A stretch of 64,000 nt of DNA, taken from NCBI GenBank assembly GCA_965216565.1, contig OZ244170.1:2848001-2912000 (forward strand), given 5' to 3'. Within the stretch, counting starts at the first letter, position 1. Each line of letters opens with the position of its first letter. The notes below the pieces were generated by a model that searched no databases, was not told where the DNA came from, and was given only the letters and a program-made list of their open reading frames with translations. The translations under genes were made by a program, and so were the position numbers. This document shows positions 1 through 64,000 of the stretch, one piece after another. Source of the DNA: Bythopirellula sp. Lineage in GTDB: Bacteria; Planctomycetota; Planctomycetia; Pirellulales; Lacipirellulaceae.

Positions 1-919
1 AAGTTGGGGTTCCTTCCCCAGCGGAACGCTGCTCGCACCCGGTCAAACAGCGGTCTTCTTCGACATCGACATCACCGAATCTGTTTTTCGTAGTGAATGG
101 TCGGTTCCCACCAATGCACTTGTGGTGGGAATTAGTTGGGCGGGGCTTGCCAACAGCCCAAGTCCGACTGACGAAATCTTGGAGTTGATTGATAACGAGG
201 GTTCGCCGGTCGACCTGGTCAACTACGACGATGCCAATGGCTGGCCCTCCGATTCCCCGGATGGACCTAGTATCTATCTTTCCGACCTGACAACCGACAA
301 CAACGTCGGCACGAATTGGGCCCGATCGCAAGTGGGTGTCGATGCGGCCATCAATCCTTCTGGCCCAACTTTTTCAACTACCGATGTGGGCTCACCCGGA
401 CTGCTACCCCAGTCGGCTGACTTCGATTTTAGCGGCACCGTCGACGGGCTCGACTTCCTGGCCTGGCAAATTGGCTTTGGTACCGCGGCGCCCGCGGCGC
501 TGAAGGTGGATGGTGATGCCGATAGCGACCTCGACGTCGATTCTGCGGACCTCGCATTCTGGGAAACTGATTACGGGACAATCTCGGGCGTTGCGGCACT
601 ATCAGCAGCGATCAGCACTCCGCCGCCTCAACCCGTTACCAGCGCAGTCAGCGGGGCCTTGCTGCCGAGCATTGGTAACGATGTGTTGTTGGCTCTGCCG
701 ATGGCTGCCGAAGCTGAAACTACGGAGCCAGCAGCAGATTCGAATCCGTCTACCTCGGTCTCCTTGAGCGCAACCGATGAGGCTCTCGCAGCAAACTTGA
801 CATCCGCTTCGCCACTTGATGAAGAAATTTCATTGATCCTCGAATCCGATGAAGTGGAAGACGAGAATTCGGACAATGTTTTCGCAGAGTGGGATGAACT
901 GGCGTTGGTTGTTTCCTAG
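1..919 (+). CDS. C-terminal part of a secreted/surface protein (lamin-tail-like domain + dockerin-like Ca-binding repeat + acidic tail); 5' truncated by window
   Basis: Frame is open from position 2 (SWGSFPSGTLLAPGQTAVFF...), typical of lamin-tail domains (GT.L.PG, V.YDD..GWP, W..S...GSPG). Has the dockerin-like pair ADFDFSGTVDGLDFLAWQ / GDADSDLDVDSADLAFWE. Confidence 0.7.
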   Translation, partial: SWGSFPSGTLLAPGQTAVFFDIDITESVFRSEWSVPTNALVVGISWAGLANSPSPTDEILELIDNEGSPVDLVNYDDANGWPSDSPDGPSIYLSDLTTDNNVGTNWARSQVGVDAAINPSGPTFSTTDVGSPGLLPQSADFDFSGTVDGLDFLAWQIGFGTAAPAALKVDGDADSDLDVDSADLAFWETDYGTISGVAALSAAISTPPPQPVTSAVSGALLPSIGNDVLLALPMAAEAETTEPAADSNPSTSVSLSATDEALAANLTSASPLDEEISLILESDEVEDENSDNVFAEWDELALVVS

Positions 920-987
920 ACGAAGCTCGACTATTCTAAATTTAGAATTCAGTTCGCCCGTCGCACCACGCAACATCCTCCCCATTT

Positions 988-1674
988 ATGATCCAAAGCC
1001 CTGCCTATTGTCGGCCTGATGCGTTTGAGATGTTCTCGAACCAATTGCCACACATCGAGGGTGCCGTCGGATTGTTTCGTGCTGCGTTTGCCATTTCGCT
1101 GCACGAGCGACCCGAAGTGCAATTGAGCGAAACCGAGACGGCAATTGAGAATCTTGTCCAGGCGGTGCGCAGCCGTGCCAAGTCGGGCTCGCAACAAGCG
1201 CTATTGGCTCATCTGCACGATGTGTTATTCGACGTGCTCGACCTGGGTGGCAACCGAGAGGACTATTACAACCCGGCCAACAGTTACCTCTCGGAGGTCT
1301 TGCAGTCTCGACGCGGTATCCCTATTTCGCTGGTGCTCGTTTACAAACGAGTTGCCGAACCGCTGGGACTTACTGTTCATGGGGTCAACGCCCCGGGGCA
1401 CTTCCTGGCAGAGGTGGAACTTTCCGGGCCTGCTGGCGTCGAAACTATGTATGTCGACCCTTTTTTTGGCGGGGTTGTTCTCGATCGAGAAGAGATGATG
1501 CTACGTGTTGTCGAGGCAACTGGCAGGCCGCTGAGGCCGGGAACCGATGTGTTCGTCCGTGCTTCTGCCCGTGATTGGCTGAGTCGTATGCTAAACAACC
1601 TGCAAGCATCGTTTGCCGCCGCCGGCAACGAACGCAATGTGTGCGCGATGGAAGAGCTGCGTGGTTTGCTGTAG
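988..1674 (+). CDS. SirB1-like / transglutaminase-like (Transglut_core2) protein
   Basis: Motifs GNREDYYNPANSYLSEVLQSRRGIPISL, GVNAPGHFL, YVDPF, RMLNNL. Confidence 0.85.
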   Translation: MIQSPAYCRPDAFEMFSNQLPHIEGAVGLFRAAFAISLHERPEVQLSETETAIENLVQAVRSRAKSGSQQALLAHLHDVLFDVLDLGGNREDYYNPANSYLSEVLQSRRGIPISLVLVYKRVAEPLGLTVHGVNAPGHFLAEVELSGPAGVETMYVDPFFGGVVLDREEMMLRVVEATGRPLRPGTDVFVRASARDWLSRMLNNLQASFAAAGNERNVCAMEELRGLL

Positions 1675-1846
1675 GTGCTTCTCCAGGCAGATTTACGCCA
1701 GCTGACCACGGATAGTTCGAATACTGGTAGTCTTGTTTTCTGAAGAAGGTTTCTTCGAGTAAAATTTATAAAAGCAACTCTTCTAAATTCGTACCGATTC
1801 GCACAATTCGTGGTCTCCCAAAACCTGAACGAGAAAGACAGTTAGT

Positions 1847-3673
1847 TTGATTCGAGTTTTTCACCTATTACTGTTGAGTTTGTTTGGGATTGTCATGCTG
1901 CTAGTTGATTCGCAGCCGGGCAGTGCCGAGGTTACTGTGTTTTCGAATCGGACTCGTCAGAAACTGGTCGTCACCGTTTTGACCGAGGGCAACTCGGCTG
2001 CGCCCCTGGAACTTGACATCGGCGAATCACGGGCCGTGTTCTATCGCAGCCAACTACGCGTTAGCTACGAAAAGAACGCGGTGGGCAAGAGCGTCGAGGT
2101 TCAGCCCAAAAGCGCGTACTTTTTCACGCGAGGTCCCCAGGGCACCGATACTTTACGGATGGAGCAAATCGGTTTTGGAAAAAACAAACCGCAGGCCAGC
2201 CCACTAGCCCCAGTTCGCCTCGGCAACCAAGAAGACAGAACCACGATCACCGTCAAGATTGTCGTAGATGACGACGAGCCAACGCATCGTCGGATTTGGG
2301 AGGGCAAGCTCCGCAATCGGATCTCCGAGGCATCGGCTTTGCTATCTCGCCATTGTGGAATCAAATTGCAGGTCGTCGCGGTTGAAACGTGGGACTCCGA
2401 CGATCGACAGCACGACTTCCAACGCTCGATGCGGGAGTTCGAGCGCGAAGTGGTCCCCGCTCCCGCTCAGTTGGCGATCGGATTTAGTAGCCAGTACAAA
2501 GTCAACTCCAGCCGTCATCATGTGGGGGGATCGCGGGGCGTGCTCTATCCCTACATCATGCTCAAAGAAAGATCGCCAAAAACACTGGACCGAGAACGCC
2601 TAGAACTATTGCTCCACGAACTGGGCCACTATCTCGGTGCGTCGCACAGCCCCGAACCACAGAGCATCATGCGGCCTTTGCTCACCAGCAGTGTCCAACG
2701 CCAAGCGGGATCGCGTGTGCAGTACGATCCGGTGAACACGCTGCTGATGGCGATGGTGGCCGATGAAATTCGGAATCGAAATATAAAAAGCCTGCCCCAA
2801 GTCTCGCGGCCTACCAAGCTCCGAATGCAAGAGATTTATACAGTGCTTGCCCGGGCGCTCCCAAAGGATCCGGCTGCCGGACAATTCTTGCAAATGCTGG
2901 GGGTTTCCAGTTTACCTGCGAACGTGCACAAGAAAGTGAAAACCCAAGATCGCACGCTCTCGAGGAATGCATCGAGAGTTCTCAATTCAGTAGTGTCCGC
3001 GGTCGAGGCTCGACGACCCAAAGTTGCCGAGGGGGAAGCAGTGCGTTGGTACGAAGGCGACGACTTAACACAGTTCTACGTCCGCCGAGCAGCGTTATCT
3101 GCCCTGCAATTCGATCCAGAGGACTCGGGCCGAGTGTATCTCATCGCTTTAGGCATATTCATGGATCGCCCGGGGGCCCTGCAAAAGCTGCCGGTGACGG
3201 CCCCGCTGGTGAAGGAAGTCGAAGCTGAGCACATACGCAAGCGTCGACTGGAGGTCTTAGGGAAGCCAACAATTCACGACCGCCATGATCTGGCACTGCA
3301 CTTCTTCTTGTCTGCCTATCTCACGGCAACGTTTGGAGCCGACGCCGCTTACAACTTGGGCATTGCCAAGGAATTGTCCGACTCGAACGGCGGCAGTGGG
3401 TTTAGCTTTGCCGATTTGGCGGCGGATCGTGCAGGAGTCGAATTTGCCAAACAAGTCTCGTCGGGGCAAGTTTCTTTGGGCACGCTGAGTGAAAATTTTA
3501 CCGTGTCCGACTACATGCCTTCGATCGATGGCCTGGCGGAGGGAATCCAGCAAGAGGAATTCCAAAAGCAGTTCGGAGACATCAAAGGGGAAGCGTTCAA
3601 AGAGCGGCTTGCCGAAATTGAGCAGCTTGTGCTTGAGCTGCCCGGATATCGGAATCCCACGACGAATAATTAG
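1847..3673 (+). CDS. Secreted zinc metallopeptidase (metzincin, M10/M12-like) with C-terminal helical domain
   Basis: Signal peptide; HELGHYLGASH (HExxHxxGxxH) followed by Met-turn SIMRP. Confidence 0.75.
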   Translation: MIRVFHLLLLSLFGIVMLLVDSQPGSAEVTVFSNRTRQKLVVTVLTEGNSAAPLELDIGESRAVFYRSQLRVSYEKNAVGKSVEVQPKSAYFFTRGPQGTDTLRMEQIGFGKNKPQASPLAPVRLGNQEDRTTITVKIVVDDDEPTHRRIWEGKLRNRISEASALLSRHCGIKLQVVAVETWDSDDRQHDFQRSMREFEREVVPAPAQLAIGFSSQYKVNSSRHHVGGSRGVLYPYIMLKERSPKTLDRERLELLLHELGHYLGASHSPEPQSIMRPLLTSSVQRQAGSRVQYDPVNTLLMAMVADEIRNRNIKSLPQVSRPTKLRMQEIYTVLARALPKDPAAGQFLQMLGVSSLPANVHKKVKTQDRTLSRNASRVLNSVVSAVEARRPKVAEGEAVRWYEGDDLTQFYVRRAALSALQFDPEDSGRVYLIALGIFMDRPGALQKLPVTAPLVKEVEAEHIRKRRLEVLGKPTIHDRHDLALHFFLSAYLTATFGADAAYNLGIAKELSDSNGGSGFSFADLAADRAGVEFAKQVSSGQVSLGTLSENFTVSDYMPSIDGLAEGIQQEEFQKQFGDIKGEAFKERLAEIEQLVLELPGYRNPTTNN

Positions 3674-3920
3674 CCGTCGAATTCTTCGCTCGCCTTGCTT
3701 TTCGCTCCGCTCTTCGCTCGAACCTCGTATGTCACATGCATGGAGATTTTGTATTTCTCCTTGAGTTTCTTTGAGTCTATGTGGCCCCCTGTCTTTGCTT
3801 CGGGTGCTAGCCGATTGTGACTGAGGCCCTGCGTCGATAGAATGAGGGGCTTGCTCCTGGCGAATTTTATCAGCGATAGCAATGACTCACGTGACACGAT
3901 TATCGAAGGACAATTCTTTC

Positions 3921-5360
3921 ATGAGTGGCGACTGCGATTTTGGATTGATCGGGCTAGCCGTAATGGGCGAGAACCTGGCTCTAAATGTAGAGAGTCGTGG
4001 ATATCGCGTTGCAGTCAACAACCGAACCACGTCGAAGGTCGACGAGTTTATGTCGGGTCGCGCCAGCGGCAAGAACTTTGTGGGCTGCCATACGTTAGAT
4101 GAACTAGTCGCGGCCCTGAAGCCACCTCGTAAAGTGATGATGATGGTAAAAGCGGGACCTGCCGTTGACGCATTGATCGAAACTCTCGCACCCCTGCTTT
4201 CACCCGGCGACATACTTATCGACGGCGGCAACACTTTTTACGCAGACACGGAACGCCGCACGAAAGAGGTCGAGGCCAAAGGCCTCTTGTATTGTGGCAC
4301 TGGCGTTTCTGGGGGCGAGGAAGGTGCCCTGTTGGGGCCCAGTATGATGCCTGGTGGCAGCCCCGATAGCTGGGAACCCCTGAAGCCGATCTTTCAATCC
4401 ATCGCCGCCAAGGTTGGTCCCAACAACGACATCCCGTGCTGCGAATGGGTCGGCCCCCGCGGTGCCGGCCATTACGTGAAGATGGTCCACAACGGCATCG
4501 AATATGGCGACATGCAATTGATTTGCGAGGCCTACTTTCTGATGAAAGAAGCTCTGGGCCTCGACAACGATGAACTCTATACGGTGTTTAACGAGTGGAA
4601 TCAGGGCGAGCTCGATAGCTACTTGATCGAAATCACCCGCGACATCTTCAGTGTGAAAGACGAAGAGGCGGGAGGTTACCTAGTCGACAAGATTATGGAC
4701 AAAGCTGGGGCCAAGGGGACTGGCAAATGGATGAGCCAATTGGCTCTCGATTTGGGCGTGCCTAGCACTCTAGTGACCGAAGCCGTGTATGCCCGCGCTC
4801 TATCGGCTGCCAAAGATGCACGTGTTCGCGCGAGCAAGGTTCTCGCAGGTCCGCCAAGTACCTACGATGGCGATCGAAAGCAGTTCATCGATCAAATTCG
4901 GCAAGCGCTTTATGCTTCGAAGATTTGCAGTTATGCGCAGGGATTTGTGCAGCTACAAGCGGCAGCAATCGAGCACGATTGGCCGCTGAACTTTGGCGAC
5001 TGTGCGTTGCTTTGGCGTGGTGGCTGTATCATCCGTGCGGTCTTCCTCGATCGTATTAAGGAGGCCTTCGATGCCGATCCGAAGCTGGAAAACTTGCTGC
5101 TCGCGCCATACTTTCAGAAAGCGGTGGCCGAGGCCCAGGATAGCTGGCGGCATGTAGTGGCGACCGCGGCCAAACTGGGAATTCCCACGCCTGCGTTCTC
5201 CGCAGCGCTGGCCTACTACGATGGCTACCGACGCGAGCGCTTGCCCGCGAATCTACTCCAAGCCCAACGCGATTACTTTGGTGCCCACACCTTCGAGCGA
5301 CTCGATAAAGAGGGCAGCTTCCATGCTGAGTGGCTTGATTTGCGCCGGAAGCCCGAATAG
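3921..5360 (+). CDS. gnd: 6-phosphogluconate dehydrogenase, NADP-dependent, decarboxylating
   Basis: GLAVMGENLA, IDGGN, GVSGGEEGA, KMVHNGIEYGDMQ, KGTGKW, QAQRDYFGAH. Start placed at ATG 3921 behind AAGGA. Confidence 0.97.
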   Translation: MSGDCDFGLIGLAVMGENLALNVESRGYRVAVNNRTTSKVDEFMSGRASGKNFVGCHTLDELVAALKPPRKVMMMVKAGPAVDALIETLAPLLSPGDILIDGGNTFYADTERRTKEVEAKGLLYCGTGVSGGEEGALLGPSMMPGGSPDSWEPLKPIFQSIAAKVGPNNDIPCCEWVGPRGAGHYVKMVHNGIEYGDMQLICEAYFLMKEALGLDNDELYTVFNEWNQGELDSYLIEITRDIFSVKDEEAGGYLVDKIMDKAGAKGTGKWMSQLALDLGVPSTLVTEAVYARALSAAKDARVRASKVLAGPPSTYDGDRKQFIDQIRQALYASKICSYAQGFVQLQAAAIEHDWPLNFGDCALLWRGGCIIRAVFLDRIKEAFDADPKLENLLLAPYFQKAVAEAQDSWRHVVATAAKLGIPTPAFSAALAYYDGYRRERLPANLLQAQRDYFGAHTFERLDKEGSFHAEWLDLRRKPE

Positions 5361-5428
5361 TCGAACGCTACCCTGTTTTTTCGATGCTGCCAGCCTTTAC
5401 GCCTGCCTTGTTTTAGGGAACTCCACTC

Positions 5429-6883
5429 TTGGCCGATACGCTTGTCATCTTCGGTGCCTCGGGCGATCTGACCCAGCGGAAGCTGGTACCCGCCCTTTAT
5501 CAACTGTTCCGCAAAGGTCGGCTGAAAGATGATCTGCGGATCGTAGGTTTCTCCAGGACCGAGTTCAGCCACGAGCAGTGGCGCGAAGAGCTCGCCGGTT
5601 CGACAGAGGAATTCTCTGCGGGGCAATTCGACCGCGAACAGTGGCAAGCGTTTGCACCCAACATTTACTACCATGCGGGTGATATTAGCAAAGCAGAGGA
5701 CTTCCAGTCGCTCTCTAAGTTTCTTGCTGAAATTGAAGGGGGAGAATCTTGCGATCGCGTCTACTACCTGTCCATGGCACCCCGCTTTTACCAGCCAGCA
5801 ATAGAGCAGCTTGGCGCGTCGGGATTAGCATGTGAACAAGATGCCTCGCGGCGGGTGGTCATCGAAAAACCATTCGGCACAGATCTTTCTACCGCTCAAC
5901 AGCTCAACCATGATGTTCATCAGGTGTTCCAGGAACACCAGGTCTATCGCATCGATCACTACTTGGGGAAAGAAACCGTCCAGAATCTTCTCGTGCTTCG
6001 TTTCGGCAACACAATTTTCGAGCCGATCTGGAATCGCAATTACATCGATCACGTTCAAATAACTGTGGCTGAGGAGGTAGACGTCGGCAGTCGCGCGGGG
6101 TATTACGACTCCGCTGGAGTGGTGCGGGACATGATTCAGAATCATCTCCTGCAATTGCTGATGGTCACTGCCATGGAGGCACCCGTTCGCTACGCCGCCG
6201 ATTCGATCCGCAATGAGAAGGTGAAAGTACTGGATGCCATCGAGACTCCGCATGCCGATCAGGTTGCCAGCGATACCTTGCGGGGACAATATCGCGGCTA
6301 TCTAGACGCAGACGGTGTGAGTTCAGGAAGCGAGACGGCCACTTTTGCGGCGCTCAAACTATCGATCAACAACTGGCGCTGGCAGGGCGTGCCCTTCTAC
6401 TTGCGTAGTGGCAAGGCTATGTCTTGCCGGACTACGCAGATTGTCATCCAGTTTCACGCCCCCCCTCATAAGCTGTTTGCCGATAGCCCCCGCGATCTGG
6501 GAGAGGCCAATCGGCTGGTGATTCAAGTCCAGCCTGCCGAAGGGATCCAGATCCACTTTCAAACGAAAGTCCCTGATGCGGGCATGAACATGCGTCAAAC
6601 CGACTTAGATTTCAACTACCAAAGCGAGTTTCGTGGCGTCATGCCCGAAGCATACGAGCGATTGCTCTTGGACGCATTGGAAGGCGATGCGAGCTTGTTT
6701 GCCCGCGCTGACGAAGTGGAATCGGCCTGGCGAATCTGCGACCCCATTCTGCAGGCATGGGAAACAAAGAACGAACCTGAGTTGCTCTACTACGACAAAG
6801 GATTTTGGGGACCAGCCGAAGGAACTGAATGGATGCACGCTCAAGGCCGTCAGTGGTTCGATACCTGCCCCGTTCTTCACTAA
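5429..6883 (+). CDS. zwf: Glucose-6-phosphate 1-dehydrogenase
   Basis: GASGDL, EKPFG, RIDHYLGKE, RDMIQNHLLQ, RWQGVPFYLRSGK. Confidence 0.97.
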   Translation: MADTLVIFGASGDLTQRKLVPALYQLFRKGRLKDDLRIVGFSRTEFSHEQWREELAGSTEEFSAGQFDREQWQAFAPNIYYHAGDISKAEDFQSLSKFLAEIEGGESCDRVYYLSMAPRFYQPAIEQLGASGLACEQDASRRVVIEKPFGTDLSTAQQLNHDVHQVFQEHQVYRIDHYLGKETVQNLLVLRFGNTIFEPIWNRNYIDHVQITVAEEVDVGSRAGYYDSAGVVRDMIQNHLLQLLMVTAMEAPVRYAADSIRNEKVKVLDAIETPHADQVASDTLRGQYRGYLDADGVSSGSETATFAALKLSINNWRWQGVPFYLRSGKAMSCRTTQIVIQFHAPPHKLFADSPRDLGEANRLVIQVQPAEGIQIHFQTKVPDAGMNMRQTDLDFNYQSEFRGVMPEAYERLLLDALEGDASLFARADEVESAWRICDPILQAWETKNEPELLYYDKGFWGPAEGTEWMHAQGRQWFDTCPVLH

Positions 6884-6901
6884 TCCTCGATATTCTCAGC
6901 C

Positions 6902-7864
6902 ATGTCAGAACAATCCCTCGCAGACCAAACTCCCGACGCACCGCCATTGCCCGAGAATATCTCTAGCGTGCAGCCCGGTGGCGGAGTTTGTTATAGCATC
7001 GAGTTGGCTTGGGGACGCTGGCGACGCTGGTATCTCAAAACGTTCCGCAAGGGCTACGTCGCACGGATGGCCGAGGCGAGGCAAGGCGACACGCAGGGTG
7101 CGCCGCACGAAATCCTCGATCCCCGCGATCTGAAATACTGCTCGAATCAGTGCACGGCATATTGGTTGGCTAAGGACGACCCCTTTACTTGGCGCGATCA
7201 TCTACCGCTTACGCGCTGGGGACTGGCCGAGGCGCAGCTCATGGGCTGGCCTTTAGTCGCCTTGATCGTCCTATTCCTTTGGCTAGGACAACCGTGGAGT
7301 TGGTTGGCCCTTGTCCCCGCGGTGCTGTTGGGCCTGATCCTCTACTTCTTCCGAGATCCCCAGCGAGCGATTCCCCAAGAACCGAGTGCGATCGTTTCTC
7401 CGGCCGATGGCACAATCACGGGCGTCGACGAACTTGAGCATTATGATTTTCTGGATGGGCCGGCGCTACAAATCAGCATCTTTTTGTCCATCTTCAATGT
7501 GCACGTCAATCGAGCCCCCCGCTCGGCAAAGGTTGTCGCCATGCACTACAAGCCGGGTGAATTTCTGGATGCCCGCGACCCTGAGAGCGCGATTCGCAAC
7601 GAATTCATGTGGATCGGCATGGAAGATAGCGACCAGCCTGAACGCCGTTTGGCTGTTCGTGCAATTTCTGGTCTGATTGCCCGCCGGATTGTGTGCAAGC
7701 TCATTCCAGGGAGCTCTGTGAAGAGGGGCGAGAAATTTGGTATGATCAAGCTTGGTTCGCGAACCGAACTAATTTTGCCTCGCGACCAAGTGAACGTGAA
7801 TGTTTCTGTTGGAGACAAGGTCCAGGCAGGAAGTACCATTTTGGCCAAGTATCGCCATCCATGA
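6902..7864 (+). CDS. psd: Phosphatidylserine decarboxylase proenzyme
   Basis: FFRDP, SPADG, SIFLSIFNVHVNRAP, self-cleavage motif GMIKLGSR; adjacent to pssA. Confidence 0.92.
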   Translation: MSEQSLADQTPDAPPLPENISSVQPGGGVCYSIELAWGRWRRWYLKTFRKGYVARMAEARQGDTQGAPHEILDPRDLKYCSNQCTAYWLAKDDPFTWRDHLPLTRWGLAEAQLMGWPLVALIVLFLWLGQPWSWLALVPAVLLGLILYFFRDPQRAIPQEPSAIVSPADGTITGVDELEHYDFLDGPALQISIFLSIFNVHVNRAPRSAKVVAMHYKPGEFLDARDPESAIRNEFMWIGMEDSDQPERRLAVRAISGLIARRIVCKLIPGSSVKRGEKFGMIKLGSRTELILPRDQVNVNVSVGDKVQAGSTILAKYRHP

Positions 7865-7894
7865 GCGCCTGGCCGAAGATCGCCAAAGTTTTTT

Positions 7895-8758
7895 ATGCGT
7901 CAAATCCCTGCTGTTTCTGTACTGCCAACTCTCTTTACCTTGGGAAATCTGGTAAGCGGTTTCTTCGCGATAGTGGTTGCTGCCCGTATCGCGACACCCG
8001 ATATGGGAGAAACAGGACCTGCTCCGAAGTTAGATAGTTTTCGAGAAATTATTGGCAGTCTCGATCCGACGCACAATCTGATGCTCTGCGGAGCGCTGAT
8101 TTTTCTCGCAATGCTGTTCGATACATTCGATGGTCAAGTTGCCCGCATGACTCGCACTACCAGTGATTTTGGTGGGCAACTAGACAGCCTCTGCGATTTG
8201 GTCTCGTTCGGAGTTGCTCCGGCGTTTTTACTTGTAAAAATGTGCCCTCAGTTCACGAGTCTACACCGCGAGGCGGTCTGGGCAATTGCTGGACTGTACG
8301 TTTGCTGTGCGGCACTGCGATTGGCCCGCTTTAACGTCGAAACGGACGAGCAAGACGACCACGCGTCGTTTGTGGGACTGCCCTCCCCCGCCGCGGCTGC
8401 GACCATTGCAAGCATGGGAATGTTTTCCTACACCCTACGGAACGAACTCAACTTCGATCTCTACGATGGCTACGACTACTGGCTACAAAGGCTCATGCCA
8501 CCAATCGCGGTAGGTTTGGCCGTGCTGATGGTCTCCCGCATTCCCTACCCCCATTTGGTAACTCAACTCCTCAAGCGTAAGCGAAGTTTTGCCCATGTCG
8601 TTGGGATCGTCTTCCTGCTAATGGGTTTATGGACTGTTCGTTGGTATTCGGTCCCAATTGTTTGCATGATCTATGCCGCCTCGCCACTGCTTCGTTATTG
8701 CTATGTGATGGTAACTCAACGGCCTACAGGACGAACTTCCAGTGAGGAAGCGAGCTAG
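7895..8758 (+). CDS. pssA: CDP-diacylglycerol--serine O-phosphatidyltransferase
   Basis: CDP-alcohol motif DTFDGQVARMTRTTSDFGGQLDSLCDLVSFGVAP; LRLARFN; FVGLPSP. Confidence 0.92.
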   Translation: MRQIPAVSVLPTLFTLGNLVSGFFAIVVAARIATPDMGETGPAPKLDSFREIIGSLDPTHNLMLCGALIFLAMLFDTFDGQVARMTRTTSDFGGQLDSLCDLVSFGVAPAFLLVKMCPQFTSLHREAVWAIAGLYVCCAALRLARFNVETDEQDDHASFVGLPSPAAAATIASMGMFSYTLRNELNFDLYDGYDYWLQRLMPPIAVGLAVLMVSRIPYPHLVTQLLKRKRSFAHVVGIVFLLMGLWTVRWYSVPIVCMIYAASPLLRYCYVMVTQRPTGRTSSEEAS

Positions 8759-8761
8759 TTT

Positions 8762-9364
8762 ATGTTTACCGGTTTAGTGCAAAGTTTGGCGACCGTAGCT
8801 GCTATCGAGCCAGAAGGCCCCGGGGTTCGCCTCACGATCACCGATTCGCTCGCCGCCCATCGCGCTGCAGTGGGAGACAGTATCTCTGTGAACGGCTGCT
8901 GCCTGACGGTGGTCAGTTTGGGCGAGGAAACAGTTGCCTTTGAAGCCGGCCCCGAAACGCTTGACCGCACAACACTAGGCAATTTGCAGGCAGGGGATCC
9001 TTTGAATTTGGAGACATCGCTCAAAGTGGGCGATGAGCTGGGCGGGCACCTAGTCACGGGGCATATCGACGCCGTGGGGACGGTTGATGCGCGTGAAGAT
9101 GAAGACGAGTGGTCGACGTTCTGGATCAAAGTTCCGAATGCCCTCAGCCGGCAAATGGCAAGCAAAGGCTCTGTGGCCGTTGATGGCGTGAGCCTGACCC
9201 TCGTGGATGTCGAGAGAGATCGATTTAGTGTCGCGCTCATTCCACACACGCTGCAGGTTACTACATTGGGTTCTCGGCAAGTGGGCGACCAGGTCAACCT
9301 GGAAACCGACGTCCTAGCCAAGTACGTCGAGCGTCAGCTTGAGTGGAAGGAATCGTCTAAGTGA
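8762..9364 (+). CDS. ribE: Riboflavin synthase (alpha chain)
   Basis: N-terminal MFTGLV, GDSISVNGCCLTV, GGHLVTGHID, KGSVAVDGVSLT, VNLETD. Confidence 0.96.
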   Translation: MFTGLVQSLATVAAIEPEGPGVRLTITDSLAAHRAAVGDSISVNGCCLTVVSLGEETVAFEAGPETLDRTTLGNLQAGDPLNLETSLKVGDELGGHLVTGHIDAVGTVDAREDEDEWSTFWIKVPNALSRQMASKGSVAVDGVSLTLVDVERDRFSVALIPHTLQVTTLGSRQVGDQVNLETDVLAKYVERQLEWKESSK

Positions 9365-10266
9365 ATCGTCAGACTAAATCATTCTTGATGGCTCGCTTTC
9401 GCGAAATGGGGATCACCCCCGCAACTCGCCATGGACAGAATTTTCTGATCGATCTCAACCTACAACAGATTATCGTCAATGCGGCCGAGTTGACCAAAGG
9501 AGATGTCGTACTTGAAGTCGGCACGGGCACTGGGGCCTTGACCGCTTTAATGGCCAAGCAGGCAGCGGCCATGGTGACTGTCGAAATCGATGGGCACCTG
9601 TTTGAACTAGCCAGCGAATTGCTCTTTGACTTCGACAATGTGACCATGCTTCGGCAAGATGCCCTACGCAATAAGAACAACTTTGCACCGGAGGTGCTGG
9701 CGGCTGTCGGCGAACACTTGGCAGCAGGGCCGGACCGAAGATTTAAATTAGTCGCCAACTTGCCCTATAACGTTGCGACGCCGATTATCTCCAACCTGCT
9801 GTCCTGCGAACACGTGCCGCACACAATGGTTGCCACGATTCAAAAAGAACTTGCGGACCGCATCGTGGCCGATCCCTGGTCGAAGGACTATAGCGCATTG
9901 AGCGTTTGGATTCAAAGCCAGGCTGATGCCGAGATCGTGCGGATCATGCCACCCAAAGTGTTTTGGCCCGCCCCCAAAGTAGACTCCGCCATTATTCGGA
10001 TCGTTGTCGACACCGCACGCCGCCAGGCGATTCCAGACCTGCGATACTTCCACCAATTTGTGAAAGCCATATTCATCCACCGGCGTAAATTCCTCCGAGC
10101 CAATGTTGTTAGTGCGATGAAACGCCATCTCTCAAAAGAAGAAGTCGATGCGATCCTCAGAGAAATGCAGTTGAGCCCTGAGGCTCGTACCGAGCAACTT
10201 GATGTTGCCACGATTCTACGGCTTACCGAGTTGGTGCGAGCACAAGCGCCCGACTGGAAACTCTAA
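9361..10266 (+). CDS. rsmA: 16S rRNA m6,2A1518/1519 dimethyltransferase
   Basis: GQNFLID, VLEVGTGTGALT, VEID, VANLPYNV, FWPAPKVDSA. GTG start overlaps the end of ribE. Confidence 0.95.
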   Translation: MNRQTKSFLMARFREMGITPATRHGQNFLIDLNLQQIIVNAAELTKGDVVLEVGTGTGALTALMAKQAAAMVTVEIDGHLFELASELLFDFDNVTMLRQDALRNKNNFAPEVLAAVGEHLAAGPDRRFKLVANLPYNVATPIISNLLSCEHVPHTMVATIQKELADRIVADPWSKDYSALSVWIQSQADAEIVRIMPPKVFWPAPKVDSAIIRIVVDTARRQAIPDLRYFHQFVKAIFIHRRKFLRANVVSAMKRHLSKEEVDAILREMQLSPEARTEQLDVATILRLTELVRAQAPDWKL

Positions 10267-11750
10267 ACCGATTCTCTTTTTCGCTTAGCTGCAAGTCCCA
10301 GCAGTCCCACGACAAGCATCACGGTGGCCGGCGGTTCTGGCACTGAAGTAATAGAGGTCAAAGACCCCGTATATTGCGATTGCCAGACGAGATAGTCGAA
10401 ACCATTGGTGACATTGTCACCGTTGGCATCACCAAGTGCGGAATTGCCGTAGGCCGATTCCCAGATGCCCAGGTCCACGCCATCGACGTCGCCATCGGTA
10501 TCAAAATCGGCCTCGGCAAAGATCAAAGCATCGACGGCAAGTTCCAATTCGTAAAGCTGAATCGTATCGTCCAGCCCCGTAACTCGTGCAAAGTACTGCC
10601 CTGCCCCGGGAAGTTGCAAGTCGGCAATGGTCTCGATACCGCCCTGGCCGGTGGCGTTCACTGTGGCCAGCGGCGAAGTCCCGTTGGTATCGAAAATGGC
10701 CAGAACCAAATTGCTGCGTGCCGAGGCATCGAAAGCCGTTGGGGTCGAACCCACCGATCCTTGCGTGAACTGGCCGCCAAGGGGCGTTAGCGTGGCAGTT
10801 ATCGTTGCGGCGTGATCGACATCGAAGGAGTAGAAATCGGTATCCGCAAGATTGGCGAGGCTCACAAAATCGACATCGTTCGGGCCAATGGCCAACGTCG
10901 GCACATCCGCATCGCTGCCCACACTCGCTGAATTGCCACCAGCAATCAATCCAAGGGATGTTGCGTTTCCAGCAGTGCCATTGCCTTGTCCGCCGTTGGA
11001 CTTTTCGTTTGCGTCGCCAAAGTAGAACTGAATAGCGCGGACATCGTCGAGTTGGGGTCCATCAAACGAGTTATTGATAAACGGCTCCATGAGCAAATCG
11101 TCCGTTGAAGACTCCACGTGCAACACGCCGAATCCATGGCCATGCTCGTGCATGATCACATTGCGTAGTCCACGAAAATTATTGGCAGAGTTCCCAAACA
11201 ATCCATTCGTATCATCGGTATCAAGGACCATGTCACCATGATCAGGGAAATAGTTGAAGGCTAGCGTGCTGCTATTCCCGTCGATGCTCGCACCGGCGAT
11301 CCGCAGATCGCCTCGCACGCCAAGTAGACCATCGGGCGAACTACTTCCTGCATTCGCCCCATCGTCGTTGGGCTCATAAATGTAATTCGCGCCACTCAGA
11401 TCTCCCCAGCGTTGAAATGACTGTTCGATGTACTGAAACCAAGGCCGAACTTGCAGATCGTTATTGGGATTGCCGTTCGGGTCGCCGCCAAACTCTGTAT
11501 CGAAAGAGGCAATCAGATCACTGCCACCGAGATTCCCGAAGTCGTTGTTGTCGATGATCGACGTACCGTCAGGGACGATGCTCCAGGTGAGCGTCACCGG
11601 ATCGCCATTAGCACTGCGATTACCGGAGGCCGTGGAGAGCCAGTATTGCTCACCCGGGTTGATGATAAATGCAGACACCGAAGTCTTGCCGCCGAAAAAA
11701 ACGACAGCAACTGCAAGCAGGCTGAGCCCTGCCAGAATTTTTTGGTTCAT
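10263..11750 (-). CDS. Matrixin-family metalloprotease with PPC-like and dockerin-like domains and PEP-CTERM anchor
   Basis: Signal peptide (MNQKILAG...); HEHGHGFGVLH + LMEP Met-turn; DTDFYSF; ADFDTDGDVDGVD; VPEPPATVMLVVGLLGLAAKRKR. Confidence 0.85.
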   Translation of the reverse strand: MNQKILAGLSLLAVAVVFFGGKTSVSAFIINPGEQYWLSTASGNRSANGDPVTLTWSIVPDGTSIIDNNDFGNLGGSDLIASFDTEFGGDPNGNPNNDLQVRPWFQYIEQSFQRWGDLSGANYIYEPNDDGANAGSSSPDGLLGVRGDLRIAGASIDGNSSTLAFNYFPDHGDMVLDTDDTNGLFGNSANNFRGLRNVIMHEHGHGFGVLHVESSTDDLLMEPFINNSFDGPQLDDVRAIQFYFGDANEKSNGGQGNGTAGNATSLGLIAGGNSASVGSDADVPTLAIGPNDVDFVSLANLADTDFYSFDVDHAATITATLTPLGGQFTQGSVGSTPTAFDASARSNLVLAIFDTNGTSPLATVNATGQGGIETIADLQLPGAGQYFARVTGLDDTIQLYELELAVDALIFAEADFDTDGDVDGVDLGIWESAYGNSALGDANGDNVTNGFDYLVWQSQYTGSLTSITSVPEPPATVMLVVGLLGLAAKRKRESV

Positions 11751-11937
11751 GATAAGCCTCTCTGTTCCGCCTTCCATTTTAGCCGCAAATCGAAAAATTG
11801 CACAACAGAAAGGCAGGATCGCAGATCTAAGCAGGCTGAATAATCGGATCTATCCGAGCGATGTACGCCCAGGCGAGTATGAGAGCCACAATCCCGTGCT
11901 AGTAGAACGTTTCCGGCTATTCGCTGAAGGCGGCGAA

Positions 11938-11992
11938 TAGCTGGAGGCACACCTGCCTCCGGAGTCGACGGACCGCGTGGCGGTCCGGGTAG
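11938..11992. repeat. REP-like double-hairpin element, family A, copy 1
   Basis: TAGCTGGAGGCACACCTGCCTCCGGA...CGGACCGCGTGGCGGTCCGG; near-identical copy at 35655-35710. Confidence 0.8.
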
Positions 11993-12025
11993 CTACGATC
12001 CTGGTTGCAGAGCTACCAGCAAGCA

Positions 12026-12643
12026 CTAGCCTCGCTCAGTTTCGAATCCCGCTAGCTCCAGTGCTCGCTGATAGTCGTCGGGGCGATTGACATTCAGCAG
12101 GCTGAGTAATTCGGGATCGACTCCGCGAAGCTGCTCCACTTCGACCTCAAGAGTGTTGCAGTGCTCAAACAACTGGTTGAGTGCGAATTCTTCCGCCGCG
12201 AGTTGCAATTCGATTATCGGAACAACTCGGCGATGATAAACGGCCGACAGAGGGAAAGAGAATTCCTTTTGCCTAGGCACCACCACATCGTGACCTTCGA
12301 GTAATGAAAACAGAGAGTCCATCCATTTCGGCACGAGCAATGGCGTGTCGCAGCCTGTAATATACGCAACTTGAAGATCCTCCCTAGCCTCAAGCCCACA
12401 GCGCACCCCTTCCAAGGGCCCGCTAGCTTCATGCTCATCGAAGGCAATCGAGACGCCGGCGGGCAATGGTGGCAGGGACTGCTGTGCGGAGGCAACCACA
12501 ACCAGATTTTCTTCGCCCACTTCCTCCCCCACTAGCCGAACCATTCGCTCTAACATTGTCTCGGAGCCAAAGGGCAACAGGGCCTTGTCGACGCCCATTC
12601 GTGCCGACTTTCCGCCACAAAGTATGATGCCACCGCGTTTCAT
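12026..12643 (-). CDS. mobA: Molybdenum cofactor guanylyltransferase
   Basis: GIILCGGKSARMGVDKALL, GPLEG, CDTPL, PLSAVY, NVNRPDD. Confidence 0.9.
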   Translation of the reverse strand: MKRGGIILCGGKSARMGVDKALLPFGSETMLERMVRLVGEEVGEENLVVVASAQQSLPPLPAGVSIAFDEHEASGPLEGVRCGLEAREDLQVAYITGCDTPLLVPKWMDSLFSLLEGHDVVVPRQKEFSFPLSAVYHRRVVPIIELQLAAEEFALNQLFEHCNTLEVEVEQLRGVDPELLSLLNVNRPDDYQRALELAGFETERG

Positions 12644-12716
12644 TGGGTCGTTTCAGATGTTAGGCTGACTGTTGCGCTGGAATTGATGGCGAAGACATTC
12701 CCCCAAGATACTCGAT

Positions 12717-13553
12717 ATGACTCTCACACTCACCCGCAAAGCCGAACAAACAGCCCCAACCAGGCTGCCCATCGATGCTAGTGATCTGCTCCCGGAGTTG
12801 CTCGCCCCGCTATCCCCAGCCGAGATTAAGCAGATCGCAATCGCAGTTGGAAACCAGTCCGTTTCGCTGGAAAAGTTGTTTGATATGTCTGGTGACCCAA
12901 GCGATTTTCGTTTGGAATTGCACGGCGATCTATCCAACCTGCAGTGCTTGGGAGCGCGCATGAGCCGGGGAGAGATCGTCGCTCATAGTCAGGTGGGAAT
13001 TCACGCGGGTAGCCGGATGACCGGTGGAGAACTAACCATTCGCGGTGATGCTGGCGACTGGCTGGGCGTAGAAATGCGTGGCGGGTTGATCCATGTGCTC
13101 GGGAACGCGGGAAACCGCGTCGGCGGAGCTTACCCTGGTTCACTAAAGGGCATGAACGGGGGGACAATTTTCATCGAAGGCAATTGTGGCAATGAAACGG
13201 GCCTGCGGATGCGACGAGGCACAATCGCGATTGCGGGCGATGTGGGAACCATGCCAGGACGTAGAATGCACGCTGGCACATTGCTGGCTGCAGGAGCCTG
13301 CGGCAACTATCCAGGCTGGGGCATGAAACGCGGAACACTGATACTCTTGGGGCACGACCCCGCCAATCTACCCTCCGCGTTTGCCTACGACTGCCATTGT
13401 GCCCCAACGGTCTTGCAGCTCATTCAGCGGAAGCTCTCCGCCCTCGGATTCTCTTTCAATGGCGGCCAACTATTGGGGAATATGCTGCAGTACAGTGGCG
13501 ATCTCAATGAGTTGGGAAAAGGCGAGATATTTGTGCCGGCTATCGCAAAGTAG
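12717..13553 (+). CDS. fhcC: Formyltransferase/hydrolase complex (formylmethanofuran dehydrogenase-like) subunit C
   Basis: GXGXG beta-helix repeats (GARMSRGEI, GSRMTGGEL, GVEMRGGLI, GMNGGTI, GLRMRRGTI); C-terminal GDLNELGKGEI. Confidence 0.9.
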   Translation: MTLTLTRKAEQTAPTRLPIDASDLLPELLAPLSPAEIKQIAIAVGNQSVSLEKLFDMSGDPSDFRLELHGDLSNLQCLGARMSRGEIVAHSQVGIHAGSRMTGGELTIRGDAGDWLGVEMRGGLIHVLGNAGNRVGGAYPGSLKGMNGGTIFIEGNCGNETGLRMRRGTIAIAGDVGTMPGRRMHAGTLLAAGACGNYPGWGMKRGTLILLGHDPANLPSAFAYDCHCAPTVLQLIQRKLSALGFSFNGGQLLGNMLQYSGDLNELGKGEIFVPAIAK

Positions 13554-13684
13554 CCAGCCACATTACGTCTCTCGAATAGCGGAATTCGGGTCGTGGTTGG
13601 CAGGCAGTTGAGCAGATAGAATAGTGTTCGGCTCAGAAGTAATAGAACGCTCAAGCTTGAATCCAATCCCTCAGCGAGTAATCG

Positions 13685-14932
13685 ATGTCACAAATTGTGG
13701 AGGATCTGACTTGCTCGCAATGTGGCTGCGTTTGCGACGACTTGATCGCTGAGGTCCAGGACAACCAAATTATTCGCGTCGAAAATGGCTGTTCGATTGC
13801 TAAAGATTGGCTGGTTCGGCAAAGAGGCGACAATTCGTGCGAGGCTCTGCTGGATGGCAAAGAGGCCTCGTTATCAGATGCGATAGCCGCGGCTGGTGGG
13901 CTGCTCTCCAAGTGCCAGGCTCCACTCGTCCTGGGACCCTCGACTGGTAGCACCGAATCGCAACGAGCTGCGATTGAACTTGCTGAGCATATCGGTGGAA
14001 CGTTCGACCCCGGGTGTTCAACACTGCACCGGGCAGGCACGGCTGCTCTTCAGCAAGTGGGACTGAGTACCGCCACGTTGGGGGAGATCAAAAACCGGGC
14101 TGATCTAGTCCTCTTCTGGCGCTCTGATCCGGCAATTACACACCCTCGCTTTGTGGAACGCTTTGTCGACAGTTCCGGGACCTTTGTGCCCCAGGGCCGT
14201 CATGATCGCCAAGTAATAGTCATCGATGATCAGCGTACAACGACTGCAGACCTGGCAGACCAATACCTAGAACTAAATCAGCCAAATGACCTAGATTTGA
14301 TTGGCCGCTTGCGTGCTGCACTTCGAGACAAGCCTATTGCAGCACATGCAGGCAACGATGAAATCGTTTCAAAGCTGGCAGCCGATCTGAAGAAATCCCG
14401 CTACGCGGCGCTCCTATTCGGAGCCAACTTCCTATCAGGCGAAATCGCCAGTGCAGCAACCGAGGCGCTCTTCCAATTGGTGGCGGAGCTAAACTCACAC
14501 ACGCGCTGCATTGCCGCTGCTATGGGTGGACCCAATCCCGATGAGGTGCTCACCTGGCAAACTGGCTATCCGCTGGCAGTAAACTTTGCTCAGGGTTTTC
14601 CTCGCTATAATGCGGAAGAATTTTCTGCTGATCGGTTGCTCTCACGCGGCGAAGTCGACGCTGTAATTTCGATTGGCGGCGATGCTATGGAATCTCTAGG
14701 CGAGAAAGCGAAAAAGCGACTCGCCCAGCTGCCAGTGGTTTCGATTGGCTCTCCAGAGGAGTTTTTTGGCTCGGCGCAAGTGTCAATCGGCACGGGCGTG
14801 GATGGCATTCACTACAGCGGTAGCATATTCAGAATGGACGACGTCGCCCTGCCCTTAAAAGCCCTGCTCGATACCGCATTACCCAGCCAGGCTAGCATTC
14901 TCCGACAGTTGAAAGAGGCCTGCCAAAAATGA
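13685..14932 (+). CDS. fhcB: Formyltransferase/hydrolase complex (formylmethanofuran dehydrogenase-like) subunit B
   Basis: CSQCGCVCDD, TLGEIKNRADLVLFWRSDP..THPR, WQTGYPLAVNF, GIHYSGSIFRMDDVALPL. Confidence 0.9.
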   Translation: MSQIVEDLTCSQCGCVCDDLIAEVQDNQIIRVENGCSIAKDWLVRQRGDNSCEALLDGKEASLSDAIAAAGGLLSKCQAPLVLGPSTGSTESQRAAIELAEHIGGTFDPGCSTLHRAGTAALQQVGLSTATLGEIKNRADLVLFWRSDPAITHPRFVERFVDSSGTFVPQGRHDRQVIVIDDQRTTTADLADQYLELNQPNDLDLIGRLRAALRDKPIAAHAGNDEIVSKLAADLKKSRYAALLFGANFLSGEIASAATEALFQLVAELNSHTRCIAAAMGGPNPDEVLTWQTGYPLAVNFAQGFPRYNAEEFSADRLLSRGEVDAVISIGGDAMESLGEKAKKRLAQLPVVSIGSPEEFFGSAQVSIGTGVDGIHYSGSIFRMDDVALPLKALLDTALPSQASILRQLKEACQK

Positions 14933-16158
14933 AGTTCTATCGTCGATTGTTGTGGACCCTAGCAGGTGTGCTTTGCTTGATTGCTCCCGCGTCGGGCAAG
15001 AATACGCCTGGCATGCAATCGAAACCACCGCAGGATGGGCGAAGCGTCGAAACCAAGCAGGGGTTCATGATTCCCTACGAGCAAACAATCCCTGGCACGG
15101 ACGTAACGTTCGAAATGGTGCCGGTCCCTGCCGGGACGTTCCTGTTGGGAAGCCCACCCGACGAGCCGCATCGAGAAAGCGATGAAGGCCCACAGGTGAA
15201 AGTCGACGTTTCGGCATTCTGGATAGGCAAGTGCGAGGTGACCTGGGCTGAGTATCGGGCGTATATGGATACTTACGATGCCTTCAAAAGGCTGGGGAGC
15301 CTGAGGGGGGATTCGAAAAAACTGCGGGACCTGGCAGCAACCCGCAAGTACCTCGAATCAGAATCGGTCGAGGTCGATGGGGTAACATCGCCCACGCCGC
15401 TCTACGATCCAAGCTTTACCTACTACCCAGGAGAAGATCCCGAACAACCTGCCGTCACGATGACGCAGTTCGCCGCTAAGCAATACACGAAGTGGCTGAG
15501 TGGGATTACGGGCGAACAGTATCGTCTACCCACCGAAGCTGAGTGGGAATTTGCCGCGCGGGCAGGTTCGAATGCTGCCTTTTGTTTCGGTAACGATGTC
15601 AGTGAATTGTCACACTATGCCTGGTACGAGGAAAACTCCGACGACGAAACCCACCCCGTCGGAAAAAAGAAGCCCAATGCCTGGGGACTGTTCGACATGC
15701 ATGGAAACGCAGCCGAATGGGTATTGGATGAGTACCGCAAGGAGCATTACGCCAAGCTGGACCAAAACGGCGTCACATCCAGTTCGGCGGTCGCATGGCC
15801 CGAGAAGCTATTTCCGCGTGTCATTCGCGGTGGCTGTTGGTTCGATGGCTCGGCACCCTGTCGCTCCGCAGCACGCCATCAATCGGACGATCCGAACTGG
15901 AATCTGTCGGATCCCAACATCCCCAAGAGCCCCTGGTGGTTTACGGAAGATCCCTCCACGGGCGTGGGACTGCGCATCGTGCGGCCACTAGATCCCATGG
16001 ACGAGGCCACCTGCAAGAAGGTTTGGGATGCGGATATTGAATGGATCGAGCAGGATATCGCCGACCGGTTGGACGAAGGTCGCGGAACGATCAGGGGTGC
16101 TGACAAACGGCTTCCAGCGGCTATCTCAGAACTGGAAGCAGCCGGGCTAATTGATTAG
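14929..16158 (+). CDS. Secreted formylglycine-generating enzyme (FGE-sulfatase) family protein
   Basis: Signal peptide; GTFLLGSP, EVTWAEY, YRLPTEAEWEFAARAG, PNAWGLFDMHGNAAEW, VIRGG. Confidence 0.88.
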   Translation: MKFYRRLLWTLAGVLCLIAPASGKNTPGMQSKPPQDGRSVETKQGFMIPYEQTIPGTDVTFEMVPVPAGTFLLGSPPDEPHRESDEGPQVKVDVSAFWIGKCEVTWAEYRAYMDTYDAFKRLGSLRGDSKKLRDLAATRKYLESESVEVDGVTSPTPLYDPSFTYYPGEDPEQPAVTMTQFAAKQYTKWLSGITGEQYRLPTEAEWEFAARAGSNAAFCFGNDVSELSHYAWYEENSDDETHPVGKKKPNAWGLFDMHGNAAEWVLDEYRKEHYAKLDQNGVTSSSAVAWPEKLFPRVIRGGCWFDGSAPCRSAARHQSDDPNWNLSDPNIPKSPWWFTEDPSTGVGLRIVRPLDPMDEATCKKVWDADIEWIEQDIADRLDEGRGTIRGADKRLPAAISELEAAGLID

Positions 16159-16218
16159 CAGAGAATCGCCAGATAGACTCTTAATCGGGATACGACACTT
16201 TAATCACATGAGACTACG

Positions 16219-17610
16219 ATGAGCACAGAAAACGACCGCCCTCTGAATGGCACTGCTGATTCTCAATCTCGCCGTCAGTTTCTGGGCAAGACTTCGGCAC
16301 TAGCGGCAAGCGGTGCCGCGATTTCTCTAGCGATGGACATCCCGGCTAATGCTTTTGTGTCTGGCAGCGACGAGATCAAGATTGCTCTCATCGGTTGCGG
16401 GGGCCGGGGCAGTCTGGCGGCGACCCAGGCACTGCGGACCCCAGGCAAAGTCACCTTGTGGGCGATGGCAGATGCCTTTTCCAAACGAATCGAAGAATCA
16501 CAGAAAAAAATCCGCCGCTCGTTGGATCGCGAAGGAATGGGCCAGTCGGATCACAAGCTGGAAGAGGCCATCCAGGTTTCTCCCGAGCGTGAGTTTGCCG
16601 GCCTCGATGCCTATCAGCAAGCGATCGATAGTGGGGTCGATGTGGTGGTGCATGCCACGCCACCCGGCTTTCGGCCTCTGCATGTAGAAGCTGCCATCCA
16701 AGCCGGCAAACATGTTTTCACTGAGAAACCACTTGCCGTGGACGCCCCGGGAGTGCGTCGCCTGCTCGCCGCGGGTGAGCTGGCCAAGGAAAAAGGGCTA
16801 GCTGTAGGCGTCGGCTTGCAACGGCGTCACGAGAAGCCCTATTTAGAGACGATCAAGCGGATTCAAGACGGGGCGATTGGCGATGTCTTGCTTACTCGGG
16901 TGTATTGGAATGGTGGCGGAGTTTGGGTGAGGACCAAGGCCGACTTCAAAAATACCTACGGGCACGAACCCACCGAAATGGAGTACCAGGTCAACAATTG
17001 GTACTACTTCAATTGGCTGTGTGGTGACCACATTGTCGAACAGCATATCCACAATATCGATGTCAGCAACTGGATTAAAGGTGCCTATCCCGCCGAAGCT
17101 AAGGGCATGGGTGGGCGCGAGGTGCGGACCGGCAAACAGTTCGGCCAGATCTTTGATCATCACATGGTGGAGTACACCTATCCGGACGGCAGTACCATGC
17201 TCAGCCAATGCCGGCACCAGAGAGGTTGTTGGAGCCAGGTGGGCGAATTCGCCAACGGCACGAAGGGGAACGCCGACTTACGTGGCAACAAGATCACATC
17301 GCCCAACGGAAATTGGAAATACGAAGGCCCCCCGGTCGACCCATATCAGCAAGAGCATGATGACCTGTTCGCTGCCATCCGCACGGGCCAGCCTTACAAC
17401 GAAATGGAATATGGGGCGAAGAGTACGCTCACGTGCATCATGGGTCGCATGGCAACCTACGGCGGCAAAGTGGTGAAGTGGGACGAAGCGATGAATTCCG
17501 AAATCGATCTGTCACCCGCCAAGTACGACTTCGCCGCCGATCCCCCCGTGCTAGCCGGCGACGACGGTTTCTACCCCGTGCCTGTCCCAGGAAAGACCAA
17601 AGTCGTCTAA
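16219..17610 (+). CDS. Tat-exported Gfo/Idh/MocA family oxidoreductase
   Basis: Tat motif SRRQFL; IALIGCGGRG; ATPPGFRPLH; HVFTEKP; EQHIHNID. Confidence 0.9.
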   Translation: MSTENDRPLNGTADSQSRRQFLGKTSALAASGAAISLAMDIPANAFVSGSDEIKIALIGCGGRGSLAATQALRTPGKVTLWAMADAFSKRIEESQKKIRRSLDREGMGQSDHKLEEAIQVSPEREFAGLDAYQQAIDSGVDVVVHATPPGFRPLHVEAAIQAGKHVFTEKPLAVDAPGVRRLLAAGELAKEKGLAVGVGLQRRHEKPYLETIKRIQDGAIGDVLLTRVYWNGGGVWVRTKADFKNTYGHEPTEMEYQVNNWYYFNWLCGDHIVEQHIHNIDVSNWIKGAYPAEAKGMGGREVRTGKQFGQIFDHHMVEYTYPDGSTMLSQCRHQRGCWSQVGEFANGTKGNADLRGNKITSPNGNWKYEGPPVDPYQQEHDDLFAAIRTGQPYNEMEYGAKSTLTCIMGRMATYGGKVVKWDEAMNSEIDLSPAKYDFAADPPVLAGDDGFYPVPVPGKTKVV

Positions 17611-17643
17611 CGGCTTGCGTCGTCCTGCATAGATCCCTTGCCC

Positions 17644-18108
17644 ATGCTTCACACAATCGATCACGTGAATCTGGTAGTCCGCGACTTGGCGCAGATGACT
17701 GCGTTCTACGTGGAAGTCTTGGGGCTGAAGGTCACCAAGGAAGTCACGATTTCTGGTGCGTGGATCGATGACGTTGTGGGGCTGGAGGACGTTCAAGCAG
17801 ACGTGGTGTACCTCGATTTGGAAGCGGGACCACGCATCGAACTGATCTATTACCACTGCCCTGAAAGCCCCAATCTCGCGCAGGAAAACACCGCCCACTT
17901 GCCAGGGATTCGTCATCTGGCATTTCGAGTGGACGACATCGACGCCATATTCGAGCGGCTTCGAAACGCCGGAACCGAGTTTCAAAGCGAAGTGAGCTCA
18001 GTTCCCACAACCCAGGTGCAGTATGCGGGCGACGTACGCAAACGGCTCGTCTACTTCCGAGATCCGGAAAACAACATCTTAGAATTGTGTGAGTATCGTT
18101 CCGAATAG
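17644..18108 (+). CDS. VOC/glyoxalase family protein
   Basis: IDHVNLVVRDL...FYVEVLGL, IELI, HLAFRVDDID, YFRDPENNILEL. Confidence 0.88.
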   Translation: MLHTIDHVNLVVRDLAQMTAFYVEVLGLKVTKEVTISGAWIDDVVGLEDVQADVVYLDLEAGPRIELIYYHCPESPNLAQENTAHLPGIRHLAFRVDDIDAIFERLRNAGTEFQSEVSSVPTTQVQYAGDVRKRLVYFRDPENNILELCEYRSE

Positions 18109-18272
18109 CGATCGCACTAGAGCGACCGAAACTAGGGACTGAGAATCTGCCTGGCCCTCTGATAGACTAAAGCAAGTGCAAAGTTAGCCCTGCCCAAAAC
18201 AGGCCCATTCTTCGTTTTTTTACATCGGCGCCATGTTTTGCAGGGTAAACTCACATCCCTAGCCGAGGGTGG

Positions 18273-18372
18273 CAACTAGATCTTGTGTGACAAAAAATAA
18301 CGCACACAATTTGAGTTTTCTGGATTTCTCAAATTTGTATCGAGGGTTTTCTTCCTGCACAACATCTTGTGT
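18273..18372. promoter_or_regulatory. Two NrdR-box-like 16-bp palindromes
   Basis: CAACTAGATCTTGTGT (18273-18288) and GCACAACATCTTGTGT (18357-18372) resemble the NrdR consensus acaCwAtATaTwGtgt. Confidence 0.45.
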
Positions 18373-18809
18373 AGAAATGTGAAGCAATCGGATTCCGAGT
18401 GGCTCAAGAACAGAGGCTTGACTTTCGACGCGCGATGATTCTAGAGATCACCTTTAGAAATTAACGTAGTTGCAAATCGACTTCGAGCTACCGGCTGAGG
18501 ATCGACGGCCCAACGCGAGATTGATCTGGCGGATGAAGCTAAGCGCAGTTGGCCTGGATTTTATTCTGGCGTGATGACGATGCCACCCCACGCACGAAGC
18601 TTCCAGCCGACTATATATGAATAGGTTCCCAAAATACTTGATTCGCCTTAAAACCAGACCTACAATCTGGGTTAACCGCACATGTGGGTGCATCCGCTTC
18701 GTCCGATAACGGGCAATCATATTCACTCACTCGCGGAGTTTTGGGAACAGAACCGTTCATTCCAAGTTTATCTCAAGGCGTGTGCCTACTCTCTAGAAGG
18801 GACGAGCTA

Positions 18810-19355
18810 ATGAAAACGTCTTTGATGACAATTCTCTTGGTTTGCTCCGTTTCGGCCCAATCAGCCAACGCCGATATCGTGTTTAACGTGGAACCTCGCG
18901 CCTTGGTCGGCGGATACGAAATTGCAGGCGGTACCATCAGGACGGATATGGCAGCCACTACCATCACAGCATGGAATGTCGAGGTGACTGGCCCGGTTCC
19001 TTACACGTTTTCTTCCGCTACATCGCCGGGAGCTGCTCTTAAACTTGGATTTGTTCTCTCACCTACGCAAATAACATTCAATTCCGGTGTGCTTGGATTA
19101 GACGCAGGTTTCGTTGCATCTGACAACACAGATCCTGATTGTTCGAGATGCATGCAGCTCCTTGAATAAAATACCGGTGGCTCTCTCCAATACTTGCATT
19201 TTGACCTCGAAGATCCGACTCCTAGCGCTTTCATAGGTACTGGAATCCCGACAGGATCAATCCTGATAGCCGCGGCCGTTCCAGAGCCGTCGTCTTTCGT
19301 ATTGCTTGCCTTCGCCACTTTCTTCGGCATCGGCAAGCGCGGACAACGAATCTAG
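18810..19355 (+). pseudogene. PEP-CTERM surface protein interrupted by an in-frame TAA (19167-19169)
   Basis: Signal peptide MKTSLMTILLVCSVSAQSANA. The same frame continues past TAA to ...AAAVPEPSSFVLLAFATFFGIGKRGQRI-TAG. Confidence 0.8.
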
Positions 19356-19667
19356 CTGACTTTTTTATTTCTGCCCCCTGTACGGAACGATTTGCACACT
19401 GGATTTTTTTTAAACAGCTAGACGCAGCGTCGCAATTGCGTCGCTGGCGGGAACCACCGAACGAAGCTGCGATCCGCGGCGATCTGCTGTCTGCCACTTC
19501 TGAAGAGAGCGAACTGGGTAAAGTGCGTGTGCCTCAGGTCATGTTCGCCAAGCCAACGCGCAACGACCGTTACAACCGAAACGATCGGCACTCGGCGTGA
19601 GCTATACTTTCTACAGCCGACTCCGGTCTTCTCTTCTTACTCACTCTTCGCTTTCGGGGACAATTCT

Positions 19668-20642
19668 TTGGCCACCGCGACTCAGGATCTCATTTCGTTG
19701 CAGATCGATCGTGAGCTCTCGAAGCTCAACAAGCTGCATAGTTCTCCACAAATTGCCCTGCGTGTGATGGAAATCATGCGTCAGGATGACTACGAGATGA
19801 TTGACGTGGCGGAGTGCCTGGAGAACGATCCGGCGCTGACAGCGTCGATTTTGCGGCTGGTGAACTCTTCGTACTACGGCGCGGTGCAACCGATTACGAG
19901 TTTGTCACATGCATTGAATTATCTCGGTCGACGCAGCGTTCGGCTGGCGGTGCTTAGCTTTGGCTTGGTGAAGTCGATGGTCAGTGGTGCCCCGGCGCGA
20001 CTGCACATGGACTATTGGCGACGTTCGCTCACCATGGCGGCGGCAGCACGTCGCTCGGCATTACTCACCAGCGAGCGAGAGGTTGATCCCGATTCCGCCT
20101 TCACCACCGGGCTCCTAGCCGATCTCGGTATTCTGGCGCTTGCTCAACTTCATACCAACAAGTACGCAACAATCGCGGAGGAGCCTGACCACACATCGCG
20201 ACAAGTGCAATTGGAGCGTGAAGCCTTTGGCTTCGACCACATGGCCGTGGGCGGTCGATTGCTGACCCGGTGGGGCCTGCCCGAGGAGACCATCGAAGCG
20301 GTTTCCAATCACCACGTCTACTTGCCAATCAGTTCCGAACTGAATCATCATCTGGTTGTGGCAACGCTCTTGACCGATGTGTTGTGGAACCCGGCGAGCA
20401 CCTACATGCAACCACTTCGTTATATCTTGCAGAGTCGTCTCCAACTGGACGTAGACGATCTGATTAGCCTGGCGCAAGAAACAAAGAAGTCGGTACAAGA
20501 AAGCATGGTCATCTTTGGTGTGAATTTGAAAATGACCATCGATGTCGAAGCCATCGAAGCCGAGGCCCGCGAGCAATTCGCCCAAGCCGCAATGGACGAA
20601 GACACTTTTCTGGGTGGGTTTGATGCGCTGATTCTGGAGTAG
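19668..20642 (+). CDS. HDOD domain signal-transduction protein
   Basis: DPALTASILRLVNSSYYG, ALNYLG, YWRRSL, AFTTGLLADLG, EREAFGFDH..VG.RLLTRWGLP, HH. Probable TTG start at 19668 behind GGGGA. Confidence 0.88.
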   Translation: MATATQDLISLQIDRELSKLNKLHSSPQIALRVMEIMRQDDYEMIDVAECLENDPALTASILRLVNSSYYGAVQPITSLSHALNYLGRRSVRLAVLSFGLVKSMVSGAPARLHMDYWRRSLTMAAAARRSALLTSEREVDPDSAFTTGLLADLGILALAQLHTNKYATIAEEPDHTSRQVQLEREAFGFDHMAVGGRLLTRWGLPEETIEAVSNHHVYLPISSELNHHLVVATLLTDVLWNPASTYMQPLRYILQSRLQLDVDDLISLAQETKKSVQESMVIFGVNLKMTIDVEAIEAEAREQFAQAAMDEDTFLGGFDALILE

Positions 20643-20701
20643 TGCGTGAACTCTAACAGTCGGAAATGCATGATTCACTGACTCGTACGCGCCCTCAATA
20701 A

Positions 20702-20909
20702 TACGCCGAAGGCGTTACATTCCACAGCCTAGGGTTCCGAGCGCAGCGAGCTACCCTAGGACTGAAGGCACTAGAACCGTTGATACCCCAAAGGGGTTTC
20801 ACAAAGAACCACGGAGGTTTAATCCTTTCAGGATATAAGATCTCCAAGCCACTGTTACCCAGGGTGCGCTCCGCGACCCTGGGCTGAGGAATGTAACCGC
20901 TTTGCGGTA
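20702..20909. repeat. ~208-bp two-armed palindromic element (REPIN/MITE-like)
   Basis: Left end TACGCCGAAGGCGTTACATTCCACAGCCTAGGGT versus reverse complement of right end TACCGCAAAGCGGTTACATTCCTCAGCCCAGGGT; each arm carries nested hairpins. Confidence 0.75.
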
Positions 20910-20939
20910 CTGTCAGAAAATCGATCGCGAATGAAAACT

Positions 20940-23660
20940 CTATGCGAGTCTCGATCTCCGGCGATAACCGAGCAGGCTCACTGCTGCAAAGCTGGCCAAG
21001 AACGCGGTGCCGGGTTCCGGCACGGAGGTAACCGCGGCTACGAGTGGCACGCCCTGGCCGAATTGTTCCTGCCAGATGAGGAAATCGGTGCCGTCCACTT
21101 GCAGGTCGCCGTTGGCGTCGCCGTGGTAGTGTTCGGCGGAGCCGCTGAGGCCGTAGTTGTTTTCCCAGGCAGCCAGGTCGGCGTTGTCGACGTCGCCGTC
21201 TTCGTCGAAGTCGGCCGCGGCGGGACTGGCTACTTGAATCCAGGCGTTGTAGAACGCGATGCCGAAGCTTGCGCCCATTTCTTCATAGTGCGACAGGGGA
21301 CGATTGTTGCCGAACTCGGCTTCGAAGGTGATATCGACCTCCGCATTGAGAAACGCCTCGGCAAAGTTTGCCGAGGTCCAATTGGAACCCGTGGAATCTG
21401 TATCCAAAATGTGTGGCTGGAGATTCTTCAGTTCCACCCAAAAGTCCGCGAGGTTGTCGCCTTGTTCGTATTCGATGAACCCAAAGTCATCGCCGACGCT
21501 TGCGGGAATGGTCGAGTGGAAATCGATGAATGCGTCGACCACCGAGCCAGGGGTCGCTTGCGTATCAGCAATCATCGCTTCGCCATTGACCTTGATGACC
21601 TGGTCGTCAACCCAGAAGGTGGGGTTCCACTGCCCGTTGGGCTCGACCGTGGGGTTTTCCACGGTGCCCCGGTTGTTGCCGGCAAAGCGACCAGCCGCGT
21701 TCATTGTGGGGTAAGCGAAGATCTCGACGTCTTCTCGAAGGCGTGCCGCCCGGGCGTCGTCGGAAATTAGCCAATTGACCATGGCCTCGAAGGTGTGCGT
21801 GCCGAGCACTTCGCCGGCATGCATGCCGGTGGTGATCACAATCTTGCGTTTGGGCGAGGCCGAGTCGGTCGCCGGGTTTGTAATCCGGTAGGCGTAGACG
21901 TCACGCTTGGGGACGAGTCGGCCGAGGTCGTCGGAGTTAAGGGGTGTCTCGCCGATCACACCGTTGGCGTCGCCCGAGAGGGTCGGCTCGGCCCAGGGCG
22001 AGGCGAGCACCTGGGCGGTATGGGCAGACGAGCGTCCGTACGAGTAGGGCTGGGCATAGGCCACGTAGACTACGTCGTCCGTGAAAGCCGAGTTGTTCGA
22101 AAAGGTGTAGAGATTACCGCTGCGATTGGCGTTATCGAAGAACTCCCAGTTTTCGTTATCGTACGAGTAGACCATCTTGTGATTGGTCAGTGCGCCATTG
22201 CCGCCGGCAAAGGGCTGATCAATAGAAAACTGTGGCTGAGCCCCTTGCAAGCCGGTGCCCTCGAAATACATCCATCGCCAGCGATTGCTGCCGTAGTAAT
22301 TGTCGCGACCAACCAGGTCTATGTTGTTCACATCGCCACTCCAGCTCTGGAGCGAACCATGTTCGAAGTTGCCAGTGAGGTTCAGCACGGCATAGGAAGG
22401 TTGGATGACTCCCGCGGCGAGCGTTAGAGCGAGTACGCTGACCACCACATTGCGAAGCGGAAATACCTGCCTACGGGCCGATCGTCTGGCGAACGTCGCT
22501 GCTAATCCACCCGCTACCAGAAGCAGCAATCCAGCGGGCTCCGGCACCTGGGCGGCGTTACTGGAGGAACCACTGAATGGTCCATCCGTCACGCGAACAT
22601 TATCGAATAGGGCGAATGCCAAATTGGGGTCGGTTCCCTGACTAGAAAAGTAATCGACGATGAACAGACCAATCCCACCCTCCAAGCCAACAGGCCGCTC
22701 CTCGCTGTTGATTCCATCGAAGGGATCGTCGGTGACGCTGTTGTCGATCGTTCCCAGCAAGAAGGAACTTCCCGCGGCATGACTCTTGAGAAAAACTTCG
22801 GCAGTACCAAGATTTCCATTGGTGCCATTGCCTGTGGCGTTGGCATCGACTTCGATCATGACCGTCACCCATTGAAAACCCAAGGCTCCAGCTTGATTGG
22901 TACCAGAACTATTCAGACCACCTGTGGCCGCAGAGATATCGATTGCGGGAAAAAGCGCCGCCAGATCGATGTTGCCGTTGCTATCGGAGTGGTTGTAGCC
23001 GGGCCTGTTTCCTGTGCCGAAGTCACTCTCTGCATACTGCCCGCTATCGAGGTCAAGCCTGGCCCCATCCTTGAGCAGGATGTAGTCGCAAATTCCATCG
23101 TCGGAAGAACTGCAACCCGCGCTGCCATCGCCGCTAAATGTGACACCGGCTCCGTTCTGCGCAGGCGTAAAAGTAAACTGCGCGTCGTCGAGATCAAATC
23201 CAGCCGACACCCCAACATGCTCGGTTGTGCCGGAGGCGTCGTAGTTCATCCAAACATCAACCTCCACCGTGTACTGGTCGTCGAAACTGGCGTCTTCGTA
23301 CACAGCTGCCACCTGGTCGCCCGCCCAACCTCCGGGCAGATTTGCCGCGAGCCGCAGTCCCAGCGTGCTCGCATCGTTGGGATCGCTGTTGGGCGCCTCG
23401 GGAATTCCGTAAGCCGAGTAATCGAAACCAAAGTCGGCCGAACTGATATCGGTGCCGTCTGGTTTGTCGGTTCCCCCGAAGTGGGAGTATTGCCAGCCAG
23501 TGCCGGTGCTGAGATCGTCGGAGAAAAGGACTGTCTGGCCATTGGTTCGTTGCGGACCAAATGACATTAGTAAGATCGTCAGCATACTTAGTGCCAACGA
23601 GACTGATCGACAACGCCTGATCCGAAATGGACTTGTCTGACATAAACTTGATCGAAGCAT
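20940..23660 (-). CDS. Two-module surface protein: PEP-CTERM domain + internal signal peptide + M14 zinc carboxypeptidase + dockerin-like repeat + second PEP-CTERM
   Basis: Internal VPEPAGLLLLVAGGLAATFARRSARR; M14 motifs GMHAGE, FIDFHS, TFEAE; ADFDEDGDVDNAD; terminal VPEPGTAFLASFAAVSLLGYRRRSR. Confidence 0.85.
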   Translation of the reverse strand: MLRSSLCQTSPFRIRRCRSVSLALSMLTILLMSFGPQRTNGQTVLFSDDLSTGTGWQYSHFGGTDKPDGTDISSADFGFDYSAYGIPEAPNSDPNDASTLGLRLAANLPGGWAGDQVAAVYEDASFDDQYTVEVDVWMNYDASGTTEHVGVSAGFDLDDAQFTFTPAQNGAGVTFSGDGSAGCSSSDDGICDYILLKDGARLDLDSGQYAESDFGTGNRPGYNHSDSNGNIDLAALFPAIDISAATGGLNSSGTNQAGALGFQWVTVMIEVDANATGNGTNGNLGTAEVFLKSHAAGSSFLLGTIDNSVTDDPFDGINSEERPVGLEGGIGLFIVDYFSSQGTDPNLAFALFDNVRVTDGPFSGSSSNAAQVPEPAGLLLLVAGGLAATFARRSARRQVFPLRNVVVSVLALTLAAGVIQPSYAVLNLTGNFEHGSLQSWSGDVNNIDLVGRDNYYGSNRWRWMYFEGTGLQGAQPQFSIDQPFAGGNGALTNHKMVYSYDNENWEFFDNANRSGNLYTFSNNSAFTDDVVYVAYAQPYSYGRSSAHTAQVLASPWAEPTLSGDANGVIGETPLNSDDLGRLVPKRDVYAYRITNPATDSASPKRKIVITTGMHAGEVLGTHTFEAMVNWLISDDARAARLREDVEIFAYPTMNAAGRFAGNNRGTVENPTVEPNGQWNPTFWVDDQVIKVNGEAMIADTQATPGSVVDAFIDFHSTIPASVGDDFGFIEYEQGDNLADFWVELKNLQPHILDTDSTGSNWTSANFAEAFLNAEVDITFEAEFGNNRPLSHYEEMGASFGIAFYNAWIQVASPAAADFDEDGDVDNADLAAWENNYGLSGSAEHYHGDANGDLQVDGTDFLIWQEQFGQGVPLVAAVTSVPEPGTAFLASFAAVSLLGYRRRSRLA

Positions 23661-23889
23661 GAGAACCCTCTGGTAGATTCAGCGCACAGAGCGCGACATT
23701 GGCAGGCGATTTTGGTAAGCGCCACTGTTCCGAGTTAGCAGGCAGCTAACTCTAATTTAGTAGCTGAGGGCGATTCCGACAAACAAGCCAGAAAAGAATC
23801 CTCAAGCGAAGGCCCTAGATGGTAGCGTTTTGACCAGATTCACTCACAGGCGAAACGACTATCACTCTTTAGCGCAGTTTCGGCTTCTG

Positions 23890-24858
23890 CTACTTGGCCC
23901 CGGTAAGCTTCACCGCAAACCAACCCGCCAAGGGATCGATCCACCGACGCACGGTGTTGGGTGAGATGAAAGACAGATTGGCAATGATCATGACTAAGCC
24001 AAAGGTGATCATCCCCATAAATAGCGCGATACCGCCGTGGACAAATACGGCCATCCACAGCACCAGCGGTCGGCTGTATCGATTCCAAATCAGGAAACAA
24101 TAGAACAATTCCCAGAAAACCGTGGCATGCGTGGCCAGGGCCACTAGCACAGGCCAGTTGCCAAGCCAGGTCATGTCGAGCGATTGGTACTCGTAGTTGG
24201 CAACCGCCCACCAGACCGCCGTGCCCGCTTGCCAATTCTCGCCGCTGAGTTTTGCCATGCCCGAGAAAAGGTAAATGATACACAAATGTAATTGAATCAA
24301 CCGAATCGCCACGGTCGCCCAGGTGCTGGGTAGCGCGGGCCCCGTATCGCCGCGCCGCAACCGACGAATGCGATCGACCGAGTACCGCGCCCCACACGGG
24401 CCGAGCATCAGGTACATCGCGAGAAGACAGTTGATCTTATCGAGCCCGAAAAACGCGCCTGGGCTGACCCGATGAGCGTAGCTCACTGCAAACAAGAATG
24501 CCAACACCGACATGGGCCGACTGAATAGACCGATCATCAGACAGAAAAAAACAAGCAACGCAATAATGTGAACAGTCCACAGTAGCCAAGTCGATTCGAT
24601 CCAAAAGAACAGACTCCACACCGACCATTCGTTTTGGTGCACTTGCTCGCGGAGATACTCGACCGGCAACCAACCCTGAGGGCCCAGAAAGGCTTCCAAA
24701 TCTAGCGACCACACTAGATGCGTATAAAACAGCATACCCCCGGCTAGCAGACGAATCAGTGACAACGTCGCCGGATCGCTGGGCTTGAACCAGAAACGAT
24801 TCCAAGCGTCCCAAGCATCGACTATGTAGTCTCGCACATCACCGAAGACCGCCTTCAT
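23890..24858 (-). CDS. HTTM-domain membrane protein (SdpB / vitamin K-dependent gamma-carboxylase-like)
   Basis: WNRFWF.P..P.TL..IR, LMIGLFSR, YSVD, IRLIQLHLCIIYLFSGMAKL.GENW..G, H.GI...MG...F. Start MKAVFG overlaps the upstream stop (ATGA). Confidence 0.85.
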   Translation of the reverse strand: MKAVFGDVRDYIVDAWDAWNRFWFKPSDPATLSLIRLLAGGMLFYTHLVWSLDLEAFLGPQGWLPVEYLREQVHQNEWSVWSLFFWIESTWLLWTVHIIALLVFFCLMIGLFSRPMSVLAFLFAVSYAHRVSPGAFFGLDKINCLLAMYLMLGPCGARYSVDRIRRLRRGDTGPALPSTWATVAIRLIQLHLCIIYLFSGMAKLSGENWQAGTAVWWAVANYEYQSLDMTWLGNWPVLVALATHATVFWELFYCFLIWNRYSRPLVLWMAVFVHGGIALFMGMITFGLVMIIANLSFISPNTVRRWIDPLAGWFAVKLTGAK

Positions 24859-25589
24859 TGCTGGCCTCCTGGGATGGCGACGGCAGACTCCGCTTGCGCG
24901 GGCGAACTCTCGGGCCGAGGCCTGCCCTGAAGCGTCGCAATCACTTGATAGGTGGAGGGTGTGTTGAGCGGCGTCTCTTCTTGGACCCGTTGAGGATCGA
25001 GCAAGAAATGGATCAGCCATTCCATGCGGCTGGGTCCCCCGTGAACCGTGGCCAGGTGGTCGGCATAGTTTTGGCCCGACTCGCGTCCCATCATTTCCGT
25101 TTGCTCGGCGAGCATCATATGTCGGTGGTAAAACAGCCGCGGCCACTGTTGCTCGAGGTTGGGGAATTCACCTTCGATTTGCTCGCCCGCGGGAGTCGAC
25201 ACACGGTAGCGAATGATGTGAGTCCCCGCTGGATCGGGAGCAAAGAATTCGTAACCGTGATTCAGATAAGCCAGGTTTAAATAGTGCCGAAAGAACTTGT
25301 GCAGTTCTTCGGTCACGAGGGGTCGCTGCCAAATGGCGCTGTCGTTGGCGGGAATCTGTGGCTGGCCTGGCGGAGGGACGTAACCGGGCGGCAACGCCGG
25401 GCCGACTGATAAATTCCAAGGAGCAGAGACAATGGCGACCAGATGCAAAACAACCAACAGACTCACCAGCAGCCGCCATGCTACGTGCCAAGGCATGCTG
25501 GGATTAACGCGTTTCGGCTTAGCTTTCGGTTTGGCAGCCGGCTGCTTTTCCGGTGGCGAAGTTGGGTTGTCTTGCCTCTTTTTTGACAT
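24855..25589 (-). CDS. Single-TM exported protein, SdpA/DUF5819-like HTTM partner
   Basis: Basic N-terminus, TM ending in LVVLHLVAI, motif NHGYEFFAPDP (resembles the W/Y-x-F-F-A-P-x-P motif of HTTM partners); coupled to the HTTM gene. Confidence 0.6.
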   Translation of the reverse strand: MSKKRQDNPTSPPEKQPAAKPKAKPKRVNPSMPWHVAWRLLVSLLVVLHLVAIVSAPWNLSVGPALPPGYVPPPGQPQIPANDSAIWQRPLVTEELHKFFRHYLNLAYLNHGYEFFAPDPAGTHIIRYRVSTPAGEQIEGEFPNLEQQWPRLFYHRHMMLAEQTEMMGRESGQNYADHLATVHGGPSRMEWLIHFLLDPQRVQEETPLNTPSTYQVIATLQGRPRPESSPAQAESAVAIPGGQQ

Positions 25590-25648
25590 GGGAGTAGCTT
25601 GGCGACGAGGCAAGAATAGGGGTTCAGGGCGAGTTGCGAGCCTATAGC

Positions 25649-25689
25649 AAAAGAAAAACCCCCGCACCGGTCAACACCGATACGGGGGG
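25649..25689 (-). terminator. Rho-independent terminator after the TIGR03000-type gene
   Basis: Minus strand: CCCCGTATCGGT-GTTG-ACCGGTGCGGGG followed by TTTTTCTTTT. Confidence 0.8.
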
Positions 25690-25729
25690 ATATGAAAATC
25701 GACCGCAAACCTAATCTTCCAATGGGGCT

Positions 25730-26719
25730 TTATCTGTCCAATTGGGCAATTTGGGTTGGGGCCGCTGTGTCGAAGCTAAACGCTAGCTCGTAGTTCTTGC
25801 CGCCTATGATCTTGAGATCTTGCTCACGAACCAAGGTCTTGCCGTCTCGCTCGAGCTCGACACGTATTTGGTACCCGTCCCAAGACTCACCCGCTTTGAG
25901 CTGAGTGGTGGTATAGGTCCGCTGCGCGCCAGTTTGCTTGGTCTGGCTACCCAGCAAGTAAACTTTGGCCTTTGCCGGGACGTCGACTGTCAGCTTGGTT
26001 TCGACAGGCTCGGTTTCCTCGGCGATGGCGGTTGCTTCTTGGGTTTCGCCAAACGACAGCGGAATCACGTCGCCTGCGCTGAGCTGCACAACCTTCTCTT
26101 CAGTCACAGCATCTTGGCCTGCTGGCTTGTAGGTGACCTCGAACTTATAGGTATAAGTCATGCCAGACTTCAAACCACGCGATACATAGCTGCGCTCCGA
26201 GCCAGTGCTCTTGGTTGGAGTATCGTTTACAACAACGGTCGCACCCTCGGGCACTTGGACTTTGATCGTCGCTGTGCTGTCGGCGGAACTGCTGCTAGCA
26301 GATGCGTAGGATGTGGTGTTTGAACTGCTGGATGCGTAATGGGAATGCGACGAAGAATAATACGTCGAAGCGTAACTACCATGCGATCCGTAGCCACCAT
26401 GGCTGCCGGCAGATCCATAGCTCACCGAACCGTGACTACCATAGCTGCCATAGCTCGCGCTGGAACCGTGGCTGCCATAAGAACCGTGCGAATGCCGGGC
26501 GGCACGTCGAGCACGAATTCTGGCGAACAGCCCCATTCGTCCATGGCTGCCGTGGCTGCCATAGCTCGCGCTGGAACCGGAACTGCCGTAGCTGCCATAG
26601 CTCCCCGAGGACCCCCAACTTCCGTAAGACCAAGCCATAGCGTCGGTACCAACCAATGCCACTACTAATCCTGGCACAATAGCCAACGCCAACTGCCTGC
26701 AAGTTCTTGCGACTTTCAT
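25730..26719 (-). CDS. Secreted protein with (G/A)-S-X repeat region and two TIGR03000-type Planctomycete domains
   Basis: RBS CAGGAG; signal peptide ending AMA; GSYGSHGS repeats; two copies of V.VP..A.V......T..TG..R.Y....L..G..Y.Y. Confidence 0.85.
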   Translation of the reverse strand: MKVARTCRQLALAIVPGLVVALVGTDAMAWSYGSWGSSGSYGSYGSSGSSASYGSHGSHGRMGLFARIRARRAARHSHGSYGSHGSSASYGSYGSHGSVSYGSAGSHGGYGSHGSYASTYYSSSHSHYASSSSNTTSYASASSSSADSTATIKVQVPEGATVVVNDTPTKSTGSERSYVSRGLKSGMTYTYKFEVTYKPAGQDAVTEEKVVQLSAGDVIPLSFGETQEATAIAEETEPVETKLTVDVPAKAKVYLLGSQTKQTGAQRTYTTTQLKAGESWDGYQIRVELERDGKTLVREQDLKIIGGKNYELAFSFDTAAPTQIAQLDR

Positions 26720-26926
26720 CTGTCTCTCCTGAAAAAACACTATGTCTAGAGTGGTACGAGTCTCCCTACTGAGCATTACGATAGCAGCCCGGGCCCGTAA
26801 TTCAAGTAAGCTGCGCAATTTTGTCCTGATTTGGCGACTAGGGGGTTTGCAAGTGAAAAATAGGGCTGAGAAAACCTGACCGCATCCAGAGCTAGCTAGG
26901 GCCTCTAGGCCACTCTGCCCCCTGGT

Positions 26927-28177
26927 TCAATGTCCAGACTGAATTGGTTCCAACCGCACCGCATCAATATCCAGTCGTCCCGTCCCGCCTTGGAGCCCAA
27001 GCCGGACTATGGCCTCGCGAGTGGCTGGAGGAACGCGGAGTACTTCTCGCGTTTTGGTCCAGGAAAACGATCCTTCCCATTTGCCGAGACGGCGGTTTTC
27101 GATCACCGCGCGGCGGCCGTCGAAAAACGCGATTTGTAAGCAAGGCCGATCACCAGTGAACAGTCCTGGCTTGAGGTTGCGCCCTCGTGCGGTGGAGGAG
27201 ATTTCGATTTCGCGCACCTCACGGCCATCAATCGCCAAGCCTTGCAGGGCACGGCTAGCGCGTCCCGGCTCGTTGGATTTGAACGTCAGGTAGCGTTTGC
27301 CGTGGGGGGCATCGTTCTGCGAGACCTTTGCATCGCGTAGATAATGCCAACCAACGGGAAGGAGTGCGTCGTTCTCGTTCTCATTTAAAACTTGCTCGAA
27401 GCTGCCGTTGACGATTGCTGGTTTCGTCGGATCGGGAATCACCTGGCGAGCGTCTTCGGCCGCACCCGTCATCGGCACGAATAGCGTGGCCTGAAGCACC
27501 TCTCGCGTGAGCTTGCCATTGCGTTTTGTGACCCGATAAAGATTCTGTTGGTAACGCTCGCCCACTGGGATGATCAACTGCCCGCCTTCTTTGAGTTGTT
27601 CAACTAGCGCCGGCGGAATACTCTCGGGGGAGCAGGTGACGATAATCTTGTCGAACGGTGCCGCCTCGGGCCAACCGGCAAAGCCATCGCCGACGCGAAC
27701 CTGAACATTGTCGTAGCCCAGCGATTTCAATTTTCGCTCGGCGCGCTTTCCCAGGCTCTCGACGATTTCGATGGTGTACACCTCGTTGACCAAAGGGCTC
27801 AAGATCGCCGCTTGATAACCGCTGCCGGTGCCGATCTCCAGCACGCGATCGTCCGGTTGCGGATCAAGCTGCTCAGTCATGTAAGCGACGATGTAGGGTG
27901 GCGAGATCGTCTGTTGGTCACCAATCGGCAAGGCAACGTCTTGATAGGCCAGATGACGGAAGCCGCCGGGCACAAATTTGTGACGCGGCGTTGCTCGAAC
28001 CGCAGCCAGAACGCGGGGGTCGTTGACGCCTGCCCCTGCGATTTCCTCCCGCACCATTTGCTCGCGCTGCTGGGCGAAGTTTTCGGCTTTGCCAGAACTT
28101 GCCGAACAAATAATTAAGAGCATGGCCGCTAAACCGCAAGCGATCGTCGACCTGTTAATCCCAATATCGCGATTCAT
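26927..28177 (-). CDS. pcm: Protein-L-isoaspartate(D-aspartate) O-methyltransferase with signal peptide and C-terminal CBM-like domain
   Basis: PRHKFVP, AYQDVALPIG..QTISPPY, VLEIGTGSGYQAA, GDGFAGWPEAAPFDKIIVT, FVPM; C-terminal IVNGSFE...GW domain. Confidence 0.9.
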   Translation of the reverse strand: MNRDIGINRSTIACGLAAMLLIICSASSGKAENFAQQREQMVREEIAGAGVNDPRVLAAVRATPRHKFVPGGFRHLAYQDVALPIGDQQTISPPYIVAYMTEQLDPQPDDRVLEIGTGSGYQAAILSPLVNEVYTIEIVESLGKRAERKLKSLGYDNVQVRVGDGFAGWPEAAPFDKIIVTCSPESIPPALVEQLKEGGQLIIPVGERYQQNLYRVTKRNGKLTREVLQATLFVPMTGAAEDARQVIPDPTKPAIVNGSFEQVLNENENDALLPVGWHYLRDAKVSQNDAPHGKRYLTFKSNEPGRASRALQGLAIDGREVREIEISSTARGRNLKPGLFTGDRPCLQIAFFDGRRAVIENRRLGKWEGSFSWTKTREVLRVPPATREAIVRLGLQGGTGRLDIDAVRLEPIQSGH

Positions 28178-28248
28178 CCCCCTATCTCCTGGTTTCTGTG
28201 AAACGCTATTATGAAGGGTCACCCCCCTAGGTTTTAACGAAAGCTACT

Positions 28249-29406
28249 ATGAGCGTCGCGGCATCAAATATCTCAGAAACACGAAGGCAACTACGCGCGC
28301 AGATGCCCGTGACCCGGAAATGGGCTTATTTCGATCATGCCGCGGTGGCTCCGATTCCACAGCCAACTCAAATCGCGATTCAGAAATGGGTCTCCGAAGC
28401 CGCTGAAGAGGGGGATACGGTTTGGCTCGATTGGGCTAAGCAGGTAAAAGCGACGCGTCAACTTGCGGCCGACCTCATTAGTGCCTCAACGAGTGAAATC
28501 GCCTTAGTCCCCAGCACCACCAGCGGCATCAACTTCGTCGCAGAGGGGTTCCCCTGGCAGTCGGGCGATAATGTCGTCACGCTCGACGATGAATTCCCGA
28601 GTAACCTCTACCCCTGGATGCACCTGGAGCGACTGGGAGTAGAAACGCGTCGGGTACCCACAGACAATGGCTGTGTGGACCTTGATGAATTCGCTTCCCA
28701 CTGCGACGAGCGGACGCGCGTGGTCTCCGTCAGTTGGGTTGGCTACGCCAACGGCTGCCGTCGAGACTTGGATGCGTTCAGCGATATTGCAAAGCGCTGC
28801 GGAGCTCTCTTCTTTGTCGATGCCATCCAGGGCTTAGGGGTATTTCCGCTCGACGTCACCCAAACCAACATCGATTGTCTGGCAGCAGACGGACACAAAT
28901 GGATGCTCGGACCCGAAGGTGCTGGCTTGGCGTATGTCAGCGAGGCGTGTCTAGAGAAGCTTCGTCCGCTAAACGTTGGTTGGAATAGCGTCGTGAGCGC
29001 CGGCAACTTCGATCACATCGAGTTAAAACTCAAACCAACTGCCGAGCGTTACGAAGGGGGCACGCTGAACATGGTGGGTTTCATCGGCCTGGGTGCGAGT
29101 TTGAAAACACTAATGGATCTCGGTACAGAAAACGTCGCTGCCACGATCCTTGACAATACGGAACAAGTGGCCGCGCGATTGCAGGATTTTGGTGGGAAGG
29201 TTTGCTCTCCTTGGGAAGAGATGGAGAGATCGGGGATCGTCTCGATAGAAATGCCCGATCGCGATCCCAACGAAATTCGCAAGCATTGCCTAGAGCATGG
29301 TGTGGCGCTCAATTGCCGAGCGGGTCGGTTGCGTGTCAGCGCCCATGCTTATAATGACAGCGAAGACCTGGATCGGCTAACGGCGGCTTTGGAGAAATTA
29401 CCTTGA
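28249..29406 (+). CDS. Class V PLP-dependent aminotransferase / cysteine desulfurase-like
   Basis: YFDHAAVAP, EFPSN, VDAIQGLG, PLP lysine motif ADGHKWMLGPEG, RVSAHAYN. Confidence 0.88.
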   Translation: MSVAASNISETRRQLRAQMPVTRKWAYFDHAAVAPIPQPTQIAIQKWVSEAAEEGDTVWLDWAKQVKATRQLAADLISASTSEIALVPSTTSGINFVAEGFPWQSGDNVVTLDDEFPSNLYPWMHLERLGVETRRVPTDNGCVDLDEFASHCDERTRVVSVSWVGYANGCRRDLDAFSDIAKRCGALFFVDAIQGLGVFPLDVTQTNIDCLAADGHKWMLGPEGAGLAYVSEACLEKLRPLNVGWNSVVSAGNFDHIELKLKPTAERYEGGTLNMVGFIGLGASLKTLMDLGTENVAATILDNTEQVAARLQDFGGKVCSPWEEMERSGIVSIEMPDRDPNEIRKHCLEHGVALNCRAGRLRVSAHAYNDSEDLDRLTAALEKLP

Positions 29407-29464
29407 GCGAGCCGGCTGGTCGCCAAGTCGGTTAGCCCGGGGGCGAACGCGCCGTGGCTCGCTC
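29405..29464. repeat. Degenerate REP-like inverted repeat
   Basis: GAGCGAGCC ... GGCTCGCTC ends, immediately after the stop codon. Confidence 0.4.
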
Positions 29465-29505
29465 TCGAAATTGCGAAAAATTGAACCAGATGGAAATCAT
29501 CCTCT

Positions 29506-30012
29506 ATGTCTAGCCGAGCTGTTTATACGGGGTCGTTTGATCCGCTGACTCTGGGTCACTTGAATGTGATTGAGCGGAGTAGCCGACTGGTGGATGAACT
29601 TATTGTCGGTGTGGGTATCAATATCGACAAAAAATCGCTCTTCACAGCCGACGAGCGCGTGGAGTTGATTCGCCGAACGACTAAGGATCTTTCGAATGTC
29701 GAAGTGAAACTGTTTACTGGGCTAGCTGTTCATTTTGTACGCGAGTGCGACGCGCAAGTGATCATCCGCGGGGTGCGCTCACTCACGGATATGGAAACCG
29801 AATTCACGATGACCCTTGCCAACCGGAAGCTGGACCCGGGCATAGAGACGGTGTTCCTGATGGCCGACGATGAATTCTCGCATGTATCTAGCTCCCTCAT
29901 CAAGCAAATCACCCCACTGGCGGAAGACCAGGAGCTGGCTCGCTTTGTACCGGCTGAGATCGTGGGCGACTTGCGCGCAAAACTTTCCCAACAAGCTGAG
30001 AGCGACGATTAA
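29506..30012 (+). CDS. coaD: Phosphopantetheine adenylyltransferase
   Basis: YTGSFDPLTLGH, IIRGVR, NRKL.PGIETVFL, VSSS. Confidence 0.96.
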   Translation: MSSRAVYTGSFDPLTLGHLNVIERSSRLVDELIVGVGINIDKKSLFTADERVELIRRTTKDLSNVEVKLFTGLAVHFVRECDAQVIIRGVRSLTDMETEFTMTLANRKLDPGIETVFLMADDEFSHVSSSLIKQITPLAEDQELARFVPAEIVGDLRAKLSQQAESDD

Positions 30013-30034
30013 AAGTACAAACATGGGTGTCATT

Positions 30035-30174
30035 CTCGAAGTTTCATGTGGCCGGCTCGAAGTTTCATGTGGCCGGAGCGCCGTGGCGTCCCCGACCACG
30101 GCAGGTGCGATTGATTTCGGTAGCTGACTTGGGGACAAGTCGGCTCGCTATCTATGGCGGCTCGCTATCTATGG
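30035..30174. repeat. Two perfect short tandem duplications (2x21 bp and 2x17 bp)
   Basis: CTCGAAGTTTCATGTGGCCGG x2 (30035-30076); CGGCTCGCTATCTATGG x2 (30141-30174). Confidence 0.85.
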
Positions 30175-30177
30175 CGA

Positions 30178-31434
30178 CTAGCAAACCGCCTTTAGCAAAA
30201 ACATACAAACGCTCATCAATCCCACCGCTGCCAGGGCAGTCTTGATTTGAGCGAACCAATTGTCGCGTGGCACTGAGTGCCACCCTCTAGCCGACTCGCC
30301 AGCCGCCGGGTCTACGGCGGCAAACGAATCAGACTCATCCTCAGCAGCAGGCCACATCCCCGCGATCTGCGGAGCGGGGGGAGCGAACCCCGCATCCGGC
30401 GGTCTTGGGTCTGTCACTTGCAGCTCTTCCCCCTCCGACTCGACAGGGTAGCAAACGCCGTTTCGACAAACGACTTGCGGTTCCGGTTCGCCTGGACGGT
30501 CCAACTGGGGCTGGGAGGGGTTTGACTCCATGCTTGCCAGGTGAACACCCTCATCAGAATCTCCTAAGTTAGGCTCGCCTAACTTAGGATGTCCGATGTC
30601 GGGCGCCAGAGTTGCCAGGAACGATTCGACACGACCTCCAAAGCTTCCTAAGGTCGTGCCCTGCCCTGCCCCGAACAGCACACCGGCCAATTGTCCACGT
30701 CGATCGAAGATAGGGCCTCCCGAATCGCCCTGTCTTGCTTCGACATCCAGTTCCACCATCTGCTGGGGGAAATTGGCACGCGGCGCGTAGTACTGAGTAC
30801 AACGACCGGTGGCTGCACGATAAAGTCCTGATCCATATCCGCATATGGTCAGTTGATCGCCCGGTTGGGGCGCTAAGGGCGAAAGTTCGACGGGCTCGAT
30901 CGGTGGTCGCCAAACCACCAGCGCCGCCAAGTCCCAATCGGCATCGACCTTCAGTGATCGGGCTTTGGTTTTGAATCCCCCTGGAAATTGGACTTCGATC
31001 GGTCCCGTGGCATCGCGGACCACATGCCAATTGGTGATCACGAGTCCAAACTCGTCGCGGACGTCGATCAATGTGCCGCTGCCATAGGAGGTGGCTCCCT
31101 CTTCGGGCACCACAATCCTGGCGACTGCCGGATGAGGCTGATCGCTCCGCAAGTGAGAATGATTGGAATAAGAACTTGCAGGAGGCTTCGTCGCAGAGTC
31201 AGGGACGCCGGAGCGCGCCATTTGCTCTGAACGCCGCGATGGTCGAAGGAAGGGATCGGTGACTGCGTGGCGAACAGGAAACTCTTGCTGCCAAATCTGC
31301 GTCAGCTCGGCACGCCGCGCCGCAGAGATCTGCGCTGACGCGGGCGCGGCCAAGATCAAACTATTCAAAGCGAAGAATACAAGGAAGATAGCCGCTCTGA
31401 GGTAGGAAGAAAAATGATTTCGCGTTTGGATCAT
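30178..31434 (-). CDS. Secreted, C-terminally anchored trypsin-like (S1) serine protease
   Basis: Triad ITNWHVV / WDLAAL / GDSGGP; signal peptide; Pro/acid-rich linker; C-terminal TM. Confidence 0.88.
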   Translation of the reverse strand: MIQTRNHFSSYLRAAIFLVFFALNSLILAAPASAQISAARRAELTQIWQQEFPVRHAVTDPFLRPSRRSEQMARSGVPDSATKPPASSYSNHSHLRSDQPHPAVARIVVPEEGATSYGSGTLIDVRDEFGLVITNWHVVRDATGPIEVQFPGGFKTKARSLKVDADWDLAALVVWRPPIEPVELSPLAPQPGDQLTICGYGSGLYRAATGRCTQYYAPRANFPQQMVELDVEARQGDSGGPIFDRRGQLAGVLFGAGQGTTLGSFGGRVESFLATLAPDIGHPKLGEPNLGDSDEGVHLASMESNPSQPQLDRPGEPEPQVVCRNGVCYPVESEGEELQVTDPRPPDAGFAPPAPQIAGMWPAAEDESDSFAAVDPAAGESARGWHSVPRDNWFAQIKTALAAVGLMSVCMFLLKAVC

Positions 31435-31613
31435 ATTTTTTCGTCGGAGGGAGAAACGTGGGGCGGGGTCTGAGGTTTTCTCTGGGCTTCTTTTTCGAGA
31501 ATCATTCTCAGCAATCGCGAGCGCATCTGCCCGCGATCTTCTCGCTCCATCGTTTCTTGCTCCGTAGCCCGGTTGGGCTGATCGTCGCGCGAAATACTCT
31601 TATCCAGTCGCAT
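31431..31613 (-). CDS. Small hypothetical protein
   Basis: GGAGG RBS before ATG 31613; stop overlaps the protease start (ATGA). Confidence 0.55.
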   Translation of the reverse strand: MRLDKSISRDDQPNRATEQETMEREDRGQMRSRLLRMILEKEAQRKPQTPPHVSPSDEKI

Positions 31614-31628
31614 AGTGGCGACCTCCAT

Positions 31629-31868
31629 TTAGGCCGCGATGGGCCGACCACCGCGCAAATCCTCGTCGCGGTGGGGAAAATCTTGTCCGTTGTTGTACAG
31701 CATCTTCAGTCGTCTTAATTCAGCCCGGAGTGCATTCTCGGCAAGCTTCGTCAAAGTGAGTCGTGCAGGATAACCAGCTAAGTGAACTGCGGCATCGCGG
31801 GCTTCGTCGAGCACGTCGGCCGGCAAGTAGATGGTTGCTCTTACTTTCGGTCCATCACTGGGTGGCAT
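31629..31868 (-). CDS. Small ribbon-helix-helix-like DNA-binding protein
   Basis: GAGGT RBS; KVRATIYLPADVLDEARDAA...TLTKLAENALRAEL fits a beta-alpha-alpha pattern. Confidence 0.65.
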   Translation of the reverse strand: MPPSDGPKVRATIYLPADVLDEARDAAVHLAGYPARLTLTKLAENALRAELRRLKMLYNNGQDFPHRDEDLRGGRPIAA

Positions 31869-32006
31869 GTTGTTACCTCGCAAAGTGGGTCAGTAATCTC
31901 GCCTAGATATGTTCAATCGGACGTTAGTGACCATTACTTCAAACGTCTGACGTTTTGCCGCAGAGTCGCAACAACTGGAGAAGATTCCCCAATCGGAAAA
32001 CTTTAA

Positions 32007-32074
32007 TAGCCCACGCCTCTGGCGTGGGATTCGTCACGCACAGTCCATCCATCCCACGCCAGAGGCGTGGGCTA
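32007..32074. repeat. REP doublet (perfect 24-bp inverted repeat, 20-bp spacer)
   Basis: TAGCCCACGCCTCTGGCGTGGGAT / ATCCCACGCCAGAGGCGTGGGCTA; each arm is itself a hairpin, and the right arm supplies the cobA stop codon. Confidence 0.85.
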
Positions 32075-33595
32075 AGCGTTTTCCGCTTCGAGAATTGCGG
32101 CGATCAGGCCGGCGGTGGTGTACTCGCTGGCGACAACCGTCGGCTCGTGGCCCGCTTCGCGAAGAACACCCGCCGTGAGCGGGCTGATGGCGGCCAGACG
32201 AGATTGCTTCAGGTCGTCGCCAAACAGATGCACTAGCGATCGTGCGATCGCCGAGCTAGTGACGGTTACCCAATCGAGGCTGCCTTCGCGGAGCGCCTTC
32301 AGCACATCCGCATCGGCAACCTGGCAATCGGTGCTTTGGTACACCACGGTTTGTTCCACTTCCCAGCCCGACGAAGTGAGCATCTCGGCAAGCACCTCAC
32401 GGCCACGACTGGCCCGCAGGAGCAAGCAGCGGCCCGGCTGGTCGGCTTGAGTCAGGGCCTCGGCAAGCGCTTCGGCCCGATACTCTTCAGGCTCGAGATC
32501 GGCATGAAGGTGGTACTCTGCCAAAGCCCGCGTAGTTGCTGGGCCAATCGCGGCGAGCTTGCAGCCTCCCAAGGCCCGCAGGTCGATTCCCGATTCCAAC
32601 AGACGGTCTAAGAAATACGTGACGCCATTCGCGCTAGAGAAGACCAACCAATCAAAGTTGGAGACATTCTGAATCTGTTGATCAACCGCTGCCCAATCCT
32701 CGGGCGATGAGATCTCGATCGCGGGCTGTAGCATTGCAGTGGCACCCAGACGGCCCAGTTCCGAGACCATCTCGACAGATTGTCGTTCGGGACGAGTGAC
32801 CAGCACCGTGCGTCCGGAGAGCTGCCCCGCACAATGGAAGTTCAAGTCAGCTTGCAGTGCGGAAACTTCGCCCACGATGATCGTCGCCGGAGGTCGCATG
32901 TTGCCCGGCGCCAATACTTGTGACACTTCCGCTAGACTTGTGTGGAGGGTTTCCTGCCCCGGCAATCCGCAACGCCGGATGATGGCCACGGGTGTGTCGG
33001 CGGCGCGGCCATGAGCAATTAATTCTTGAGACCAAGTCGGTGCGGAGGTAACCCCCATATAGAAAACCAGTGTCCCGGGGAAGCGGGCCAAGCTGGCGAT
33101 ATCGAGTCCGTCCTGTTTGCCATCGCATTCGTGGCCGGTGACAAAGGCAACCGCCGATGCCCAGCGACGATCGGTTAGCGGAATTCCTGCCGCACTACTC
33201 GCGGCCAGAGCCGCGGTGACGCCAGGAATCACCTCGTAGGAAATCTCCGCTTCCTCGAGCGCCATAATTTCTTCTGCCGTGCGGCCGAAGATTGCCGGGT
33301 CGCCTCCTTTAAGTCGGACAACTCTCTTGCCGGTGAGTGCCGCTGCGACCAATTGCCGATTGATCTCTGGCTGGGTGAGCAGCCGCCCCTGGCCATGTTT
33401 GCCCAAGCAGACGAGCGAAACTTCGTGCGGTGCTTTGGCGAGTAGGCCTGCCTGGCGAAGAATGATGGGGTTCACCAGGTAGTCGTAGAATACAACTTCT
33501 GCTTGTTTCAGGGCTTCGAACCCGCGCAGGGAAATCAGCCCCGGATCTCCCGGCCCGGCCCCTACAATCGTTACTTTGCCCTTCGGATTTGCCAT
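32072..33595 (-). CDS. cobA: Uroporphyrinogen-III C-methyltransferase / uroporphyrinogen-III synthase fusion (CobA-HemD)
   Basis: VGAGPGDPGLI, RLKGGDP.IFGR, PGVTAA, VTGHE; HemD half VLVTRP, LVFSSANGV, AIGPAT, TVTSS. Confidence 0.93.
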   Translation of the reverse strand: MANPKGKVTIVGAGPGDPGLISLRGFEALKQAEVVFYDYLVNPIILRQAGLLAKAPHEVSLVCLGKHGQGRLLTQPEINRQLVAAALTGKRVVRLKGGDPAIFGRTAEEIMALEEAEISYEVIPGVTAALAASSAAGIPLTDRRWASAVAFVTGHECDGKQDGLDIASLARFPGTLVFYMGVTSAPTWSQELIAHGRAADTPVAIIRRCGLPGQETLHTSLAEVSQVLAPGNMRPPATIIVGEVSALQADLNFHCAGQLSGRTVLVTRPERQSVEMVSELGRLGATAMLQPAIEISSPEDWAAVDQQIQNVSNFDWLVFSSANGVTYFLDRLLESGIDLRALGGCKLAAIGPATTRALAEYHLHADLEPEEYRAEALAEALTQADQPGRCLLLRASRGREVLAEMLTSSGWEVEQTVVYQSTDCQVADADVLKALREGSLDWVTVTSSAIARSLVHLFGDDLKQSRLAAISPLTAGVLREAGHEPTVVASEYTTAGLIAAILEAENA

Positions 33596-33787
33596 TCGTT
33601 TTAGTTCTTTCGACCTCTCCTGCGAGGACTCGCGTGCAAGGGGTACTGCTTTTCGTTGTACCATAGAGGGCCAATGCTAGAATACACAGTAGCAGAGGAC
33701 CTGCGTAGCACTCGTTCTGGTATTGGAACGACCTGGCGGGATAAATCACTGGGACACTCGGAACTGCGACACTCGGAATCAACGCGC

Positions 33788-35248
33788 ATGGGAATTGATC
33801 AGCCATCAGGCCAGCAAGCTGCCGGTCAGTCTCCCGCTCAAGCTCCCATCACGGCGCCGCCGACAACTGCAACCAGGCAGCGTCTGCAGAAGCTTTTTGA
33901 ACACGCGCAGCGCTGTGTTGACAAAAAAGACCACGATTACGCGAATAAGCTCTTTACGCAGTGCGTGGTGGAAGATCCCAGCAATTTGATCTATTTGCAG
34001 GCCTTCCTGGGCAACCTAGAAAGCAAGTTTGGCGAGAAGAAAAAAGGCTCGCGGCTGGCCGGCATGAAGGTGAAGAGTCTCCGCAATACTTTGACCAAAG
34101 CTGCTGGCAAGGGCGACTGGCCCGTAGCGATCCAGGCAGGCTGCGACGCACTGGCCCTCAGTCCCTGGGATCCGGCCACGCTACTCGAGCTCGCCAAGGC
34201 CTACAACGAACTGGGCATTCTAGAATGCCAACTCTACTTGATGCGGTGGGGATTGGGTGCTGATGCGAAGGATGTGGCAATCAATCGGCAGGCTGCGCAA
34301 ACGCTCGAGCGCATGGGGCAGTTCGATCAGGCGATCGCTTGCTGGACTCGCGTGACCCAGGCCATTCCCAATGACGAACAGGCTTTGCAGGCCATTTCTC
34401 GTTTGTCGGTGGAGAAGACGATTCACGAAGGGGGTTACGACCCGAGTTTGCTCCAGGGCGATTCGGCCGAGGGCGGGTCGAAATCGTCAGTAGCCAGTTA
34501 CTCGCGGCATGCTGAAGAAGACGATGGCCTCACGCCCGAGGAGCGATTGCGGGCGGCGTTGGAATCCGATCCTAGTGATGCCGATAGCTGTCTGCATTTG
34601 GCCGACATTTTAATTCACAGCGCGCGGTCCGACGAAGCGGAACAACTGTTGGAGCGAGGCCGAAGTGCCGCGGGGGCGGGTGACTTGCGATTTCTGGAAC
34701 GGATCGAGTCGATCCAAATCCGCAAAGCCCACGAACAACTGCAGATTGCCCAGCAACGCCACGAGCAAAATCCCACCGACGAATCCGCGGCTCAGTTGTT
34801 GCAATTTCGCAGACAGGCCAATCAAGTGGAGCTGGAGATCTACGCCGCCAAATCGGACCGCGATCCCAGCAATACCCGGCTCAAACACGAACTGGGGCTT
34901 CGCTTCAAACGCGCCGGCAAGGTGAAGGAGGCGATCACCACCCTGCAGGGTGCCAGTGGCGATTCGAAGCGTCGGGCCCAGGTGCTCTTGGATTTGGGCG
35001 AGTGCTTCCAGAAAATCGAGCAATACAAGCTGGCCCTCTCCAATTACGAGCAGGCTATCGACGCCTGCGACAGCAACGAATCGGACGTCTACCGTCTGGC
35101 CCTCTATCGGGCAGGGGTTTTATCGACGGGATTGCGGGAAATGGACCGGGCGGAGCGGCATTTGACCGAGCTGGCCGGGCTGGATTACGGGTACCGAGAT
35201 GTGGCCGACCGGCTGGACAAACTCGCCGAATTGCGTAATAGTGGGTGA
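33788..35248 (+). CDS. Tetratricopeptide repeat protein
   Basis: Multiple TPR helices (GQFDQAIACW, LGECFQKIEQYKLALSNYEQA); C-terminal DYGYRDVADRLDKL. Start uncertain. Confidence 0.82.
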   Translation: MGIDQPSGQQAAGQSPAQAPITAPPTTATRQRLQKLFEHAQRCVDKKDHDYANKLFTQCVVEDPSNLIYLQAFLGNLESKFGEKKKGSRLAGMKVKSLRNTLTKAAGKGDWPVAIQAGCDALALSPWDPATLLELAKAYNELGILECQLYLMRWGLGADAKDVAINRQAAQTLERMGQFDQAIACWTRVTQAIPNDEQALQAISRLSVEKTIHEGGYDPSLLQGDSAEGGSKSSVASYSRHAEEDDGLTPEERLRAALESDPSDADSCLHLADILIHSARSDEAEQLLERGRSAAGAGDLRFLERIESIQIRKAHEQLQIAQQRHEQNPTDESAAQLLQFRRQANQVELEIYAAKSDRDPSNTRLKHELGLRFKRAGKVKEAITTLQGASGDSKRRAQVLLDLGECFQKIEQYKLALSNYEQAIDACDSNESDVYRLALYRAGVLSTGLREMDRAERHLTELAGLDYGYRDVADRLDKLAELRNSG

Positions 35249-35335
35249 TTCTGGCGACGTCGTTCCCTTGAACAGGGGGCTCCCTCGGCGGCCGCCTTCT
35301 CGATCCTGAAACACCACCCCACCGATTAGTTCAAG

Positions 35336-35608
35336 ATGCCCAATTCAGCCAGTGCCAAAAAACGCCTTCGCCAAAGTCAATCCAAGCGCCTCCACAACCG
35401 TTCGATTCGCTCGGACGTCCGTACTGCGATCCGCAAGGTCCGTAGTTCGATCGAGGCCGGCGATGTCGAAGCGAGCACCTCGGCCTATCAGGCTGCCACT
35501 AAGAAGCTAGACAAAGCTGCGGCCAAGAACGTAATGCATGCCAACACGGCAGCCCGCACTAAGAGCCGACTCTCCAAGGCGATCAAGAATCTCAAGGCCG
35601 CGAAGTAA
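35336..35608 (+). CDS. rpsT: 30S ribosomal protein S20
   Basis: MPNSASAKKRLRQ...N...RS..RT; LDKAAAKNVMHANTAARTKSRL. Confidence 0.97.
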   Translation: MPNSASAKKRLRQSQSKRLHNRSIRSDVRTAIRKVRSSIEAGDVEASTSAYQAATKKLDKAAAKNVMHANTAARTKSRLSKAIKNLKAAK

Positions 35609-35654
35609 ACCTCTCGCGGGTACTTTCTCGAATTCATCGCTCGATTTCATTGCC

Positions 35655-35710
35655 TAGCCGGAGGCACACTTGCCTCCGGATTTCAGCGGACCGCGTGGCG
35701 GTCCGGCTAG
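35655..35710. repeat. REP-like double-hairpin element, family A, copy 2
   Basis: TAGCCGGAGGCACACTTGCCTCCGGA...CGGACCGCGTGGCGGTCCGGCTAG; matches 11938-11992. Confidence 0.8.
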
Positions 35711-35787
35711 GGCGTTAGCCACTTCAGTTAGCCTGAGCATCAGGTACGGCACCTGGGCTACGCTTTTGCATTCAAGCGAGTTTCCAC

Positions 35788-36684
35788 CTACCAAACAATC
35801 TTCCCCGCGTCGAACACGGGTCCTTCGACGCAGGTGCGTTTGTAGTCCCACTCGCCGTCGGGTTGTTGGACTTTCACCACGCAGCTAAAGCAGATGCCGA
35901 TGCCGCAGGCCATGGGGGTTTCTAGCGAGACCTCGCACGGCACCTGGCGGTTGATGGTGATTTTGGCGACTGCCTCCATCATTGGTTCCGGGCCACAGCA
36001 GGCCACGCGGACGTTCGTTCCCTTGGAATCATCGAGCGCTTGCTCAAGCAATTCTGTCACCAGACCGTGATGCCCTACGCTGCCGTCGTCGCTGCTGATG
36101 CGGAGGTCGATGCCACCACGGCGGAAATCTTCGGCACCGGCCAACAGATCTTTGTTGCGCACGCCGTAGCAGAGTGTCACCTGCTGGGCAGTTTGAACCT
36201 TGCGGCCATAGTCCTTCTTTCCGGCAAACTCTTGTCCCAAGGCGAGCATCGGCGTTTGCCCAATGCCACCGGCGACCATGATGAGATGATCGACGGGTTC
36301 CGCAGAGAATCCATTGCCCAAAGGTCCCCACACGTCGAGCGTGTCGCCAGGGCGGCACTCGGCCATCAGACTCGTCATCTTGCCCACCACCAGATAGACG
36401 ATATCTACGGCAGAGGGTTGGCCTGCACTATCGGGCACCGTGTCGTACAAAGCAAAGGCACGACCGAGGATGGGCTCTTCGCGCCCGGCGACGCGGAGCA
36501 TGAGAAACTGCCCGGGCACAACGGCTTGGGCGAGCGATTCGCATTCGAACCGCAGTCGGTACGTGTCGCGGGCTAATGGGACGCTTTCAACGACTTCCAC
36601 GCTGAACTGCTCGGCGGAGTCGGCATAGCAAGCCGCTGCCAGAGGATTGTTTCCAGTCGAGCTTTCCCTGTCGACACTGGCCAT
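35788..36684 (-). CDS. pyrK: Dihydroorotate dehydrogenase electron-transfer subunit
   Basis: PGQFLML, GPLGNGF, VAGGIG, CGPEPM, 2Fe-2S motif MACGIGICFSC...CVEGPVF. Confidence 0.92.
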   Translation of the reverse strand: MASVDRESSTGNNPLAAACYADSAEQFSVEVVESVPLARDTYRLRFECESLAQAVVPGQFLMLRVAGREEPILGRAFALYDTVPDSAGQPSAVDIVYLVVGKMTSLMAECRPGDTLDVWGPLGNGFSAEPVDHLIMVAGGIGQTPMLALGQEFAGKKDYGRKVQTAQQVTLCYGVRNKDLLAGAEDFRRGGIDLRISSDDGSVGHHGLVTELLEQALDDSKGTNVRVACCGPEPMMEAVAKITINRQVPCEVSLETPMACGIGICFSCVVKVQQPDGEWDYKRTCVEGPVFDAGKIVW

Positions 36685-36686
36685 CG

Positions 36687-37649
36687 CTACCGCGGGCTCC
36701 TCTTGCCTGTTTTGCGGCTGCCCTTGGCTGCAGTACTACCCGATTTCCTAATTCCACGTCCACGCTTGGCAGACGCAGACCGGCTCCTACCTGTGGCTTT
36801 GGAAGGAGAATCGGCTGGCGAAGAGTTGGCATAGTCGCGTAGCTTGCGGACCTCTTCCGGCGTCAGCTTGCGAATGGCTCCCCGAGGCATCTCGCCCAAT
36901 CGAACGGGCCCGACGGCAATGCGAGAGAGCCGCTGTACTTTGTGGCCCACTCGGGCCAGCATTCGGCGGATTTCGCGGTTGCGACCTTCGTCGAGCACCA
37001 TTTCCAGAATCGTAGAGTTCTTGCGGTGCCCTTTAATGCGGACCTTTACGGGATGGGCGTAGCCTTCGGCCAGATACATGCCTTTACGAAGCTTACCAAT
37101 CACTTCGACATCGGGCCGCCCAGCCACTTGGACTTCGTAAGTTTTTTCTACGCCATGCTTCGGATGCGTCAGTTTGTTAGCCAACTCGCCGTCGTTGGTA
37201 GCCAGGATCAGGCCTTCGCTCTCCATGTCGAGTCGACCCACGGTAAACACGCGGCCCGTGTCGGGAGGTAACATGTCTATCACACGCGGACGACCTGCTG
37301 GATCGCGTGCCGTGCATACGACGCCAGTAGGTTTGTTCACCGCCAGGTAGATTCGTTTTGGCTGAGGCAGCGCTTCGCCGTCGACATGAATCGTTTGGTT
37401 GTCGACTTCGACCCGGGTTCCGAGCTCGGTAACGACAACACCATCAACTTCCACGCGACCTTCCAGAATCAGTTCCTCGGCCTCGCGGCGACTTGCCAAA
37501 CCGGCCGCGGCGAGAATTTTCTGCAAACGCTCCCCCGGTTGGTCGTTGGTGCGCGGCGTGCGTTTGCCCGGACGGCGTCGCTTCGTGGTACGACCCGGCT
37601 GCGCGGTGTTGGACGAAGGTCGTCCAGATTTCTTCAAGGGGCGCGCCAT
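36687..37649 (-). CDS. rluB: rRNA pseudouridine synthase (RsuA/RluB family)
   Basis: S4 domain ERLQKILAAAGLASRR; VGRLD; GLILATNDG; EGRNREIRRM. Confidence 0.88.
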   Translation of the reverse strand: MARPLKKSGRPSSNTAQPGRTTKRRRPGKRTPRTNDQPGERLQKILAAAGLASRREAEELILEGRVEVDGVVVTELGTRVEVDNQTIHVDGEALPQPKRIYLAVNKPTGVVCTARDPAGRPRVIDMLPPDTGRVFTVGRLDMESEGLILATNDGELANKLTHPKHGVEKTYEVQVAGRPDVEVIGKLRKGMYLAEGYAHPVKVRIKGHRKNSTILEMVLDEGRNREIRRMLARVGHKVQRLSRIAVGPVRLGEMPRGAIRKLTPEEVRKLRDYANSSPADSPSKATGRSRSASAKRGRGIRKSGSTAAKGSRKTGKRSPR

Positions 37650-37789
37650 GGGATACTCGGGTGGGGAGGATAGGGGGAGAACATCCCATCATACCCTGCA
37701 CAGAGAGCAAAACCCAGGGGCCGCCTTTTAATGGACCAATGTCCTAATGACCAAGTATCTAAGATCCAGAGCTTATTGGCATAGTTGCT

Positions 37790-38071
37790 TTAGTATCTGG
37801 GAACCAGTGCCGGTTGGGCGGGTCCCAACGGCTGTTGTTGGCGCGAGCGTGTCACTTCGTCTTCCGGCTTCTGAAATTCTCTCGGCCTGCCGCCGACGAT
37901 TTCTGGCCCCAAATCGTTGAGCGGATAAGGATCGAATTCCTGGGCCTGTCCGCGCTGGTACCAGGCAGGGCCAGGGTGGAGCAATTGTGGCTTCCGCACT
38001 GCCGACGAACATGCCGAAAGCGACACGAGCAGAATGCCAAGCAAGACATGTCGCATTGCGGGGAGTTTCAT
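37790..38071 (-). CDS. Small lipoprotein, Planctomycete-type
   Basis: Lipobox LSAC; FDPYP.ND.GPEIVGGRPREF. Confidence 0.7.
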   Translation of the reverse strand: MKLPAMRHVLLGILLVSLSACSSAVRKPQLLHPGPAWYQRGQAQEFDPYPLNDLGPEIVGGRPREFQKPEDEVTRSRQQQPLGPAQPALVPRY

Positions 38072-38454
38072 TGTTGCAATTCGCCAATTTGAGATTTCGT
38101 CGGCTGGGGGGCAGCGGGGTTGCAGAGTGTAGAGCTGACCAACAGCTAGGGAAAGAGAGGCTCTGCCACGATAGCGGAACAGGTAGAACGATGAATCACG
38201 AAGAGAATCCGTTGCCAAATTCGCACAAAGCCCCTAAATTGCCACACACGGGGTTATTTAACTGGGTGGTATCGTGCGCCTTGGGTAAGCTCTAACTGAA
38301 AGTGCTAGCTCGGTAAGATATGCATTGCCCGCGCGCCGATAAATCACTACATTCCCCCACCCTTCGCCCCTCAATCTTAACCGGCCAGATTCCCAGGCCC
38401 TCACTAGGCAGAATTATTGTGAAGTCGGAAAAGAGAGTCAGTACTTTGAATTCC

Positions 38455-40392
38455 ATGTTTTTAACAGCACTCGTGGCTGCCCTTTCGCTCACGGCGACCT
38501 CAGCCCGGGGAGTGGTGCCTAGCGATCAACTCATGTCAGAGAACACGCGTGGCTATGCCTCGATTCCTGACATCGAAGAGCTAGCCACAAAATGGAATCA
38601 AACTCAAATGGGCCATCTCGTGCGCGACGAAGCCATGAAGCCCTTCATGGACGACTTGAAGCGACAACTACGTCGGAAGATTACCGGCGTGAAGGATAAG
38701 CTTGGCATCGAACTCTCCGATCTGCGTGACGTGGCGGGCGGCGAGATTGGGCTCGGCTTAGTGGAATTTGAGAACGAGCGAGCGGTTGTCGCCCTGACGG
38801 TCGACGTTACCGGCAACGAGAAGAAACTCAACAAGTTGCTCACGAAGGTAGACAAAGAACTCACCAAGCGTAAGGCAACCAAGGACAACGCTAATTTTGC
38901 CGACACCGAGCTTACGATCTATACCATTCCGCCTAAGAAAGAAGACGACCCTGTGCTGACGGCCGTTTTCTTCACCAAAGACAACATGCTTTGTGCGAGC
39001 GACAATCGTAGCGAAGCGGAACGTATGATCCATCGCTTCGAAGGCAGCAAGTGTTTGGCCAATATCAAGCAGTATCAAGCAACCATGCAGCAGTGCGAGC
39101 AGGAGTCGGGCGGCATCGCTCCTCAGCTCCGCTGGTTCCTCGATCCATTTGGTTACGCCCGCGCCGTGCGTTCGTTCAAAGACGCAAATGAAAAGTCGCG
39201 TGGCAAAGATTACGTCAAGATTCTCAGCTCCCAAGGATTCGAGGCCGTCCAAGGTGCCGGTGGATATGTAAGTCTGTCCGTGGGCGGTGCCTACGAGATG
39301 CTTCATCGCACAAGCGTCTACGCTCCTGCCGTTGAAGGCGCTCCAGATAAGTACGAGCTAGCTATGCGGATGATGGATTTCCCCAACTCGGACAATCTGG
39401 AAGCCCAAGATTGGCTGCCGCGAAAACTGGCTTGCTACCGAACTTTTAATTGCAATCTCGACAATGCGTTCGAGAACTTCGACTCTCTGTTCGATGCCAT
39501 TGCTGGTTACGACGATGCCTTTGCCGGAGTACTTGAAGGTTTGGAAAAAGATCCCTATGGCCCGCAGGTGGACGTCCGCAAGGATTTCATTGCCCATCTC
39601 GGACAACGCCTGACTCTGGTAACTGATTACGAAGTCCCAATCACTCCTAAGTGCGAGCGATTCCTACTTGTGCTGGAAGTGACCGACTCTGAGGCAATCG
39701 CCGAAACGGTAAAGAAGTTTATGGAGAGCGATCGAAATGCTATCCAAACCGATTTCCAAGGCAATGTAGTTTGGGAAATCCGAGAAGCGCAGCAAGAGGT
39801 TCCCGATTTGGATATTGCTGTGGCTGATTTGGATTTGCTGGCCCCAGTCGAAGCAGGCCCCGTAACCGACGGTGGTGAGGGAGCCTTGGCGAGCTCGGCT
39901 GTGAGCGTGGTCGATAATCACTTGTTTATTGCGTCGCATGTCGATTTCTTGAAAGAAGTTCTCAGCGAAAATGCTCCCCAAACGGGTCTGTCCACGGCAG
40001 GCGACTACCGCGAGGTGAATCGGGCCATGTCGCAACTTTCGCCCGGCGAAGCCGCGGCACGCTTTTTCATGCGTACGGACGAAGCTTATCGCCCCGTCTA
40101 CGAGCTGTTGCGGCAGGGCAAAATGCCTGAGAGCGAAACGCTGTTGGGACGCATCCTCAATCGATTGCTGACTCCACCGGATGACGAAGAAGAGGGCATC
40201 CTCCGCGAGCAGAAAATTGATGGCCGGCAGTTGCCCGACTTCGAAATGGTACGCCGCTACTTTAGCCCGGCTGGGACATTGATTCGCAGCCACGAAGACG
40301 GCTGGTTCGTTGTTGGTGCGACGCTTAGCAAGCTCGCCCCTCAAGCACGGGCGGAGACTAGTTCGGAGACTTCCGCAGGAACACTGCGTTAG
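38455..40392 (+). CDS. Large secreted hypothetical protein (DUF3352-like)
   Basis: Long uninterrupted ORF; signal peptide MFLTALVAALSLTATSARG. Start and family uncertain. Confidence 0.65.
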   Translation: MFLTALVAALSLTATSARGVVPSDQLMSENTRGYASIPDIEELATKWNQTQMGHLVRDEAMKPFMDDLKRQLRRKITGVKDKLGIELSDLRDVAGGEIGLGLVEFENERAVVALTVDVTGNEKKLNKLLTKVDKELTKRKATKDNANFADTELTIYTIPPKKEDDPVLTAVFFTKDNMLCASDNRSEAERMIHRFEGSKCLANIKQYQATMQQCEQESGGIAPQLRWFLDPFGYARAVRSFKDANEKSRGKDYVKILSSQGFEAVQGAGGYVSLSVGGAYEMLHRTSVYAPAVEGAPDKYELAMRMMDFPNSDNLEAQDWLPRKLACYRTFNCNLDNAFENFDSLFDAIAGYDDAFAGVLEGLEKDPYGPQVDVRKDFIAHLGQRLTLVTDYEVPITPKCERFLLVLEVTDSEAIAETVKKFMESDRNAIQTDFQGNVVWEIREAQQEVPDLDIAVADLDLLAPVEAGPVTDGGEGALASSAVSVVDNHLFIASHVDFLKEVLSENAPQTGLSTAGDYREVNRAMSQLSPGEAAARFFMRTDEAYRPVYELLRQGKMPESETLLGRILNRLLTPPDDEEEGILREQKIDGRQLPDFEMVRRYFSPAGTLIRSHEDGWFVVGATLSKLAPQARAETSSETSAGTLR

Positions 40393-40402
40393 TTCTGAGC
40401 CT

Positions 40403-40485
40403 TGCATTGCGTGGCAATGCGGCTAAAGCCTACGGACAGCACGTTCTGCGCTCCTTACATGCGAGCCGCATTGCCATGCAATGCA
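40403..40485. repeat. REP doublet (22-bp inverted repeat, 1 mismatch)
   Basis: TGCATTGCGTGGCAATGCGGCT (40403-40424) / AGCCGCATTGCCATGCAATGCA (40464-40485). Confidence 0.75.
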
Positions 40486-40495
40486 TGGCAGAAAA

Positions 40496-40594
40496 GGAAT
40501 CGAGAAAAAAAACTTCCGCAATTTATATTGCCCCCTCACCTAGCCTCTCCCCAAAGGGGCGAGGGACTATGGAGAAGTTTTTTTTCTCGATTCC
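40496..40594. repeat. Perfect 21-bp inverted repeat enclosing a CCCTCACC...GAGGG hairpin motif
   Basis: GGAATCGAGAAAAAAAACTTC (40496-40516) / GAAGTTTTTTTTCTCGATTCC (40574-40594). Confidence 0.75.
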
Positions 40595-40607
40595 ACAAGC
40601 TCACACT

Positions 40608-42995
40608 CTATCTCCCTCCGACCTCGATTTTTGCCCAGAAGGGGCGTAAGCGATCGGTGCGGGTACGCACATCTTCCAGCAACACTTCCAGCTGCGGCTC
40701 GATGCGAGTGCGGCCGCTGGTGAGCTTGTTGCCGTTGAGCGTGATCCTCACGGGCTTGTCGAAGTCGACAATCTCCGGGCCCAGCCAGATGGTTGTCTCG
40801 GCCGATGCCGATCGGGCCGAAAGCACATTCTCTTTGAGGATCTTCGCTTCGACCTCCGTCGGACGGGCACCCTTCACCCAGTTTTGGGGATAGACGGGAT
40901 TGGGAAACTCGCGGCCTTCGATCCACCAAAAGAAATTGTCCCAAGGTCGCATCGTGCGGCAGACAAATTCCTTGGGCGGTCCCGAACGAGATTGACGCCC
41001 CATCCAGTCAAATAATCGGAGGATTTCGTCGTGGAACGATTCGTGGCCGCGGCCGTGATACTCGGCCACCGTAACGTCGAACCGTTTTTTGAGATACTGA
41101 TTCCAAGACTGTTCGTTCTGCGACATCTTATTGCCATCGAGTTCGCCGGCAACAAAGTACAGCGGCACGTGCTCGAGATTTTTCCAATAGTGGCTGACGT
41201 ATTTGTCCCCCACAGCAACAAATGGAATCGCCCCGGCCCACAAATCGGGGTGCGCCTGCGCAAAGTCCCAAGCGGCCTCGCCACCAATGCCGTGGCCCGA
41301 GAGATAGACGCGGTCGGTATCGATTCCAAACCGACGGCAGGCATCGCGGAGGCAGGTGAGGACCGCCTCGTGCTCGCGGAGCGAGTATTCATAGCGGAAC
41401 TGCTGCGGTTTCTGCCAGTCGACAGACAGTGTGATATAACCATGCCGCATAGCCTGGCCGTTGCGCGGGCCGACTGGCTCGCCGGAACGATCCCTGCGAA
41501 TGGAGCCCGCCCAGAAATCGAGTTCCTGCAAGGGCGAGTTGTGCGCTCCATTCAGGGCGACAATCATGGGGTAGTGTCGATAGCGATCGTATTCAGGAGG
41601 TAGTTGTACGAAATAGCGAAAATTGCCGTGCTCGGTGCGACCCTCGGCCGACAATTCCAGTGCATCGAACTTGCCACCCTCCTGCTGAGGAACTTCCCAC
41701 GGCGGCGCGAGGTGAGCAATCAGCTCGGCGACGTTCTCCACCGAGGCCCCTTTCATACTGCCGATCGATTCCAGTAACGCGAGGCGCTGGTGTGCCATCG
41801 GCTCGCGAAGGTACTTCAAGACGCCCTGCCGAATTGTGATCAACGACACGGCCGCGGCAAAGTCTTGTTTCGCATTGTTGCCACCTAGCAACCAACCAGA
41901 AATCGCCAGGGCTACTTTCTGTTCGGCAGAGAGCGAACTATCGTCGAAGAGTTGATCGAATGGCACCATCCGCTCGACCGTGCCCTGAGTGAGATCGGTA
42001 ATAATCTCTTTGACGACCGGTGAAATCAGTTCGCGCTGCTCCGGATCGGAAATCTGTCCGGCGGTGGCCTGCAATTGCTGACCCAGTCGTTGCACACGTG
42101 CCTGGGCGCCTTCATACTGGCCAATCATTTCCCGAACGCGTTGCAGAGTTTCGCCAGAGACCTCCTCGGTGGGAAAGTTAGTGAGCAATCGCGTCACCAA
42201 GGGGTACTGTCCGGCATCGTGGCGGAGTTCAATTTCGTCCAGCACCCGTTTGGCACCCATTTGCCGTAGTTGGCGGGCTTGTTGCTGAAGTTCGCGCCGA
42301 TCGGGGAAGCGATCCATCAACGCCTGCAGTTCGACACGGGCATCGTAGTAGTGCTGGCCTTGAAGATAAAATCGAACGACCTCCAACCATTTGTCGGCAT
42401 CGTCCCGCGACACAACCTTAGCCAATATTTCTTTGAGTTGCGCTTTGGGGATGGAACTCGTTGCTAAGCGCATGTCCCATTGCACTTTTCTCGTAGAACC
42501 CTTGAGAGACTCAAGCTTCGCAAAACGATGATTCAGTTCGGTAATCCCTTGGATCACTGCCAACGGGCCTTCTCGAGTCTGCATCTCGTAAATACGACGG
42601 CCATAAGCATCGAACGGGGTGAGTCCCAAACTGGGGCCGACGCTGCCGACGGTGGTGCTGCCATGTGCCAGCGGCTGGTCGATGCGGATGGTGACCATCT
42701 GCGTCGGCACTTGTTCGAGCAACTCAGTCACGCGCAACTTGGGCACGAAGGTTCGTCGCAGGCCATCGTCGACGACGACGATGGGCAGTGGCTTGCCCTC
42801 GCCCTCGGGATCGGGATTGGCGACAATCTTGTCGATCACGCCTGGGGTTTTGGCGAACTTGCCTTCCAGAATGCGGCCGTCATCCATACGGATCCGCTGC
42901 CCGTTGGCGGGACCAGCCAACCAGCCGCAAAGGGCCCAGGCGAGGAGGCCCACGCTCCAAAGGTTTCGAGAGGTTCTTGTTCCGATGTTTACCAC
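40608..42995 (-). CDS. Secreted alpha/beta-hydrolase-fold protein (esterase/peptidase-like), nucleophile Ser replaced by Gly
   Basis: Signal peptide; YFVQLPPEYD...YPMIVALNG; IDTDRVYLSGHGIGG; GELD; GRGHE. Confidence 0.78.
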   Translation of the reverse strand: MVNIGTRTSRNLWSVGLLAWALCGWLAGPANGQRIRMDDGRILEGKFAKTPGVIDKIVANPDPEGEGKPLPIVVVDDGLRRTFVPKLRVTELLEQVPTQMVTIRIDQPLAHGSTTVGSVGPSLGLTPFDAYGRRIYEMQTREGPLAVIQGITELNHRFAKLESLKGSTRKVQWDMRLATSSIPKAQLKEILAKVVSRDDADKWLEVVRFYLQGQHYYDARVELQALMDRFPDRRELQQQARQLRQMGAKRVLDEIELRHDAGQYPLVTRLLTNFPTEEVSGETLQRVREMIGQYEGAQARVQRLGQQLQATAGQISDPEQRELISPVVKEIITDLTQGTVERMVPFDQLFDDSSLSAEQKVALAISGWLLGGNNAKQDFAAAVSLITIRQGVLKYLREPMAHQRLALLESIGSMKGASVENVAELIAHLAPPWEVPQQEGGKFDALELSAEGRTEHGNFRYFVQLPPEYDRYRHYPMIVALNGAHNSPLQELDFWAGSIRRDRSGEPVGPRNGQAMRHGYITLSVDWQKPQQFRYEYSLREHEAVLTCLRDACRRFGIDTDRVYLSGHGIGGEAAWDFAQAHPDLWAGAIPFVAVGDKYVSHYWKNLEHVPLYFVAGELDGNKMSQNEQSWNQYLKKRFDVTVAEYHGRGHESFHDEILRLFDWMGRQSRSGPPKEFVCRTMRPWDNFFWWIEGREFPNPVYPQNWVKGARPTEVEAKILKENVLSARSASAETTIWLGPEIVDFDKPVRITLNGNKLTSGRTRIEPQLEVLLEDVRTRTDRLRPFWAKIEVGGR

Positions 42996-43227
42996 GTCGT
43001 CTCTGTTCGCTGCTCGTTAAAACCTGTGTCGGTCACAGATTGACCACTTCTCCGCCCTAATTCCATTGTGGGCCGCAACCATCTGGAGTCAATTTGCAAC
43101 TGGTCGGCGAATCCATGAGAGCATTGACAGGCAGCCACCCAGAGTTGGAAAATGCCCCTGGTTTGTCACAATATAACGGTTACAAAGATTACACAGACCA
43201 CAGCCACCTTGGGGAGACACGTAAGCG

Positions 43228-43464
43228 ATGAATACCAGAACTGCCGTGAAGTCGCTGTTGACGCTCGTCTTGGGGCTGCCTGTGATCCAAGCCGTGCTGG
43301 TCTGGGTCGGTGGTTTGCTCGGTACCATGGGAGACGAGGCGACCCAATCAGTACTGAAGACCGTAAACACCACCCTGGGCATTGTATGGCTGACGAGTCT
43401 GGTGGGACTCCTCGTGGTCTTGGCGATGCAGTCGTTGGAAGATCGCGACAGGCCACTTGAGTAA
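43228..43464 (+). CDS. Small two-TM membrane protein
   Basis: GGGAGA upstream; two hydrophobic helices. Confidence 0.65.
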   Translation: MNTRTAVKSLLTLVLGLPVIQAVLVWVGGLLGTMGDEATQSVLKTVNTTLGIVWLTSLVGLLVVLAMQSLEDRDRPLE

Positions 43465-43507
43465 GGGGCGATTGCCAGGAACAGATGTCGCCTGCACAAT
43501 CGAGACT

Positions 43508-44899
43508 ATGGAAAAAATCAACCGCGAGAGTCTGCTCCACGATCCCATCCACGGCTATATCCCGTTTGTTTCCATTGTCGATCCAGGCGAAACCGCGGAG
43601 CGGACGCTACTCGATCACCCTTGGCTGCAACGGCTGCGACAGATTCACCAATTGCAAACTGCCTGGTGGGTCTACCCTTCGGCCGAGCATACTAGATTTC
43701 AGCACGTGGTGGGTGCCATGCACATGGCGAGCCGGGTGGTGGATAGTTTGTACGGCAGCCTGCAGGAAGTGTGCCCCGACGTGCCTAGTCGGGGATATGT
43801 GGAATGCCTAGCGCGGATGGCTGCTCTGCTGCACGACGTGGGCCATGGCCCTTTCGGGCACTTCTTCGATGCGCATTTCTTAAGTGAATATAACCTGACA
43901 CACGAGACCTTGGGCGCGCACATCATTCAGCACGAACTGGGAGATCTCCTCAAGAATGTGCGCACGTGTCCCAACAGCCGACTGGCGGATGGCGAAACCC
44001 TCGATCCCGGTCAAGTCGCCTGGCTCATCACGCGGCCAACCTCCGACGAAGTCGATCGACCGCGGTGGATGGTGATGCTACGTAGCCTGTTCTGCGGGCT
44101 GTACACGGTCGACAACATGGACTTCGTACTCCGCGATGCCTACATGTCTGGCTATAGCAGCCGATCGTATGATCTCGATCGACTGCTGAGGTACAGTTTT
44201 TTTAGCGATAAAGGGCTCACCATCCACGAACGGGGGCTCAACGCCCTGGTGCGATTCCGGCAGGCTCGGAGCGAACTGTTTCGGTCGATCTATTTCCATC
44301 GCACGGTACGGGCCATCGACGAAACGCTCAAAGGATTGTTCCGCGACAGCCGAGGGATGCTGTTCCCCGGCAATCCACTGGAGCATTTGGGCGAGTATCG
44401 GCACTTCACCGAATGGTCGCTACTAGTGGATGTCGCACGTTGGCACGAAAGCGAGGACCCCGCCAAACGGGATCTCGCGCCACGATGGGAAGCGATTCTC
44501 TCACGGCAAGTCGACTGGGAAATGGTCGACGAACGAATTCGGCTCGACCCGCACTCCACCGACGTTTTCCGCCAGGGGAAAGAAGTCGCCGAGCAAGCCT
44601 TACGGCATAAACTCCCGGCAGATCTACAAGATATCGCGCTTGCGATCGATCTGCCGACTTACATTGATCGCCCCGATCCGAAGACGCCTGCCGCCGGGCA
44701 GAATTTTCTCTATCGTTCTGCCACCGGCCAGGTGCGTCCCCTGACGGACAACGAACTCTACAAACACTTGCCGGTGAGCCAGCTTGCCTGCCGCGTGTAT
44801 CTTCCCAAAGGGGCTCCGACCGAGCATATCAAAGCGGTGGCTGAAGCGCTCGATGCTTTGCTGGGGAGCGCGAGTGGCGATGATCTCACGAATATGTGA
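43508..44899 (+). CDS. HD-domain phosphohydrolase (SAMHD1-like dNTPase family)
   Basis: DPIHGYI, LQRLRQIHQL, YPSAEHTRFQH, LLHDVGHGPFGH, DNMDFVLRD, IYFHR. Confidence 0.88.
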   Translation: MEKINRESLLHDPIHGYIPFVSIVDPGETAERTLLDHPWLQRLRQIHQLQTAWWVYPSAEHTRFQHVVGAMHMASRVVDSLYGSLQEVCPDVPSRGYVECLARMAALLHDVGHGPFGHFFDAHFLSEYNLTHETLGAHIIQHELGDLLKNVRTCPNSRLADGETLDPGQVAWLITRPTSDEVDRPRWMVMLRSLFCGLYTVDNMDFVLRDAYMSGYSSRSYDLDRLLRYSFFSDKGLTIHERGLNALVRFRQARSELFRSIYFHRTVRAIDETLKGLFRDSRGMLFPGNPLEHLGEYRHFTEWSLLVDVARWHESEDPAKRDLAPRWEAILSRQVDWEMVDERIRLDPHSTDVFRQGKEVAEQALRHKLPADLQDIALAIDLPTYIDRPDPKTPAAGQNFLYRSATGQVRPLTDNELYKHLPVSQLACRVYLPKGAPTEHIKAVAEALDALLGSASGDDLTNM

Positions 44900-45006
44900 G
44901 GGGTGAGGGGCTAGGAGCTAGAGGCTAGGGGTTAGAGCTTCCACGGTAGCCGCGATCCGATGGATCGCCGGGGCCCATATCGTCCGCGCCCGCCGAAGAT
45001 TAGGAA

Positions 45007-45140
45007 GTAGGGTGGGTGGAGCACGTCCAGTTGTGGTGGGTTACGTGAGCTAGTAGATTTAAATTCAAAATAGACCATAGCCCGACCGTAAACTGAGTGC
45101 GTAACCCACCTGAATACTTCGCTCACTCCACCCACCCTAC
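45007..45140. repeat. GTAG-type REP inverted pair (REPIN-like)
   Basis: GTAGGGTGGGTGGAG / CTCCACCCACCCTAC ends, with an inner GGTGGGTTACG / CGTAACCCACC pair. Confidence 0.8.
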
Positions 45141-45200
45141 AGTCTAGGCTTCATAGCGATCCCGTGCCTGTCCCCATTTCAAGCGGTGCCGCAGTAGTCC

Positions 45201-45286
45201 GTCGAAAAAAGGGACAGGCACGACGACCCGTCGTGTGCTCAGGTGCAGACCGTTATCGCGCGTCGAGCCAGTCCCCTTTTTTCGAC
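45201..45286 (+). repeat. MITE-like dispersed repeat, family B, copy 1
   Basis: GTCGAAAAAAGGGACAGGC ... GCCAGTCCCCTTTTTTCGAC terminal inverted repeats; copies at 49753-49839 and 57010-57096. Confidence 0.8.
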
Positions 45287-45411
45287 TTCTGGACCTGCGC
45301 AGTTGAACTAGAGCTGCCGGGGCCCGTATCGTTCGCATCCACCAAAGATTAGAATAGAGGTAGGCGTTACGAACAGAATCCCTGCCCTCTCACCCCGTCC
45401 CCTGCCCCTCC

Positions 45412-46833
45412 ATGGACACCTACGACAATCCGCTGATCAGCCGTTACGCTTCCGCCGCAATGAGTCGGCTATTCAGCCCGCAACATCGGCACAGCACCTG
45501 GCGGCGGCTGTGGATAGCTTTGGCCGAAGCGGAGGCCGAACTGGGATTGCCGGTTACCGCCACGCAAATCGAGCAACTCAAGTCGCACGTCGACGATATC
45601 GATTTCCAAGCCGCTGCCAAGTACGAGCGTGAATTGCGGCACGACGTGATGGCCCACGTGCACGCCTACGGGGATCAATGCCCCGAAGCGAAACCGATCA
45701 TTCACCTGGGGGCCACAAGTTGCTTTGTTACCGACAATGCCGAGCTGCTATTAGTGCGCGATGCCATGCAGCTAGTCTGTGGGCGTTTGGCGGGAGTGAT
45801 CAATGCCCTGGGGTCCTTTGCCCAAGCGCATCGCGATTTGCCGACACTGGGATTCACCCACTTGCAACCGGCGCAGCCGACAACCGTCGGTCGTCGGGCC
45901 TGCTTGTGGGCGTACGATTTGGCGCTCGATTTGGCAGAGCTGGAACATCGCCTGGGTTCGCTCAAGGCGCGAAGCACCAAAGGCACCACCGGTACCCAAG
46001 CCAGTTTTCTCAAACTGTTCGATGGCGATCACAATAAAGTGCGGCAGCTAGAAACACTGGTTGCCCAGAAGATGGGATTCGACTCCAGCTACGCCGTCAC
46101 CGGGCAGACCTACCCGCGCAAGATCGATGCTCAAATGCTCGATGCCCTCAGTGGTGTGGCAACGTCCGCACACAAGGCGGCCACCGACGTGCGGATACTG
46201 GCGCATCGCAAAGAGATCGAAGAACCGTTTGAGAAAAGCCAGATTGGCTCGTCCGCCATGCCGTACAAACGCAACCCGATGCGGACCGAGCGTATCTGCA
46301 GCCTGGCCCGGTTTGTGACGAGCCTGCAAACCAGCCCCGTTGCCACAGCCGCCACCCAGTGGATGGAGCGCACCCTGGACGACAGCGCCAACCGACGGCT
46401 GGTGATTCCGCAAGCTTTTTTGGCCGTCGATGCGGTGTTGATTCTTTATCACAATGTCGCGTCGGGTTTGGTCGTGTACCCAGAGGTGATCGCCCGCAAC
46501 CTTCGCGAGGAGGTACCATTCATGGCGTCGGAAAACATTCTGATGGCCGCGGTTTCCGCAGGAGGCGATCGGCAAGAGCTGCACGAACGCATCCGCCAGC
46601 ACAGTCAAGCTGCTTCTGCGGAAGTGAAACAGCACGGCAAGCCGAACGATCTGCTCGAGCGCCTTGCCGCAGACGACGCATTCCAAGGAGTCGACCTGGC
46701 CGCCGCAGTGGACCCCGCGTCGCTAACCGGTCGCAGTAGAGAACAGGTTGATGAATTTCTGGGCGAAGTCGTCGAACCGATCCGCAAACGCTATGCGGAT
46801 CGAAAAGTTGAAGATGAGGAGTTGCGGGTGTGA
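45412..46833 (+). CDS. purB: Adenylosuccinate lyase
   Basis: [54 protein letters not shown]. Confidence 0.96.
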
Positions 46834-46922
46834 TAAAAGCGTACCTTTTCAGCTCTCGATTGTCTTGACCCTCCTCTGCTTGCACCAGATAATACAATAG
46901 TAACTTCGCGAGAATCCTAACT

Positions 46923-47150
46923 ATGAACCGCATTACAATCGACGACGCATTGAAGACGCAGCTATTCGGCAATACCGAGCCAATGGAATTGTGCGATTCG
47001 AATGGCTCGCCTTTGGGTCACTTTGTACCAATCGTTCCTGTTGGCCGAGATGATAACTGCCCCTATGAAGAGGAAGATCTCAAACGAATGCGTGCCGAAC
47101 AAGGCGGACGCACTTGGGATGAGATCAAGAAATCTTTGGGTTCAGAATGA
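46923..47150 (+). CDS. Putative type II antitoxin
   Basis: 75 aa; acidic C-terminal part ending GGRTWDEIKKSL; ATGA overlap with the RelE-like gene. Confidence 0.6.
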   Translation: MNRITIDDALKTQLFGNTEPMELCDSNGSPLGHFVPIVPVGRDDNCPYEEEDLKRMRAEQGGRTWDEIKKSLGSE

Positions 47151-47398
47151 AGTTTACTGTGGTATGGAGACCCTCTGCCGAAGCCAAGCTAGCCGACATT
47201 TGGGCCGCTGCTGAAAATCGTCAAGATGTGACGTTGGCTTCGGACTCAATTGACTCTTTACTCAAGAATTCGCCCTCAGAAGTAGGCGAGTCGAGAGAAG
47301 AGAATAGCCGATTTCTTAGTGTTCCACCTCTTGCGGTTTATTACGACGTACTTGATCAAGATCGCATGGTTTTTGTGTGGGCAGTTTGGCAGATCTAA
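47147..47398 (+). CDS. RelE/ParE-like toxin
   Basis: FTVVWRPSAEAKLADIW ... LAVYYDV..QDRMVFVWAVW has the RelE/ParE size and pattern. Confidence 0.68.
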   Translation: MKFTVVWRPSAEAKLADIWAAAENRQDVTLASDSIDSLLKNSPSEVGESREENSRFLSVPPLAVYYDVLDQDRMVFVWAVWQI

Positions 47399-47403
47399 TT
47401 AAT

Positions 47404-48381
47404 TCACCCCGGCAGCGTGATATCCAGCACGATTGAAGGCTCGTTGGGTGTGGCCTCGACTGCACCGGCTGCGGCGGGGAGCAAGCAGGTTTGTCCCGTA
47501 GTAAGGGGTTTCTCGGTTGGGTCGCCTGAAATGTCCAGGCTGCCATCGATTCCCACGAGCAGATGGAATCGCTCATCGCCACCGATTGATTGAGGAGCGG
47601 TAAGTTGGCAGCGGTCGAGGGCAAACTTGTCGCAGTCGACGAGCCGTTGGCGTCCCTCCTGCTGAGTGGGTTGCGGCTTGACGGGGTCGACCGGTCCGCG
47701 CTCGAAGTCGATCGTTTCCAGCGACTGTTCGATGTGCAAGGGCCTGGGGTTCCCTTCGGCATCGACGCGATTGAAATCATAAAGTCGGAACGTGGTGTCG
47801 CTGGCCTGCTGAATTTCGGCAATCACCAAACCCGCGCCCAACGCATGGACTGTGCCCGCCTGGATGAACACGCACTGCCCCACCTCGGGCTCGAACTCGT
47901 GCAGACAGCGTTCGCACTCGCCGGCCTCCAGGGCTTGTCGTAGTTGCTCGCGAGAGACGTCCGGCTTTAAGCCCGCATAAATCTTGCTTCCGGGCTCTGC
48001 CGCCAGCACCAGCCACGCCTCTGTCTTCCCCAGGTCGGGCGGATCGAGCTTGGCCCCTTGCTCGTCGTTGGGATGGACCTGGACCGAGAGCGTGCGGTTG
48101 CAATCGAGAAACTTGAACAGCAACGGAAATTGATTCTGCGGAGCGTGTTTGCCAAAGAGAGATTCGGTGTGCTGCTGCACAAGCTGCTTGAGGGTTAGCC
48201 CCTCTGCATTTCCCGCCAATACGACACTCTGGTCTTCGCCATGATCGACCACCTCCCAGCTCTCGGCATAGTCGTCGCCGTCGCCGAGCTGTTTGTCGAG
48301 CATCGTGGCCAGCCGGCGGCCTCCCCATAGGTAACGTCGGAATAGGGGTTGGAATCTCAAGGGATAATCGCAGCTTGGCAT
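47404..48381 (-). CDS. manA: Type I mannose-6-phosphate isomerase
   Basis: WGGRRL, AESWE, FPLLFKFLD...LSVQVHP, GKTEAW, GTVHA, EIQQASDTTFRLYD. Confidence 0.93.
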   Translation of the reverse strand: MPSCDYPLRFQPLFRRYLWGGRRLATMLDKQLGDGDDYAESWEVVDHGEDQSVVLAGNAEGLTLKQLVQQHTESLFGKHAPQNQFPLLFKFLDCNRTLSVQVHPNDEQGAKLDPPDLGKTEAWLVLAAEPGSKIYAGLKPDVSREQLRQALEAGECERCLHEFEPEVGQCVFIQAGTVHALGAGLVIAEIQQASDTTFRLYDFNRVDAEGNPRPLHIEQSLETIDFERGPVDPVKPQPTQQEGRQRLVDCDKFALDRCQLTAPQSIGGDERFHLLVGIDGSLDISGDPTEKPLTTGQTCLLPAAAGAVEATPNEPSIVLDITLPG

Positions 48382-48393
48382 TTCTAGACTGTG

Positions 48394-48458
48394 CTCCTAG
48401 TTGGGGCTCCTGGATGGAGTTCCTGGTTGGGGCTCCTGGTTGGGGCTCCTGGTTGGGG
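48394..48458. repeat. 13-bp tandem repeat, 5 copies
   Basis: Consensus CTCCTGGTTGGGG; copies start at 48394, 48407, 48420, 48433, 48446. Confidence 0.9.
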
Positions 48459-48674
48459 TATCTATCACTTCCTATAAACCCTTGTTAATATGGCACTTAA
48501 AGTGCTTCTGCAAGGGCTCGATTCGCGCCGTATTCTTATAGTGAGCTGGCGCATGAGCCGTCAGCGGTCAGTTTTCAGCAGTCAGCAAATCTAGTTTTGA
48601 AGTGCTGAGGGCTGACAGCTATGCAGTGAAACACATCTCCAGCCGACAATCAATCCACGCTTCGCCCCATACGC

Positions 48675-49733
48675 ATGCCAGAGCCCAAAGACGAGCAAGA
48701 GCTAGAGCACTCGAAGATGTCGTTTGCCGATCATCTCGAGGAGTTGCGGACTGCGCTTTGGAAATCGATTTTAGCTTTGGCCGTGGGTTCTATCGTCGGC
48801 TTTTCCGTCGGTGGGTCGGTGGTCGACTATATCCAAACTCCGTTACGACAACAGCTTGAGCTCCACTTTGGACGGCTGGCAGTTCAAACCCAGGTCGACC
48901 GTCTGGAAGAGATGCAAGCGGCCGGCATGACAGTCCCAGAAGACTTGGAGGCTGCGGCGCAAAAGATTGTGGACGATGGCCTCGTGCCGAAGGATATCTA
49001 TCTCGATCGAGCCGAGTTACAGCGTGCTTTGGGTGAGAAGGAATCAGAAACTCTGGCCGCGAAAGATCCAGGACTTCTTAGCGAAGACCTTGTTCTATTG
49101 CGAGCCTACGAACCTTTGTCGGCTGACTCCCGATTGAATCTTGTGGGCTTGAGTGCCCAAGAACCCTTCTTCGTTTACGTGAAGGCTGCGGTGGTCGTGG
49201 GGGCGGTTGTCTCTAGTCCTTTTATCTTCTTCTATATCTGGGAGTTTATCGCAGCGGGACTCTACCGGCACGAACGCAAGCAGATTTATCTCTACCTGCC
49301 TATTAGCCTCGGTCTGTTTTTTGCCGGGGCTGCGCTGGCGTTTTATGGAGCGCTCAGCTTTGTACTGACGTTTTTATTCTGGTTCAACGAGCAGATGGGC
49401 ATCGTCCCGACGCTGCGGATCAGCGATTGGATTAGCTTTGTGCTGATGTTGCCGCTGGGCTTTGGCATTAGCTTCCAATTGCCGCTGGTGATGTTGTTCC
49501 TAGAGCGCATCGGCATCTTCACGGTTGCCGACTATAAGAAAAAATGGCGCATCGCGGTCCTGGTGATCTCAATTATTTCGATGCTACTCACACCTGCTGA
49601 CCCTTGGAGCATGATGCTCATGGGAATTCCGCTCGTTGCCCTCTACTTCGGCGGGATCATGCTTTGTAAGCACATGCCGCGTAGCAAAACGAAGCCCATT
49701 GAAGGCATGCCTGAAGAGACGAGCGGCTCGTAA
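48675..49733 (+). CDS. tatC: Twin-arginine translocase subunit TatC
   Basis: MSFADHLEELR, EPF..Y.K, WEFIAAGLY.HER, FGISFQLP, LTPADP; enlarged first periplasmic loop. Confidence 0.95.
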   Translation: MPEPKDEQELEHSKMSFADHLEELRTALWKSILALAVGSIVGFSVGGSVVDYIQTPLRQQLELHFGRLAVQTQVDRLEEMQAAGMTVPEDLEAAAQKIVDDGLVPKDIYLDRAELQRALGEKESETLAAKDPGLLSEDLVLLRAYEPLSADSRLNLVGLSAQEPFFVYVKAAVVVGAVVSSPFIFFYIWEFIAAGLYRHERKQIYLYLPISLGLFFAGAALAFYGALSFVLTFLFWFNEQMGIVPTLRISDWISFVLMLPLGFGISFQLPLVMLFLERIGIFTVADYKKKWRIAVLVISIISMLLTPADPWSMMLMGIPLVALYFGGIMLCKHMPRSKTKPIEGMPEETSGS

Positions 49734-49752
49734 GCTTTGCGGAAAAGTAGCC

Positions 49753-49839
49753 TTCGAAAATAGGAACAGGCAAGACGACACCAAGAGCGCTGAGCGCTCA
49801 AGCCGTAATCGAACGTCGAGCCAGTCCCTATTTTTCGAC
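49753..49839 (+). repeat. MITE-like dispersed repeat, family B, degenerate copy
   Basis: TCGAAAATAGGAACAGGCAAGACGAC ... CGTCGAGCCAGTCCCTATTTTTCGAC. Confidence 0.7.
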
Positions 49840-49861
49840 TCCCAATCCCGCACTAAAGCTA

Positions 49862-51652
49862 TCATTCTTCGGTTACGTGGCTTTCCTCGGCTCTTAGCGT
49901 TCTCGTCGCTTCCATGTCGGTAATGCGTCCAGAGATTTCGTCAAAGCGACTGGTCATTACCAAGGTCAGGATGGTGGCAACAACCAGATAAGCAATCACC
50001 CCAAGAATGTAAGCCACAGCCATCTCATCCTCGAAACGCCGAAAAGAGTACGCGTCGACAAGCTCCAAGTATCCCTGGGGCGGCATGATAAGCTGGAACG
50101 GAATGCAGGGCGCGAGCATCAGTTCCTCCAATTGCGAGCCGCCCCCACCGACCATCACCGCGCAGCAGCAGAACATATATCCGCCGCCAAAGAATATTAG
50201 TGTTGCCAGTGTGCCGCCCATGGCTTGCAAAGACGTTTTGCAATGGAGCGAGAAGGTAAGCCCCAAGTTTGTGGCATACCAGCAATGGATTCCAAACGTT
50301 GCGGCTAGAACGACAATCGCCCAAAGAAAGCGAAGATCGAGAATCAGCCCCAAACCCCATATCCCAGCCAGCACTACAAGTGCCCAACGAATGCTGTACA
50401 AGTTGCCCCACATTTTGGCAAACATGATCTCGCTCCCGGAAAGAGGCGTGGCCAGCAAGGAATCCCAGGTTTCGCTCTCCTTCTCGTGAGCGACCAAACT
50501 GGCGGCCCGCGACCCTAGCAGGATCAGAATTCCACTTCCCAATAGCGCTGTTATCATCGAGAGATACTCGAAGTAACTGCTGGTTTTGGAGCCCCACCGC
50601 TTGTAGACTGCCTCCCAAAAAGCATAACCGGTTAGCCCAGCAACTGTTGCTAAGATTAGAGCAACGGCAATCACACCGATCACCCCGAGCCGGGTCTTCG
50701 CAGTATCGGCAAACATTTCTTTCCACAGCATCGGACGCGTTCCCAGCGCAGGTTTCCATCTTGGTAATCGGAACGGCCAACGCGGAAACAGTCTTCTAAC
50801 ACCGCGTGAAGACTCGGCCAAATGGACGCCGCGCACAGCAAATGTGGCTGACAGCAACGCCGCGCCCGACAGAATGGTTTGCCAAAAAACTGTCCGCAGG
50901 ACGCCCGACACATTCAATCCAAGCCCCATAGCAAAACGACTGCCCAAGGCTTGAATGAGCGCCCAAATGGGATTGATCACCAGCAGTGCATCCACAGCAG
51001 GCTTAAGAACCAACGTCCATACCCATGACGAACGCCCAAAGGCAGGGCCGGCTATGTTCAGAATGAGTGGTATCAGAAACAAAACGGCTAATAGCAAATA
51101 GATTCTCACCGTGGCATCCCGGGACCGGGCAGACCACACCGACACAAAGATGCTAAGTGCCGTGACCATCAGGGCCAAACTAGCTGAGAGTAAGAACAGA
51201 GTTAGCAGAGCGCCAACCGGTATTCCGCCAAACAGACGGAACAGAAACAAAATCGGCAAGCCAACCAAGATCATTTTGAAAAGCAATAGCAGCCGTGCAG
51301 TCGCTTTGCTCAATACGATTTCTCGGTCCGAAAGATCGGTAACGAACAGGTACTCGATGGTGCGACGTTCTCGCTCGGTAGCGATGGTACCAATCGCCAG
51401 TGAAGGGCCTACAGACAGAATGGCGAGGGTCTGCAGCCAGGCAAGTCCCATGAAAAACTCCGAGGCCATTGCCGAAGAGCGTTGTGTGGAGAGCGGTTGT
51501 TCTGAGAATTGCAGATTAGCTGACGAATTCTCGTAACAGGTCCACAACATCGCCAGAAGTAACAGGCCATAGACAACCCGCAACACGAAATAGCGAGCTC
51601 TGCGCGACGTGGAGACAAGCTCTACCTGAAATATTGGCCCCAACAGCATCAC
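49862..51652 (-). CDS. ABC-2 type transporter permease (duplicated domain)
   Basis: IATERERRTIEYLFVTDLSDREIVLSK and VAHEKESETWDSLLATPLSGSEIMFAK; many TMs. Confidence 0.85.
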   Translation of the reverse strand: MMLLGPIFQVELVSTSRRARYFVLRVVYGLLLLAMLWTCYENSSANLQFSEQPLSTQRSSAMASEFFMGLAWLQTLAILSVGPSLAIGTIATERERRTIEYLFVTDLSDREIVLSKATARLLLLFKMILVGLPILFLFRLFGGIPVGALLTLFLLSASLALMVTALSIFVSVWSARSRDATVRIYLLLAVLFLIPLILNIAGPAFGRSSWVWTLVLKPAVDALLVINPIWALIQALGSRFAMGLGLNVSGVLRTVFWQTILSGAALLSATFAVRGVHLAESSRGVRRLFPRWPFRLPRWKPALGTRPMLWKEMFADTAKTRLGVIGVIAVALILATVAGLTGYAFWEAVYKRWGSKTSSYFEYLSMITALLGSGILILLGSRAASLVAHEKESETWDSLLATPLSGSEIMFAKMWGNLYSIRWALVVLAGIWGLGLILDLRFLWAIVVLAATFGIHCWYATNLGLTFSLHCKTSLQAMGGTLATLIFFGGGYMFCCCAVMVGGGGSQLEELMLAPCIPFQLIMPPQGYLELVDAYSFRRFEDEMAVAYILGVIAYLVVATILTLVMTSRFDEISGRITDMEATRTLRAEESHVTEE

Positions 51653-51773
51653 GCACCTGTCCCGGTCCAGAGAATGACTAGGACTGCATGTTAAACGTTA
51701 TTTTACTGAAGCTCCAGCGCAACCATGAAGATGCAATGCTAAATCACCCCAAAGCTGGTTTCAAGAGTTCAAG

Positions 51774-51850
51774 GAGCCGAACGCGAATGCCTTGGGCAGC
51801 ATCGGGACCAATCGCTAATGCACCTACCCGCGGCTAGCGCCGTCGGCTCA
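51774..51850. repeat. REP doublet family C (one intact arm, one degenerate arm)
   Basis: ACCCGCGGCTAGCGCCGTCGGCTCA (51826-51850) is identical to the arm at 55963-55987. Confidence 0.8.
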
Positions 51851-51875
51851 GTTAGATTCTGTGGCCGCTTTAGAA

Positions 51876-52835
51876 CTAAATCTGATAGTGCACTTCCGGC
51901 TGCAGGTCGTCGGGGCCTTCGTTGCGCATTCTGAGTTTTGGCTTTTCCAGCACTACCGTTGTGTGCGGTTCGATGCTCGATGTAAGCCACACACTCGAGC
52001 CAACCACCGAATTGTGGCCCAGAACGGTTCGGCCTCCCAGGACCGTGGCGTTGGCGTAGATGACCACATGGTCTTCGAGCGTCGGATGACGCTTGTGACC
52101 ACGTACCAATTGGCCATCGCCATCGGTGGCAAAGCTCAAGGCACCGAGCGTGACACCTTGATAGATCTTCACATGATTGCCGATCTCGCAAGTTTCGCCA
52201 ATCACCACACCCGTACCGTGATCGATAAAGAAATGCGTGCCGATCGTTGCACCCGGATGAATATCAATCCCCGTGTTCTTATGAGCCCACTCACTCATCA
52301 TGCGGGGAATGAAAGGGATCTCAAGCTCGTTGAGCAAGTGCGCTAATCGATAAACTGTAATGGCTTCTAAGCCTGGGTAGCAAAAGATCACTTCGTCCAG
52401 GTTCTTGCAAGCCGGGTCGCCATCGTAGGCGGCCTGTACGTCGGTGGCTAGAATTTGCCGCATCGCAGGCAGTTCGTCGAGAAACTGCAGCGTCTTGGCC
52501 TGGCCCAATGCTTCGAAGTCGACGTCTTGATTGCAGTCGCTGGTGGCTCCGGCCTCGTGACGTAGCGCGCGGCCAATTTGAGTAGTCAATCGATCGTGCA
52601 ACCTATCGATCAAATCGCCGACGTAGTAGCGGACATTGCCACGGTGCAATCCCTCGCGACGCCGATAGCCTGGGTAGATGATTTCGAAGAGGTCTTCCAA
52701 CGACGCCATAATCTCTTCGTAGCTTGGCAACGGGCAATGGTCGAGATGATTGATCGAGCCCAAATCGTCGTACGTATCGACAATGCGATCGGTGATGTCG
52801 GGCAATTGGTCCTTCAAACGGAAGTCGGAAGCCAT
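51876..52835 (-). CDS. cysE: Serine O-acetyltransferase (EpsC/CysE type)
   Basis: [61 protein letters not shown] before 52835. Confidence 0.93.
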
Positions 52836-53081
52836 GTTTCTGGTTTCTCCTGACGCGTGGTCACTCGTGACGCGTCTTGTGGTGGGGGGAGAGAGATCGA
52901 GATAGAATGCCACTTGCGGGGCATATGCAGGCGAGAATGTCCGGCCCTAAGCCGGACAGGTACAGCTACAGTAGTGGTGCAAGTTACTTTTCATGGTAGG
53001 AACCGAAGGCTAGTTGGAGTTGCCTTATTGGTCCGACACAAGACGGACCCCAGAGGTTCTCTCGGCACGGCAACCACTTGG

Positions 53082-53109
53082 AGTTTAACAATTCTGCCGG
53101 TGGTGGCAA
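53082..53109 (-). promoter_or_regulatory. Putative sigma70 promoter for cysE
   Basis: Minus strand TTGCCA-16 bp-TAAACT with an extended -10 TG. Confidence 0.5.
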
Positions 53110-53267
53110 CGTTTTCCTGGCAGGAGGTTCTGCCAGTCAGTGCTGGCATTGTTGTTTTTTTACAACACGGAAAGCCGCAACGTGATGTCCCTCCGCCTCA
53201 AGAAGTAAGGTACGTTTAAGTAGACACCGGTGCTCTCATCACCTTGCACCATTTGGAGGCTCTCCCC

Positions 53268-53657
53268 ATGACACAGTTTATCCAACTGTTCGATCCGTCG
53301 GTCTTGTTCTTTGTCGTTCTGCCAATCGCAGCGATCGTTGCTGCCTGGGCGCTGAAAATAGCCTGTGCTATTTGCGACCTGGATTCGCCCGATTTCTGGC
53401 ACTGTGTGCTGGCCGTGATTGTGGTCGCTGTTGCCAACCTGGCACTTCGCTTTGCCTTACGCGCAGGGGCCGGCCCAATTTCTTTTGAAGCCCAAGTACT
53501 CGCCCCGCTGGCCACCACCGCCTTGGTGCTCTCGATGAGCATCCGTACCGGGCCCATCAATGCCTGCAAGGTAATGCTCGTACACGGTTTGCTTTGCGGT
53601 ATGATCCTTAGCGCCGTGCTACTGATGAGCCAATCGCTACCCCTGGCCAGCATGTAG
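53268..53657 (+). CDS. Hypothetical four-TM membrane protein
   Basis: GGAGG RBS; four hydrophobic segments. Confidence 0.7.
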   Translation: MTQFIQLFDPSVLFFVVLPIAAIVAAWALKIACAICDLDSPDFWHCVLAVIVVAVANLALRFALRAGAGPISFEAQVLAPLATTALVLSMSIRTGPINACKVMLVHGLLCGMILSAVLLMSQSLPLASM

Positions 53658-53717
53658 CAATCAGGGTGCAGTAATACATTCCGGTTGGCTGCTCGAAATT
53701 CCGCGAGAGGGCTCGGC

Positions 53718-55808
53718 TCAATCGTCGTCTTCTTTGAGCTTCGCCTTGGAAATGATCTCCTGCTGGACGTTGCCCGGCACGACATCGTAGTGCGAAAACT
53801 CCATTGCATAGCTGCCCTGCCCTCCTGTCATCGAGGAAAGCGTTCTGGCATACGTCGCGGCTTCCGCCAGTGGCACCTTAGCTTCCACCGTGGTCATTCC
53901 ACCACCGGCCGTTTCCATACCCGACATCTGTCCTCGTCGCCCCGAGAGATCGCTGGAAACGTCGCCCACGTTGTCGGCAGGAACCGTGATGTGCATGTTG
54001 ACGATCGGCTCCAACAGGCTCGGGCGCGCTTCCTTAAACACCTGGGCGAACGCCTTACTAGCTGCGATTTTGAACGCCGACTCGTTGCTGTCCACGGGAT
54101 GGTCTTTGCCAAAGTGTACTTCTACACATACGTTTTGAACCGGGTAACCGGCGACCACGCCCGCTTTGGTGCGTTCCAAGAAGCCTTTCTCGATCGCCGG
54201 CATAAAGTTACCTGGAATCGAACCGCCCACGACCGAGTCGATCCATAAGAAATTGCTCTTCTCGTGGAAGTGCTTGGATTTTATATGTGGGAATCGGGCT
54301 TTGGTGGCGTATTCCTCTGGGTCGGTACCTTCGGGGAACGGATACATGCGAATGTGTACTTCACCAAATTGCCCGGCACCGCCCGACTGTTTCTTGTGCC
54401 GATAGCTGCCGTCGGCATTCGCTTGAATTGTCTCGCGGTAGGGAATCTTTGGTTCTTTGGTTTCTACTTCGACCTTGTCGCGACGCTTGAGTCGTTCCTG
54501 AATTAGATTGAGATGCAGTTCGCTCATTCCGGTAAGCACCATCTCCTTGGTCTCGGGATCGTGCTCAAGATGGATCGTGGCGTCTTCCTCGGTAATTTTG
54601 TGGAGCGATCCGGATAGCTTGGCTTCGTCGCCGCGACTCTTAGGTTCGACTGCAAGTCCGACCATCGGTGTGGGGAAGCCGATTGGTGGCAATTCGACTT
54701 CGCCAATCGAAGTGCCGGTGTGGAGTTCCTCGCACTTGGCAACCGCCACGATTTCCCCAGGTCCCGCATCATTGATGGGCGAAGTTTCGTTTGCTTGCAC
54801 GGTGAGCAGAGGACCGAGCTTGATCCCCTTGCGTGCACCGGGCGACTCGACGGTGGTATCCTTCTTGAGAGTGCCTGAGAAAATCCGCAGGAAGCTGAGC
54901 TTCTGGACAAACGGGTCGATGCGCGTCTTGAAAACCTGCGCGGCAAGCGGCGCGCTGGGATCGGGTTTGAGCGTTACCTGGTCGCCATCTTTGGTCCCCG
55001 TGCGGGTAATCGCATCGGGCGGCAACGCGGCCTGGGCTAGTGCGTCCATGAGTTCTTTGACGCCAATTTCGTTCTTCGTCGATACACACACAATAGGCGT
55101 CAGTGATCCTGCCGCAATCGACTGCACCATCAGTTGGCTCAATTGCTCACTGGTTGGAAGTTCGCCTTCGAAGTACTTTTCCATCACCGCTTCGTCAACT
55201 TCGATGATCGACTCGACTAGCGATTCGTTGATCTCCGCGGGATCGATCAGCGCGCCCTCGGTGTCGTCGGGCACATCAAGTGTGCTGGCCACACCGCGTA
55301 GCGAATCGCTAACGCCCAGCGGTACGTTGAGTAACGCACAACTATTGCCAAATACCTCTTTGATGCTTTCAACCAGCCCGGGGAAATCGATGTTGTCGGT
55401 GTCGAGCTTGGTGATGACAAGAATTCTGCCACAACCGGCCTTGCCTGCTTCGCTCCATGCCCGCCGGGTGTTCACCTTAATCCCAGCGTGGGCATCAATG
55501 GCGATGAGCGCGGTTTCCACCGCTCGCAGCGAGCCGATCATTTGCCCGACAAGATCGGGATAGCCGGGCGTGTCGATGATATTAAAGTGTTTGCCGGCGT
55601 GGTCGAAATGGGCCACCGATGCTTCGACCGAGTGCTTGTGGTGCTTTTCTTCTTCATCGAAGTCACAGATGCTTGTGCCGGCATCGACGCTTGGATTCGC
55701 ATTGACCGCGCCGCTACCTATCAGCAACTGATCGACAAGGGTCGTTTTGCCGGCACTCCCGTGGCCGCAGACAACTAAGTTTCGGATATCTCCAACATTC
55801 CTAGCCAT
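53718..55808 (-). CDS. fusA: Elongation factor G paralogue (EF-G2-like)
   Basis: GHGSAGKTTL, DTPG, TKLD, GMSELHL, PYRETI, KKQSGGAGQFG, LLEPI. Start moved to MARNVGDIRN because the longer ORF begins inside a REP. Confidence 0.9.
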   Translation of the reverse strand: MARNVGDIRNLVVCGHGSAGKTTLVDQLLIGSGAVNANPSVDAGTSICDFDEEEKHHKHSVEASVAHFDHAGKHFNIIDTPGYPDLVGQMIGSLRAVETALIAIDAHAGIKVNTRRAWSEAGKAGCGRILVITKLDTDNIDFPGLVESIKEVFGNSCALLNVPLGVSDSLRGVASTLDVPDDTEGALIDPAEINESLVESIIEVDEAVMEKYFEGELPTSEQLSQLMVQSIAAGSLTPIVCVSTKNEIGVKELMDALAQAALPPDAITRTGTKDGDQVTLKPDPSAPLAAQVFKTRIDPFVQKLSFLRIFSGTLKKDTTVESPGARKGIKLGPLLTVQANETSPINDAGPGEIVAVAKCEELHTGTSIGEVELPPIGFPTPMVGLAVEPKSRGDEAKLSGSLHKITEEDATIHLEHDPETKEMVLTGMSELHLNLIQERLKRRDKVEVETKEPKIPYRETIQANADGSYRHKKQSGGAGQFGEVHIRMYPFPEGTDPEEYATKARFPHIKSKHFHEKSNFLWIDSVVGGSIPGNFMPAIEKGFLERTKAGVVAGYPVQNVCVEVHFGKDHPVDSNESAFKIAASKAFAQVFKEARPSLLEPIVNMHITVPADNVGDVSSDLSGRRGQMSGMETAGGGMTTVEAKVPLAEAATYARTLSSMTGGQGSYAMEFSHYDVVPGNVQQEIISKAKLKEDDD

Positions 55809-55907
55809 AACTACTCCAAATGAAAAGTTGCTTGGCGTGTTTCCCGGCTCGCTGTCTGCCGGGCTCACCCATTCAGTAGTAAAACTATCAGCCGAATTTA
55901 AAGGTCC

Positions 55908-55987
55908 TGAGCCGACGGCGCTAGCCGCGGGTTGCATTCGAGGCAACTCTGGTCGCGGAGTAACCCGCGGCTAGCGCCGTCGGCTCA
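55908..55987. repeat. REP doublet family C (perfect 26-bp inverted repeat, 28-bp spacer)
   Basis: TGAGCCGACGGCGCTAGCCGCGGGTT / AACCCGCGGCTAGCGCCGTCGGCTCA. Confidence 0.88.
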
Positions 55988-56033
55988 AAAAAAGATGGCG
56001 GCTATTGTTGCTTAATGTTCCTCCTCGGTACGT

Positions 56034-56771
56034 TTACGCTTTGATACTTCCGGTATCTCCGGCTGCCGCCAGCGCGTCCGCCAACGTAATGGTTCCGGCA
56101 TAAAGGGCTCGCCCAATGATGGCTGCCGCCAGTCCGGCATCGGCAAGCTCCGCTACGTTCTCTGCTGTGGTCACTCCGCCAGAAGCGACCACCGGCAACT
56201 CGACATGCCGCTGCATCTCGGCCATAGCAGAGACATTGGGCCCGGCTAGCATGCCGTCGGTTGCAATATCGGTGTAAACAATGGCCGCGAGAGGCGCATC
56301 GCGAAATTCATCCGCCAGTGCCGTCGCTGGCGTCGAACTAGTTTCTAGCCAACCATCGGTAGCGACCATTCCATTGCGAGCGTCGATCCCTAAAACCAAC
56401 TTGTCGGGAAACTGAGCACACATCTCGCGGAACCAGTCGCCCCGTTTCAAAGCAGAAGTCCCCAGCACTAAACGGTCGAGGCCCAGGCCAAGCAGGTTTT
56501 CGATCGTCGCTTGGTCACGAATTCCGCCGCCTATTTCGCATTGCATATCGACAGCTTCGACGATCTGGCGAACCGTATCGTGATTGGTCGGCTTGCCATC
56601 GCGAGCACCATCGAGGTCCACCAGATGAAGATATCCGGCACCTTGCTCTTGGAAACTCTGTGCCACGGCAACAGGATCGTCGGAAAACACGGTTTCGCGA
56701 TTGTAGTCGCCCTGTTCCAAGCGGACGCACTTGCCGCCCAACAGATCAATCGCAGGCCATATCTGCATCAT
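56034..56771 (-). CDS. hisA: ProFAR isomerase
   Basis: IWPAIDL.GGKCVRL.QGDY, LHLVDLDGA, GGGIR, TDIATDGML.GPN, ASGGV. Confidence 0.96.
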   Translation of the reverse strand: MMQIWPAIDLLGGKCVRLEQGDYNRETVFSDDPVAVAQSFQEQGAGYLHLVDLDGARDGKPTNHDTVRQIVEAVDMQCEIGGGIRDQATIENLLGLGLDRLVLGTSALKRGDWFREMCAQFPDKLVLGIDARNGMVATDGWLETSSTPATALADEFRDAPLAAIVYTDIATDGMLAGPNVSAMAEMQRHVELPVVASGGVTTAENVAELADAGLAAAIIGRALYAGTITLADALAAAGDTGSIKA

Positions 56772-57009
56772 GCGCCACCGCTATTGTTGCCTAGGTACCA
56801 AAGACTCAGTTACTAGATTCGGCTAGTGAAGAGTCCATTAATATCGCACAGGAGTGGGTAGTTTTCAAGCGGCGCGGCAAGCAGGAAGTGTCCTAAGACG
56901 GTGCCACTTAGAAGTCAGGAAAGGAGAGGAGATAGGGGGATGAATGGGGATCACGGGGATGACTTGTCCTGGCACTGGCACGCTCAAGTACTACTGCACA
57001 GGACCGGGA

Positions 57010-57096
57010 GTCGAAGAAAGGGGACTGGCTCGACGCTCGATAGCGTCCTGCGCCTGAGCACACGCCGGGTCGTCGTGCCTGTCCCCTTTTTTCGAC
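57010..57096 (-). repeat. MITE-like dispersed repeat, family B, inverted copy
   Basis: Reverse complement aligns with 45201-45286 over its whole length. Confidence 0.8.
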
Positions 57097-57128
57097 GGAA
57101 CACTACGGTACGGCTTAGCCTGCTGGCC

Positions 57129-57746
57129 TTAGCCCGCCGTCCCTAGCTCAGCAAAGTTCTGGAGCACACGCAGGCCAGCCGTCTGGCTCTTTTCCGGATG
57201 GAATTGCGTAGCGAACAAGTTGTCGCGCCAGATCGCAGCGCAAAACGGATCCGGGTAATCTGCCTCGCCGGCGACCACTTGCGCATCTTCCGGGACCACG
57301 TAATAAGAATGCACGAAATAAAAATGGCTCTCCTCCGGCAAACCGGCAAAGATTGGCGGTCGACGCGGCCAGGAAACGGAGTTCCATCCCATGTGCGGTA
57401 CTTTGTATTCGCTCGGAACTTCAAATTTGCGAACCTCTCCCGGAATAATCCCCAGTCCCCGGTGCTCGCCATCTTCGTAGCTGCAATCGAAAAGCATTTG
57501 CAAGCCAAGGCAGATGCCTAGGAACGGCTTGTCTGCTTCGATCGCCTCCCGAATGGGCTCGACAAGGTCGCGACGTTCCAGCTCGGCAATCGCATCGGCA
57601 AACGCGCCGACTCCGGGCAGAACAATTTTGGAAGCCTGAGCCAACACGCTGGGGTCGCTGGTCACCGCTGCCGCATGGCCAACACGTTCAAATCCTTTTT
57701 GAACGCTGCGCAAATTGCCCATTTGGTAGTCGATGATGGCGATCAT
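57129..57746 (-). CDS. hisH: Imidazole glycerol phosphate synthase glutaminase subunit
   Basis: IIDYQMGNLRSV, LPGVGAF, LGICLGLQ, VPHMGWN, YFVHSY, QFHPEKS. Confidence 0.97.
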   Translation of the reverse strand: MIAIIDYQMGNLRSVQKGFERVGHAAAVTSDPSVLAQASKIVLPGVGAFADAIAELERRDLVEPIREAIEADKPFLGICLGLQMLFDCSYEDGEHRGLGIIPGEVRKFEVPSEYKVPHMGWNSVSWPRRPPIFAGLPEESHFYFVHSYYVVPEDAQVVAGEADYPDPFCAAIWRDNLFATQFHPEKSQTAGLRVLQNFAELGTAG

Positions 57747-57952
57747 AGTGAGGGATCAGAGGTCAGGAGTAGGGGTTCAGGGTTTGTCAAGAACTAACCG
57801 CTCAAGGCTGGTAGCAAGCAGCCTCAAGAAATGACACATGGTTTCGGTCTAGGTTCCGACTTAGTACGGGACATTCTATCGAAATAATCGCTGGCATCTA
57901 CTCACCTGCCTTGCTAGGTTGAATTCGCGAGGCAATTCATCATGAAAGGTGG

Positions 57953-59143
57953 TTGGCTATGTTGTACCGATTTCTGCTGGCGACGGGCGGGCCTGCGCTG
58001 CTGGCCCTAGCCTGTTTCACATTCGATGCCGGGCTAGCTCATGCTCAGCAAGCACCTGCGACCGACGTTTTGAGTGAAACGCAGTGGGATCGAATAGACG
58101 CTTCAGTCGACCGCGGGCTGGCGTGGCTCGCCAAACAGCAGCAAGCCGACGGCTCGTTTCCCACGGTGACCTACGGTCAGCCCGGCGTGACTAGCCTGTG
58201 TGTTCTGGCCTACCTCTCCCACGGCCATATGCCGGGCTCCGGGCCTTATGGCAAGCTGCTCGAAGATGCAGTTTCTTATATTGCTTCTTGCCAAAAGCCA
58301 AACGGACTGGTCGCCGTTGTGGCACCCGGTGGAGCGAAGATCGTCCGCAACGTTCCAAGAATGATGGGTGGCACCGCTGTTTACAATCATGGCATTGCCT
58401 CGTTAACTCTCAGCGAAGTCTATGCCAGCACGCAAACAACCACCGCCAAAAAGATCGAGAGTATCATCGAGAAATCGATCGAGGCCACACTCACCATGCA
58501 GCGTTGGCCCAAGGCCCGCAAGATCGACGAAGGCGGTTGGCGTTACCTAGATTTGCTCAACACCTCGGGAGAATCTGTTGATTCGAATCTGTCGAACACC
58601 GTATGGCAAATGCTTTTTTTGCGCTCCGCCAAGAACGCCGGTTTCGAAGTTTCGCAGGAACCGATTGATGGTGCCGTACAGTTCATCCGATCGTGCTTCC
58701 ACAATCGCTACCACACATTTGTACTGATGCCTTCCCACTCCGATCACCGCACCCGGGGGATGTCTGGCGCGGGCGTGATGTGCCTGGCACTTGCCGGCTT
58801 GCACGAGTCTCCCGAGGCTACGACGGCCGGCGATTGGATTCTGCAGCACGATTTCAATCGCTACAACTACGTCGAACCGTTTGGCCAGCGCGGTTGGCTC
58901 GACGACCGTTATCATTATGGTGTGTTCTTCTGCACCCAGGCGTCCTATCAACTCGGCGGCAAGTACTGGGAAGAATTCTTTCCTCCCGTGGCGAGGGTGG
59001 TACTGACCAACCAACGCGAAGATGGTTCCTGGGACCGCGAAAGCCACAATAGCGACAATAAATATGGCAATAGCTATACCACTTCGCTCATGCTACTGAC
59101 ACTGGGGGCACCGAATCAGTTGCTACCGGTGCTGCAGCGATGA
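57953..59143 (+). CDS. Secreted prenyltransferase/squalene-oxidase-repeat (QW-motif) protein
   Basis: GLAWLAKQQQADGSF, YNHGIA.L.L.E.Y, GGWRY, NQREDGSW; ends LLPVLQR. Confidence 0.82.
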   Translation: MAMLYRFLLATGGPALLALACFTFDAGLAHAQQAPATDVLSETQWDRIDASVDRGLAWLAKQQQADGSFPTVTYGQPGVTSLCVLAYLSHGHMPGSGPYGKLLEDAVSYIASCQKPNGLVAVVAPGGAKIVRNVPRMMGGTAVYNHGIASLTLSEVYASTQTTTAKKIESIIEKSIEATLTMQRWPKARKIDEGGWRYLDLLNTSGESVDSNLSNTVWQMLFLRSAKNAGFEVSQEPIDGAVQFIRSCFHNRYHTFVLMPSHSDHRTRGMSGAGVMCLALAGLHESPEATTAGDWILQHDFNRYNYVEPFGQRGWLDDRYHYGVFFCTQASYQLGGKYWEEFFPPVARVVLTNQREDGSWDRESHNSDNKYGNSYTTSLMLLTLGAPNQLLPVLQR

Positions 59144-59193
59144 TGTTGGGCTTTCCGATCGGCGCGGCGCGAACCTTACCACCACAAATGCCC

Positions 59194-60393
59194 TTACCTC
59201 TGATAAATAGGCAAAATCTGATACTGTGGAGTTAAAGCAAGAATCGAAAGCGCGGTCGAGTAGGGGCGCCCGTAGCTGTCCCAACCTGGCGATGGTTTCC
59301 AAGATCCATCGGCTTGTTGATTAGCTGCCAGCGTCTGAAGAAGAGTTGGGAAATACCTGGACCAATAGGCGTCGCCCATCTGATACATGGCCTGACTGCA
59401 ATGATAGATTGTGTACTGGTAATGTTCATAGGGAGTCAACACTTCGTTGTATTTGAAAGATTGCTTGATCAAACGGTCTGAGGCAACCCGGGCACTCTCT
59501 GCGTGATGCTCGCCTGCAAGTTTCAAGGCCAGAATGCCAGCGCCGACAATACCTCGACTTGTGTACGGTCTTGGCTCTCGAATGCCGTACAGGAATTCTG
59601 CATTCTTTTCATCAAAGGAGCGTTGCACATAGTCAACCGCATCCTGGGCGTATTCCTTCGGCACATCGAACCCTGCGTTCTTGGCAGAGCGAAGAAAAGA
59701 CAACTGCCACGCAGTGACGGACAAGTCCGAATCAGCCGGTGTATGAGGGGACCGTTGAGAGTATTTCCATCCACCGATATCGATCTTCCGGCGTTTCTTC
59801 TCCGTTTGGTATTTGCGGGATAACTCTAAGGCGAGAGTCACGGAGGATTCAATTTTTTGATTCTGCCCAGTCGAGGTCATACCGTATGTCTCAGCGAGCA
59901 ACAATCCAGCCATTGCGTGGTTGTAAAGGGCGGCGTGGGCGGCGTTGTTTGGCGAGTAGTATCGTCCCGGTTTCACCTGAGAAAGCAAACCGTCCTCTTG
60001 CTGCGTCGACAAAACGAAACTAATAGCCTTCTGCAGCTGTCTCCCCTTCGGCGAATCGGAGGGTGCTTCGCCCGAGGACAGGACCGCCAAACAGCACAAA
60101 CTAGTGATCCCAGGCTGACCAATGGGCCCGGCTGCGAACGAGCCATCAGGTGACTGAGATTGCAAAATGTAGTCGATACCGCGATCAACGGTTTTTTCTA
60201 AGAGCTCCGACTGCTTGTCGGTGAGTTCGAACGAACTTAGGGCAATCGGAGAATCCTCTAGAGATTGCTGGCCCAAAGAGGTTGGCAGTGGCATGAACAG
60301 GGCACAACTAATGCAGACAATCAGAAATTGCCAAGGCAGAGGCACTCGGCCGCAATTCCTGGATAGTTTGCAACGCCAACTGGAATTCTGCAT
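59194..60393 (-). CDS. Secreted prenyltransferase/squalene-oxidase-repeat protein (paralogue of upstream gene)
   Basis: GIDYILQSQSPDGSF, YNHAMA, GGWKY, FLRSAKNAGF, NQQADGSW; ends ILPIYQR. Confidence 0.82.
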   Translation of the reverse strand: MQNSSWRCKLSRNCGRVPLPWQFLIVCISCALFMPLPTSLGQQSLEDSPIALSSFELTDKQSELLEKTVDRGIDYILQSQSPDGSFAAGPIGQPGITSLCCLAVLSSGEAPSDSPKGRQLQKAISFVLSTQQEDGLLSQVKPGRYYSPNNAAHAALYNHAMAGLLLAETYGMTSTGQNQKIESSVTLALELSRKYQTEKKRRKIDIGGWKYSQRSPHTPADSDLSVTAWQLSFLRSAKNAGFDVPKEYAQDAVDYVQRSFDEKNAEFLYGIREPRPYTSRGIVGAGILALKLAGEHHAESARVASDRLIKQSFKYNEVLTPYEHYQYTIYHCSQAMYQMGDAYWSRYFPTLLQTLAANQQADGSWKPSPGWDSYGRPYSTALSILALTPQYQILPIYQR

Positions 60394-60558
60394 TGCTGGT
60401 TCCCGGGTTAGAGCTCAGAACATAGCAATCATCGATCGAACAGTTGGAATCATTCTAGCGCATTAAGTTCCGTCCGGCGCATACGTTTTTGTGATCGCAG
60501 CAGAATTTCGAGAGCAAAAACGACCGGTCATTTCCAGTCGATGACTATTGGCAATGAG

Positions 60559-61392
60559 CTACTGCCCTGCGACCCGCTCAGGATAGACGACCATTTCGAT
60601 GCGGCGATTGCGCTGTTGGCCGTTTTCGGTGGCATTGGAGACTACCGGGTGATTGGCACCATGGCCGATCACGAAGAGTTGCTGCTGAGGGACCGTGCCG
60701 CGTTTCGAAAGTGCGTTGTATACGGCCAGGGCTTGGGCAACCGAGAGATGATGGTTGGTGGGATGCTGTTGGGAGTGGGTGGGCCGATTGTCGCTGTGAC
60801 CTTCGATACCGATGATGTTCTCGGGGAAGTTCCGTCGCAGCTCGGCGGCAACACTGTGGACGATTTGTTCAGCGTTGTTCTGCAAGTAAGCGCTGCCTGG
60901 CATAAACAAACCGTCACCGGCAATTTCGACACGCACCACGTCGCCATCCTGACGAACCGTGGCGCCCGGGATGTCTTTGATATTGAGCGTTCTCAGCAGA
61001 CTATTGTTGGCGCGAATTTCCGCCCCAGCACGTTTTTCTGCCGAGGCCAGCAGGGCTGAGGTTTTCGTTTGCAATTGATTGTTGCTCTGCCGCATGGCGA
61101 GCAATTGATCAGCGGTTGTCTTCAGTTGCTGACGTGTGGTATCGACTTCGTCTGTGAGCAGTTGGATCTGCTGACGCGATTGGGCGAGCATGGTTTCCAG
61201 CTCTTGATTGTTCCGGTCCAACTCCTGCGCGCGAACTTGGTACTCTTGCGTCTGCTGGGCTAGAGTCTGCATTTGATGTTGCGCGGCAGCCGTTCCGTTC
61301 TGGCCGGAATTGTGCACAAGACGTCCACAACCACTTGCCGGGAGCAGCAACAGGAGAGAGAGCAATCGCAGCTTGCGCCTTGCCGTATTCAT
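60559..61392 (-). CDS. OmpA/MotB-domain lipoprotein with coiled coil
   Basis: Lipobox ASGC; LF.PGSA.L, IEGHSD, N..LS..QA..V, NRRIEMV. Confidence 0.88.
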   Translation of the reverse strand: MNTARRKLRLLSLLLLLPASGCGRLVHNSGQNGTAAAQHQMQTLAQQTQEYQVRAQELDRNNQELETMLAQSRQQIQLLTDEVDTTRQQLKTTADQLLAMRQSNNQLQTKTSALLASAEKRAGAEIRANNSLLRTLNIKDIPGATVRQDGDVVRVEIAGDGLFMPGSAYLQNNAEQIVHSVAAELRRNFPENIIGIEGHSDNRPTHSQQHPTNHHLSVAQALAVYNALSKRGTVPQQQLFVIGHGANHPVVSNATENGQQRNRRIEMVVYPERVAGQ

Positions 61393-61424
61393 AGGACGCG
61401 AACAGTATCAGCCGCGCCGGTCGC

Positions 61425-61964
61425 TCACAAGGCCAGCTCTAGCTGACGAGTGCTAGCACTGGGCTGTTCCTCTCGAAACCCTGGTAGCGGTGTCGAGGGA
61501 TACGAACCGTAAAAACGCTTGATGTAATTGCGATGCCAGCGTTGGGAAGTATGAGGTTCCCAGCCAAACCGTTGGAGCAGCCGGTCGGAAATCCGTTGAT
61601 TTAAGGCGTCGCACAGGAGGGCGTCGGTCTGTTTTATCTCAGCCACCCCGTCCAAGGCCTCCACAGCCGCCTGCAGCGTGGCGAAGGAGGTCTTACTCGT
61701 CGACACTATGTACTTCAAGGCGAGGAAGTTGGAGTGGCCACGCGGTTGATTGTAATAGAGCAGGCAGCGGTCGGGCTGGCCGCTGGCCCGATAGGTGCTT
61801 CCCACGGGCCACAAGTCAGGCCACGAAAGAAGCTTGGGAAACCGGCGGAAATGAATGGCCACGAGTTGGCCGGCAGAGGTCTCGATCACCCCGTAGCGCC
61901 GGGAGCGAATCGCCGCAGAGGCTACCCCCGATTCGAATTCACCATGGAAATCTACTGACTTCAC
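61425..61964 (-). CDS. Hypothetical protein (possible GNAT-like C-terminus)
   Basis: GTG start overlaps the peptidase stop (GTGA) behind GGAGG; ...ALLCDALNQRISDRLLQRFGWE. Confidence 0.65.
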   Translation of the reverse strand: MKSVDFHGEFESGVASAAIRSRRYGVIETSAGQLVAIHFRRFPKLLSWPDLWPVGSTYRASGQPDRCLLYYNQPRGHSNFLALKYIVSTSKTSFATLQAAVEALDGVAEIKQTDALLCDALNQRISDRLLQRFGWEPHTSQRWHRNYIKRFYGSYPSTPLPGFREEQPSASTRQLELAL

Positions 61965-63325
61965 GGCGTGCCTCCTTCCTCTGGCCGGCCGAACAGTGCC
62001 ATTTTGATTTGTTGCCATACTGCGAGTAGTATCCCCAGCATCGCAAAACTCACCAGCAGCACCACGGGCATCAGCCAGCCGATGCTAAAGATGGCTTGCA
62101 ACCCGGTCGACCAAAACGATGGCCAACCAATAATGACGGCAAGGGTTCCTAAACAGAGAAAAGGGCCATAGGGAATCACATCATCGCGATGCAGCACCAG
62201 TTGTGCGACGCCAATAATCAGTGCGGCAAACGGCGCCACAAAGAAAATGACTACCCCAGCCTGCCAGCCGACAAAGGTGCCGACCATCATCATTAATGTC
62301 ACATCGCCGAAGCCCATCGCTTCGCGCCCCAAAGCCGCCGAGCCCACGATGCGCACCACCCACACCAATCCCCCACTAACGATCATCCCCAACAGCGAGG
62401 TGAGCAATCCAATCCAATACGTCCCACCTATCCACCACACCAGAGGAATCGCAACCGTCCCCGCCAGAGCGAAGACTCCCAAGGGAGGCCGTGTGAGCTC
62501 TCGAAAAACACGACGCGCCACCAGCGCCAGCGCGCGGCAAATCCCGTGGCGACGTCGCAAGATTCGTGGCGCAATCGCAAAACACCAGAGCCAATAACAA
62601 CCTAGTGCCATCGCCAGCGCTGGCCAACCGTTCAGCTCTTCGGTCCATTCGTTTGGCGCGGCCAGGGTGACAGGCTCTGCGTAGGCGGTGATTCCTGGCT
62701 TCATGGCTGCCAGCACCGGGGGCGGCAACGCGACTGGTTCGCCCAAGGCAGGTGGGGCCGGTCTAAGGTCTACGTGGGGCAGTAGCGCGGTGGGCAGCAA
62801 TGTCATTAGCACCAGACCTAGCAGCGTGCCAATCACGGTGATGTCGTCCGGGATGAGTTTCTCATCGATATCAATAAAACTCGCCGCCGCCATGAACGTG
62901 ATCAAAATGACATGGCTGACAAATATCGAATGGGTCAGGCTCTCTGAAACCAAAGGCAAAGCCAGCGGCACCGGACCAAAGATCTGGCGGACTAAATCGA
63001 ATACGATCGCCTGCTGGTCGACTTCCCACCAATACAGGGCCGCGAGCCCCACCGCCATGCCCAACTCAATCAACAGTGGTCGTACCCAGAAACCACGGCC
63101 GTGCAAGTCAGACTCTCGTCGCAAGCCAAGCCAGCCGAGAACTGGAATCCGATCGGCGACGCCACGGGCAGAACCTCCCGTCGGAAACGGCCCCCAGGGA
63201 CTGATCTCCCGACGATGCCATGCGAGCCGATAGGTGGCCCAATTCACCAGCGCACCCAAGACCGCCCCCACGCCGGCGACCAAGGCCAACCGTATCGAAA
63301 GCGGTAGCGCGAATAGGGCGTTCAT
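61961..63325 (-). CDS. pilD: Prepilin peptidase (A24 family), lacking the N-terminal CxxC pairs
   Basis: Catalytic Asp motifs SFIDIDEKLIPD and AMGFGDV; IPYGPFL. Confidence 0.85.
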   Translation of the reverse strand: MNALFALPLSIRLALVAGVGAVLGALVNWATYRLAWHRREISPWGPFPTGGSARGVADRIPVLGWLGLRRESDLHGRGFWVRPLLIELGMAVGLAALYWWEVDQQAIVFDLVRQIFGPVPLALPLVSESLTHSIFVSHVILITFMAAASFIDIDEKLIPDDITVIGTLLGLVLMTLLPTALLPHVDLRPAPPALGEPVALPPPVLAAMKPGITAYAEPVTLAAPNEWTEELNGWPALAMALGCYWLWCFAIAPRILRRRHGICRALALVARRVFRELTRPPLGVFALAGTVAIPLVWWIGGTYWIGLLTSLLGMIVSGGLVWVVRIVGSAALGREAMGFGDVTLMMMVGTFVGWQAGVVIFFVAPFAALIIGVAQLVLHRDDVIPYGPFLCLGTLAVIIGWPSFWSTGLQAIFSIGWLMPVVLLVSFAMLGILLAVWQQIKMALFGRPEEGGTP

Positions 63326-63352
63326 AAAGAAAGGTCCGGGCGACAGGGAAAG

Positions 63353-63880
63353 CTAATTCAAGCGAAGCTGGAGGACGATCTGTTCGGCGATCTCCGCCGG
63401 CGTCCTATCTTCGGTATCGACCTCAAGGGTAGCACATGCCCGGTAAATCGGTTCCCGCTGGGCCAGGAGGGCCTCAATTTCGGTACGACCGCCGTGATTA
63501 GTCAAATTAGGACGCCGCTCGGCGGTGGTAGGGTCACCACCCATTCGCTGCTCGATCGTCGCTGGCGAGGCCGTGAGCCAGACCACCGCCTGGCAATTCT
63601 TGAGCAGTTCGCGGTTTGCCGGAGCCAAGACGGCTCCTCCCCCCAGCGCCAAGACGGTTCTTTCGCGACTACACAATTCCTGCAGAACCCGTGACTCAGC
63701 GACGCGAAACTCGGCCTCTCCCAATTCGGCGAATATTTCAGCGATACTCTTGCCAAGCGCCAGTTCGACCTCCACGTCGGCGTCGACCCAGTCGTAGCCA
63801 ATACGTAAAGCGATCTGCTGCGCAACTGTCGTCTTGCCCGTACCGCGATAGCCGATGAGTGCTAGGGGAGAATTAGACAC
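63353..63880 (-). CDS. aroK: Shikimate kinase
   Basis: LIGYRGTGKTTV, DAD, GEAEFR..E, LGGGAV, RP.L, R.PIY. Confidence 0.95.
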   Translation of the reverse strand: MSNSPLALIGYRGTGKTTVAQQIALRIGYDWVDADVEVELALGKSIAEIFAELGEAEFRVAESRVLQELCSRERTVLALGGGAVLAPANRELLKNCQAVVWLTASPATIEQRMGGDPTTAERRPNLTNHGGRTEIEALLAQREPIYRACATLEVDTEDRTPAEIAEQIVLQLRLN

Positions 63881-63903
63881 AGGCGATGAAGCAATCGTTA
63901 GAG

Positions 63904-64000
63904 TTAAAAACGGACCGGGCCGATGGTCCGCTTCAGCACTTCGCGCATCAGATCTGCATCGGCTTCCTGCTGCGTGAAAAGATAAAACTGTAGCATGGCC
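63904..64000 (-). CDS. aroE: C-terminal end of shikimate dehydrogenase (truncated by window)
   Basis: ...AMLQFYLFTQQEADADLMREVLKRTIGPVRF* resembles the AroE C-terminus (QA..QF..FT); directly upstream of aroK. Confidence 0.7.
   Translation of the reverse strand, partial: AMLQFYLFTQQEADADLMREVLKRTIGPVRF

Follow-up and report, generated by a model that had tools for sequence, protein, structure and literature searches.

A Gly-Ser repeat gene conserved beside a GGCX-related membrane pair in Planctomycetia: a putative system modifying an exported protein

Introduction

What does a pair of membrane proteins do when it is encoded beside the gene of an exported, highly repetitive protein, and by which chemistry might it act? 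This question is raised by a locus of Bythopirellula sp. (contig OZ244170.1), located in a stretch of 64,000 nucleotides that was analysed at its full length and is called here the window. Three co-directional genes, all on the minus strand, encode P0001, an exported repeat protein and presumed substrate, and the membrane proteins P0002 and P0003, which a preliminary description had read as modifying enzymes acting outside the cytoplasm. A literature search returned no paper on TIGR03000, the domain carried by P0001, and no description of the system, although supplementary planctomycete proteome or transposon tables could still list the genes.

Results

The P0001 gene (25730..26719, minus strand, 329 aa) starts 6 nt after a Shine-Dalgarno-like AGGAG (26726..26730, minus). 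Its product has a single N-terminal hydrophobic stretch (aa 10-28, the hydropathy peak) and a predicted signal peptide (aa 1-29; 26633..26719, minus), whose cleavage site would lie between AMA and W, judging from an A-x-A pattern that recurs among homologues. Two blocks of [GAV]-S-[YHWS] triads follow, with nine triads of the G/A-S-X form in block 1 (aa 30-61; 26537..26632, minus) and ten in block 2 (aa 76-117; 26369..26494, minus). Between them lies the basic spacer MGLFARIRARRAAR (aa 62-75; 26495..26536, minus), the stretch between the triad blocks reading GLFARIRARRAAR. Two TIGR03000 domains are found further downstream (26051..26275, E 3.3e-20, and 25781..26002, E 2.1e-16, both minus), and the whole protein scores 126.4 bits (E 3e-37) against a family cut-off of 43.1, which places it within TIGR03000. 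This is the architecture that the preliminary description had drawn. Moreover, P0001 is the sole TIGR03000 gene in its own genome, and the only ORF there with at least four G[SC]xG[GS] motifs. In an embedding atlas, the TIGR03000 part of P0001 fell among unnamed clusters (0.92-0.93), and PEGA, the closest family with a name, reached 0.75, which is no more than a lead.

Between P0001 and P0002, the terminator reported earlier is present as an intrinsic-terminator-like hairpin of 13 pairs (9 G-C) with a U-tract (about 25649..25688, minus), a consensus match only, in a scan that returned 7 such sites in total versus 6.9 expected. The P0002 stop codon and the P0003 start codon share an ATGA, the coupling that had been described. 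An AGGAGG also precedes the P0003 start by 6 nt, and RBS strength is therefore no sign that P0003 is a low-level protein.

The period of three in repeats of the P0001 type is beyond chance. Among 54 homologues, the autocorrelation at lag 3 was 0.58 for Ser and 0.56 for Gly, compared with 0.08-0.23 at lags 1-2, and the motif [YWHF][GA]S[SATGYH]G[SG] occurred 537 times versus a mean of 12 and a maximum of 24 in 200 shuffles. Whether homologues keep Ser or Cys at the periodic position had been proposed as a check, and they do: the residue ahead of aromatic-[GSA] was Ser 454 times in Ser-type proteins, and Cys 154 versus Ser 13 times in Cys-type proteins. The 70 Ser-type proteins had a median of 20 motifs and the 16 Cys-type proteins a median of 12. 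Repeats contained 0.1% Glu, 0.4% Asp, and 1% Thr, with a Cys content of 0.3% in the Ser type; many substrates consist of GSSGGS runs and are poor in aromatics, some forms have just 70-170 aa, and 14 linked repeat genes encode a signal peptide and repeats, and nothing else. The basic spacer was kept, by a loose pattern, in 44/70 Ser-type, 15/16 Cys-type, and 5/5 enzyme-less homologues.

Linkage of the repeat gene with the pair is conserved across Planctomycetia, as the preliminary description had anticipated. A TIGR03000 repeat gene occurs at 57/69 loci with room upstream, the other 12 being without a TIGR03000 gene in a tally that covers the locus only. In a class sample of Planctomycetia, the close enzyme clade has a co-directional upstream G-S repeat gene at 70/78 loci, and a more distant enzyme group has a divergent Cys-repeat gene at 17/25 hand-picked loci; no adjacent repeat gene was seen at the remaining 8 loci of each. 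Among the genomes whose pair is unlinked, five were examined (G256, G168, G304, G134, G310), and all five carry a repeat gene elsewhere. Some genomes (G233, G285, G293) have both Ser-type and Cys-type systems. These genomes are kin, so that the linkage counts are non-independent.

The constant partner of the pair is the repeat, not TIGR03000, because 14/70 linked repeat genes are without this domain and family f71 keeps TIGR03000 without the pair and the repeats. In f71, the partner protein was found in 0/6 genomes and the HTTM protein in 0/5, and five TIGR03000 proteins held no repeat motif; these enzyme-less proteins still have a signal peptide and contain 12% Cys. The joint loss of pair and repeats represents one lineage. 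With the domain present and the pair absent in five f71 genomes, and with 14/70 linked repeat genes lacking the domain, the earlier idea of TIGR03000 as a recognition or follower module is not supported. Outside the linked loci, a repeat profile matched 12/201 genomes and missed known positives, and is too weak to show absence of a repeat gene. A DNA repeat pattern matched 97/201 genomes, including background and Thr/Cys codon matches, and in family f3 it matched 10/15 pair-positive and 8/33 pair-negative genomes. Four pair-negative genomes followed up yielded spacers or chance matches, the exception being G222, where no pair was found but a small exported peptide of GSSGGSSGG sequence (L271) is encoded whose N-terminal part is highly similar. 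Unrelated proteins, as well as genomes without the pair, also contain GSSGG runs as spacers (L264, L266, L267, L271, L276).

P0003 (23890..24858, minus, 322 aa) contains the YLFSGMAKL motif noted before and the invariant residues R36, D140, K203, W209, E250, H274, and F286. Its assignment to HTTM was upheld since 18/55 homologues match PF05090 and both fold and profile lead to GGCX; P0003 itself gave no Pfam match, PF05090 included, at E<=0.1. Foldseek matches of the P0003 model (pLDDT 90.9) at E<=0.001 were GGCX only (15 chains), with E 4e-7 and a TM-score of about 0.64 for the membrane domain. A broader profile of the P0003 family matched GGCX with E 9e-26; a narrower profile gave nothing against the PDB. 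In the profile alignment, GGCX K218, W223, D263, H287, and F299 correspond to P0003 K203, W209, E250, H274, and F286, while N159-H160-S161 correspond to G138-L139-D140, the Glu-binding N159 and H160 thus being replaced, and the N290 position is Ile. The Glu-rich linker, formerly an alternative target, is not supported as one on this ground; moreover, it has 0-1 Glu in 29/56 P0001 homologues, and short substrates are without it.

P0002 (24855..25589, minus, 244 aa) has one transmembrane segment (aa 36-54), the sequence HGYEFFAPDP (aa 111-120) with the YEFFAPDP recorded before, and WPRLFYHRH. The profile searches formerly proposed gave a divided result, with TIGR03000 above its cut-off, SdpB below, and P0002 without a Pfam or NCBIfam match. 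At the family level, hhalign links P0002 remotely to DUF5819/SdpA/LinL-like proteins (probability 76%, E 2e-5); with single sequences, it gave weak results for the family against the SdpA, LinL-like, and GGCX-like lumenal parts. No profile match was obtained between P0002 and one GGCX-like lumenal domain, and the lumenal domain PF22777 was not matched by 57 partner proteins. The P0002 model alone (pLDDT 83.9) had no Foldseek match at E<=0.001 and no fold match to GGCX. The best fold match, rejected, was an unrelated phage protein (VIA Z 6.4, 56 residues, rmsd 2.1). In the embedding atlas P0002 lay among unnamed clusters (0.92-0.94).

Modelled together, P0002 and P0003 form a predicted heterodimer with a co-fold score of 0.92 (best control 0.00, partner pLDDT 86); the mark was reached by 116/157 solved pairs and 2/215 mismatched pairs, and runs shared 98% of contacts. 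The interface joins HTTM residues 132-141 and 198-203 with partner residues 111-123 and 150-160, so that the partner docks at the P0003 active-site loops in the model. This pass may be owed to likeness to solved GGCX. Phylogenetically, the planctomycete proteins form the sister group of SdpB plus DUF5819-linked HTTMs (joint clade SH-aLRT 98.7); L110, a genuine GGCX-like fusion of PF05090 and PF22777, lies far outside the planctomycete clade, and a LinG-like protein sits on a long branch of unsettled position, not as a sister group. The LinG-like protein is distant from P0003 (tblastn E 8e-4, hhalign probability 14%).

Discussion

A repeat gene kept beside a GGCX-related pair suggests a widespread, undescribed enzyme that modifies the repeats outside the cytoplasm. 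Shared motifs, remote profiles, and the co-fold support the earlier SdpAB-like reading, with two proteins making up a membrane enzyme of a kind to which LinGL also belongs, new in having a class-wide protein substrate. SdpABC/YitPOM (TIGR04034 SdpA, TIGR04033 SdpB) and DUF5819+HTTM operons likewise combine a single-TM partner and an HTTM protein beside a secreted-protein gene, the place taken here by P0001. SdpB (GGD), a LinG-like protein (GSD), and P0003 have G-x-D and Lys motifs in common, and SdpA/DUF5819 partners share a W/Y-x-[LF]-F-A-P-x-P motif with P0002. However, P0003 scores 49.6 bits against the TIGR04033 cut-off of 178.4, and the SdpA model TIGR04034 matched 0/61 genomes, the B. 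subtilis control being positive. The Sdp substrate is a hydrophobic toxin peptide, whereas here it consists of Gly/Ser(Cys) repeats, to which folded domains are often added; no Sdp immunity or DUF393 gene occurs in the window, and neither P0001 nor the scanned neighbours matched an SdpC-family toxin or SdpI-type immunity family. Furthermore, Sdp-type systems are patchy, whereas the planctomycete pair is present in 43/49 sampled genomes of the order.

Linaridin LinG(H)/LinL enzymes (CypH/CypL, GrmL, SinL) also consist of an HTTM protein and a small membrane-anchored partner. In cluster L174, labelled linaridin-like from gene order and not from a curated model, the LinG-like protein shares K, W, H, F, and G-x-D with P0003, and the LinL-like protein has FFAPDP, as does P0002. 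Linaridins are rich in D-residues, and the excerpted sources present grmL/sinL as indispensable and as a proposed epimerase (PMC10373908, PMC9811515), while cypemycin Dha19 is attributed, in the part cited, to direct Cys dethiolation (PMC10880069). This action on beta-hydroxy or thiol residues is our model for the chemistry proposed below. In contrast, the neighbours scanned beside P0001-P0003 include no LinE alpha/beta hydrolase, LinM, LinD, or transporter, and the linaridin precursor has a PxxxTP leader where P0001 has a Sec-type signal. Linaridins dehydrate Thr, whereas P0001-type substrates are Ser/Cys-rich and Thr-poor, and, from this composition, Thr-derived dehydrobutyrine is unlikely in their product; a linaridin rich in Ser-derived Dha had no precedent as of 2020.

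Among amino-acid residues, Ser and Cys undergo base-catalysed racemisation and beta-elimination most readily. In the mechanism that we propose, P0002 and P0003 would together make up a single membrane enzyme, resembling a GGCX split in two, with a periplasmic active site. P0001 would be exported via its signal peptide, and its unstructured small-[Ser/Cys]-x-small repeats would go through the enzyme successively. Lys203, the equivalent of GGCX Lys218, partnered by the acid Asp140 or Glu250, would take the C-alpha proton; reprotonation from the opposite face would give D-residues, or elimination of the beta OH or SH would give dehydroalanine able to cross-link. The TIGR03000 domains would be cargo for assembly or anchoring, dispensable for modification. 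The periplasmic topology, which agrees with the earlier placement of the reaction, is inferred from the P0001 signal peptide and a basic N-terminal tail before the single TM segment of P0002.

The steps of this scheme deserve different degrees of trust. The pair probably acts covalently on the repeat protein, a substrate relation to which their conserved linkage points, and, granted such action, C-alpha chemistry is rather likely. For the complete scheme, a periplasm-facing split-GGCX enzyme taking the C-alpha proton in the repeats to yield D-residues and/or dehydroalanine, we see about an even chance, its chemistry being drawn from analogy. Taken singly, a D-residue outcome by reprotonation seems possible though not probable, and a dehydroalanine outcome by beta elimination somewhat less so.

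The rival that survives best, itself unlikely, makes the pair an export, folding, or redox helper (a membrane chaperone or quinone-linked thiol chemistry) by which Ser would not be altered covalently in any lasting way. On plasmids, related HTTM genes adjoin or are fused with DCC1-like/DUF393 thiol-disulfide genes, P0003 homologues weakly match DoxD, DoxX, and MauE, and Cys-type substrates exist, as do the Cys-rich enzyme-less f71 proteins; SdpAB, the closest relative that has been characterised, is described, in the excerpt of PMC6818787 used here, solely as required for SdpC processing, with no chemistry given. Nevertheless, the nearly Cys-free Ser-type repeats offer no target for oxidation, the invariant Lys/Asp/Glu/His set of P0003 fits catalysis, and f71 still encodes a TIGR03000 protein with a signal peptide where the pair is gone.

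Slightly less likely is a GGCX-like quinol/O2 chemistry, where Lys203 would activate a quinol and another C-H would be attacked, with Gly carboxylation (aminomalonate) or Ser/Cys oxidation (formylglycine) as the result. GGCX and bacterial orthologues (MloH) share with P0003 the membrane-domain fold and the equivalents of K218, D263, W223, H287, and F299; passages of one study assign roles to K218, D263, W223, and the CO2-pocket F299, and report that the bacterial orthologue MloH carboxylates Asp (PMC12647623). Yet the same passages make N159/H160, replaced here, necessary for carboxylase activity (PMC12647623), N290 is Ile, and K, W, H, and F also occur in SdpB and the LinG-like protein and so are not carboxylase markers. 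The fused L110 protein, moreover, stands far outside the clade, and the repeats are nearly free of Glu and Asp; carboxylation of Glu, as a sub-case, is scarcely credible. In organisation, GGCX is one gene versus two here; our partners gave no PF22777 match, and in the co-fold P0002 docks at the active-site loops.

Transfer of a sugar, acyl, or phospho-ester group from a lipid-linked donor to the Ser OH or Cys SH appears improbable. Ser and Cys exchange at one position as nucleophile acceptors would, and the enzyme is in the membrane; on the other hand, P0003 has no transferase fold match, no donor genes adjoin the pair in the loci examined, and we know of no group transfer of this type by HTTM proteins. 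Marginally weaker is the explanation that gene order was simply inherited, with repeats that do no more than provide flexible spacing and a pair whose target lies elsewhere. A PIMT gene is also often adjacent (46/73 related loci) with no evident link, the pair is unlinked in some genomes, and GSSGG spacers occur without it. However, linkage exists in two arrangements, co-directional for the Ser type and divergent for the Cys type, with or without TIGR03000; some genomes hold both systems, 14 substrates are a signal peptide and repeats alone, and repeats and pair were lost jointly in f71.

In microcin B17, YcaO forms azoles at Gly-Ser/Gly-Cys, and radical-SAM cross-links at His/Tyr/Trp-Gly-Ser have been proposed for His-Xaa-Ser proteins. 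That such a cytoplasmic RiPP enzyme modifies the repeats while the pair does something else is very improbable: the precursors are likewise Gly-rich with H/Y/W-G-S and G-S/G-C repeats, recalling the microcin B17 GSCG site, but P0001 reaches 40.6 bits against the HxsA4 (NF038313) cut-off of 55, YcaO (PF02624) was found in 0/5 pair-bearing genomes (control 5/14), a search of the Bythopirellula genome, which is 94% complete, gave no TIGR03978 radical SAM (control 10/14), and many substrates are aromatic-poor and carry signal peptides.

Returning to the C-alpha mechanism, we offer only tentatively, as something that may well prove otherwise, that in most Planctomycetia a housekeeping envelope protein has dozens of Ser/Cys converted to D-residues or dehydroalanine cross-links by a periplasmic split GGCX-fold enzyme, without ATP or SAM. 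If true, the product would be, instead of an antibiotic peptide, a structural protein that is rich in D-amino acids or cross-linked to itself, the modification would be common in the planctomycete envelope (the partner protein is present in 156/201 sampled genomes of the class), and GGCX, SdpAB, and linaridin enzymes would be joined in one mechanistic family. The enzyme would also be a portable tool for rewriting any G-S-x-G tag on a secreted protein. A repetitive signal-peptide substrate, a natural Ser/Cys switch, and an enzyme-loss lineage make the chemistry accessible to mass spectrometry and chiral amino-acid analysis.

The gene upstream of P0001 encodes PIMT, a protein-L-isoaspartate O-methyltransferase with a signal-like N-terminus and a C-terminal extension (26927..28174, minus). 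It was considered as a member of the system and rejected, the repeats being without Asp/Asn and PIMT staying where the pair has been lost; it is probably outside the system, and in genome G156 (L147) it is kept ahead of a TIGR03000 gene with the pair absent.

Locus organization and conservation

All three co-directional genes proposed in the preliminary description were confirmed on the minus strand, encoding the exported repeat protein P0001 (25730-26719), the single-TM partner P0002 (24855-25589) and the HTTM membrane protein P0003 (23890-24858), with the P0002 and P0003 genes coupled via ATGA, and a strong hairpin with a U-tract between P0001 and this pair. P0001 consists, in order, of a signal peptide, two G/A-S-X triad blocks flanking GLFARIRARRAAR, a Ser-rich linker and two TIGR03000 domains. 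Its gene is the sole TIGR03000 gene of the source genome, where no other ORF has at least four G[SC]xG[GS] motifs and no second P0003 copy was found. Bythopirellula and other Pirellulales records were the closest named relatives.

Conservation of the neighborhood, which it was suggested at the outset to check across Planctomycetota, was borne out within the class Planctomycetia. The partner adjoined a P0003 homologue in 71/73 fetched loci, and a TIGR03000 repeat gene lay upstream in 57 of the 69 loci with room for one, the other four being excluded for too little room. Among 78 non-own close-clade loci (partner E<1e-38), a co-directional G-S repeat gene was present in 70, with TIGR03000 in 56 and without it in 14, these last encoding only a signal peptide and repeats (71-170 aa); no repeat gene was found in the remaining eight, one of which lies at a contig end. 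In an even class sample of 201 genomes, TIGR03000 occurred in 119 and the partner in 156, including 49 and 43, respectively, of the 49 other genomes of the source order; where the pair was unlinked, the repeat gene was located elsewhere in 5/5 such genomes examined. Two repeat genes in tandem, a short one and another whose TIGR03000 domain is divergent, precede the pair in L158 (genome G202) and L211 (G330), and genomes of family f82 carry 2-12 TIGR03000 matches each, mostly with one partner gene.

Ser and Cys repeat forms

Class-wide, the repeats are built of G-S-x-G units strung together as (GSY)n or (GSSG)n. Strict triads are therefore particular to the source family, and the motif in its broader form is small-[Ser/Cys]-x-small. 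The suggested check on homologues showed Ser or Cys retained at the periodic position. Within 25 loci hand-picked from about 128 weaker partner matches, 17 carried a divergently placed gene whose product combines SCYSSCY, GCYG or SCHGG repeats with a GGLF-plus-basic spacer and an N-terminal leader of another kind, and eight had no Cys-repeat gene nearby. The residue preceding aromatic-small was Cys 154 times versus Ser 13 times in 16 Cys-type proteins, and Ser 454 times in 70 Ser-type proteins; two Ser-type proteins (L205 and L228) have Cys in the same triad position, and both forms are present in three genomes (G233, G285 and G293).

In a maximum-likelihood tree of 40 HTTM proteins, SH-aLRT support was 99 for the Ser clade, 95 for this clade with one Cys clade and 85 for the whole planctomycete group; a support of 98.7 joined this group to SdpB and DUF5819-linked HTTMs. 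Neither this tree nor one of 79 proteins built with FastTree placed the LinG-like protein firmly. Some Cys-repeat proteins (L235-L247, L163-L167, L251-L253), encoded divergently from a pair, share conserved uncharged leaders, MQGT[IV]VMLMAL... and MY[SG].VL..A..., and the two tested had no NCBIfam match.

The membrane protein and its partner

P0003 had no Pfam match and scored under the SdpB cut-off, and 18/55 of its homologues matched PF05090. For its model (pLDDT 90.9), vitamin K-dependent gamma-glutamyl carboxylase (GGCX) was the only structural match at E<=0.001, and human GGCX aligned to a profile of 28 diverse P0003 relatives at E 9e-26. In this alignment GGCX K218, W223, D263, H287 and F299 correspond to P0003 K203, W209, E250, H274 and F286, all invariant across 55 close homologues. 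The GGCX residues that hold the Glu carboxylate, N159 and H160, are required for activity according to PMC12647623; in P0003 they are replaced by G138 and L139, and S161 by an invariant D140. This G-L-D position reads GGD in one above-cut-off SdpB, GSD in the LinG-like protein and NHF in a fused GGCX-like protein (PF05090 and PF22777) encoded by L110:5014-6408 (G034), a genome of the same phylum, in which the N-H motif is intact. P0003 thus retains the GGCX base without the glutamate site.

P0002 matched no family model, and its model alone gave no fold match. In DUF5819, SdpA and LinL-like proteins taken from plasmid records, a W-x-[LF]-F-A-P-x-P motif aligns with its HGYEFFAPDP, and profile-profile comparison (probability 76%, E 2e-5) points to a remote relation. 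The P0002-P0003 co-fold scored 0.92 (best control 0.00; contact agreement 98%; partner pLDDT 86), passing a mark attained by 116/157 solved pairs and 2/215 mismatched pairs, although this pass may stem from likeness to solved GGCX. In this model, the conserved P0002 motifs contact the G-L-D loop and the surroundings of K203, lending support to a composite active site without establishing it.

Proposed chemistry and alternatives

The favored reading, to which we give about an even chance, is that the pair forms a periplasm-facing split-GGCX enzyme which, working along the repeats of the exported P0001-type protein, removes C-alpha protons of repeat residues and leaves D-residues, dehydroalanine or both. 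Three grounds speak for it: the kept Lys together with a newly invariant Asp, the exchange of Ser and Cys at a single motif position flanked by small residues, and the precedent set by linaridins. CypH and CypL reportedly epimerize, dehydrate and dethiolate jointly (work attributed to Xue, 2023). In the portions available, linaridins are described as holding many D-residues, with grmL/sinL indispensable and likely an epimerase (PMC10373908, PMC9811515), and cypemycin Cys19 as undergoing direct dethiolation (PMC10880069). Against this reading, the relation of the pair to linaridin enzymes is remote, and for SdpAB, the nearer relative, the available part of PMC6818787 does not state the chemistry.

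A helper role for the pair, leaving the repeat protein covalently unchanged, is rather unlikely. Slightly less probable is quinol-dependent carboxylation or oxidation; group transfer by the pair is more doubtful again, and mere synteny a little less credible still.

Joint loss in the same-order family f71 speaks for a tie between pair and repeats. TIGR03000 was found in 6/6 of its genomes and the partner in 0/6, with HTTM in 0/5 searched (98-99% complete). Its TIGR03000 proteins retain the signal peptide and basic spacer (GPVRRLL, present in Ser-type proteins too), with irregular Cys/Tyr/Trp sequence in place of repeats (no motifs in five proteins versus medians of 20 and 12 in Ser-type and Cys-type proteins). 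Since f71 is a single lineage, this counts as one event. The joint loss of pair and repeats, with TIGR03000 and spacer kept, argues for a dependence of the repeats on the pair, and against either TIGR03000 or the spacer serving the enzyme alone. The suggestion that TIGR03000 acts as a recognition or follower module was thus not sustained, as 14/70 linked repeat genes lack it and f71 keeps it without the pair.

Counter-evidence to the proposed enzyme role comes from G222, where the pair was not found and L271:1261-1662 encodes a short secreted GSSGG-repeat peptide ending VPEID...TM...basic tail, presumably a VPEID-like sorting tail, with no NCBIfam match; GSSGG runs also serve as spacers in unrelated proteins. 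The peptide gene directly precedes a large membrane protein gene, at a guess an exosortase. Modification by cytoplasmic YcaO or radical SAM chemistry is very improbable, neither enzyme having been found in the genomes searched. Our guess for the mature repeat protein is a surface or periplasmic structural role, because the enzyme-less and Cys forms appear built for cross-linking.

Relation to known systems and neighboring genes

The pair is proposed to work similarly to SdpAB and LinGL, and a secreted protein with a DUF5819-like protein and an HTTM is a common layout elsewhere, as here; on the features tested, however, the system falls outside the Sdp, linaridin, carboxylase, His-Xaa-Ser and azole systems. 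Its novelty lies in the repeat substrate with its Ser/Cys switch, in its spread through the class and in its connection to TIGR03000; our literature search returned no description of this system, and no paper on TIGR03000. The comparison further draws on the portions available of PMC10849128, PMC9927463, 10.1101/2020.07.09.196543, PMC10125368 and PMC10406935 (reference list). On a Streptomyces plasmid (L170:1690-4879), an ice-binding family gene lies just before a DUF5819 and HTTM pair, possibly encoding another folded, secreted substrate. A Streptomyces californicus plasmid (L174:3464-6416) holds an unannotated linaridin-like cluster with a 58-aa Thr/Ala/Val-rich precursor, an HTTM, an alpha/beta hydrolase and a LinL-like gene.

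Upstream of P0001, 26927-28174 (minus strand) encodes a protein-L-isoaspartate O-methyltransferase (PIMT) whose N-terminus resembles a signal peptide and whose C-terminus has about 175 additional residues; export would be unexpected for a SAM-dependent repair enzyme. PIMT matches occur in 46/73 related loci, and the upstream PIMT gene is likewise kept in G156 of f71. On the other side, a 906-aa ORF (20940-23660, minus strand) has a PEP-CTERM motif mid-protein (aa 371-397) and a second at its end, the first being followed by a second signal-like stretch and an M14 carboxypeptidase and dockerin-like part, so that it looks like two PEP-CTERM proteins in a single frame.
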